A DNA stretch of 38,831 bases, filler included, from a bacterium (GTDB lineage Bacteria > RUG730), in the NCBI GenBank assembly GCA_031551405.1. It is 4 parts of 4 records of this genome, joined end to end, with 100 filler letters (N's around TTAATTAATTAA, not from the genome) between each part and the next. Parts side by side here need not be neighbours in the genome. Positions count along the whole stretch, not along the records: positions 1 to 3,875 come from JAVBNQ010000004.1; 3 more parts are not named here. One strand, 5' to 3'. Shown one piece after another: positions 1-38,831 of this stretch (position 1 is its first letter; each line of letters begins with the position of its first letter). The position numbers and the translations under genes are program-made. The notes beneath the pieces were generated by a model. It ran no database searches, was not told the origin of the DNA, and saw only the letters and a program-made list of their open reading frames with translations.

Positions 1-476
1 TTCTCATCTAAGTTTGTTATTTTATCATTTTGCCGCAAAACTTTCGCCAACTCCTCAAGTCCAACTTCCTCGTAAAGTTTACGCACTTTTTGTTTAGTTT
101 CAACAGAAATTTCCGGAATTTTAGAAAGCCCAAAAATACAAGCGTCGAGATAAAGTCCGGTCCCTCCGCATAAAATTAAATTTTTGTTTTCTTCAAAAGT
201 TTCTTCAGCTTTCTCGTTAAAATAATCCAGAAAATTCGCAACATTGAAATTATCGTAAACGCCACACAAATTAAACCCAAAATGTTTTATTTCGTCCCAA
301 AAAACCGTTTCTTGCGTTTGATTTGTGGGTTTCGCTGTCCCGATACAAATTTCTTTGTAAATTTGCCTGGAATCCGCGTTTATGATATTTGCGTTAATTT
401 TTTTTGCGAGTTCTAAACTTATTTTCGATTTTCCGGAAGCGGTTGCTCCGACGATAACAATGATTTTGTTAGACAT
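1..476 (-). CDS. miaA: tRNA dimethylallyltransferase, 5' part (runs off window)
   Basis: Not in ORF track. Manual translation from ATG at 476 gives MSNKIIVIVGATASGKSKI...INADSRQIYKEICIGTAKP...LCGGTGLYL, the MiaA P-loop and DSxQ motifs. Overlaps the mutL stop (conserved mutL-miaA pair). Confidence 0.95.
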   Translation of the reverse strand, partial: MSNKIIVIVGATASGKSKISLELAKKINANIINADSRQIYKEICIGTAKPTNQTQETVFWDEIKHFGFNLCGVYDNFNVANFLDYFNEKAEETFEENKNLILCGGTGLYLDACIFGLSKIPEISVETKQKVRKLYEEVGLEELAKVLRQNDKITNLDE

Positions 477-2340
477 TTTTGCGGCCGAATTTTGTGTCAA
501 TCTCGTTTTCGGAAAAAGAAATAATCGTCGGACGACCATGCGGACAATTGTATGGATTTTTGGTTTGGAATAGACGTTCGATCAATTTTTGCATTTCCGG
601 AAAACTCAAAATTTGATTTGCTTTTATTGAATTTTTACAAGCGATTCTTATGATTTTGTCAATAATTTCTTCTGATGATAAAATGTCTTTTTCAGTCAAA
701 TTCTCGATAATTTCCAAAAGAGCCGCTTTTTCGTTTCCGTTTTGAATTATCGACGGAACTGCAGTAATTTTAAGCGTTCGATCGCCAAAATGTTCCACGA
801 AAAATCCAAAAGTTTCGAAATTTTTTAAATTTTTCAAAACAATATCAATTTTACTCGCTAAAATATTTACAACTGTCGGAATCAAAAGCCCTTGAACTTC
901 GACTCTTTTTGACTCAAAATCATTCCGCAAAATCTCGTAATTGACACGTTCGTGGCAGGCGTGTTGATCAAAAATAAGCAAATCTTTTCTCGAGTTAAAC
1001 GCGAGTATAAATTTCTCAGGAAGCCAACCAATAACTTTTATATCATTTTGTATTGGGAAAATAGACTCAGTTTGAGACGGTGAAATATTTTTATTGAAAT
1101 TTTTTTCGTCAGGAGTTTTAGCTGAAATTTCAGTAATTTTTTGAGTTGAATGAATTTTTTCAAAAGCGTTTAAAAAATTTTTTTTGTAATTTTCCGGAAT
1201 AAAAACTTTTGTATAAGACGGGGCAGAATTTTTTTTGTAAATATTTTTATCAAATTTTAAAACATTTTTTTCTTCAAATTTTAAATTTTTATCTCCAAAA
1301 TTCTCAAGATTTGCTTTTTTTTGTTCCTCGTAATTTAAAATTTTTTCGTTATTTTTATTTTGCAGCGCGAGTGAAATTAAATCTTTTACAATGCAAAAAA
1401 TCGCACGCTCGTTGACGAATTTCACGTCTATCTTTTGCGGATGTACGTTTACATCGAAAAATTCTCCGCTCAATTCCAAAAATAAAAATATGACGGGAAA
1501 TCTGGATTTTAAAACATGCTCTTTGTAGGACTCGTTTATTGCTGAAATCAAAATTTTTGAGATGATGCTACGTCTATTAACGAAGGTAAAATATTTATTT
1601 TTACTTTTTTCAATCCAGTCTGGACTCGATACAAATCCTGAAATTTTTACAAAATTATTTTCAAAATTTAGCGGGATCAAAAAATTACTGATCTCGTCAC
1701 CAAAAATATCTAAAATTCGCCTTTTTGACTCGTCAGTTTTATACAAGTTTAATTTTGGTTTTGATTTTACATTCATGTGAAATGAAATTTCAGGATGAGA
1801 AATCGCAATTTTTTCAAGGTTGGAAATTATGTGTGAAATTTCGGTAGCGCTCGATTTTAAGAATTTTTTTCGAGCAGGCGTGTTGTAAAATAAATCGTTA
1901 ATTGTTATTTGAGTTCCAGTCGTGAGGCCGGCTTTTGTAATTTGTTTTATTTCACCACCCTCACTCACCAAAGAAAATCCGAGTTCAGACTCTGCTTGTT
2001 TCGTCTTTATCTCAAGCTTTGAAATTCTTGCGATCGTCGACAGCGCTTCTCCTCTGAAACCAAAAGTTTTAATCTTCTCCAAGTCGTTTATATTTTGGAT
2101 TTTACTCGTCGTGTGCGGCAATAAACAAAGTTTCAAATCCTCGTGATTCATTCCAACGCCGTTGTCGCTAATTTTAATAAAATCAGTTACATCTTCGCCG
2201 AGATCGATAGTGATTTTATCGGCTTTTGCATCGATTGCGTTCTCGACCAATTCTTTGACAGCAGAATAAGGCCTCTCGACGACTTCGCCTGCCGCAATTT
2301 TTTCAATCGTATCTAAATCTAGGATTTTAATTTTGTTCAT
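469..2340 (-). CDS. mutL: DNA mismatch repair endonuclease MutL
   Basis: IAAGEVVERP, KELVENAIDA, GFRGEAL, DVNVHP. C-terminal DQHACHERVNYE, ACK and CPHGRP endonuclease motifs. Confidence 0.98.
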   Translation of the reverse strand: MNKIKILDLDTIEKIAAGEVVERPYSAVKELVENAIDAKADKITIDLGEDVTDFIKISDNGVGMNHEDLKLCLLPHTTSKIQNINDLEKIKTFGFRGEALSTIARISKLEIKTKQAESELGFSLVSEGGEIKQITKAGLTTGTQITINDLFYNTPARKKFLKSSATEISHIISNLEKIAISHPEISFHMNVKSKPKLNLYKTDESKRRILDIFGDEISNFLIPLNFENNFVKISGFVSSPDWIEKSKNKYFTFVNRRSIISKILISAINESYKEHVLKSRFPVIFLFLELSGEFFDVNVHPQKIDVKFVNERAIFCIVKDLISLALQNKNNEKILNYEEQKKANLENFGDKNLKFEEKNVLKFDKNIYKKNSAPSYTKVFIPENYKKNFLNAFEKIHSTQKITEISAKTPDEKNFNKNISPSQTESIFPIQNDIKVIGWLPEKFILAFNSRKDLLIFDQHACHERVNYEILRNDFESKRVEVQGLLIPTVVNILASKIDIVLKNLKNFETFGFFVEHFGDRTLKITAVPSIIQNGNEKAALLEIIENLTEKDILSSEEIIDKIIRIACKNSIKANQILSFPEMQKLIERLFQTKNPYNCPHGRPTIISFSENEIDTKFGRKNV

Positions 2341-3086
2341 TTTTTTATAGTTTTTTGCCTCATAGCATAAAGTTTTTCTCGATATTTTACATTCCAGATC
2401 GCTTCAAATAATTCTACGACGGATCTTATTATAAAAAGCAAACTGAATGACGACGATGTTCCGTATTTTCGCTCAAAGTGTGCTATTGGGAGTTGCAAAA
2501 TTTTTTTGCCTTTTTTTTGCGCTTCATAAAATAAAATTGCGCAGATAAATGCGCTATTTATAAAATCTTCGGAATTTTTCACGACATCACGTTTCATAAG
2601 TTTGAATGCGCAGTCAATATCTATTTGCTTTAAACCAAATACTATTTTCACAAAAAAATTATAGATATCTGACGAAAATTTACGCGTTTTTTCGTTGTCG
2701 TAAGCTCTATTTAGCCTGAATCCTGAAATCAAATCATACTCGGGAATATAATTTATAAATTTTTTCAATTCTTGAATATCAAACTGATGATCTCCGTCTG
2801 TGTAAAAAATCAATTCGTATTTTGAATTTGCAAAACCGGTTTTTAGAGCGGCTCCGTATCCAAGGTTGAATCTGTGATGGATTACTTTTACTTTTGGATA
2901 TTTTTGCGCTACCTCGTCGCATTTTAGGCCAGTGTTATCTACGCTTCCGTCGTTTACGATTATGATTTCGTAATCTTCTGCAATCTCATCCAAAACCTGA
3001 GTGGCCTCCTCGACCATCTCAAAAATTGTTCCCTCGTCGTTAAAAGCTGGGAAGAAAAATGAAATATTATATTTTTTTTTATCCAA
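2337..3086 (-). CDS. GT2 family glycosyltransferase (polyprenol-phosphate mannosyltransferase/ArnC-like)
   Basis: FFPAFND, IIIVNDGSVD, NLGYGAAL, YTDGD (DxD), DIDCAFKL. TTG start with GGAGAAGGA upstream. Confidence 0.88.
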   Translation of the reverse strand: MDKKKYNISFFFPAFNDEGTIFEMVEEATQVLDEIAEDYEIIIVNDGSVDNTGLKCDEVAQKYPKVKVIHHRFNLGYGAALKTGFANSKYELIFYTDGDHQFDIQELKKFINYIPEYDLISGFRLNRAYDNEKTRKFSSDIYNFFVKIVFGLKQIDIDCAFKLMKRDVVKNSEDFINSAFICAILFYEAQKKGKKILQLPIAHFERKYGTSSSFSLLFIIRSVVELFEAIWNVKYREKLYAMRQKTIKK

Positions 3087-3435
3087 AATCCTTCTCCATT
3101 ATCAATTAATTACACTTTTTTTTTACTTTCAACGCTAGCACTCATATTTTTATTTAAAAACTTTTGCACACAGCGTTCTTTCTTCAAAGGAAAACCAGCT
3201 CAAACGCCATCGATTTAAAATTTCAGGAATTTATTTGCCTTTAAAAAACTTTTTTATTTTTCAGTCCTCACGATAAGATTTTCATTTTAAACAAATGTTT
3301 TTCTCAGTATATCTCAAAAAAAAACAAAATCCATCGTTTTTTGCTCAAAAATTCGTTTTTTCGTCTCAAGTCCACACGTTTTTAGGCTAGAAATATTGCA
3401 TGCGGCGTTCTTTTTTTCGAAAAACCAACTCCAAA

Positions 3436-3595
3436 GCCGTAGGTTTTTCGAGCTTTTCCTAGGCTTTTCCTCGCAAAACTCGCTTCACTCCGTTTCGCTC
3501 ATACAGTTGCGAGCAGGGTTTTCTTATTTAACCCCCGCCTAATTTTTTCGTTCCTTCCTAAAGTTTTTTTGGTCTACTTTTAGGAGCCTACAGAC
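3436..3595 (-). repeat. Module A, multi-branched structured element (copy 1)
   Basis: On - strand: GTCTGTAGG/CCTACGGC, TCCTAAAAG/CTTTAGGA, TAGGC/GCCTA, GGGGTT/AACCCT and CTCGCAA/TTGCGAG enclosing AACTGTATGAGC..GCGAGTTTT. Strand assigned by the core shared with module B. Confidence 0.8.
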
Positions 3596-3688
3596 GATAA
3601 ATTTTAAAAACCTTGTTTAAATTTTCTCTTTCTCGTGAGATTTTTTTGTCCTTTTTATGAGTTTTTCTTTTTTCTTCTATTTTTAAAT

Positions 3689-3869
3689 GTCTGCATAGTG
3701 AAGAGAAGATGGAAAAAATTGAGAAAATCGTTTGAAATTTCTAACTGTTTGAGCCCAATTTTTTGTGGCGAGTTTTAGAAATTTAGATTTTATAAAATTT
3801 TTTCCCTATCTCTGAGGTACAGCAGACTAGCCTTTTTTGTTTCTTTTTTGGGCAATGTCAAAAAAGAAA
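3689..3869 (+). repeat. Module B, long imperfect hairpin plus 3' hairpin (copy 1)
   Basis: GTCTGC(3689-3694)/GCAGAC(3822-3827), GGAAAAAATT/AATTTTTTCC and AAATTTCTAA/TTAGAAATTT. Core at 3743-3776. Terminal hairpin TTTCTTTTTTG-GGCAATGT-CAAAAAAGAAA (3840-3869). Confidence 0.88.
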
Positions 3870-3875
3870 ATAAAG

Positions 3876-3975
3876 NNNNNNNNNNNNNNNNNNNNNNNNN
3901 NNNNNNNNNNNNNNNNNNNTTAATTAATTAANNNNNNNNNNNNNNNNNNNNNNNNNNNNNNNNNNNNNNNNNNNN
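3876..3975. other. Assembly gap with artificial six-frame stop linker
   Basis: 44 N + TTAATTAATTAA + 44 N, identical to the other two gaps. Confidence 0.97.
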
Positions 3976-4014
3976 AAAAAATTCTAGTATATCGCAAGCT
4001 TCATCTAAAATCAT
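3976..4014 (-). CDS. 5' start of an unidentified gene truncated by the gap (MILDEACDILEF...)
   Basis: AAGGAG (4023-4028) lies 8 nt before the ATG at 4014. The frame is open into the gap. Confidence 0.5.
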
Positions 4015-4436
4015 GTTTTTTTCTCCTTTACACGTAAAAGTCAATTTTTACTATGGATAAATTTCCTCGGCTTGTTTGGCTTGAATTTTGGAGTTATTAA
4101 AAATTGCAAAAACTTTATTTCTTGATGTCATTTTCTTAAAAATGCATATTTGATGAATATTTTATTTGAAATGAGCAACCCATCAATAATAACTACAGCT
4201 AATAAAAATTTTTGATGAAGGCAAACTTAATGCTTGGTTTTAAAAAGAAAATAGTCCTTAAAAAAATATTAATAGAAGAGCAACATATGGATATTTTTTT
4301 AAAAAAATAGTTTTGAAATATCAAGACAAAGTAATTCACTAAAGAAGAAAAAATAGCAGCATTAAGCTGACATCGAAAAACACGTAAGCAAAATCGGGAT
4401 TTCTAAAGCCTACGCAATATGGAAAAACGATAAAAT

Positions 4437-5852
4437 TTATACGGTTTTTGTGAGCAAAGCGAGAGTTTCGACATTGCTCGTCTGGGGGAACATATCAAAA
4501 GCCTTGGCGCGAACCAGGTCAAACCCAATGTTCTTGAAATAAAATAAATCGCGCGCCAAAGTCACGGGATTACAAGATACATAAACGATTTTTTGTGGAT
4601 CGATATTTTTGATGTGAGCTAAAGTCTCGCTCGAAATGCCTTTACGTGGAGGATTGAGGATCACAGTGTCGAATTTTTTGCCTTTCAAAATGCTAAGAAT
4701 TTCTTCAACTTTACCTTCGAAAAACTCTATATTTCGAATATTATTTTTTTCAGCATTTAATCTTGCATTTTCAACAGCTTTTTTGACGCTTTCAATCCCG
4801 ACGACAGACTTTGCAGCATCAGCAACAAAAATTCCTATTCCGCCGCATCCGCAATACAAATCCAAAATATTTTCAGACTTCCAAAATTTTAATTTTACAT
4901 CAATTTTTGAAAATAAATATCTCTTGATTTCCGAGTACAAAAGCTCTGCCGTCAAAGTATTTACTTGAAAAAAAGACTCGCTCGATACCAAATACTCGAT
5001 CTCGCATAATTTCTCCGAAATTTCGTTTTTCCCAAAAATCGTAAAAAATTTCTCACCCCAAATCACATTCGTTTTTTTTGCGTTCAAATTATAAATTATT
5101 CCGGCTATTTCTCTAAACTTTTCTGACAAAATTTTCGTTATTTTTTTGATTTTTTGGATTTGTTGAGAGTCATCAAACTCGTTCGTTCCGACGATTGTTA
5201 AAAGTATTTCGCGAGCTTCGTTAGTTCGAAAACACAAATGCCTGATACCACCTTTGCCGTCTTTTTCGTCGTAAACATCCAGCTTTTCCAAATTCGCCAG
5301 TCTCAAAAACTCGTCTTTTACTTCTTGCAAATTTTTCGGTTGAACACGACACTCATCGATACAAACTACATCATGCGATTTTTTCGCAAAAATGCCGGCA
5401 TAAATTTCTCCTTTCTCCGTCTTTGAAATCGGAAGCTGAAGCTTATTTCTGTACTCAAGAACCTTTGGACTCGCTACTATTCCGTCCCAAAAATATTCAT
5501 CTATTTTCAATTTTCCGATCTTTTGGAACGCGTTTTTGATTAAAAATTCTTTATACTCGAGCTGTTTCTCGTATTTTAAATGCATAAAATTGCATCCGCC
5601 ACAACTCAATTTTTCCGTCTCAAGCTGATAAAATTTGCAACTCGGAGTTATTCTATCAGGCGACACAACATCAATCGTTACAATCCATCCTCTCGCGAAA
5701 TTTTTTGAAACTTCCGTAATTTCAACTTTTATTTCGTCGTTAATGGCAGTATTCGATACAAAAACTACAAAATTATCAATCCTGCCGATACCTTCGCCGC
5801 CATTCGCAATTGCGTCGATTTTTAAATTTACATTATCGCCAACTTTTAACAT
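4437..5852 (-). CDS. rlmD: 23S rRNA (uracil-C5)-methyltransferase RlmD/RlmCD
   Basis: N-terminal TRAM domain, C..CGGC 4Fe-4S motif, YRNK, SFFQVN, LDLYCGCG, NPPRKG, YVSCNP, DMFPQT. Start moved to the ATG at 5852, just after the upstream stop. Confidence 0.92.
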   Translation of the reverse strand: MLKVGDNVNLKIDAIANGGEGIGRIDNFVVFVSNTAINDEIKVEITEVSKNFARGWIVTIDVVSPDRITPSCKFYQLETEKLSCGGCNFMHLKYEKQLEYKEFLIKNAFQKIGKLKIDEYFWDGIVASPKVLEYRNKLQLPISKTEKGEIYAGIFAKKSHDVVCIDECRVQPKNLQEVKDEFLRLANLEKLDVYDEKDGKGGIRHLCFRTNEAREILLTIVGTNEFDDSQQIQKIKKITKILSEKFREIAGIIYNLNAKKTNVIWGEKFFTIFGKNEISEKLCEIEYLVSSESFFQVNTLTAELLYSEIKRYLFSKIDVKLKFWKSENILDLYCGCGGIGIFVADAAKSVVGIESVKKAVENARLNAEKNNIRNIEFFEGKVEEILSILKGKKFDTVILNPPRKGISSETLAHIKNIDPQKIVYVSCNPVTLARDLFYFKNIGFDLVRAKAFDMFPQTSNVETLALLTKTV

Positions 5853-5853
5853 T

Positions 5854-7881
5854 TCATCTCTCTTTAAACAGTTCGAAATTAAAAGGAACGAGAATTCCGG
5901 GTTCACGGTTTTGCGCTTTTTCGAGGTTAGTTTTTGCGAACGAATAATCAGGATTTAACGAGATGGCTTCAAGGTAATACTTTTTTGCTGTTTCAAAATC
6001 TCCTAACATCGAGTGAATTGTCCCGAGATTGGTCCAGGCCGCATAATTTCTCTCGTCAATTTTTATTGCTTTTTCCATATATTCGATGCTTTTTTCAATC
6101 TCTTTTTTCTCAACGGAAATATTGAATAAACAATACAAAACCGGCGTATTTATTGGGTTAATTTTGTGTGATTCGAACAAATATTTCTCAGCATTTTGTG
6201 TGTCGCCATTTTTGTAGTACACGTACCCGGCGTTAAAATAAATTTCGTCGTAACCGGGATTTGCCAAAATAGCCTCTTTGTAATATTTTACTGCCTCTGT
6301 GGAAAGGCCTAGTTTCATGTTTGTATTACCGAGTTCGTACAAATTATTCACCTCATATTTATGCAATTTCCTGGCTTTTTCCATGTATTTTTTAGCTCGC
6401 AAAAGTAGCGTTGAATGCCCTGGCGCATTGTTCGTCAGCATTAACCCTTGGAAATAATATTTTTCGGCAAGAAAATATCTTACCGCAAGACATGATGAAG
6501 TCGCACACAAAATACAAAATATTGCCAAAATGATCTTGGTGATAATTTTTTTTACATCTTGAACTGGAGGAATATTCCCGCTGGCTCTTTTAATTTTTTG
6601 GATAGCGCTTCCGACTATAAACCAAAACGTCATCATAGGCAAAGTAAAATGTAAGCTCACATTTAGCATATTATCGACGAGCATAGCCACAATCGCAACC
6701 ACAAAAGCTATTAACTCTAATTTTGTCCTCGCGTCTAAATTTTTACGATTTATCGTCTTGAAGAGACAAATAAAAAGAGTGATAAAAAATAAAACATAAA
6801 ACGAGAATCCGACGACGCCTGTTTGCGTGAGAATTTCAAGAATCTCGTTATGAGTGTTGTTTGCGTGCGTACGATATACGTCGTACGGTTTTTGTGTAAT
6901 ATATTTCGCCTGGTAAAACGGATAAAATGACTCAAAAATACCATTCCCAACTCCAAAAATTTTGTTGTCCAAAAACATATCTCTGCTCGATTTCCAGATC
7001 AAAAGCCGCTGATAAATTCCTTTATTTTCCAAGCTAAGGTTGAACGTTTCGTTGAATCTGGAAGCAAGATATCCTCTGAACGGAGTCGCCCAAAGTATCG
7101 CTCCAAAAATTAAAGTTAGAACTACTCCAAAACGCAAAATTTTTTTTATATTCTTTGTTTTTTGACTCAAAAATAAAACCAAATACAAAAATATTCCCAC
7201 CGAAAATCCGAGCCAAGAACTTCGCGTCATTGTGCAAATTAATGCAAAAATCATCACACAACAAATGCCGGCGTAAAAAAATCTATCAAAACCTTTTTTT
7301 GTAAACACGTTCGTGAATCCGACGGGAAGTAGCATTATGAGGAAACTCGAGAGGAAATTCGGGTTTCCAAAAGTTGAAACACATCTATTTCCAAATGGAT
7401 TTACATCCGTTTGCCAAATAAGCTCGACTCCAAAAAATTGAAAAATCCCATAAAATGACGACAAAAATGCTGCAAAAAACAAAAATTTGAAAATCGAGCT
7501 TTCTGTTTTTTGATCTTTGATAAAGTAGTTTGGCAAAAAATATACGAGGAGTGAATTAAAAAAAATAAGATTAAATCCTTTCAAACCTTCGTTAAAAATT
7601 GCAATTTTATATTCCGGAAATTTAAAAAACGCAATTCCCCAACTCACGAAACATAGCAAAAAAAACGAAATTAAAAATTTTTCCGTCAACATCAGTTTTT
7701 GAAATTCAAAATTTTTTTGTCTAAAATTCTCGAAAAATTTCAAAATAACAAGTAAAGACAAAATGCAAATTACTAAAACCTGCTGAATATAAAATGGATT
7801 TCTCGTGATATTTACCAGGAAAAATAAAAATGGCACAAAAAATAAAGTTTTAATTAAAAAATTTTGAATTTTGAGAAGCAT
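5854..7881 (-). CDS. O-antigen ligase/Wzy_C family membrane protein with C-terminal TPR repeats
   Basis: Multiple TM helices, STFGNPNFLSS, TMTRSSWLG, RLLIWKS..FGVGNG, THNEILEIL, then several TPRs. Start is probably the ATG at 7881 (ORF track begins at 7905). Confidence 0.85.
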   Translation of the reverse strand: MLLKIQNFLIKTLFFVPFLFFLVNITRNPFYIQQVLVICILSLLVILKFFENFRQKNFEFQKLMLTEKFLISFFLLCFVSWGIAFFKFPEYKIAIFNEGLKGFNLIFFNSLLVYFLPNYFIKDQKTESSIFKFLFFAAFLSSFYGIFQFFGVELIWQTDVNPFGNRCVSTFGNPNFLSSFLIMLLPVGFTNVFTKKGFDRFFYAGICCVMIFALICTMTRSSWLGFSVGIFLYLVLFLSQKTKNIKKILRFGVVLTLIFGAILWATPFRGYLASRFNETFNLSLENKGIYQRLLIWKSSRDMFLDNKIFGVGNGIFESFYPFYQAKYITQKPYDVYRTHANNTHNEILEILTQTGVVGFSFYVLFFITLFICLFKTINRKNLDARTKLELIAFVVAIVAMLVDNMLNVSLHFTLPMMTFWFIVGSAIQKIKRASGNIPPVQDVKKIITKIILAIFCILCATSSCLAVRYFLAEKYYFQGLMLTNNAPGHSTLLLRAKKYMEKARKLHKYEVNNLYELGNTNMKLGLSTEAVKYYKEAILANPGYDEIYFNAGYVYYKNGDTQNAEKYLFESHKINPINTPVLYCLFNISVEKKEIEKSIEYMEKAIKIDERNYAAWTNLGTIHSMLGDFETAKKYYLEAISLNPDYSFAKTNLEKAQNREPGILVPFNFELFKER

Positions 7882-7885
7882 AAAT

Positions 7886-9553
7886 TTATTTTTCTCCGTC
7901 AACAATAGAATAATTTATCGGCATATTTCTGTCGCCAAAAGCTTTTTTCGTCAATTTTGGACCAAAAGGACTTTGCCTGCGCTTGAATTCGTTTTTTTCT
8001 GTGAGCCGAATTATTTCCAAAACTGTCTCTTTTCCAATTTTTAGCTCGCGAATTATTTCGCTCGCCGTTTTATTTTCTTCGACATAAAGTCTCAAAATTT
8101 TATCGAGAATTTCGTATTTCGGAAGTAGATCCTCGTCTTTCTGATTTGCTTTTAATTCTGCAGTCGGCGGCCGAAAAATAATTGAATCCGGAATTTTCTT
8201 TTTTTTAGATTTTTCGTTATAAAATTTGCAAATCTCAAAAATTGTCGTTTTATAAACATCTTTCAATACAGCGAATCCGCCGGCTGTATCTCCATACAAA
8301 GTACAATAGCCCGTCGCTATTTCGCTTTTATTTCCAGTCGGCAGCAAAACCGCACGAAATTTGCTAGAAATAGCCATCAATATATTACCTCGGATTCGAG
8401 ACTGAATACTTTCTTCCGTCGTGTCATACGCCAAACCTGCAAAAATTTCATCAAAAATTTTGGAATATGCGGTTCGCAAGTTCTCTATTGGAATTTCATA
8501 AAATTTCACGCCTAAATTCTTCGCTAATTTTTTTGCGTCGTTTTTTGTATCCGTAGACGAGAAAACTGTTGGCATAGAAATACAAATAACGTTTTCTTTT
8601 CCGACAGCCTCCGTAGCCAAAACCGCGACGAGCGCAGAATCTATTCCACCACTAAGTCCGATGACAACTTTTTTGAACCCGGTTTTCGACAAATAGTCTT
8701 TTAGTGAAAAAAGTAAAGCCGCGTAAGTTTCGCTCACAAAATTGTATTTTTTAAGCGCGATATTTTTGAAAACAGGTTTCTTATCAAAATCTTTCGCGTC
8801 GAGAAAAATTACATTTTTATTTTTTAATTTTTTTTCTTCTCTTCCCTCAAAATCACAAACTAAAAACTCTTCCTCGAATTTATTGGCTGATGCGAGAATT
8901 TTTCCGGACGAATTCATGAAAAAACTGCCTCCATCAAAAAGCAAATCGTCCTGCAATCCAACCAAGTTTGCATAAATCAAATTTTTTTTCGAGGCTTTTG
9001 TAAACTTTTTCGCAGTTTCGTAAAATTTTTCGGATTTTGAAAAATAATACGGAGAAGCATCGATATTAATCAAAAAATCAGACCTCGAAGAATTTGGATT
9101 TTCTGCTCCAAACAACAAAGAAAATGTTCTATTTTTTAAGCTAAAAACGAGACTATTTTTACCTTCGGAAAAATAAAAATTACAGCAAAACTCGTTTTGG
9201 GGAAACTTTGTTTGATGAGCTTTACCCAAAATTTTACCGTCGTGAATTAAAGCTGCAGAATTGTAAAAATTTTCATTACTAAAATCGATAAAATTCAAAA
9301 CTATCGATATATTTTGGGAGGCAGTTACGATTTTTTTCAAGGATTTTTGAGTTGCAGCTAAAAAATTTTTGTTAAATATCAAATCTTTCGGTGGGAATCC
9401 GGAAAGAGATCCGATGGAAAAAATCAAAAGTTCTGTTTTTAAAATTTTCGCTTTCTCGATAGAATCTAAAATTTTTTTCGTATTGGTTTCGAAATCGCAA
9501 AGCTTAGGATTGATTTGCGAGATGCCAATACGGATTAAATTTTTTGAAGACAT
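7886..9553 (-). CDS. nadE: NAD+ synthetase with N-terminal nitrilase-like (apparently degenerate glutaminase) domain
   Basis: GLSGGIDS, IQSRIRG, TGNKSEIATGYCTLYGD, DVYKT, PPTAEL..QKDED, EFKRRQSP. Confidence 0.95.
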   Translation of the reverse strand: MSSKNLIRIGISQINPKLCDFETNTKKILDSIEKAKILKTELLIFSIGSLSGFPPKDLIFNKNFLAATQKSLKKIVTASQNISIVLNFIDFSNENFYNSAALIHDGKILGKAHQTKFPQNEFCCNFYFSEGKNSLVFSLKNRTFSLLFGAENPNSSRSDFLINIDASPYYFSKSEKFYETAKKFTKASKKNLIYANLVGLQDDLLFDGGSFFMNSSGKILASANKFEEEFLVCDFEGREEKKLKNKNVIFLDAKDFDKKPVFKNIALKKYNFVSETYAALLFSLKDYLSKTGFKKVVIGLSGGIDSALVAVLATEAVGKENVICISMPTVFSSTDTKNDAKKLAKNLGVKFYEIPIENLRTAYSKIFDEIFAGLAYDTTEESIQSRIRGNILMAISSKFRAVLLPTGNKSEIATGYCTLYGDTAGGFAVLKDVYKTTIFEICKFYNEKSKKKKIPDSIIFRPPTAELKANQKDEDLLPKYEILDKILRLYVEENKTASEIIRELKIGKETVLEIIRLTEKNEFKRRQSPFGPKLTKKAFGDRNMPINYSIVDGEK

Positions 9554-9608
9554 GTTTTTTCCTTAAAAAAATGTTAGTTTTTGTTTTAAGAGGGAATTTC
9601 TTCGTAAA

Positions 9609-10250
9609 TCAGCTTCTAATTTCATCGTCTAATTCTTTTGTCAAATTCTTCAACCTTTGGTTCAAGAGAGCGCATTTTTCGTCAATATTATCGTCAAGTG
9701 AAACATAAATCGGATTTCCGTATTTGACAGCAGTTTTTGTGAATGGTTTTGGTATCGTGTACTCGTCCCAATTTTTGAGTTGCCAAAATTTTTCTGCAGC
9801 AGTCGCTACCGGAATAATCGGGAGCTTTGTCTTTTGAGCGAGAAATAAAACCCCGGGTTTTGCTTCATAAATCGGACCGCGCGGTCCATCGATTGCAAAA
9901 GCTGCGTCGCAGCCATTCTTTATTTTTTGCAGCATTTTCACTAAAGCTTTTGCTCCGCCATTCGAGCTGGATCCTCGAACAGTTTTATAGCCAAGATTGC
10001 TCAAAATATTCGTTTGTAAATCTCCATCTTTCGAGAGAGACGTCATAATGCAAATATTCTGGTATTTGTGGCTATTCACGAGTATGAATTGCCTCCCGTG
10101 CCAAAATGCAAAAATTACATTTTTTGTGGATTTTTTGATTTCATTGAGATTTTGCAGGTTTATGTAGCGGAATCTGTGCGTAAAACTCAAAATTTTTATA
10201 ACTAAAACAGCAATTTTCGGCAGCATTTTTTCACGAAAAAAATTATTCAT
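9609..10250 (-). CDS. DUF374 lysophospholipid acyltransferase family protein
   Basis: FAFWHGR, SLSKDGD, VRGSSSNGG, AIDGPRGP. Confidence 0.88.
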   Translation of the reverse strand: MNNFFREKMLPKIAVLVIKILSFTHRFRYINLQNLNEIKKSTKNVIFAFWHGRQFILVNSHKYQNICIMTSLSKDGDLQTNILSNLGYKTVRGSSSNGGAKALVKMLQKIKNGCDAAFAIDGPRGPIYEAKPGVLFLAQKTKLPIIPVATAAEKFWQLKNWDEYTIPKPFTKTAVKYGNPIYVSLDDNIDEKCALLNQRLKNLTKELDDEIRS

Positions 10251-11481
10251 TTTGCTTTGTTTTTATCAGCTCTAAATATTCGTTTCGTTTAATTTCAAAA
10301 GCAGGCATATAATCTTTTTTTACTGACATTGCCGACGGAATTTTCATAGCCAAATAATTGATAAAAGTTCCGTTGTGCTTGAAGCGAAAATCAAGATGCG
10401 GTCCGGTCGCGAGCCCTGTTTGTCCGACGTAAGCTATAGTTTGCCCTTGCTTTACCTTAGCTCCAACGTGAATCCCTGCCGCATAACCTCGTAAATGCCC
10501 GTACCAGGATTCATAATTGTTACTGTGAACGATTTTCAGCAATTTCCCAAAGCCTCCGCTAACTCCGGCAAAAACAACTCTTCCATCGCCAATCGACACA
10601 ATCGGAGTTCCTTCCTTAGCAGCGTAGTCGATTCCCAAATGCGGCCTTCTATATTTCAAAATTGGATGCATTCTGCTCAGTGAAAAATATGAGCTAATAC
10701 GTTTATAATTTAGTGGAGATTTCAAGAAAGCCCTTTTCATAGCTTTGCCAGCCTCGTCGTAATAGCCTTCAACTTCATTGTGCTTAAAATAAAACGCCGA
10801 ATACTCATAATTTGAGCCAATGTATTTTGCAGCAAAAATCCGTCCCAATTTCGAGTAGCCCGTGTCAGTGTACAAATTCTCATACAAAATGAGAAACTTG
10901 TCTCCGGGACGCGTGTCTGTAAAAAAATCTATTTGCCAAGCGAATATTTCCGTAAGTTCAACAGCAAGCGCAGGATTCCCGTGCTTATTTCCAACCACAG
11001 CTTCATATAAAGACGAAGTGATTTCTCCTTCGATACACAAAATTTTAGACTTAATTTCAGCTCTTTGAACTTCAATCGCTAATTCCTGGTTGACGCTCGA
11101 TACGTAAACTCTGTATTTTTCGATTTGATTTGGCAAATACGAAATCGCCAGAAATTCGTTAGCACTTGATTTTTCGACCTCGTAAAACTGTCCGGATTGA
11201 ATTTTTCGTATCGAAATTTCCTGAGAAAATAATTCTACTATTTTCGTCGTCTGATAAACATCTACCCCTTCTTGAGCCAAAATTTTGTAAAAACTGTCGC
11301 CGGACTGAAATTCTTTTCTTTCGATCGAAATTTCAGGAACTTTTTCAGTAAACTGCATTTTCAAAAGTCTTGATATTTTTAGCGGCCCGTTATAAAAATG
11401 AAAAGATACAAACCCAAGACAGCACAGACCCAGAACGAAAAAAATTTTAAAATATATTCTGTTCGGTTTTTTAGATTTCAT
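10243..11481 (-). CDS. M23 family peptidoglycan DD-endopeptidase (MepM/Csd3-like)
   Basis: N-terminal TM, RMHPIL..HLGIDY, YGHL, GLATGPHLDF zinc motifs. Confidence 0.92.
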   Translation of the reverse strand: MKSKKPNRIYFKIFFVLGLCCLGFVSFHFYNGPLKISRLLKMQFTEKVPEISIERKEFQSGDSFYKILAQEGVDVYQTTKIVELFSQEISIRKIQSGQFYEVEKSSANEFLAISYLPNQIEKYRVYVSSVNQELAIEVQRAEIKSKILCIEGEITSSLYEAVVGNKHGNPALAVELTEIFAWQIDFFTDTRPGDKFLILYENLYTDTGYSKLGRIFAAKYIGSNYEYSAFYFKHNEVEGYYDEAGKAMKRAFLKSPLNYKRISSYFSLSRMHPILKYRRPHLGIDYAAKEGTPIVSIGDGRVVFAGVSGGFGKLLKIVHSNNYESWYGHLRGYAAGIHVGAKVKQGQTIAYVGQTGLATGPHLDFRFKHNGTFINYLAMKIPSAMSVKKDYMPAFEIKRNEYLELIKTKQNE

Positions 11482-11509
11482 AAAAACTCCAAGTTGATGA
11501 AATTTAATA

Positions 11510-11518
11510 ATTATAGCA
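11510..11518 (-). promoter_or_regulatory. Putative extended -10 promoter for the M23 peptidase operon
   Basis: TGCTATAAT on - strand, 29 nt upstream of the start. GGAG RBS at 11487-11490. Confidence 0.5.
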
Positions 11519-11613
11519 GGTTGAAAAAAATTTTTCTATTTTTTCTTTAAAATCGCAAACTTTAATATTAATTTTTGAATAACAATCAAAAGATTTTAAG
11601 TTTGAGATTATTA

Positions 11614-11642
11614 TAGAAATTTGCATAAAATTTTACTATAAT
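11614..11642 (+). promoter_or_regulatory. Putative sigma70 promoter for the pilin operon
   Basis: TAGAAA-17 nt-TATAAT (11637-11642). AGGAGA RBS before the ATG at 11678. Confidence 0.4.
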
Positions 11643-11677
11643 TCCCTTGATTTTAGAGTCAACATTAGGAGAGAATT

Positions 11678-12085
11678 ATGCAAAATAAATTTAAGAGCGG
11701 TTTTACTCTGATTGAACTTGGAATCGTTTTGATTATAATTTTTATTCTTGCGTTGCTGTCTGTCCCTCAATTCTCGCAACTTGTAAAAAAATCAAAGGAA
11801 ACAAAAACTAGAATTGCCATGACTGAGTTAAAAGATGCGATTTACACGTATTACGAAAAAAATGGAGTTTACCCGGTCGATTTAACGCAGCCTGAATTTT
11901 TAGGCAAATATATTAAAAAAATTCCAGTTGTCAAGCTCGGCGGACATCATCACGATTCCGCAGAATTAAAATTGGGGGAAGAAATTGATGATTCAGGCGG
12001 CTGGATTTACAATCCTGCTACAGGCAATATTTCTGTAAATTGCTCGCATAAAGACACAAAAGGACAAGAAATCAGTAAATGGTAA
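11678..12085 (+). CDS. Type IV pilin / GspG-like pseudopilin
   Basis: Class III signal KSG|FTLIEL with E5 and a hydrophobic helix, followed by YYEKNGVYP. Confidence 0.9.
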   Translation: MQNKFKSGFTLIELGIVLIIIFILALLSVPQFSQLVKKSKETKTRIAMTELKDAIYTYYEKNGVYPVDLTQPEFLGKYIKKIPVVKLGGHHHDSAELKLGEEIDDSGGWIYNPATGNISVNCSHKDTKGQEISKW

Positions 12086-12774
12086 TTTTTGCCACATTTT
12101 TTATTTTGTCTTTTTTTTTCGATTTTATCGTTAGAAATTCAGAAAGTGATTCTGTAAATTTTAAGCTTATTTTCAGCTCGAATTTTTATAAAACCGAAAT
12201 TTTCCATTTTACAAAAAAAAAAAATTTAGTTTGCCTTGCATACAATTTTTTTATTTTAGCTATTTTCTTCGCTAGCTACAAAGTTGGTTTTGATAAAACG
12301 AAAATTTTTTTCGACGTTTTGATTTTAACAACTTTTTTGCTTGCTGCGATTATCGATGTAAAATACCGAATTGTTCCAAATTTTGTCGTCATAATTCTAC
12401 TAGCTATCGGATTATTTTTCATTTTTCATAATCCGTACCTTCCTCCGACTACAAATCTTTTCAAAACAGCTGTTTTTGGTTTAATCTTGAGCAGTACTAT
12501 CTCGATATTAACCTATTTTTTGGGATTACTTATTTTTAAAAAAGAAGCTTTGGGTTTTGGCGACGTAAAACTTTTTATTTGTATTGGGCTTATTTTTTCC
12601 GGGATTGGTTTTTTAAATATATTTTTTCTGTCATTTTTGATAAGTGCAATTTTTGGAGCCTTTTTTTTATTTTTTCGCAAAAAAACTGCGAGCACGTATA
12701 TTCCATTTGTCCCTTTTATCTGTTTTTCAGTGATTTTTTACGTTTATTGCAAAAATTACTTCTCAATATTTTAA
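12079..12774 (+). CDS. A24 prepilin peptidase (PilD-like, no Cys/Zn domain)
   Basis: IIDVKYRIVPN and ALGFGDVKL catalytic aspartates, IPFVPFI. Adjacent to the pilin. Confidence 0.85.
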   Translation: MVIFATFFILSFFFDFIVRNSESDSVNFKLIFSSNFYKTEIFHFTKKKNLVCLAYNFFILAIFFASYKVGFDKTKIFFDVLILTTFLLAAIIDVKYRIVPNFVVIILLAIGLFFIFHNPYLPPTTNLFKTAVFGLILSSTISILTYFLGLLIFKKEALGFGDVKLFICIGLIFSGIGFLNIFFLSFLISAIFGAFFLFFRKKTASTYIPFVPFICFSVIFYVYCKNYFSIF

Positions 12775-12841
12775 TTTTTTATGTAAAAAATATGAACACT
12801 GTTAAATTTTCAAAATCAAAAAACATATTTTGTGAGGAGAA

Positions 12842-13702
12842 ATGAGTAATCAAAAAATCGTGCTTATTACCGGTTGTTCGAGCGGCTTTGGACTTTTAAT
12901 CTCAAAAGCTCTGTCGACGGACAAAAATTACAAAGTCTACAGCAGCATGAGAAATCTCGCAAAACAAGACAAATTGCAAAGCGAAATCAAAAAAATAAAC
13001 GGGCAAATAAATTTGCTGGAAATAGACGTGACAAAAACTGAAACAATAAAAAATGCAATCTGCGAAATCAAGAAACGCGAAGGCAAAATTGATATCCTCG
13101 TGAATAATGCAGGCCACGCAATGGGAGGATTTTTTGAGGATTTGAGTGATGAAGAAATCCGCGAACAGCTGGAGGTAAATTTTTTCGGAATGCAGAGTAT
13201 GATCCGCGAAAGCCTGCCGCTTTTATTTCAATCGAAAAACGCAAAAATTATAAATATATCGAGCATTGCAGGTTTAATATCATATCCGGGTCTAGGCGCT
13301 TACAACGCCAGCAAATGGGCTGTCGAGGGATTTTCCGAGAGTTTAAGGAGTGAGCTTTCTCGCTTTGGAATAAACGTAAGCTTGGTCGAGCCGGGCAGTT
13401 TTGAAACGAGCATTTTTAAAGAAAACGCAAAATTTTGCACAAATCATAATAATTGCGAGAGTCGGTATTTTCAGCATACACAATATTTGATTTTTACTCG
13501 GATCGAAAAAATCAATAAATTGCGAGGAAATCCGCAAAAAGTCGCTGACAAAGTTGTCAAAATTATTTCGCAAAAAAATCCAAAATTTAGAAATATAGTC
13601 GGAATAGACGCAAAATTCACATATTTTTTAAAAAAATTTTTGCCATTCACTATTTTTGAAAAATTAGTTGATTATGTTGCTTTTAAAAATTTAAAAAAAT
13701 GA
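12842..13702 (+). CDS. Short-chain dehydrogenase/reductase
   Basis: TGCSSGFG, NNAG, YNASK, VEPG. Confidence 0.95.
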   Translation: MSNQKIVLITGCSSGFGLLISKALSTDKNYKVYSSMRNLAKQDKLQSEIKKINGQINLLEIDVTKTETIKNAICEIKKREGKIDILVNNAGHAMGGFFEDLSDEEIREQLEVNFFGMQSMIRESLPLLFQSKNAKIINISSIAGLISYPGLGAYNASKWAVEGFSESLRSELSRFGINVSLVEPGSFETSIFKENAKFCTNHNNCESRYFQHTQYLIFTRIEKINKLRGNPQKVADKVVKIISQKNPKFRNIVGIDAKFTYFLKKFLPFTIFEKLVDYVAFKNLKK

Positions 13703-14766
13703 AAAAATTTTTCGCCACTTTAAAATTTATTTTAATTTCAATTGTTTTTTTAAATCTTCTCTGCTTTGCTTACTTTTTTTTGACATCTAAACCATTCCAA
13801 AAATTCCATTCTCAAAAAAACATACAAATTTTATTTTTGTCAACCGAAGCAAAAAACATTAAAACAATTTATCTTTTCGATTATTCATTCCAAAAACAAG
13901 AAATTTTCATTTTCCCGCTTAGTTCAAAAAACAAACTTCTAAATTATAAAAATTCGAGTTATCTGTTTTTGAGCGATATTTATAGAGGAATTTATTATCA
14001 AAACAAAAAAGATTTGGAAAAATCTACTATCGCTTTTATGCAAAAATTCAATGAAATATTTGACCAAAAAATCGAATATTTTATTCACTTTTCATCATCT
14101 GACATAGCAAATATCAACAAAAACTTCGAAATAAATTTATCGTATTCCGATCTAACTAAACCAAATTCCGATGACCTTGCAATTTACGCAAAATATAAAA
14201 ATTGGATGCTTTTTCTCGAGAACATTAACTATGAAAACATTCTAAAATCAAAATTTTTGCGTAAATATTTTTTCAAACAATTTCATAAAAATATTGATTT
14301 AGATCAATATTTTATTACAGGAAATTTGACGAAAGCCGACTTTTTTTATCTGCTCACAAAATTTTATAAATTAAAAACTCAAAACATAAATTTTGTGGGG
14401 GTTCCGGATGTTTTAAATGACGGAGATAGGTCGTTCATAAACGAGTTTTTATCGGTTGAAAAAAATGATGGAAACGAAAAGGTGATCGTCGAAGTTTTGA
14501 ATGGATCCGGCAGAGGAGGGAAGGCTGTTGAAATCGCTCGATTTTTACGAAGCGAAAACATAGACGTGCAGCTTTGGGGGAATTATCCGAACATTGTCGA
14601 GGAAACAATCGTGATTGACAGGAAAGGCTACCTCGATAATGCAAAAAAAGTTCACGAAATTTTAAAAACCGGTGTTTTCTTATCGAGGAAAGAAAAAAAT
14701 TCTTTTTACGATTTAACGATTATTTTAGGAGAAAATAAAAATTTTGTCGTGCGGACAGAAAAATAA
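13699..14766 (+). CDS. Membrane-anchored protein with LytR_C domain (divergent LCP-like)
   Basis: N-terminal TM. C-terminal VEVLNGSGRGGKA..LR..WGN..DLTIILG is the LytR_C signature. Confidence 0.75.
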   Translation: MKKFFATLKFILISIVFLNLLCFAYFFLTSKPFQKFHSQKNIQILFLSTEAKNIKTIYLFDYSFQKQEIFIFPLSSKNKLLNYKNSSYLFLSDIYRGIYYQNKKDLEKSTIAFMQKFNEIFDQKIEYFIHFSSSDIANINKNFEINLSYSDLTKPNSDDLAIYAKYKNWMLFLENINYENILKSKFLRKYFFKQFHKNIDLDQYFITGNLTKADFFYLLTKFYKLKTQNINFVGVPDVLNDGDRSFINEFLSVEKNDGNEKVIVEVLNGSGRGGKAVEIARFLRSENIDVQLWGNYPNIVEETIVIDRKGYLDNAKKVHEILKTGVFLSRKEKNSFYDLTIILGENKNFVVRTEK

Positions 14767-14783
14767 AAAAGATTTATCGAAGT

Positions 14784-15360
14784 AAAAAACGAGAGAATTT
14801 GGTTTTCTAAAACTTTTCAATTTCCGTCTTTTTTCTCTTTTCTTCTTAATTTATATGTCTGCCTAGCGAAGAGAAGATGGAAAAAATTGAAAAAATCGTT
14901 AAAAATTTCTAACTGTTTGAGCCCTCACTTGTGAGGGCGAGTTTTAGAAATTTAGATTTTTTGAAAATTTTTTACCTATCTCTGAGGTCGAGCAGACTAG
15001 CGTTTTTTGTTTCTTTTTTGAGCAATGTCAAAAAAGAAAGATAAAAGAACGCCGCGCTCGTAAAAAATGAAAATCCTCATCTTTGGACAGAAAAAGCAAA
15101 AAGTTTTGTTGAAGCAAAAAAACGAAGGGATTTTTGTTTTTAGTTTTGCGATTGAAAAAAAGAAAAAAAACTTTTTAATTTCCGTTTAAATCCTAAAGAC
15201 AGTCATCTTGTTTTTACCAATAGTTTATCAAAAATTTCGAAAAGGGCATTTAAAGAAATTACACAATTTTTAGAGACTAAAAACAAAAAACTAAAAAAAA
15301 ATCTCGCGAGAATAAAAAGAGTTTAATTGCCATCCCGGTAACGACCTCGTCTACAAAGCT
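14784..15360. repeat. Composite intergenic repeat, locus 2 (full module B 14857-15039 plus inverted fragments of C, D, F)
   Basis: Module B is a near-copy of 3689-3869 with a different apical hairpin. Located between convergent genes. Confidence 0.92.
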
Positions 15361-15393
15361 TAGCAAATTAAATATTAGGTATTACCCCCAAAA

Positions 15394-16782
15394 TTAATTT
15401 CCCTTAAAAAGTTCGTTATTTTTTACCAATTGATCTGTAATATTTTTCCAATCAATCATCATTTTTTTAATAGCCAAAACTCTTGCTATTTTCTCGTATT
15501 TGCAACCTTCGAGCATATTGACTGATTTTATCATATCGTTATAAGAGCCTTTTCCAGTAGCATATGCTTCTGTGTCATCTTTTGCAATCTGCTCCATGTA
15601 TGCTCTTTTCTCATCAGTATATTTTATTAATTCTTTTTGTAGCATTATGTTTTCATATAAATTCTTTAGCAAAACTTGAATATTATATTTTTGATTTTCT
15701 ATTGAGATATTCGTTTTCTTATAATTTATATTAAGCACTTCTTCAAGAGCAGCAGTTTTTTTATCGAAAAATCCTTTCTCAAAAGTTGCGCCAACAAAAA
15801 ATTCCTTCGCAAAATATGATTCTTCGTAATAATCTTTATATCCCAACCTCAAATTCAAAATATCCATTAAATCGTCCTGCCCTATCTCGAGATATAAAAT
15901 ATTTTTTCTCTTCATCAAATCATAAATAAAATACGTCCGACTGGAATTTTTAAAATTTTGATATTCTTTCAAAAAATCAATATTAATTTTGCCCAGATCT
16001 ATATCCAAGCTTTCAGAATTTAAATCAGGAGAATAAACATCTTTTTCGCCGCCGCGAATCGCTTGAATTATCAAATTATTAATTTTTGTAAACTCAATCT
16101 CTAAATTTTTTATTTTTTCCTTTTTGTTTACTATTTCCAAAAATGACTTATTTAAATCAACCTGTTTTACAGCACTGAAACCTTTTTTATCTTTCATATT
16201 TTGATTTAATTTTACGCTATCATCACAAAGAGATTTCGCGAGTTCAAGTTCAGAGTAAGTATTGCAAAAATCGTAGTAAATATGAATCAGCGTTGCAATA
16301 TAATTCTCGTATGCCTCAATAATTTCATAAGTCATCATTTTATTGCCGACTTCGATATCTTCAAGTTTTAGCCTATTTGCTCGTCCAAAAGCATTTTTTA
16401 AGAGGGACTGTTCAATTTGAAAAATAAACCCATCTCTATTTTCGCTGCGATATTCATATGCTGCGTTTGCAGTAAGCCCGGCTTCAGAAAAAAGCTTTGT
16501 GAGCCCGACGTTTGTAACGTTTTCTTCGGATTTGAAAGAATAATCAGTTTTTATATTCACAAGCAATTCCTCGCCAGGCATTTTCAAATAACGATTGTAT
16601 TTTAGTTTAAGCTGCTCTATCAAAATCAGCTCAAACTCCGGATTTTTTTGAGTTGCTAACGAAATAAAATTCTCAAGAGAGATTGTTCTTGGATTTGTGA
16701 GCCCCTCGTTTTCTGCAAATAAAAAATTATTAAAAATACTGCTTATGATAAAAAAGATAGCAAAAAATTTTTTTATAGACAT
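15394..16782 (-). CDS. TolC-like outer membrane efflux protein
   Basis: Signal peptide, ISLENFISLATQKNP, IEQSLLKN, two helical repeats, size ~460 aa. Confidence 0.7.
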   Translation of the reverse strand: MSIKKFFAIFFIISSIFNNFLFAENEGLTNPRTISLENFISLATQKNPEFELILIEQLKLKYNRYLKMPGEELLVNIKTDYSFKSEENVTNVGLTKLFSEAGLTANAAYEYRSENRDGFIFQIEQSLLKNAFGRANRLKLEDIEVGNKMMTYEIIEAYENYIATLIHIYYDFCNTYSELELAKSLCDDSVKLNQNMKDKKGFSAVKQVDLNKSFLEIVNKKEKIKNLEIEFTKINNLIIQAIRGGEKDVYSPDLNSESLDIDLGKINIDFLKEYQNFKNSSRTYFIYDLMKRKNILYLEIGQDDLMDILNLRLGYKDYYEESYFAKEFFVGATFEKGFFDKKTAALEEVLNINYKKTNISIENQKYNIQVLLKNLYENIMLQKELIKYTDEKRAYMEQIAKDDTEAYATGKGSYNDMIKSVNMLEGCKYEKIARVLAIKKMMIDWKNITDQLVKNNELFKGN

Positions 16783-16808
16783 AATATCCCTCTTTTTGTT
16801 AAAAAATT

Positions 16809-17915
16809 TTAATTCAAAATTGCTTTTATTAAATTATCGATAAATTTTTCGTCAGTATAATTGTTCTCGTAAATTGTTCGGCTATTTTTTACAAACTCGT
16901 TATAAAAGTTTCTATCGTTATAAAACTTTAAAACCAAATTTTTAATCTCTTCGATTTTTGTTTCAGACGAAAGCACAAAACCGTTTTCGTCGGTTTTAAC
17001 AGTCTCTTTAATGCAGCCTCGATCAAAAGCAATTACAGGAAGCCCGGCTGACATTGCCTCGAGGATTACTAGCGGCTGCCCTTCGTGAAGTGTCGGCATA
17101 TAAAATAAACTAGACGTTAAAAACAAATTCCTTTTGCATTCTCCATCAATTCTGCCTGAAAAAGATACTCTTTCATTTAAACCATTTTTTTTGCAAAAAT
17201 CTAACGCTTGTTTTTTTTCTATATCGGAATGCCATTCTCCAGCGCAAACAAAATTTATATCTTCAAAAATTTTTAGTTCTAAAGCCAAATCCAAAAAATG
17301 AAAAATTCCTTTATTTTTCGTCAAATTACTCAAAAATAAAATTGTGAATTTATTATTTTTTTTTGCCAAAATATCATAGTCAAAATTTCTAAATTCGTCT
17401 TTTACTCCGTTTGATACAGCATAAATATTTTTTTTATCTATAAATTCTTCAAAATTATATTTCAGACATTCGCCCAAGACTACTATTTTTTTTACATTTT
17501 TTAATGTAAATCTAACTAAAAACTGCATAAAAAAATTCGTGTTTTTATAAAAGTTGTAAAAATAGCCGCCGTGAAAATGAACGATTATATATTTTTTGAA
17601 AAATTTCGCGAGTATGAGAAGCAATGAATCTCGTAAATATCCCAGATTGTTTTGCGCATTTGGGATATAAAAATAATCAATTTTTTTCATCAAAAGTAAA
17701 TAAAAACAAACAAAAAAATTCTTGAACGCAAAATAAATGTTTAAGAAATCGAGGTTACCTATATTTTGCACGTCTCGATGATCCGACGTATCCAAATGCA
17801 GTACTTTAAAAGTTTCGTTAAATTTTTCTGAGTCAAGAATCTTCTTGGTTACGACCGTCATCCCGTTATAAGGAAGAGGCAAAGGTCCAACGACGAGAAT
17901 CGTTTTTTTCTCCAC
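16809..17915 (-). CDS. GT4 (GT-B) glycosyltransferase
   Basis: VHFHGG, FLSNLTKNKG, EGQPLVILEAMSAGLPVI. Confidence 0.92.
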   Translation of the reverse strand: MEKKTILVVGPLPLPYNGMTVVTKKILDSEKFNETFKVLHLDTSDHRDVQNIGNLDFLNIYFAFKNFFVCFYLLLMKKIDYFYIPNAQNNLGYLRDSLLLILAKFFKKYIIVHFHGGYFYNFYKNTNFFMQFLVRFTLKNVKKIVVLGECLKYNFEEFIDKKNIYAVSNGVKDEFRNFDYDILAKKNNKFTILFLSNLTKNKGIFHFLDLALELKIFEDINFVCAGEWHSDIEKKQALDFCKKNGLNERVSFSGRIDGECKRNLFLTSSLFYMPTLHEGQPLVILEAMSAGLPVIAFDRGCIKETVKTDENGFVLSSETKIEEIKNLVLKFYNDRNFYNEFVKNSRTIYENNYTDEKFIDNLIKAILN

Positions 17916-17917
17916 TT

Positions 17918-18877
17918 TTACCTCAACATATCGTGTAAATGCAAAATTCCAACGACTTTATTCGTAGCTCTATCCAGAACCGGAAGAACGCTGATTGGTT
18001 TCTCACGTTTCTCCATAAAATCAAGAGCTGTCTTTACGCTTTCGTCAAAAAAAATGAATTTTGGATTTGTGTTCATTATTTGCGGAATTGTTAAACCAAA
18101 AATATCTTTTTTATCCTGAAAAACCCGTCTGATATCAAAATCAGTTATAAAACCTTTCAGATAAAAATTTTCATCAATAACCGATACGGCTCCTGTCATT
18201 TTGTTCGTGATTTCAAAAAACATTTTCTCTATTGAATCTTCAATCTTTATAACGGAATTTTTATCGCCGGTCCGCATAATATCCGAAACTTTTAGGAGCA
18301 ACTTTTTGCCAAGACTTCCGCCTGGATGGAAAAGCGCAAAATTTTCCGGCTGAAACCCTCGCAAAGTCATGAGCGCTACAGCAATAGCGTCACCTATAAC
18401 TAAACTCGCAGTTGTACTCGACGTTGGCGCTAGATTTAGAGGACAGGCTTCTTCTTTGATCGGCATATACAAAACATAATCGGACTGACTCGCAATTTTT
18501 GAATTTCTGTCGGCAGTCAAAACTACAAGTTTCGCTCCGATTTTTTTTACGACTGGAATTATATCTAGAATTTCTTGTGTATTTCCGGATTTCGTTATCG
18601 CGAGGAGAAAATCGTTTTTTTGGATAATTCCCAGATCGCCATGAATCGCTTCCGTCGGATGCAAGAAAAAAGCCGGTGTTCCCGTAGAAATCAAAGTTGC
18701 GATTATCTTTTTCGCAATTAGTCCGGATTTTCCAACGCCGGTTAAGATCAATTTATTTTTACTTTCAAATAAAAGTTTTACGACTTTTTCAAAATTCTCG
18801 TCAATGCTCTCATTTATATCTTTTAAAGTTTCAATCTCTTTTGAAATTACGTTTTTTATTATTTTTAAAATTTGCAT
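17918..18877 (-). CDS. kdsD: Arabinose-5-phosphate isomerase (KpsF/GutQ family, SIS + CBS)
   Basis: GVGKSG, HPTEAIHGDLG, EACPLNLAPTSST, FHPGGSLG, C-terminal CBS pair. Confidence 0.95.
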   Translation of the reverse strand: MQILKIIKNVISKEIETLKDINESIDENFEKVVKLLFESKNKLILTGVGKSGLIAKKIIATLISTGTPAFFLHPTEAIHGDLGIIQKNDFLLAITKSGNTQEILDIIPVVKKIGAKLVVLTADRNSKIASQSDYVLYMPIKEEACPLNLAPTSSTTASLVIGDAIAVALMTLRGFQPENFALFHPGGSLGKKLLLKVSDIMRTGDKNSVIKIEDSIEKMFFEITNKMTGAVSVIDENFYLKGFITDFDIRRVFQDKKDIFGLTIPQIMNTNPKFIFFDESVKTALDFMEKREKPISVLPVLDRATNKVVGILHLHDMLR

Positions 18878-18895
18878 TTTTAAAATTTCTTTAGT

Positions 18896-19348
18896 TTAAA
18901 TGTCTTTTATTACAGCGATCTCGTCACAATCCGGAAATTTTGGACAATGAATACATTCTCTCCAGATTTTGTGCGGGAGATCGTCTCGACTTATAGTTTT
19001 GAATCCCAATTTATGAAAAAAACCTTCAACATACGTTAGAGCAAAAACCTGTTTGATTCCCAATTTTTTTGCATCATCAACACATTTTTCCACGAGCTCG
19101 CGACCCAATCCTTTTTTTCCAAAAGTTTTGTCCACAGCCAAGGCTTTTATTTCTGCCAAATGTTCCCAAACCACTTGAGAAGCACAACAGCCACGTAATT
19201 CGTTATTTTCATCGACAAAAACATAGAAATCTTTGATATGTTCATACAAATGATTCAACGATCTCGAGAGCATTCTTTTTTCGTCTGCATAAGAATTTAT
19301 CAGTTTTTGAATGCCTTTTACATCGCTTAAAACAGCTTTTCGTATCAT
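18896..19348 (-). CDS. GNAT N-acetyltransferase (short ArgA-type amino-acid N-acetyltransferase)
   Basis: LAEIKALAV, GLGRELV, VFALTY, LPHKIWRECIHCPKFPDCDE. Confidence 0.85.
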   Translation of the reverse strand: MIRKAVLSDVKGIQKLINSYADEKRMLSRSLNHLYEHIKDFYVFVDENNELRGCCASQVVWEHLAEIKALAVDKTFGKKGLGRELVEKCVDDAKKLGIKQVFALTYVEGFFHKLGFKTISRDDLPHKIWRECIHCPKFPDCDEIAVIKDI

Positions 19349-19381
19349 TTTTTTACCTCTTGAAATAAGATAAAGTTTATT

Positions 19382-19390
19382 ACTATATCA
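19382..19390 (-). promoter_or_regulatory. Putative extended -10 promoter upstream of the GNAT gene
   Basis: TGATATAGT on - strand. GAGG RBS near 19357. Confidence 0.3.
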
Positions 19391-19426
19391 CAAATTTATG
19401 ATTAATTAAATAATTTTTTGAGTCGC

Positions 19427-20749
19427 TTAATCGCTATCGTCCAAAGCCCATACGATTTTTACTGGCGAGCCTTCGAATCTATATTTGTCACGCAAATTAT
19501 TCTCGAGATATCTCGAATACGCCATTGGAATTTCGCCATTTCTGCTCAATTTTACGTAAAAAACAGGCGGCGAAGTATTCACTTGCTTTCCACCCAAAAT
19601 CACGACCGGATGTTTATGTTTGCCTCGAGGCGGATATTTTTTCGCATAACAATCTCTAAAAAGCTCAGAAACCTCAATATCAGGAACTCGCTTCGTGTAT
19701 TCCTTGTAAACTCTCTCGATTGTTTCAAAAATTTTCTCAACTCGCAAATTCTCTTTCGCTGATACAAACATGGCTGGCGCAAAAAGTAAAAATGGAAACG
19801 ATTTTTTCCGTTCGTTTAAAAATTTTTTTACATAATCTTCGCGGTCTTCGATCACATCCCATTTATTGACGAGAATTATGCAGGCTTTATTGTATTCTTT
19901 GATCAGCCCGGCAATCCTCAGGTCTTGATGATTTACAAAAGTTTTAGCGTCGAGCAAAAGTAAAACCACGTCACTTCGTTTAATCGCTTCCTCTGTAGCA
20001 CGAACAGAAATTATGTCAAATTCTAGCCTTTTCGGGCCTTTTTTTATCCCGGCTGTATCGATGATCGTGTATTTTCTGTTGTTTTTTTTAATTATTGAGT
20101 CAATCGCGTCTCGAGTCGTACCCGGTACGTCGCTCACAAGAACTTTGGTTTCTCCGAAAATCGTATTGAAAAGCGTAGATTTTCCGACGTTCGGCTTACC
20201 AACTATCGAAATTTTTATGTCGCTTTGAATATCCATTTTTTCAAGTTTAACTTCCGGGATATCTTTGATTATCTCGTCAAGCAAATCGATAATTCCAAGG
20301 TTGTGAAGAGCTGAAGTTTTTAAAATCGTACCAACGCCAAGCTCGTAAAAATCCGCAACCAATTTTTCCCTTTCTTTCAAGTCGATTTTATTTATAGCCA
20401 GGACAATTTTTTTGTTTTTTGATTTGGTCCTGATCCAACGCAAAATGTCCTTGTCAATCGGATTAATGCCCTCTTTCCCATCGACAACTATCAAAATCAT
20501 GTCCGATTCTTCAATACCGAGTCCAACATTTTTTACAATCCAATTTTTCTCAAAACTTCCGTCTTCTTTTTCGACTCCGCCAGTATCAATCAAACAAAAA
20601 GTTTTGTTTTTCCACTCACAAAACCCGTAATTCCTATCTCGAGTCAAATGTGGAATATTTGAAACCAAAGCTTTCTTGTATTTAACGAGCCTGTTAAACA
20701 AACTCGATTTCCCGACATTCACTCTTCCGACGATACAAACTTTATACAT
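19427..20749 (-). CDS. der: Ribosome biogenesis GTPase Der
   Basis: Two G domains (GRVNVGKS/DTGG/NKID and GKPNVGKS/DTAG/NKWD) plus a KH-like C-terminus. Confidence 0.97.
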   Translation of the reverse strand: MYKVCIVGRVNVGKSSLFNRLVKYKKALVSNIPHLTRDRNYGFCEWKNKTFCLIDTGGVEKEDGSFEKNWIVKNVGLGIEESDMILIVVDGKEGINPIDKDILRWIRTKSKNKKIVLAINKIDLKEREKLVADFYELGVGTILKTSALHNLGIIDLLDEIIKDIPEVKLEKMDIQSDIKISIVGKPNVGKSTLFNTIFGETKVLVSDVPGTTRDAIDSIIKKNNRKYTIIDTAGIKKGPKRLEFDIISVRATEEAIKRSDVVLLLLDAKTFVNHQDLRIAGLIKEYNKACIILVNKWDVIEDREDYVKKFLNERKKSFPFLLFAPAMFVSAKENLRVEKIFETIERVYKEYTKRVPDIEVSELFRDCYAKKYPPRGKHKHPVVILGGKQVNTSPPVFYVKLSRNGEIPMAYSRYLENNLRDKYRFEGSPVKIVWALDDSD

Positions 20750-20983
20750 TTTTTCTCCAATCTAATTTTTTAAGGCGCTATTTCTATGAAAATTTTCGAG
20801 TCTTTAAAAAGTGCGTAAAATTACAAATCTAGCTATATACATAAAAACAAAATTTAGTTATAAAAAAACTTTTTGAAAAAAGGCGCTGCACGCGGCCAAT
20901 AATAGCTAGAAGACAAAAATTTTAAAACGTAAAAAAAATGTAAGCATTTCTTTTAGTCCGTATAACTTTGCGTTTTATAAAAA

Positions 20984-20997
20984 CAGCCCTTGGGCTG
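20984..20997. terminator. Short GC hairpin in the U32-der spacer (possible terminator)
   Basis: CAGCCC-TT-GGGCTG, followed on - strand by TTTTT. Confidence 0.35.
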
Positions 20998-21070
20998 CAA
21001 AAACTTTTAGCGTAAAAAAAATATAAAAAAAGCACAAAGAAATAAAAAGACAATTGCACGAGCCGCAACT

Positions 21071-22306
21071 TCAATCAGTAGCTCGCAAAAGCGAAAATTC
21101 CGAAACATTCGCTTCTCGATCAAACTCCAAAATCGCTTCCAAATCTGAATGTCCTTTTTCGACGTAAACATTATCTTTCAAAGAAAAAATCGTGTTTATT
21201 TTTACAACATTTTTTTGAAATTCGTTAGGCGTTAAAATTTCTACAAAATCGCCAATTTTTATGTTATTTTTCACGATAACCCTTACTTTCTTATCAGAAA
21301 TCTTTTCACTAATTTGCGCCAAAAAATAATGCGTGATTTTATCAAATTCTCCGTCGTAATTATAATCCTTTGCCTCAGGTGTTCCAAAATAAAATCCTTC
21401 CGTGTAACCTCGATTATTCAATTTTTCCATCTCATTATTTAAAAATTCTTTTTGCACAAAATAATCGTTTTCATCGTTAAAAAACAAGTCAATTGCCCGC
21501 CTATAAAGTCTGGTCGTTGCAGTCAAATAATACAAACTTTTCATTCTACCTTCGACTTTGAAACTTTGAACTCCGGAACTGACGAGCTCAGAGATTCTGT
21601 TGATGAGGCACATATCGTTGACATTGAAAAGATATGCGCCTTTTTCATCTTCCTCGTAAGGAATCATTTTGCCGGGACGTTTTTCCTCTTCCAAAATCTT
21701 GTATTTCCAGCGGCAAGGATGCGCGCAATCGCCCCTATTTGCGTCTCGATTCGCAAAATAAGCCGACAAAAAACACCGACCTGAATACGAAATACACATT
21801 GCTCCGTGAATAAAAACTTCGAACTCCAGATTTTCGTTAGATTTCACGATTTCTGATATTTCCGAAATATTTAATTCTCGAGCCAAAACAATTCTTTTTA
21901 TCCCGGCTTCTTGCCAAAATTTGCAAGATAACTCGTTCGTTGTGTTTGCCTGGACACTGAGGTGAAGCTCAAGGTTTGGCGCGATTTTCTTTGCTAAAAA
22001 CAAAATTCCGGGATCAGACAGAATTATTGCATCGACTTTGATTTCTTCGAGAAATTTCAGATATTTTTCGAGAGCTGGAATTTCAACGTTCCTAAAAAAC
22101 GCATTGACTGTCACGTAAATTTTTTTGTTCAAAGCGTGCGCATAATTTACAGAGTCTTTTATTTCGTCAGGCTCGAAATTATTCGCTCTTGCCCTGAGAC
22201 TAAAATTTTTTCCGCCTAAATAAACAGCGTCAGCTCCAAAAGCAAAAGCGTATTTTAGTTTTTGGAAATCGCCGGCCGGCATCAAAAGTTCTGGTTTATT
22301 TTTCAT
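21071..22306 (-). CDS. U32 peptidase family, TrhP/YegQ-like tRNA hydroxylation protein
   Basis: PELLMPAG, GADAVYLG, EVFIHGAMCISYSGRC, CAHPCR, FKVEGR. Confidence 0.9.
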   Translation of the reverse strand: MKNKPELLMPAGDFQKLKYAFAFGADAVYLGGKNFSLRARANNFEPDEIKDSVNYAHALNKKIYVTVNAFFRNVEIPALEKYLKFLEEIKVDAIILSDPGILFLAKKIAPNLELHLSVQANTTNELSCKFWQEAGIKRIVLARELNISEISEIVKSNENLEFEVFIHGAMCISYSGRCFLSAYFANRDANRGDCAHPCRWKYKILEEEKRPGKMIPYEEDEKGAYLFNVNDMCLINRISELVSSGVQSFKVEGRMKSLYYLTATTRLYRRAIDLFFNDENDYFVQKEFLNNEMEKLNNRGYTEGFYFGTPEAKDYNYDGEFDKITHYFLAQISEKISDKKVRVIVKNNIKIGDFVEILTPNEFQKNVVKINTIFSLKDNVYVEKGHSDLEAILEFDREANVSEFSLLRATD

Positions 22307-22586
22307 ATTTTCCCGAATTTAACTTTTTCAATATTTTTACGAAAACTTCTTCATCAATTGCAAGCTCCAAAATTTTCATCTGACTTTTCTCGCCTTTTAT
22401 AAGTTTTACGTCTTTTTTTGCAAGATTAAAACTCGAAGAAATAAAATCTACCAACTCTTGATTTGCTCGATTGTCAAGAGCCGGCGCATTTATTTTGATT
22501 TTTAGGTAATCCAAATCTTCGATCTTTATAATTTCAAGAAATTCGTTTTTTTTAGCGTTCGCTTGAATTTTTACTCGCAAAATCAT
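22296..22586 (-). CDS. DUF167 / YggU family protein
   Basis: VKIQANAK, LKIKINAPALDNRANQEL, IKGEKS.K. Confidence 0.88.
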   Translation of the reverse strand: MILRVKIQANAKKNEFLEIIKIEDLDYLKIKINAPALDNRANQELVDFISSSFNLAKKDVKLIKGEKSQMKILELAIDEEVFVKILKKLNSGKYEK

Positions 22587-22609
22587 AATTTTATCTCGAC
22601 AAAATTTTT

Positions 22610-23683
22610 TTAAATATTTAAATCCAATTTCAAATATTTTTGCAAATAATCGTTCAAAATTTCATTCAACTCGTGTTTTTCAAAAGTTTTCACGATTTTT
22701 CCGTGCTCAAAAACCGAAATTTTATTGCCTGTTCCACAAAATCCAAAATCTGCTTCTTTTGCCTCGCCCGGACCGTTAACAACGCAGCCCATTATCGCAA
22801 TCTTTATCGGCAAACTTCCTATTTCAGACCAATTCAAGCTCCAAATTAATTTTTCAATCTTTTTCACGAGTGGTATCACACCCAAACTCGTTCGCGCGCA
22901 CGTCGGACAAGAAATGATATCCGGGTATTTTTGTCGCAAACCGAGAGCCTGGAGAATTTTGTAACCTGCGAAAACTTCCCAAATCGGATCGTCAGTCAAA
23001 GAAACTCGCAAAGTATCGCCGATTCCGTGCTCGAGTAAAAGCGCGAGTCCGACGCTAGACTTGATTGCGCCTAAGAAAAGCGACCCGGATTCCGTGATTC
23101 CCAAATGCAGCGGATAATCGGATTTCTGTCTGAATTTTTCGTAAGCTGAAAATGAGGTTTTGACATCGCTAGATTTTAACGAAATCACCAAATTTTCGAA
23201 ACCGTTTTCTTCAAAATAATCGATATACTCCAAAGCTTTTTCAACCATAAATTCAGCTTTATCGCCCGAATGCTTCGCGTTCAAAGAACCAGAGTTTACC
23301 CCGACTCGGATCGCGACATTTTTTTTGTTCGCTATCTCTATGATTTTCGCCAAATGTTCTTTTCGCAAATTTCCAGGATTAATACGAATTTTGTCAGCGC
23401 CGTTTTCCATCGCCAAAATCGCCAGTTTGTAATCAAAATGTATATCGGCAACTATCGGAATTTTGATTTGTTTTTTGATTTCTTTGAAAGCGAGGCAAGA
23501 AGCTTCGTCGGGAGCGCTTGCACGAATCATTTCGCAGCCTGCTCGCGTCAATTGTTTTATTTGATTTACGGTTTTTGTAATATTGGTCGTCGAAGTATTC
23601 GTCATCGATTGAACGACGATCTGATTATTTCCGCCAATCAAAACTTTCCCGACTTTGACAACTCGCGTTTTTTTAAATTTCAT
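22610..23683 (-). CDS. ispG: 4-hydroxy-3-methylbut-2-en-1-yl diphosphate synthase
   Basis: VQSMTNT, VADIHFD, RINPGN, HLGITE, GDTLRVSL, SCPTCAR, GCVVNGPGE. Confidence 0.98.
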   Translation of the reverse strand: MKFKKTRVVKVGKVLIGGNNQIVVQSMTNTSTTNITKTVNQIKQLTRAGCEMIRASAPDEASCLAFKEIKKQIKIPIVADIHFDYKLAILAMENGADKIRINPGNLRKEHLAKIIEIANKKNVAIRVGVNSGSLNAKHSGDKAEFMVEKALEYIDYFEENGFENLVISLKSSDVKTSFSAYEKFRQKSDYPLHLGITESGSLFLGAIKSSVGLALLLEHGIGDTLRVSLTDDPIWEVFAGYKILQALGLRQKYPDIISCPTCARTSLGVIPLVKKIEKLIWSLNWSEIGSLPIKIAIMGCVVNGPGEAKEADFGFCGTGNKISVFEHGKIVKTFEKHELNEILNDYLQKYLKLDLNI

Positions 23684-24797
23684 TCGTTTTCTCGTTAGTT
23701 AAATTAATTCTGACGATTTCTGATTTACTCAAAAACCGCATCCTCGGACCCCAAAATCTTGTTCCAGATGATAAATAAAGGTTCGAATTTCCTGATTTAT
23801 AGAGCCCAAATACGTATTTGAAAAAAATTTTTTCTATCAAGTCAATCGGCGGAATTTGCCCGGCGTGAGTATGCCCGGATAATTGCAAATCCACGAAAAG
23901 TTTTGCTGCTTCGTCGAAAACTTCAGGTCTGTGGCTAAGCAAAATTTTTGGCAAACTTGGATTCGTTTGACTAAAAAGCTCAGGCAAATTCGCAAGTTTA
24001 TAGCTAAAACTCAGGGCAGCCTTGTCATTTATTCCGATTAAATTCACCAAATTTTGTAACTCAAAAACCTCGTTTTCCAAAACTTTTATGTTCGCGCCTC
24101 GACAAAAATTTTTGAAATTGTCCAGCCCGGGATAATATTCATGATTTCCCGTCGTAGCAAAAACGCCGTATTTCGCTTTCAGGTCCCTAAAAAGCGCTTC
24201 ATAATGTGAGACATCTTTATTAGTATCCAAAACATCGCCAGTTATAAGGATAATGTCTGGAATGAATTCATTCGTTTTTTTTATGATATATTCGATTTCT
24301 TTTGTTCTCGTTCTTCCGTCGATGTGCAAATCTGTTAAATGAATTATTTTTAAACTTTGCGTTTTAAGACTCGAGATGTTGATTTTTAGATCAACCAAAC
24401 TCGGTTTTTGCAAAGCGTTCAAGCTCGAGTAAATTGCGCAAAGCATCGCCAAAACAAACACAAATCGATCTGCAAACAATAAAAAAGTTTTAGTTTTTTG
24501 TAGGAAAAAATATAACGGAAAACTTACGATATTCGCTATTAAAAAAAACGTGAAAACAATCGACAAAAATCCAAACCAATACATCGAAAAATTCATAAAA
24601 ATCGCTAAACTTTGCGATTCAAATTTCCGAGTTAAAATAAGACTTAAAAAGCCTAAAACGAAAATCAACAAAAAAATTATCATTAAAAATACAAAATTTC
24701 TCTCAGACATTTGAAAACAAAATTTTAGATTAAAAAGCACTAAAAAATTTATGAAAAGCATTATCAAAATGCTAAAAATCATAAAAAATGACATCAA
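23673..24797 (-). CDS. Membrane-bound metallophosphoesterase (YkuE/YaeI-like)
   Basis: Four N-terminal TMs, DLH, GD, GNHE, LSH, GHTH. Confidence 0.9.
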   Translation of the reverse strand: MMSFFMIFSILIMLFINFLVLFNLKFCFQMSERNFVFLMIIFLLIFVLGFLSLILTRKFESQSLAIFMNFSMYWFGFLSIVFTFFLIANIVSFPLYFFLQKTKTFLLFADRFVFVLAMLCAIYSSLNALQKPSLVDLKINISSLKTQSLKIIHLTDLHIDGRTRTKEIEYIIKKTNEFIPDIILITGDVLDTNKDVSHYEALFRDLKAKYGVFATTGNHEYYPGLDNFKNFCRGANIKVLENEVFELQNLVNLIGINDKAALSFSYKLANLPELFSQTNPSLPKILLSHRPEVFDEAAKLFVDLQLSGHTHAGQIPPIDLIEKIFFKYVFGLYKSGNSNLYLSSGTRFWGPRMRFLSKSEIVRINLTNEKTNEI

Positions 24798-24806
24798 ATT
24801 TTCCTC

Positions 24807-25367
24807 CTACAACAAAGTTTTTATTGCAACAAAAATTAACGCTAACCCGCCTAAAATTTCAGCTTTTTTGCCAAAATATTTCCCAAATCCAGTCCCAAAA
24901 AATGCACCAAAAAAACTAAAGACAAAAGTTGTTATCCCGACGATAGAAATACTAAATAAAAAATTTTGAGTAAGATTTTTCAAAATTAAGCCGGCGAAAA
25001 AAGCGTCAATGCTAGTCGCAAATCCTAGCAGAAGAAAATCAAGCGAATTAATGGCTTTCCCGTTTTTTTTATCGTCTATTTTTAGACCGAAATCAAAGCC
25101 GATATCAAATGTTTCGAGTATCATTTTGAGCCCGATCAAACTTAAAATTCCAAATGGTAGGTAATTTTTCAAGACGGAAAATTTTGCAAAAAAACTCGAA
25201 AAATAAACACCTAAAAGCGGCATGAAAAACTGAAATAATCCAAAAGTAAGCGCGCATTTAAAAGGCAAAATATATTTTTTTAGATTCGTCTGTTTTAGCG
25301 ATAACGAAATCGAAACTGCAAATGCGTCTATCGAGAGACTTATAGCTATAATCAAAACAGTCAGCAT
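24807..25367 (-). CDS. mntP: Manganese efflux pump MntP
   Basis: Duplicated SIDAF motifs, FGLFQFFMP, AEILGG. Start moved to the ATG at 25367. Confidence 0.9.
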   Translation of the reverse strand: MLTVLIIAISLSIDAFAVSISLSLKQTNLKKYILPFKCALTFGLFQFFMPLLGVYFSSFFAKFSVLKNYLPFGILSLIGLKMILETFDIGFDFGLKIDDKKNGKAINSLDFLLLGFATSIDAFFAGLILKNLTQNFLFSISIVGITTFVFSFFGAFFGTGFGKYFGKKAEILGGLALIFVAIKTLL

Positions 25368-25386
25368 TTTTTGCTCCAGGCTTGAA

Positions 25387-27078
25387 TCATTTTTTTGCAG
25401 CTTCCAAAAGCTCACGAGCATTTTTTATCGCAGTTTCTGTAATTATTTCTCCGCCGATTATGCGACTAATTTCGTTTATTTTTTCGCTTTCGTTTAATTC
25501 CAAAACTTCGATTTCCGTAGACTTTTCAAGATTCGTTTTTTTGACAACTTTATTGTTTTCACCAAAAACTGCAACTTGCGCGAGATGAGTAATACACAAA
25601 ACTTGATGCTTTTTCGCAATATTCTTCAATTTTTTCCCGACGATAAACGCTGTTTTTCCGCTGATTCCTGTGTCAATTTCGTCAAAAATTAAAACCGGAA
25701 CATTATCAAAATCCGACAAAACGCTTTTTAAGCTCAGCATAATTCTGGAAAGTTCACCACCCGACGCGATTTTGTCGAGTTCACCAAAATCTTGGCTAGG
25801 ATTTGTTTTTACCAAAAACTTAACTTTATTCACGCCGGTTTTTGAAAAAATATAGTCGCCATTTGCTGTTTTCAAAGTCTCAATTTCTATCTTAAAAACT
25901 GCTTTTTCCATTGCCAATTCTTGCAAATTTTCGTTCACCAAGCCTTCGATTTTGTGAGAAATATTTTTACGTTTTGAGTCAATTTTCTCTGCCAAAACCT
26001 TCATTTTTTCAAGAATTTCTGTTAGTTCACTTTTTAGTGAAATTTCTTCGTCTGATTCGTAATCTAAATTTTGCAAATCATTTTCAAGCTTTTTTTCATA
26101 ATCAATCAAAGAATTCACGTCCATCGAATATTTTTTTTTGATTCGATTTAATGATTCGAGACGCGAGCTAACTTCGTCGAATTTGTAGATGTTCGAGTCA
26201 ATTCTATCTTTTGAGTCCGAAAAAACGGTTTCCATTTCGTTGAACATATCGAGACAATTCGTGATTTCGGTCGCAAAATTTTCGTAATTTTGAAAATATT
26301 TCGTGAGTTTTTGAATTTCTTTTACGAGGCTAGGAAGGCTGGAATTTATCAATGACGTTTTCTCGAGAATGCGATCGAGTCCGGAATTAATCAATTCCTG
26401 GTTTGATAAATATTCAAATTCTTTCTCTAGATTGACATCTTCGTCTTTTTTCAATTTTAATTTTTTCAAATTCTCGAGCTCAAACTTCAAAAAATCTTTT
26501 TTGCTTGCGAGTTCCAATTTTGCTTTTTTTATCATCTCGAGTTTAACTTCTATTTTTTGCTTGGCTAAAAAAAATGCTTCAAACGATTTTCTATCGGAAA
26601 AATTGTTGGCAAATCTGTCCAAAAGATCCAATTGTTCAGCCTCTAAAAAAATCTTTTGATTTGAATGCTGCCCGTGAATTTCCAAAAATTTAGCCAAAAC
26701 ATTTTTCATAAAAGCCGACGAAACAAGTTTATCGTTGATGTAGCAACGATTTTTTCCATCGAGAGAAATTCTTTTCACAAAACAAAACGAGTTTTCTTCA
26801 TTCAAAAAATCCTCAAAATCTGAGCCAAATCCTTCCAAAAAATCGGTTGCATTTTTATGTTCCGAATCCTCAAAAATAACACAAATTTCACAATAATTCG
26901 TATCTTTTTTTACAATTGGTTTTGAAATTTTTTCGCTGAGTAAAATATTGATTGCGCCTATCAAAATCGATTTACCCGACCCGGTTTCGCCTGTCAAAAT
27001 AGTCAAACCTTTTTGGAATTCGATCTCAAGCTCATCTACAAAAATATAATTTTTCAGCCTCAATAAATTTAATTTCAC
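25387..27078 (-). CDS. recN: DNA repair protein RecN
   Basis: TGETGSGKS, IHGQH, ASGGELSR, FDEIDTG, ITHLAQ. GTG start overlaps the nadK stop (GTGA). Confidence 0.97.
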   Translation of the reverse strand: MKLNLLRLKNYIFVDELEIEFQKGLTILTGETGSGKSILIGAINILLSEKISKPIVKKDTNYCEICVIFEDSEHKNATDFLEGFGSDFEDFLNEENSFCFVKRISLDGKNRCYINDKLVSSAFMKNVLAKFLEIHGQHSNQKIFLEAEQLDLLDRFANNFSDRKSFEAFFLAKQKIEVKLEMIKKAKLELASKKDFLKFELENLKKLKLKKDEDVNLEKEFEYLSNQELINSGLDRILEKTSLINSSLPSLVKEIQKLTKYFQNYENFATEITNCLDMFNEMETVFSDSKDRIDSNIYKFDEVSSRLESLNRIKKKYSMDVNSLIDYEKKLENDLQNLDYESDEEISLKSELTEILEKMKVLAEKIDSKRKNISHKIEGLVNENLQELAMEKAVFKIEIETLKTANGDYIFSKTGVNKVKFLVKTNPSQDFGELDKIASGGELSRIMLSLKSVLSDFDNVPVLIFDEIDTGISGKTAFIVGKKLKNIAKKHQVLCITHLAQVAVFGENNKVVKKTNLEKSTEIEVLELNESEKINEISRIIGGEIITETAIKNARELLEAAKK

Positions 27079-27911
27079 CGAGCGCCCCAACTCAATTTAT
27101 TTCGCAAAACCTCAAAATAACTATATTTTTTGCTGAGCAAAAGTTTCATCGTTTTTTCAGATTTTGTAATCAAAATTTTGTCGTTTAAAAATAATTTTTC
27201 CGTGATTTGTCCGTCAATTGATAGCAAAATGTCTTTTTGTTCCAGGATTTTTATCATCAATTTTTTTTGGGAATCTATGACGAGAGGCCTGAGATTCAAA
27301 GTGTGCGGGCAAATCGCTGTCACTACAAAAACCGAAATATCAGGATAAACAATCGGTCCGCCCGACGCCAAAGAATACGCAGTTGATCCTGTCGGGGTTG
27401 AGACGATTACTCCATCGCCAACGTATTTAATGACAAATTCATCGTCAATGAATAAATCCAAATCAATAATACGAGCATTTTCGCCATTTTTCACAATAAT
27501 GTCGTTGACACAGACAAAATTTTTTTCAAGAGCATTCTCTCGTAAAATTTTCACGTCAAAAAGCTCTCGAGTCTCAATTTTATAATTATTTTTACAAACA
27601 ATTTCGTTTAATTCCTGAATAATCTCATCTGGATTTATCTCTGCCAAAAATCCAAGCCTTCCTAAATTTACTCCGAAAATTGGAACATTTGTTCCAGCCA
27701 AAAATCTTCCAAGCTTTAAAATTGTTCCATCACCGCCGAGTGAGATAAAAAAATCGAATTTCTGCGCCTCGACATCACTTTCGCAAAGCTTAGAAAAAAA
27801 ATCTATCGAGATATTTTTGGCAATTTCTGAGCTGTTCCAAGCCTTGATTTTATTGATTACATTTTCTACATTTGTTTTTTCAGGATTAAAAAATACGCCA
27901 ATTTTTTTCAA
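27075..27911 (-). CDS. nadK: NAD kinase
   Basis: GGDGT, GRLGFL, ND, DGVIVSTPTGSTAYSLASGG. Confidence 0.97.
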   Translation of the reverse strand: MKKIGVFFNPEKTNVENVINKIKAWNSSEIAKNISIDFFSKLCESDVEAQKFDFFISLGGDGTILKLGRFLAGTNVPIFGVNLGRLGFLAEINPDEIIQELNEIVCKNNYKIETRELFDVKILRENALEKNFVCVNDIIVKNGENARIIDLDLFIDDEFVIKYVGDGVIVSTPTGSTAYSLASGGPIVYPDISVFVVTAICPHTLNLRPLVIDSQKKLMIKILEQKDILLSIDGQITEKLFLNDKILITKSEKTMKLLLSKKYSYFEVLRNKLSWGAR

Positions 27912-27989
27912 TTTTTACCTCGAGTCGTTGCACGATACTTCATGCGGAAATTTACATCAAACGTCTGGGTTCTGTGAATATTAATTGTG

Positions 27990-28490
27990 CTACGCCCAAA
28001 CAGTCTCGTCTTTGCAAATATTTTTCGTTTTCGTTGAAAATTTTTGACTAACCAATTCGTGAGGAGAAAACCACAATTTTATCTCAAACTCTGCGTCTTC
28101 CGGCGAACTCGACGCGTGAATCACGTTCTCAAAAACTTTTTTCGTCGTGATCCTACCAAACGCACCACGGATACTCGCCGGATTCGCTTCCTCCGGATTT
28201 GTGGCTCCGGCTGCTTGACGCACGACTTTTATCGCATTTTCGCCCTCATAAACTATCGCTATTATACTCGAAATATCGTTCATTTTCCCTTGAATATAAT
28301 CGATCAACTCCTGAAAAAATGGTTTATCTTTGAGCTGCCTGTAATGCTCTTTTGCCAGCTTTTCAGATACTTTTACAGCTTTTATTCCGACGATATTTAA
28401 GCCGGTTTCAGCCAATTTATTCAAAACATAACCGGTTAAATTTTTCTGGATTGCGTCCGGTTTTATTAATACCAAAGTTTGTTCCGACAT
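27990..28490 (-). CDS. ndk: Nucleoside diphosphate kinase
   Basis: EQTLVLIKPDA, EHY..KPFF, GATNP, SIRG, NVIHAS. Start at ATG 28490. Confidence 0.95.
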   Translation of the reverse strand: MSEQTLVLIKPDAIQKNLTGYVLNKLAETGLNIVGIKAVKVSEKLAKEHYRQLKDKPFFQELIDYIQGKMNDISSIIAIVYEGENAIKVVRQAAGATNPEEANPASIRGAFGRITTKKVFENVIHASSSPEDAEFEIKLWFSPHELVSQKFSTKTKNICKDETVWA

Positions 28491-28519
28491 TTTTTTCCCT
28501 CTCAAAAATTTTGTTTAAT

Positions 28520-28828
28520 TTACAGATTCGTGTCAATAAATTCCTCTAATCCATCTTTTGTCAAAAATCCGGTGTGGAGCGCTTTTTTCTCACCATTTTT
28601 GAAAATTATTAAAGTTGGTATGCTCATGACTGAAAATTTGGACGCTGTAATCGGAGCATCATCAACGTTTACTTTAAAAAATTTGCACTTGCTGCCATAT
28701 TCTTTCGCGACCTCGGCAAAGACAGGTTCGAGCATTTTGCACGGTCCGCACCAGTCTGCAAAAAAATCCACTATACAAAAATTATTGCCAATTTCGCTCA
28801 TAAAATTCTCGTCATTCAAATAAATCAT
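28520..28828 (-). CDS. trxA: Thioredoxin
   Basis: WCGPC, SIPT. Confidence 0.96.
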
Positions 28829-29834
28829 CTGAATCCTCCTTCTTTTTTTTGCTCAGCATTCCGAAATGTTTATAGGCCAAATCTGTAACTATTCGTCCTC
28901 GTGGCGTTCTTATCATCAAACCTTCCTTGATCAAATACGGCTCGCAAACGTCTGTAATCGTATCAATTTCTTCACTCGTTATTACTGCCAAAGTTTCTAT
29001 TCCGACGGGACCGCCTTTGTATTTGTCAATCATTTGCAGCAAAATTTTTCTGTCTAATTTATCAAGCCCGAGCTCGTCGACTTCAAGCATTTCTGAGCCG
29101 GCAATCGCGCTTTTTTTATCGATCAACCCATCATTTTTTACATCAGCATAATCGCGAATTCTTTTCAAAAGCCTATTTGCAATACGAGGAGTTCCGCGAG
29201 AACGTCTTGCAATTTCGTCTGCGCCGTATTCTGAAATCTTAATGTTCAGAATATTCGCTGAACGTTTTATTATAATTTTCAGCTCATCAAATTCGTAAAA
29301 ATCAAAATGGCTGATAATCCCAAATCTATCACGTAGAGGCGACGTCAAAAGTCCGGCTCTCGTTGTTGCGCCAACTAACGTAAATTTCGGGATATCGAGT
29401 TTAATGCTTTTTGCGCTAGGGCCTTGCCCGATGATAATGTCAAGTTTGAAATCCTCCATCACAGAGTAAAGCGCTTCTTCTACGAGGTGATTAATTCGAT
29501 GTATCTCGTCTATAAAAAAAATGTCGCCTTCTCCGAGGTCAGTCAAAATCGCAGCCAAATCTCCAACTTTTTCAAGAACAGGCCCGGTCGTAGATTTTAT
29601 GTTAGAGCCCATTTCCTTAGCAATGATGTTCGAAAGTGTAGTTTTCCCGAGGCCCGGCGGTCCGTAAAACAAAATATGGTCGAGCGGTTCGCCTCGTTTT
29701 TGCGCAGCCTGGATATAAATCGAAAGATTTTCTTTTAATTTTTTCTGGCCAATGAACTCGCTTAAATTTTTTGGTCTGAGCGAATATTCATTCAAGTCTT
29801 CCGGTGAAAAAATTGGATTTATTATATCGGACAT
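28812..29834 (-). CDS. ruvB: Holliday junction branch migration helicase RuvB
   Basis: [39 protein letters not shown]. Confidence 0.99.
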
Positions 29835-29900
29835 AAATTTTCCTAAAAATTTAATTGAAGTTAGTCAAAAAATTTGGACAAAAACTAAAGCGTAAAAGAG

Positions 29901-29933
29901 AAAAATGAAAAAGGTGAAAATTTTTTCATTTTT
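29901..29933. other. AT-rich inverted repeat upstream of ruvB
   Basis: AAAAATGAAAAA-9 nt-TTTTTCATTTTT, 12-bp stem. Confidence 0.35.
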
Positions 29934-29990
29934 TAAATAAAAATTCGTGGGAAAATTTAGGAAATAATAATTTACTTAAAACAAACCCAA

Positions 29991-30303
29991 AAACAAAATC
30001 TCTCGTTTTTGCCCAAAAATTTGTTTTTCCGTTTCAAGTCCACGCGTTTTTAGCTTGAAAATTTCACAAAAATACAAAAAAATGTTTACGTTTTTTGCTT
30101 TTACAAAACTTTTTTATTTTTCAGTCCTNNNNNNNNNNNNNNNNNNNNNNNNNNNNNNNNNNNNNNNNNNNNTTAATTAATTAANNNNNNNNNNNNNNNN
30201 NNNNNNNNNNNNNNNNNNNNNNNNNNNNAAATTTTTTCCCTATCTCTGAGGTACAGCAGACTAGCCTTTTTTGTTTCTTTTTTGGGCAATGTCAAAAAAG
30301 AAA
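29991..30303. repeat. Composite intergenic repeat, locus 3 (C, E, gap, 3' half of B)
   Basis: 29991-30062 resembles 3321-3395. 30105-30128 is identical to 3245-3268. 30229-30303 matches the 3' half of module B copy 1. Confidence 0.92.
30129..30228. other. Assembly gap with artificial six-frame stop linker
   Basis: N44-TTAATTAATTAA-N44. Confidence 0.97.
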
Positions 30304-30559
30304 ATTAAAATTTGACCAAACTTTTGTTTTTTGTAATTCGCAGTCCGTGCCGAAAATGAAAATTTTTAGCTTTATTTTTCTATTTTTATCTATCTCGAAA
30401 AATATTTTTTTATGAAAACTATTCTTTCCGGACGAGCAAAAGAAAATAAACAAAAGTCGTTAACGGAAAAGCAATGGTGAAAAATTTCTTGTTTTATCAC
30501 GACTCAAAAAACTCTACAAAAAATACAAAAAAATTTAATAATTCATAAATTTTGCTTGT

Positions 30560-32665
30560 CTAAGACAACTCCGAAAAATCTGCCGTAACTTTCAGTCTTT
30601 CAACAAGAAGAGAAAGCATTTTTAGTCTATTTTTTCGCAAATTTTCGTCATCAACCATCACCATCGTATTATCAAAAAAATTATCGAGATTATTTTTAAG
30701 CTTTGATATTTTTTCGATAAAAATCTGCTCGTTAAATTTAAAAAAATCGAAATTATTTTCGTCTAACAAAATCTCATACAAACTTTTCTCACTGGCAGTA
30801 AAAATTTCCGATTTTATAGTCCAATTTTGAAATTCTAGTTTTTTTTCCGTCGCTTGTTTTAAAATATTATTCGCTCGCTTAAAAAGCTCGACGAGATTTT
30901 TAAAAGCCTCGACCTTCAAAAAATCATTTATTTTACTGCAATTTATGAAAGAAAGGTACGGATTACACTCGTCAAAATTAAAAATCACGGCCCTCGCTAC
31001 GTCAATCCTAAAACTACTATTTTTTTCCTCGACGAGCCAGTTTTCAAGACGAATATTTACGAATTTTTTCAATTCGTTTTGCGCTTCAGAAATAATATTT
31101 TTATCGAATTTACTTTGAAACAAACTCATAATTTCATCAAAAATAAGGAATAAATTGAGAGGCAATTTTTCGTTTTTCAGAATGCCGAAAATTCCGTTGA
31201 GCTGCCTACGAAGGCCAAAAGGATCTTTCGAACCCGTAGGTTTTTTCCCGGAAATAAACGTCGACGCAATACTATCCATTTTGTCGCAAATGCTAGCAAT
31301 CGAGGCTTCGAGCGACGTCGGGAAGCCGTCTCCTGCAAATCTCGGCAAATAATGCTCCTCAATTCCTCGCGAAATTTCCTCGTCATAGCCGGCATTCGCA
31401 GCATAATATTTTCCCATCGTTCCCTGGAGTTCCGGGAATTCATAAACCATTTCTGTCAGCAAATCGTTCTTGCATAAATCTAAAATTTTTTCGATTGTCT
31501 CGCCATCAAAATTTCTGTTCGCAGCTTGAATTTTTGGTTTAAGCATCAAAAATATTTTTTGCATTCTCTCGATTTTTTCTCGCATCGAGCCAAGCTTTTC
31601 CTGAAAAACCAAATCCTCCAGTTTTCCTTTAAGATCTGCGAAATCCAAATTTTTATCATTTTGATAAAAAAAAGTAGCATCATTTAGCCTCGCAATCGCG
31701 ACTTTCTCATAGCCGTATTTTACGACTGAAAAATCGCTAAATTCACCGTTTGCGATCGCCATAAATTTATTCAGCAATTTCCCGTTCTCACCTAAAAGTG
31801 CAAAACATTTTTGGTGATTTTTCAAAACTGTGTAAATCACTTCCGTCGGAAGTTCCAAAAATTTTTCGTCAAAATCACACAAAATCGCAAAAGGTTTTTC
31901 GACTAGACTTGCGACTTCGTCTAGGAGCTCTTCCCCTTCAGAAATCAACTTTCCAAAACCTCGAATGAGATTTTGAATTTGCGTTTTTATGTCTCGCTTT
32001 CTCTCGTCAAAATCTATTTCGATTTTTTCGCCTTTCATAATCTGAAAATAATTTTCTTGACTCAAAACCGCGATTTTTTGCGTCTTAAAACCACCAAACT
32101 TGAACGTGAAATTTTGCGCTTTTATGCTCGCAATTTCGAAAATTAAAATTTCATCGCCCAAAAAAGCTAAAATCCAACGAATAGGACGGATAAATCTGAA
32201 ATTTTCATTTTTCCAAACCATCATTTTATGAAATGGCAGTTTCGTCAAAAATTCTTGCAAAATCATTGGTAATATATCTGCAGTTTGTTGAGGTTTGTCA
32301 TCGGATTTCAAGCAAAGATAAACACCTTTTTCAGTATTTTTTTCGAGCAAATCCGAAATTTTAGCAGAATTTTTTTCTAAAAATCCAATCAAAGCTTTTG
32401 TAGGATTATTTCCGTCGTCAAATGCAATTTTTTTCAAAGGGCCAATTATTTCTTTTTCCGCCTTTTTTTGAAAGTCTGAAATATTTTTGATAAAAATTAT
32501 AATTCTGAGAGGCGTTGAAAAAATTTTTACGCTTTCAAACCCGATTTTTTTTTCAGTCAAAAGCTCTTCGCAAATTTTCTTCGCGTCGTTTAAAATTATT
32601 TTTTGCGCTGAAAAAGGTAGCTCTTCTGTACCAATTTCGACTAAACAATTTTTTGTATTTTCCAC
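30560..32665 (-). CDS. glyS: Glycine-tRNA ligase beta subunit
   Basis: EIGTEELP, FIRPIRW, ARLNDA.FF, MVYEFPELQG, GSKDPFGLRR, FFDNTMVM..LRKNRL. Confidence 0.97.
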   Translation of the reverse strand: MENTKNCLVEIGTEELPFSAQKIILNDAKKICEELLTEKKIGFESVKIFSTPLRIIIFIKNISDFQKKAEKEIIGPLKKIAFDDGNNPTKALIGFLEKNSAKISDLLEKNTEKGVYLCLKSDDKPQQTADILPMILQEFLTKLPFHKMMVWKNENFRFIRPIRWILAFLGDEILIFEIASIKAQNFTFKFGGFKTQKIAVLSQENYFQIMKGEKIEIDFDERKRDIKTQIQNLIRGFGKLISEGEELLDEVASLVEKPFAILCDFDEKFLELPTEVIYTVLKNHQKCFALLGENGKLLNKFMAIANGEFSDFSVVKYGYEKVAIARLNDATFFYQNDKNLDFADLKGKLEDLVFQEKLGSMREKIERMQKIFLMLKPKIQAANRNFDGETIEKILDLCKNDLLTEMVYEFPELQGTMGKYYAANAGYDEEISRGIEEHYLPRFAGDGFPTSLEASIASICDKMDSIASTFISGKKPTGSKDPFGLRRQLNGIFGILKNEKLPLNLFLIFDEIMSLFQSKFDKNIISEAQNELKKFVNIRLENWLVEEKNSSFRIDVARAVIFNFDECNPYLSFINCSKINDFLKVEAFKNLVELFKRANNILKQATEKKLEFQNWTIKSEIFTASEKSLYEILLDENNFDFFKFNEQIFIEKISKLKNNLDNFFDNTMVMVDDENLRKNRLKMLSLLVERLKVTADFSELS

Positions 32666-33537
32666 TATTTTGCCCTCGTAGCCAAATATAATTCCGCGGC
32701 TTTTTTAGCCAAAGTTCTGACTCTAAAAATATAGTTTGCTCTCTCAGTAACGCTAATCACGCCTCGAGCATCAAGTAAATTAAAAGTGTGCGAAGTTTTC
32801 AAAACATAATCATAGCCTGGTCCGACGAGACCAATATCAAGCATTTTGTTCGCCTCTTGCTCAAATTCTTGAAAATTGCGGAGAAGCATTTGAATATTCG
32901 ATTCCTCGAAATTATATCGTGAAAACTCTTTTTCATCCTCGAGGTGTACGTCTTTGTAAGTTAAAATTCGCTTCTCATTTCCGGCATTTATTTCCGTCCA
33001 AATTATGTCGTAAACGCTATTTTTGCCTTGAATGTACGTCGCGAGCCTCTCTAAACCATACGTGATCTCTACCGTAATTGGGAATAATTCTATACCACCG
33101 ATTTGCTGGAAATATGTAAATTGCGAAATTTCCATTCCGTCGAGCCAAACTTCCCAGCCAAGCCCCCACGCTCCAAGCGTCGGTGATTCCCAATTGTCCT
33201 CGACAAAACGGATATCGTGTTTTTTGACATCAATTCCGATCGCACTTAAACTCTCGAGATAAAGTTTTTGAATATCATCCGGCGTGGGTTTTATCACGAC
33301 TTGAAACTGATAGTAATGCTGAAGCCGATTAGGATTCTCGCCATATCTTCCGTCAGTTGGACGTCTCGATGGCTCAACGTAACACGCCGCCCAAACGTCC
33401 TTATCCAAAGCCCTAAAAAAAGTCGCTGGATTGAAAGTTCCGGCGCCTTTTTCGAGGTCATAAGGCTGCATCACAGCACATCCGTTTTTTGACCAGTACG
33501 ACTGTAACTCAAGTATTATTTCTTGAAAAGTTTTCAT
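32665..33537 (-). CDS. glyQ: Glycine-tRNA ligase alpha subunit
   Basis: [45 protein letters not shown]. Confidence 0.99.
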
Positions 33538-33633
33538 AATATAGTCCTATTTTTAAAAAGCTACGTAAAAATTTTATTTCTAAAAAATGAGGATTTGTCT
33601 CAAAAAACAAATTTTATAAACGAAAAAAACACT

Positions 33634-35829
33634 TCATGCAAGAGACAATTTCGCGTATTTTACGAGCAATCTTTTTTCTTGCCCACTATAAAATTTGATG
33701 TAAACTGTTTCCTTGTCTCCGTCTCCATAAAAATCTTTGATCGTGCCAATCCCAAAATTAGGATGCGAAACCCTGTCACCTTTTTTAAACGAATTTGCCT
33801 GCCTCGAAAATCCGTCGTTTGTTTCAACTGTTGTTTTGTTTACAAAATCGTCAAAACGCGCATATGGATTTATCTCGATAGTTTCGTCGTCTACAAACTC
33901 ATCTAACAATCCGGATTCTCGCAAAAATCTCGATGGTAAATGCCATTTTGTCATCCCGTAAATATTTCGCTGGCTGGCTGAAAAACAGTATAATTTTTTC
34001 ATCGCCCGAGTCATCCCAACAAAACAAAGTCGCCTTTCTTCCTCGAGTTCGTCTTTATTGTAATCAACTTTTTGATTTGGGAAAAGGCCTTCTTCCATTC
34101 CCGTCAAAAAAACAACCGGAAATTCCAATCCTTTTGCGAGATGAATCGTCATTAATGTAACTTTTGGCGTATCAAGATTCAATTTATCGACATCACTTAC
34201 TAGAGCCGTGTGCTGCAAAAATCCCTCGAGAGTAATGTCGCCGTATCTTTTTTGATAATCGTCGGCAGCCGAAACTAGTTCCATCACGTTTTCTATTCGA
34301 GAATCTCGATATATCGTCGTGTCATCGTACAAACTCTGCATATAACCGTTTTTTTCCAAAACTAAATTTATGATTTCTTTGACTGAAAGCGTGTTAATAT
34401 TCGACATAATTTCCGTCATAAAAGCATAAAATTTGTAAACACTCGAACTAATTCGTTTTGATACCACATTTTCTGCGTAAAATCCGTTGCAAATGTTCGT
34501 CAAAATATCAAAAAACGAGTCATTTCCCTCTCTCAAACTTTCGATCAAATCAATCGTCGTATCTCCAATTCCTCTCGCCGGAACGTTTATAATTCGCTTT
34601 AAATTTATTGTGTCATTCGGGTTGATGAGGACTTTGAGATAAGCCAAAACGTCTTTGACTTCTTTTCTGTCATAAAATTTTGTACTTCCAACTAAAATGT
34701 ACGGAATTCCGTATTTTCTAAAAATTTCTTCAAAAACACGCGACTGAGCGTTCGTCCTGTAAAAAATCGCGATATCATTCAGCGAAAACCCTTGATTTAT
34801 GAGTTCTTCAATTTCTCGAGCGATTTCCTCAGCTTCAGCATTCTCATTTAAAACCTGACGATATTTAACGCTTTCTCCCGATTCATTTTCCGTCCAGATA
34901 GTCTTGTTTTTTCGAGTTTTATTGTTTTTGACGAGTCTATCTGCTGTTTCCAAAATATTTTTCGTCGACCGATAATTTTGCTCAAGCTTTATTATTTTCG
35001 TTTTCTCGTAATCCTTCTCAAAATTCAGAATATTTTGGATGTCAGCGCCTCGCCAAGAATAAATCGATTGATCGTCGTCTCCAACCACGCAAATATTTTT
35101 GTATTTCCCGGCCAGGAGTTTGATCATCAAATATTGAGAATAATTTGTATCCTGAAACTCGTCTATCATAATATATTTAAAGCGTTCCTGGTATTTTTGC
35201 AAAATATCAGGACGAGTTTGCAACATCTCAACAGTCTTAAATTGCAAATCCCCAAAATCCAAGTTTTGACTATTCTCCAAAATTTTTTGATAAAGCTCAT
35301 AAACATCAGCCACCAACTTGTAAAACATATCTTGACGACCTGCAGCCGTATTTTTGAACTCGTCGACCGAAATCATATCGTCTTTCGCGCGTCCGATTAT
35401 TGAGGAAACAATATTTGGGACGAATCTCTTCTCATCTAAATTGAGTTGCATCAGACACTGCTTGATAATATTTCGCTGGTCTTGAACGTCGCAAATGCTG
35501 AAATTTTTGTTCAGCCCGATATTTTCCGCCTCATTTCTCAAAAACTGCGCGCACATCGAATGAAACGTCGAAATCAAAACGCCGCTATTCGTGAGTCCGG
35601 AATATTTAACGATTCGTTCCTTCATCTCGCGAGCAGCTTTGTTCGTGAAAGTAACGGCCAAAATATTTTCAGGCGAAACTCCTCTCGATAACAAATACGC
35701 GATTCTGTAAATTATAACGCGAGTTTTACCGGAGCCGGCTCCTGACAAAACCAAAACTGGCCCTTCCGTCGTCAAAACCGCTTTTTCTTGTTCTTCATTT
35801 AACAGATTTTTTAAGTCTAAATTTGACAT
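33634..35829 (-). CDS. pcrA: ATP-dependent DNA helicase PcrA/UvrD
   Basis: GAGSGKT, DEFQDTN, GDDDQSIYSWRGA, QNYRS, HLAKGLEF, EERRL. C-terminal Tudor-like GDRVSHPNFG. Confidence 0.97.
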   Translation of the reverse strand: MSNLDLKNLLNEEQEKAVLTTEGPVLVLSGAGSGKTRVIIYRIAYLLSRGVSPENILAVTFTNKAAREMKERIVKYSGLTNSGVLISTFHSMCAQFLRNEAENIGLNKNFSICDVQDQRNIIKQCLMQLNLDEKRFVPNIVSSIIGRAKDDMISVDEFKNTAAGRQDMFYKLVADVYELYQKILENSQNLDFGDLQFKTVEMLQTRPDILQKYQERFKYIMIDEFQDTNYSQYLMIKLLAGKYKNICVVGDDDQSIYSWRGADIQNILNFEKDYEKTKIIKLEQNYRSTKNILETADRLVKNNKTRKNKTIWTENESGESVKYRQVLNENAEAEEIAREIEELINQGFSLNDIAIFYRTNAQSRVFEEIFRKYGIPYILVGSTKFYDRKEVKDVLAYLKVLINPNDTINLKRIINVPARGIGDTTIDLIESLREGNDSFFDILTNICNGFYAENVVSKRISSSVYKFYAFMTEIMSNINTLSVKEIINLVLEKNGYMQSLYDDTTIYRDSRIENVMELVSAADDYQKRYGDITLEGFLQHTALVSDVDKLNLDTPKVTLMTIHLAKGLEFPVVFLTGMEEGLFPNQKVDYNKDELEEERRLCFVGMTRAMKKLYCFSASQRNIYGMTKWHLPSRFLRESGLLDEFVDDETIEINPYARFDDFVNKTTVETNDGFSRQANSFKKGDRVSHPNFGIGTIKDFYGDGDKETVYIKFYSGQEKRLLVKYAKLSLA

Positions 35830-36057
35830 TTTCTACTCTATAAATTTTATTTTGCTAAATTTGTGTATTATATAAAAATTAAATTTTTATTTAAAGATTT
35901 TTTTGAAGCTTTCAAGACGTTGTTTTTTGCTGTATGTATGTACCACATAGATAAAATTGAGAACTTTAGTAACAAAAATACATTAAATTGGAGCTAAGCT
36001 TCAATCTTTTATTTTAAATCGATTTAAATATATTTTTGTCTTTTGCTTGAAAACGTT

Positions 36058-36482
36058 GTTTTTTTGTCTCAAGTCCACACGTCAGAATTTTTATTTTTCT
36101 CGTGCGCGGCATTATTTTTCTCGAAAAACCAACTTAAAAGCCGTAGGTTTTTTGAGCTTTTCCTAGGCTTTTCCTCGCAAAACTCGCTCCACTCCGTTTC
36201 GCTCATACAGTTGCGAGCAAGGTTTTCTTATTTAACCCCCGCCTAATTTTTTTGTTCCTTCCTAAAGTTTTTTTGGTCTACTTTTAGGAGCCTACAGACG
36301 ATAAATTTTTAAAACCTTGTTTAAATTTTCTCTTTCTCGTGAGATTTTTTTGTCCTTTTTCTAGGTTTTTATTTCTTTATTCTGTTTTTTGTCTTTTTTA
36401 AAATGTCTGCATATCGAAGAGAAGATGGAAAAAATTGATAAAATCGTTTAAAATTTCTAACTGTTTGAGCCCAATTTTTTGT
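36058..36482. repeat. Composite intergenic repeat, locus 4 (C end, D, A 36140-36299, F, 5' half of B 36405-36482)
   Basis: Collinear and highly similar to 3357-3766. Truncated by the gap inside the apical loop of B. Confidence 0.95.
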
Positions 36483-36582
36483 NNNNNNNNNNNNNNNNNN
36501 NNNNNNNNNNNNNNNNNNNNNNNNNNTTAATTAATTAANNNNNNNNNNNNNNNNNNNNNNNNNNNNNNNNNNNNNNNNNNNN
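36483..36582. other. Assembly gap with artificial six-frame stop linker
   Basis: N44-TTAATTAATTAA-N44. Confidence 0.97.
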
Positions 36583-36584
36583 CT

Positions 36585-36725
36585 GATTATGGAACAAAAT
36601 TTGCGTCCGGAATCCAAAAACAAAACATTTTTGGCCTGCAATTTCACCCAGAAAAAAGCCAAAAAAATGGCATAAAATTACTGGAAAACTTTATAAAATA
36701 TTTACATTCAACTTCCAAAATCTAA
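36585..36725 (+). CDS. hisH: Imidazole glycerol phosphate synthase glutaminase subunit, C-terminal fragment (5' part lost in gap)
   Basis: Manual translation [36 protein letters not shown]...* contains the QFHPEKS HisH motif. Confidence 0.85.
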
Positions 36726-36740
36726 ACAGGATTTTTAAAA

Positions 36741-37337
36741 ATGATAATGACAAAAATTTTTTTAACTGCAATTTTCGCGTATTGTTTGGGCTCATTACCG
36801 ACGGGATATTTGATCACAAAACTTTGGATAAAAAAAGATATTCGTGAGCTTGGAAGCAAAAATACAGGGGCAACGAATGTATATCGAAACGTCGGAAAAT
36901 TACCTGCGCTTTTAACTCTTATCGTTGACATTTTGAAAGGCTTTTTTAGCGTGAAACTTGCAATTTTTTTGTTTCCCAATCTTGATTTTTTTCACGTTGT
37001 CATCGGAGTTTTAGCTATTCTCGGGCACAGTTATTCAGTATTTTTGAAATTCAAAGGCGGCAAAAGCGTGGCTACTATGATCGGAGTTTTTTTAGCTTTG
37101 GCGACTCCGGCGATGTTCATCTCGATAATCTTATTTTTTTGCATACTCGGACTTTTTGGCTATGTCTCGCTAAGTTCCATTTTAGCGTCTATTTTTCTTC
37201 CAATTTTAATCAAATTTTTAGGCTACAATTATTATATTTTTTTTGCGTCCGTTTTAGCGAGTATTTTTGTGATTTATCGTCACAGAGAAAATATAAAACG
37301 CTTAATAAACGGTACTGAAAATAAAATTATAAAATAG
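36741..37337 (+). CDS. plsY: Glycerol-3-phosphate acyltransferase PlsY
   Basis: LGSLPTG, DIRELGSKNTGATNVYR, DILKG, GH..FKGGKSVAT, RHRENIKRL. Confidence 0.96.
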   Translation: MIMTKIFLTAIFAYCLGSLPTGYLITKLWIKKDIRELGSKNTGATNVYRNVGKLPALLTLIVDILKGFFSVKLAIFLFPNLDFFHVVIGVLAILGHSYSVFLKFKGGKSVATMIGVFLALATPAMFISIILFFCILGLFGYVSLSSILASIFLPILIKFLGYNYYIFFASVLASIFVIYRHRENIKRLINGTENKIIK

Positions 37338-37343
37338 GATTTT

Positions 37344-38357
37344 ATGAATATACAAAATATTACAATTTTAGGACTTGGAAGCTGGGGTTTTTCTATTGGA
37401 CTTTTGCTTCATGAAAATGGCTTTAATATAAAAATTTGGGACATAAACCAAAAACGTATCGACACCATCCTCAAAACAAAAAAATTCGATTTACTTGAAA
37501 ATCAAGATATCCCGACGAAAGATTCATTTTTTATAACTGACGATTTAGAGAAGGCTTGCGAGAATACTGAGATTATTATCTTCGCAGTTCCTTCTTTTGC
37601 AGTCAGAGACGTGGCTTTGAAATTAAAAAATTTAAATTTTCAAGACAAAATAATTATAAGTTTAGTGAAAGGGCTCGAGGACAATTCTTACCTCACAATG
37701 TCGGAAGTAATAGACGACGTTTTAAAAATAGGTTCTGAGAGAATTTACACGCTCTCTGGTCCGACACACGCCGAGGAAGTTTCTAAAAAAATGCTTACTA
37801 CGATTTTGCTCGCAGGAGAAAACGATAAGATTTTAGAAGAGCTGCAAAAAATATTCTCGAACAAATATTTCAGAGTTTATGTTACAAAAGACAAAAAAGG
37901 CGTGGAGTTCGGAGGAGCAGTCAAAAATATAATTGCGATAGCATGCGGAATTTCCGATGGAATTGGCCTAGGTGACAACATAAAAGCCGCAATAATCACG
38001 AGAGGATTAACGGAAATTGTTCGTCTAGGAAAAACGGTTGGCGCGAATCCTCAAACATTTTTTGGATTATCAGGACTCGGAGATTTGATCGTAACGTGCC
38101 TTAGCCAGCACAGCAGAAATCGCAATTTTGGTGAAAGGCTAGGACGAGGCGAGGCTGCTGAAAATATTTTGAAAGATATGAAAATGGTCGTCGAAGGTGT
38201 GAACGTTTTAAAATCAATTTACAATTTGGCAAAAGAAAAAAATGTCGAAATGCCAATAATCAATGAAATATATAATATTATATATAATAAAAAACCCTCT
38301 AAAGAAGCTGTTTCCAATCTTATGAGCCGCGAGCTCAAGGAAGAAAAAATCTTATGA
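37344..38357 (+). CDS. gpsA: NAD(P)H-dependent glycerol-3-phosphate dehydrogenase
   Basis: GLGSWG, KGLE, LSGPTHAEE, GVEFGGAVKN, GLGDLIVTC.S.HSRN. Confidence 0.97.
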   Translation: MNIQNITILGLGSWGFSIGLLLHENGFNIKIWDINQKRIDTILKTKKFDLLENQDIPTKDSFFITDDLEKACENTEIIIFAVPSFAVRDVALKLKNLNFQDKIIISLVKGLEDNSYLTMSEVIDDVLKIGSERIYTLSGPTHAEEVSKKMLTTILLAGENDKILEELQKIFSNKYFRVYVTKDKKGVEFGGAVKNIIAIACGISDGIGLGDNIKAAIITRGLTEIVRLGKTVGANPQTFFGLSGLGDLIVTCLSQHSRNRNFGERLGRGEAAENILKDMKMVVEGVNVLKSIYNLAKEKNVEMPIINEIYNIIYNKKPSKEAVSNLMSRELKEEKIL

Positions 38358-38371
38358 ATTTAGGGGGAAAA

Positions 38372-38632
38372 ATGAACAAAAATGAAATCGTAGAGGTCAT
38401 TGCTACAAAAACAATCAGCAAAAAACACGCAAGAGAGATTGTTGAACTTGTATTTACGACGTTAAAAGAACGCTTAAAAAACGACGAGAAAATTAGTATT
38501 TCCGGTTTTGGGAGTTTTTCAACAAAATTCAAAAGCGCTAAAGAAGGCAGGAATCCAAAAACCGGTAAAAAGATCGTCATAAAAGAACGTCGGGTTGTAA
38601 AATTTAAAGCCTCGAAAAAATTTTATGAATAA
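38372..38632 (+). CDS. HU/IHF family DNA-binding protein (IhfA-like context)
   Basis: MNKNEIV, ISGFGSF, GRNPKTG, VVKFKAS. Start likely ATG 38372 after GGGGG. Confidence 0.92.
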   Translation: MNKNEIVEVIATKTISKKHAREIVELVFTTLKERLKNDEKISISGFGSFSTKFKSAKEGRNPKTGKKIVIKERRVVKFKASKKFYE

Positions 38633-38635
38633 AAA

Positions 38636-38831
38636 ATGATCAACGAATTAATCTCAGAAAATCTAAAAAACAAAGAATATTTGAGCATTACGGAAGTTTT
38701 TCAACTGACGAGTATTAATGCGCATATCCTGAGATATTGGGAAAAAAACGGGCTGATAACGCCGCTCAAAGTTCACAACGGGCAGCGGCGATACAGCAGC
38801 GAGCATATCAAACAACTTTTCCGCATAAAAA
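38636..38831 (+). CDS. MerR-family HTH regulator, 5' part (runs off window)
   Basis: Manual translation MINELISENLKNKEYLSITEVFQLTSINAHILRYWEKNGLITPLKVHNGQRRYSSEHI. LRYWE...RRY motif, in the known ihfA-MerR gene pair. Confidence 0.88.
   Translation, partial: MINELISENLKNKEYLSITEVFQLTSINAHILRYWEKNGLITPLKVHNGQRRYSSEHIKQLFRIK

Follow-up and report, generated by a model that had tools for sequence, protein, structure and literature searches.

Hairpin modules in the window

Two structured modules lie head to head near the start of the window, by which we mean the whole 38,831-nucleotide stretch of DNA that was analysed. Module A, read on the minus strand, is a branched long hairpin (3436-3596) with the foot CUGUAGG/CCUACGG, and module B, read on the plus strand, is a long imperfect hairpin that runs from GTCTGC to GCAGAC (3689-3827); a spacer (3597-3688) separates the two heads. 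At the centre of module A (3470-3513) the helix P1 (CTCGCAA/TTGCGAG) accompanies an invariant loop, CTGTATGA opposite GAGTT, and the apex hairpin within the same interval carries GA mismatches and a GGA triloop. The centre of module B (3735-3784) comprises P1 (AAATTTCTAA/TTAGAAATTT), the invariant loop (CTGTTTGA opposite GAGTT) and the P2 hairpin. The strings that the preliminary description had quoted for the two modules (3470-3513, minus strand; 3738-3781, plus strand) are exact, and both modules do carry GTCTG at the 5' foot (3689-3693, plus strand; 3591-3595, minus strand), as it had said. Module B is followed by a tail (3830-3875, plus strand) consisting of a T tract and a second hairpin (3840-3851 with 3858-3869), which is cut by the contig end. 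By nearest-neighbour energies module B gave z scores of -3.96 as RNA and -5.51 as DNA. The fold of module A as a single long hairpin was unconvincing (z -0.81 as RNA, -1.83 as DNA); its P1 helix is present in the DNA centroid structure.

Both modules recur in the window. Module A has two copies (3402-3673 and 36106-36377, 94% identical, both on the minus strand), the second with its core at 36179-36212. Module B was seen at four places, so that the counts first reported for A and B hold, but only one copy of B (14837-15044) is complete. This solo copy has an intact long hairpin (14857-14997, plus strand; core 14911-14945; z -5.42), is sited between convergent genes and has a tail (15000-15055) made up of a T tract, the second hairpin (15010-15039) and a terminal 12-mer (15044-15055). 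Of the others, the copy at 3669-3874 has lost its final bases at the contig end, that at 30229-30308 (plus strand) is a 3' part with the second hairpin, lies at a contig start and lacks the terminal 12-mer, and that at 36385-36482 is a 5' half (module sequence 36405-36482, plus strand) cut inside P2 by a contig end. This last copy pairs with 36106-36377 to form the second head-to-head doublet of the window. Contigs are joined here by artificial, non-biological linkers (N44-TTAATTAATTAA-N44) at 3876-3975, 30129-30228 and 36483-36582, and therefore contigs that are adjacent in the window need not adjoin in the genome. All three of the contig breaks fall inside or next to the hairpin repeats; the element breaks short-read assemblies.

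The 12-nt core AACTGTWTGAGC, allowing one mismatch, was matched five times (3497-3508 and 36201-36212 on the minus strand; 3743-3754, 14911-14922 and 36459-36470 on the plus strand) against 0.31 matches expected, a count that none of 100 shuffles reached. The shorter string GCGAGTTTT also had five matches (1.0 expected), of which that at 35719-35727 was rejected as an element copy because it lies inside the pcrA ORF. Small ORFs within module B were rejected as coding; the short reading frames are unlike among the copies, and thus the element is non-coding. Over 189-198 nt, module B shares 74-75% identity with a copy from an Elusimicrobiota MAG.

A structured family around an invariant loop

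Modules A and B both match one covariance model, built mostly from copies in other genomes, at 46.5-59.9 bits (E 2e-10 to 4e-14): the module A centre scored 46.6 bits and its second copy 46.5, and the module B centre scored 53.7 and its complete copy 59.9. They are two subtypes of one structured intergenic repeat family. Their kinship, proposed in the preliminary description, is borne out by this shared model and by the common foot, core and terminal 12-mer. The unit is a long imperfect hairpin, the hairpins enclosing the core spanning 130-250 nt, with a fixed asymmetric internal loop near the tip (5' CUGUYUGA opposite 3' GAGUU) that is closed by an invariant A-U pair; P1 and P2 vary freely in sequence while they keep pairing. 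Many units carry, 60-85 nt downstream, a T-rich tract together with one or two small hairpins.

The earlier suggestion that the motif might be widespread in intergenic regions proved sound. A scan of species-representative genomes for the core gave at least 113 loci from at least 91 assemblies, and when seven likely coding or chance matches were dropped at least 84 assemblies from about 10 phyla remained. Among the carriers are Butyrivibrio and Leptotrichia, and cultured ones include Butyrivibrio hungatei, Flavobacterium palustre, Lysobacter soli and Pelomonas species. The enclosing helix, which had been said to differ between A and B yet still pair, does so in the window and far more strongly in the at least 84 loci of other genomes. 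When covariation was tested, each of the seven P1 pairs adjoining the core was paired in 69-79 of 88 sequences and occurred as all four Watson-Crick types, giving a score of 0.448 for P1 compared with 0.164 after shuffling (0.448 was reached in 0 of 500 shuffles) and 0.15-0.18 when the alignment was slid. Across genomes both P1 and P2 covary around the fixed loops. This, together with the more stable folding of one strand (see below), upholds the proposal that the element is structured as a single strand.

Since the loci were picked by an exact core pattern, the invariance of the core is partly built in. Eight further copies that the pattern had missed were found by the covariance model, which itself rewards the core, and all eight kept CTGT[T/C]TGA and GAGTTT; in the same copies the closing pairs changed jointly from GC/GC to CC/GG, GG/CC or GA/TC, and the outer A-T pair became C-G, T-A or G-C. 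In a strict structural scan tolerating up to 2+1 core mismatches, 51 cores were exact and one was a variant, and the reversed-sequence controls gave no match. Decayed cores do exist, namely in the minus-strand partners of Pelomonas doublets.

These results also bear on whether the similarity is due to chance, or is an artefact of low complexity in an AT-rich genome or of its assembly. The window has a G+C content of only about 33% with abundant T and A runs, and several copies sit at contig ends, both of which would suit such an origin. The core with its covarying helices is found, however, in genomes of 26-71% G+C, and the artificial linkers are distinct from the repeats. The shuffles, the covariation and the reversed-sequence controls refute this origin, and its probability is practically nil.

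The family includes both long-lived orthologous copies and recently amplified, near-identical ones. Orthologous copies with compensatory changes were found in four gammaproteobacterial species, and one MAG contains near-identical copies, of which L044 and L061 lie at contig ends and L085 and L092 no more than 200 nt from one. A BLAST comparison of two full units with the PLSDB plasmids produced matches for the tail module alone, most of them in Burkholderia, Paraburkholderia, Ralstonia, Pasteurella and Aeromonas records, which do not annotate it; the tail module had no match in complete E. coli genomes.

The element apparently has no name, in line with the earlier failure to assign it to one. 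No Rfam 15 family matched the window at the gathering threshold, so that novelty is not removed by that database, and five matches at gathering score in 18 loci were all away from the element. Relaxed searches (E up to 1-10) of the window and loci L026, L031 and L007 gave only noise far below threshold, the best being Pseudomon-groES, rejected as it reached 24.3 bits against a threshold of 50, lay on a tail and was structurally inconsistent. Acido-Lenti-1 (L026) and Clostridiales-1 (L038) adjoin copies but are separate hairpins and were likewise set aside. Searches of the literature by sequence strings and keywords, and by words within the available text of PMC3733652, gave no name for the element.

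Inverted doublets, gene context and the active strand

The two modules, A and B, form the opposed arms of a single head-to-head inverted doublet. Pairs at the same locus were minus-then-plus in nine cases (twice in the window, and at L019, L038, L045, L064, L070, L074 and L088), tandem in two and plus-then-minus in none, and the inverted arms, of 74-180 nt, show 77-92% complementarity. Although the preliminary description had seen no obvious terminal inverted repeat, it was right that module A and the second copy of B are followed by the same 12-mer, AAAGAACGCCGC, which forms the outer terminus on the module A side (3402-3413, minus strand) as an inverted copy of 15044-15055. The A-B doublet thus appears to carry a 12-nt terminal inverted repeat, as judged from two different copies. 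Two Pelomonas units of 541-559 bp (L031, 6845-7404; L111, 2598-3139) have identical 30-nt termini. The doublets measure about 480-560 bp, their tails are directed outward, and when read inward each tail resembles an intrinsic terminator; the same form was found again in other phyla. Scans with terminator consensus sequences gave predicted inward matches at both ends of L031, at L080 and at 15059-15047 of the window, where the minus strand of the B tail is followed by a T run. A tail triple helix with the upstream T tract as Hoogsteen strand was rejected, the mirror-repeat match being better than the direct-repeat match in 4 of 24 tails, worse in 13 and equal in 7.

No consistent target-site duplication was found in two complete units and 11 single termini, whose ends are uncertain by a few bases, and no insertion polymorphism was seen at the unit flanks compared. 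The earlier statement that no transposase, nuclease or reverse transcriptase lies nearby stands: the 34 ORFs examined in the window are all housekeeping or ordinary genes, without transposase, integrase, reverse transcriptase or HUH nuclease, and among 146 immediate-neighbour ORFs of copies in other genomes there was no mobility gene (78 had Pfam matches, all ordinary). An all-against-all BLAST of the 3861 ORFs in the 8-kb blocks around copies at the at least 113 loci gave no recurrent mobility family. The neighbour genes that are shared belong only to housekeeping clusters, such as lepA (6 loci), ABC transporters and response regulators, and were set aside. Since no partner protein, insertion polymorphism or target-site duplication was seen, mobility is something we infer rather than observe. 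Microsatellites were found at the element borders in only 6 of 106 loci.

The element favours gene 3' ends. Of 78 flanking genes, 54 turn their 3' end toward the element (p = 0.0009), and the 19 loci with both flanks confirmed comprise 10 convergent, 9 tandem and no divergent arrangements; module A of the window, by contrast, is found upstream of genes rather than downstream. Such positions could be occupied by a structured RNA that is transcribed within neighbouring mRNAs and acts in cis, for example by stabilising 3' ends or intercistronic regions, as a processing site or as a terminator module, its loop binding a near-universal RNA-binding protein or nuclease, and its copy number being a by-product of duplication or mobility. 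The preference for gene 3' ends, which PMC3733652 also describes for REPs, is consistent with this RNA, as are the covarying helices and a strand asymmetry that includes G-U pairs. Furthermore, in the four gammaproteobacterial genomes the element is sense-oriented between a co-oriented redoxin-like gene and gcvP, and it would therefore be transcribed there; the compensatory changes among these orthologous copies and the excess of upstream genes co-oriented with the element (24 to 12) fit as well.

Other observations argue against a cis-acting RNA, and most of them also favour DNA over RNA. In tandem gene contexts the element was co-oriented in four cases and opposite in five, i.e. without preference. 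Because of the terminator-like tails, incoming transcripts would stop before they reach the hairpin, and these transcripts from the flanks would carry the antisense strand. No promoter-like site was found in the doublet spacers, that of the window (3597-3688) included, and there is no match to an Rfam family. The apex loops are rich in GNA triloops (19 of 35 triloops) and poor in GNRA and UNCG tetraloops (4 and 1 of 33). On balance a transcribed cis-acting RNA is a possible but doubtful account of the element.

That one particular strand is the folded one is indicated by two comparisons. The core-bearing strand folds more stably than its complement in 90 of 104 loci (mean -6.6 kcal/mol, p = 4.5e-14). 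The tetranucleotide AGCG is present on the sense strand of the two arms in 66 and 68 of 97 loci where about 31 would be expected, and CGCT, its complement, shows no such excess (27 and 25 of 97). This implies that one strand alone forms GC pairs with G-A mismatches on either side, and in the stem AGCG is found repeatedly facing AGCG. P2 has GA on its 5' side and GA on its 3' side; judged from the sequence, these could pair as tandem sheared G-A, a motif that proteins often bind in RNA. This would favour an RNA and recalls the tandem G-A loops of k-turns, loop E and hammerhead domain 2, but the arrangement in which G-A pairs follow a 3-nt bulge is not matched. GNA triloops and G-A pairs are also known from RNA.

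In the IS200/IS605 elements hairpins form on the lagging-strand template. Were the present hairpins to behave similarly, the sense strand should be found on the G-rich strand, but 59 of 91 loci have it on the C-rich strand, a weak trend in the opposite direction.

Comparison with known elements and a proposed mode of action

Bacterial intergenic repeats such as REP, ERIC, Correia, BOX and others are lineage-specific, and we know of no spreading enzyme for most of them. The ERIC/IRU, Correia, RUP and BOX elements are non-autonomous, 100-250 bp long and intergenic, can form long hairpins when transcribed and in some cases have terminator or promoter activity; their ends are kept and their middle varies, each family being restricted to one genus or family of bacteria. 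The present element is the reverse, since its middle is fixed across phyla and its arms are lineage-specific. Terminal inverted repeats, a trait of MITEs, are present at the level of the doublet (30 nt in L031/L111, the 12-mer in the window).

The closest likeness is to the REP/REPIN/BIME repeats. In PMC3733652 and PMC6006769 these are described as multi-copy intergenic hairpins, often in inverted pairs that fold into larger structures, and PMC3733652 reports their preference for gene 3' ends, between convergent or co-oriented genes. The element shares with them the many intergenic hairpin copies, the inverted doublet as a common form, the sites between convergent or co-oriented genes, the strand preference given by G-T pairs, the mosaic with other short modules and the lack of an internal transposase, REPs being thought to be moved in trans (PMC3733652; PMC6006769). 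It differs in that its units are 130-240 nt long compared with 20-40 nt for REPs, and in that it has no fixed counterpart of the 5' GT[AG]G tetranucleotide described at the REP hairpin foot (PMC6006769, section 12). Where about 15 of 97 loci would be expected to have GTAG, it was present in the 5' arm of 19 and the 3' arm of 21, at no fixed offset, and for want of enrichment a REP-type tag was rejected. GTAG...CTAC does occur at the foot of module A in the window, but module B and most other families lack it. The conserved part of the element is an internal loop near the tip that is identical across about 10 phyla, whereas REP families are lineage-specific. REP copies can flank a single tnpA-REP (Y1 HUH) gene in the so-called REPtron arrangement. 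Beside the copies of the element that were examined no RAYT gene was seen, and no tnpA-REP gene was found in the 34 ORFs of the window, the 146 neighbours or the recurrent clusters of the 8-kb blocks. According to PMC6006769 (section 12), the Y1 HUH subclasses 2.1 and 2.3 have no REPs in their vicinity, and they are the first candidates for the partner.

We propose that the element is a non-autonomous repeat resembling REPIN/BIME, which acts as a folded single strand, likelier of DNA than of RNA, and is recognised in trans at its invariant loop; we give this proposal a probability of roughly 45%. A protein encoded elsewhere would recognise the element, and perhaps cut it, at the loop, and would copy or move it by analogy with the RAYT enzymes and REP/REPIN. 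Thanks to its terminator-like tails, the element would do no harm behind genes, or would even be of use there.

The invariant loop could alternatively serve an activity of its own. The presence of invariant unpaired bases amid covarying helices, in many copies and with a wide spread, is typical of small ribozymes, and the loop may be the core, or half the core, of a small self-cleaving ribozyme on a repeated element. The hammerhead ribozyme has three helices around a conserved core, and the succession of the 5' strand CUGUUUGA, a G-C-closed helix and GAG is, we assume, reminiscent of that core. However, the loop is flanked by only two helices, the bases unlike the hammerhead core fall at positions which we take to be essential, no hammerhead or other ribozyme model matched at E up to 10, or in 18 loci at gathering score, and the evidence for DNA over RNA also speaks against catalysis by RNA. 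We regard a ribozyme as very improbable.

Integron attC sites are folded single strands with unpaired bases, are recognised by their structure, and receive insertions without duplication; their R boxes are complementary, ending in AAC and starting with GTT. A recombination site of the attC kind, used by a tyrosine recombinase, would explain a hairpin whose unpaired bases define one active strand and the finding of no target-site duplication, and the 5' core of the element does begin with AAC and its 3' core does contain GTT. The register is nevertheless wrong: the first A pairs and covaries with the ninth T (as C-G, T-A or G-C), and so the pairing is not that of AAC with GTT. Moreover, the loop is invariant in sequence, whereas attC sites keep their structure more than their sequence, the copies are scattered, alone or in inverted pairs, with no same-orientation cassette arrays, and no integrase was found in the window or at the at least 113 loci. 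An attC-like site is therefore most unlikely.

An identical unpaired loop of about 13 nt, kept in at least 84 assemblies of about 10 phyla within completely diverged helices, calls for a partner of very wide distribution or else for an intrinsic activity, and it offers a sharp handle for finding such a partner. On a bolder view, which we hold to be unlikely, the loop would be the handle of a hitherto undescribed, near-universal single-strand nucleic-acid system, with an enzyme family present from CPR to Proteobacteria copying the doublets, or would itself be catalytic. If this were true, the repeat would be the most widely shared mobile non-coding element in bacteria and a ready-made probe for the enzyme. 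The element also supplies terminator-like sites at gene ends, and in G+C-rich genomes it gives rise to spurious ORFs.

Copies and fold of modules A and B

The strings that the preliminary description quoted for the two arms of the head-to-head doublet are exact: module A, with its centre at 3470-3513 on the minus strand, reads CTCGC-AACTGTATGAGC-13 nt-GCGAGTTTT-GCGAG, and module B, with its centre at 3738-3781 on the plus strand, reads TTTCT-AACTGTTTGAGC-13 nt-GCGAGTTTT-AGAAA. The copy numbers given there also hold, with module A at two places (3402-3673 and 36106-36377, 94% identity) and module B at four. The 12-nt core, with up to one mismatch, occurs five times in 38.8 kb against 0.31 expected, and five or more were seen in 0 of 100 shuffles; chance is a much less likely origin for the repeat. 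The 9-nt partner also occurs five times in the window, one of these being a chance match within pcrA.

The four draft contigs are joined by artificial linkers of the form N-TTAATTAATTAA-N (3876-3975, 30129-30228 and 36483-36582), which carry stops in all six frames and an N run on either side, so that gene order across them is no evidence of adjacency. All three contig breaks lie in or adjoin module A or B repeats, and module B is therefore complete only at 14837-15055; the window very likely shows fewer copies than the genome holds. The contig at 30229-36482 starts with the 3' part of a module B copy and ends with the 5' half of one in the same orientation, and the two pieces would leave a gap of about 28 nt. 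They mark an assembly break in a repeat and give no evidence of a circle.

It had been claimed that no transposase, nuclease or RT lies nearby, and indeed all 34 ORFs examined in the window are ordinary genes, none of them a mobility gene; they include mutL, rlmD, nadE, ispG, der, recN, ruvB, glyQS, pcrA, plsY, gpsA and hup. Two further repeats were observed. Module C (42 nt; 3338-3379, 30006-30047 and 36041-36082, with a weaker fourth match at 20543-20584) shows 81-88% identity between copies and lies between module A and module D or a gene start. Module D, with the pattern GGACAGAAAAA...AAAAAAG...GAAG...AAAAAA, is found at 3231-3288 (-), 14732-14800 (+), 15064-15140 (+) and 30080-30128 (-); direct-orientation copies stand on both sides of the solo module B copy 2, and the GT2-mutL and ruvB operons are likewise preceded by it.

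Module B forms an imperfect long hairpin, about 140 nt in length and bounded by GTCTGC and GCAGAC, with folding z-scores of -3.96 (copy 1) and -5.42 (copy 2) as RNA and -5.51 as DNA. The core structure proposed earlier is seen in this fold, as an internal loop of 8 nt (CUGUUUGA) opposite 5 nt (GAGUU) with the 10-bp helix P1 below and the P2 hairpin above. P2 varies in sequence among the module B copies with pairing kept (CCAATTTTTTGTGG vs CCTCACTTGTGAGG). For module A a single hairpin was not convincing under standard energies (z of -0.81 and -1.83); its P1 is present in the DNA centroid structure, and its apex can be read as a GGA-triloop hairpin that contains G-A/A-A mismatches.

A fixed loop between covarying helices

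The pattern AACTGTWTGAGC-N8-20-GCGAGTTT, run against one genome for each species, returned at least 113 loci in at least 91 assemblies (counted by accession prefix), or at least 84 assemblies once seven loci had been set aside as coding or chance matches (L003, L009, L025, L053, L066, L078 and L100). In L003 and L078 the core spells ...ELFERM...GEF... within a coding segment that we take to be a conserved aminoacyl-tRNA synthetase motif, and any pattern search using the core will pick up false positives from it. Carriers among the matches listed are Gamma-, Beta- and 'Delta'-proteobacteria and Aliarcobacter; Lachnospiraceae, other Clostridia, Peptococcaceae, Syntrophomonadaceae and Erysipelotrichales; Bacteroidota; Fusobacteriota; Patescibacteria (Saccharibacteria, Gracilibacteria, Magasanikbacteria); and Nitrospirae, Elusimicrobiota and Acidobacteriota. 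The core-flanking bases pair in nearly all matches listed, and the flank sequences are unrelated between lineages.

Covariation was assessed in 88 sequences, comprising the four window copies and 84 loci (108 matches with enough flank, 91 without near-duplicates, 84 after seven exclusions). The seven core-adjacent pairs of P1 are formed in 69-79 of the 88, with all four Watson-Crick types at each. The covariation score was 0.448 against 0.164 ± 0.008 after shuffling, with the observed score reached in 0 of 500 shuffles, and it fell to 0.15-0.18 when the 3' partners were slid by 1-3 columns.

Since the loci were selected by an exact core, the invariance of the core is overstated, and decayed cores are seen in some doublet partners. 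A covariance model of the alignment matched only four full copies and a truncated fifth in the window, and gave 103 matches in loci L001-L100, of which the eight outside the search pattern sample the core with the least bias. CTGT[T/C]TGA and GAGTTT are kept in all eight, while the P2 closing pair co-varies (GC/GC to CC/GG, GG/CC and GA/TC), as does the first A of AAC with the ninth T (C-G, T-A, G-C). The loop is thus the truly fixed part, and its neighbours are normal base pairs. When 2+1 core mismatches were allowed in a strict structural scan, 51 exact cores and one variant came up, with none in reversed controls.

Folded DNA or RNA

We put the probability at roughly 0.45, a little short of even, that the element is a REPIN/BIME-like non-autonomous structured repeat. 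In this reading it would function folded and single-stranded, DNA being more likely than RNA, with recognition of the invariant loop in trans. REP sequences differ in having a defining GT[AG]G foot and a short length, both of which the element lacks. An attC-like site is much less likely, the element failing the pairing-register test, and so is a ribozyme; no Rfam family matches the element, and a literature search by sequence string and keyword found no paper naming it.

The sense strand, which bears the core, has the more stable fold in 90 of 104 loci and its complement in 14 (mean -6.6 kcal/mol; Wilcoxon p = 4.5e-14). AGCG is enriched on both sense-strand arms (66/97 and 68/97 vs about 31 expected), with no enrichment of CGCT (27 and 25 in the same 97 loci). 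The hairpin therefore sets AGCG opposite AGCG, giving G-C pairs flanked by G-A mismatches, and the complementary strand would have C-T mismatches there. Among 95 distinct apexes, 35 are triloops, at least 19 of them GNA; the 33 tetraloops include only four GNRA and one UNCG. GNA triloops closed by C-G are a hallmark of stable DNA mini-hairpins, and the apexes are therefore a hint of DNA, though no proof. The main rival, an RNA element acting within mRNAs, we consider less likely than the REPIN/BIME-like reading. No sigma-70-like promoter was predicted in the doublet spacers, and in tandem gene contexts the element's orientation splits 4 to 5. Two observations count against DNA: in 59 of 91 loci the sense strand coincides with the C-rich one, a weak trend opposite to the lagging-strand-template prediction, and in four gammaproteobacterial species the element is sense-oriented between co-oriented genes.

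Tails, doublets and genomic neighbourhood

In many copies from several phyla, a T-rich tract about 60-85 nt downstream of the core precedes a hairpin whose 5' arm is pyrimidine and whose 3' arm is purine, and a G+C-rich hairpin often comes next. In the inward direction, this G+C-rich hairpin together with the T tract scores as an intrinsic terminator, and such tails would fit life at gene 3' ends. Of the 78 flanking genes with Pfam families, 54 face the element with their 3' end (p = 0.0009), and the 19 loci with both flanks confirmed are 10 convergent, 9 tandem and none divergent. The tail can also stand apart from the core hairpin; it is highly repeated in Paraburkholderia (35-40 or more places per replicon) and has matches in Burkholderia, Ralstonia, Aeromonas and Pasteurella records, and the elements are therefore mosaics. 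In L115 (~22957-24880), from a Paraburkholderia caribensis chromid, an insertion is bracketed by two tail modules inverted relative to each other, and it has an ORF end that is presumably, judged by eye, like an IS256-type transposase C-terminus.

Same-locus core pairs are minus-then-plus in nine cases (the window twice, L019, L038, L045, L064, L070, L074 and L088), tandem in two and plus-then-minus in none. The complete Pelomonas unit (541-559 bp) runs tail, hairpin(-), spacer, hairpin(+), tail with identical 30-nt termini, and the window A(-)/B(+) pairs share this layout. Module A is followed by a 12-mer (3402-3413) that is the inverted copy of the one after B copy 2 (15044-15055), and B copy 1 ends with its contig exactly at the expected 12-mer start; the 12-mer is thus a putative terminal repeat of the window doublet, based on two copies. 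No consistent target-site duplication was found at element ends.

No mobility gene is present among the 146 ORFs immediately next to the element, 78 of which belong to ordinary Pfam families. In one Syntrophomonadaceae MAG, almost identical copies located at contig ends or close to them suggest recent amplification. In four gammaproteobacterial species, the orthologous copies that separate a redoxin-like gene from gcvP differ by compensatory changes, located in P2 and in a lower helix, which suggests long persistence under selection for structure. lepA lies in the same 8-kb block as the element at six loci from different phyla (L013, L029, L036, L041, L073 and L081), which may merely reflect the ease of clustering lepA by BLAST. 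Two orphan hairpin motifs of Rfam lie near the element, Clostridiales-1 (129 bits; L038 5781-5949 (-), 1.2 kb from a doublet) and Acido-Lenti-1 (38.4 bits; L026 2408-2453 (+), 150 nt from a copy). Perfect tandem repeats with 3-5 copies of 6-8-nt units lie within 160 nt of the core at 6 of 106 loci (L052, L061, L067, L085, L109 and L112), a density about 3.5 times that in the rest of the loci.
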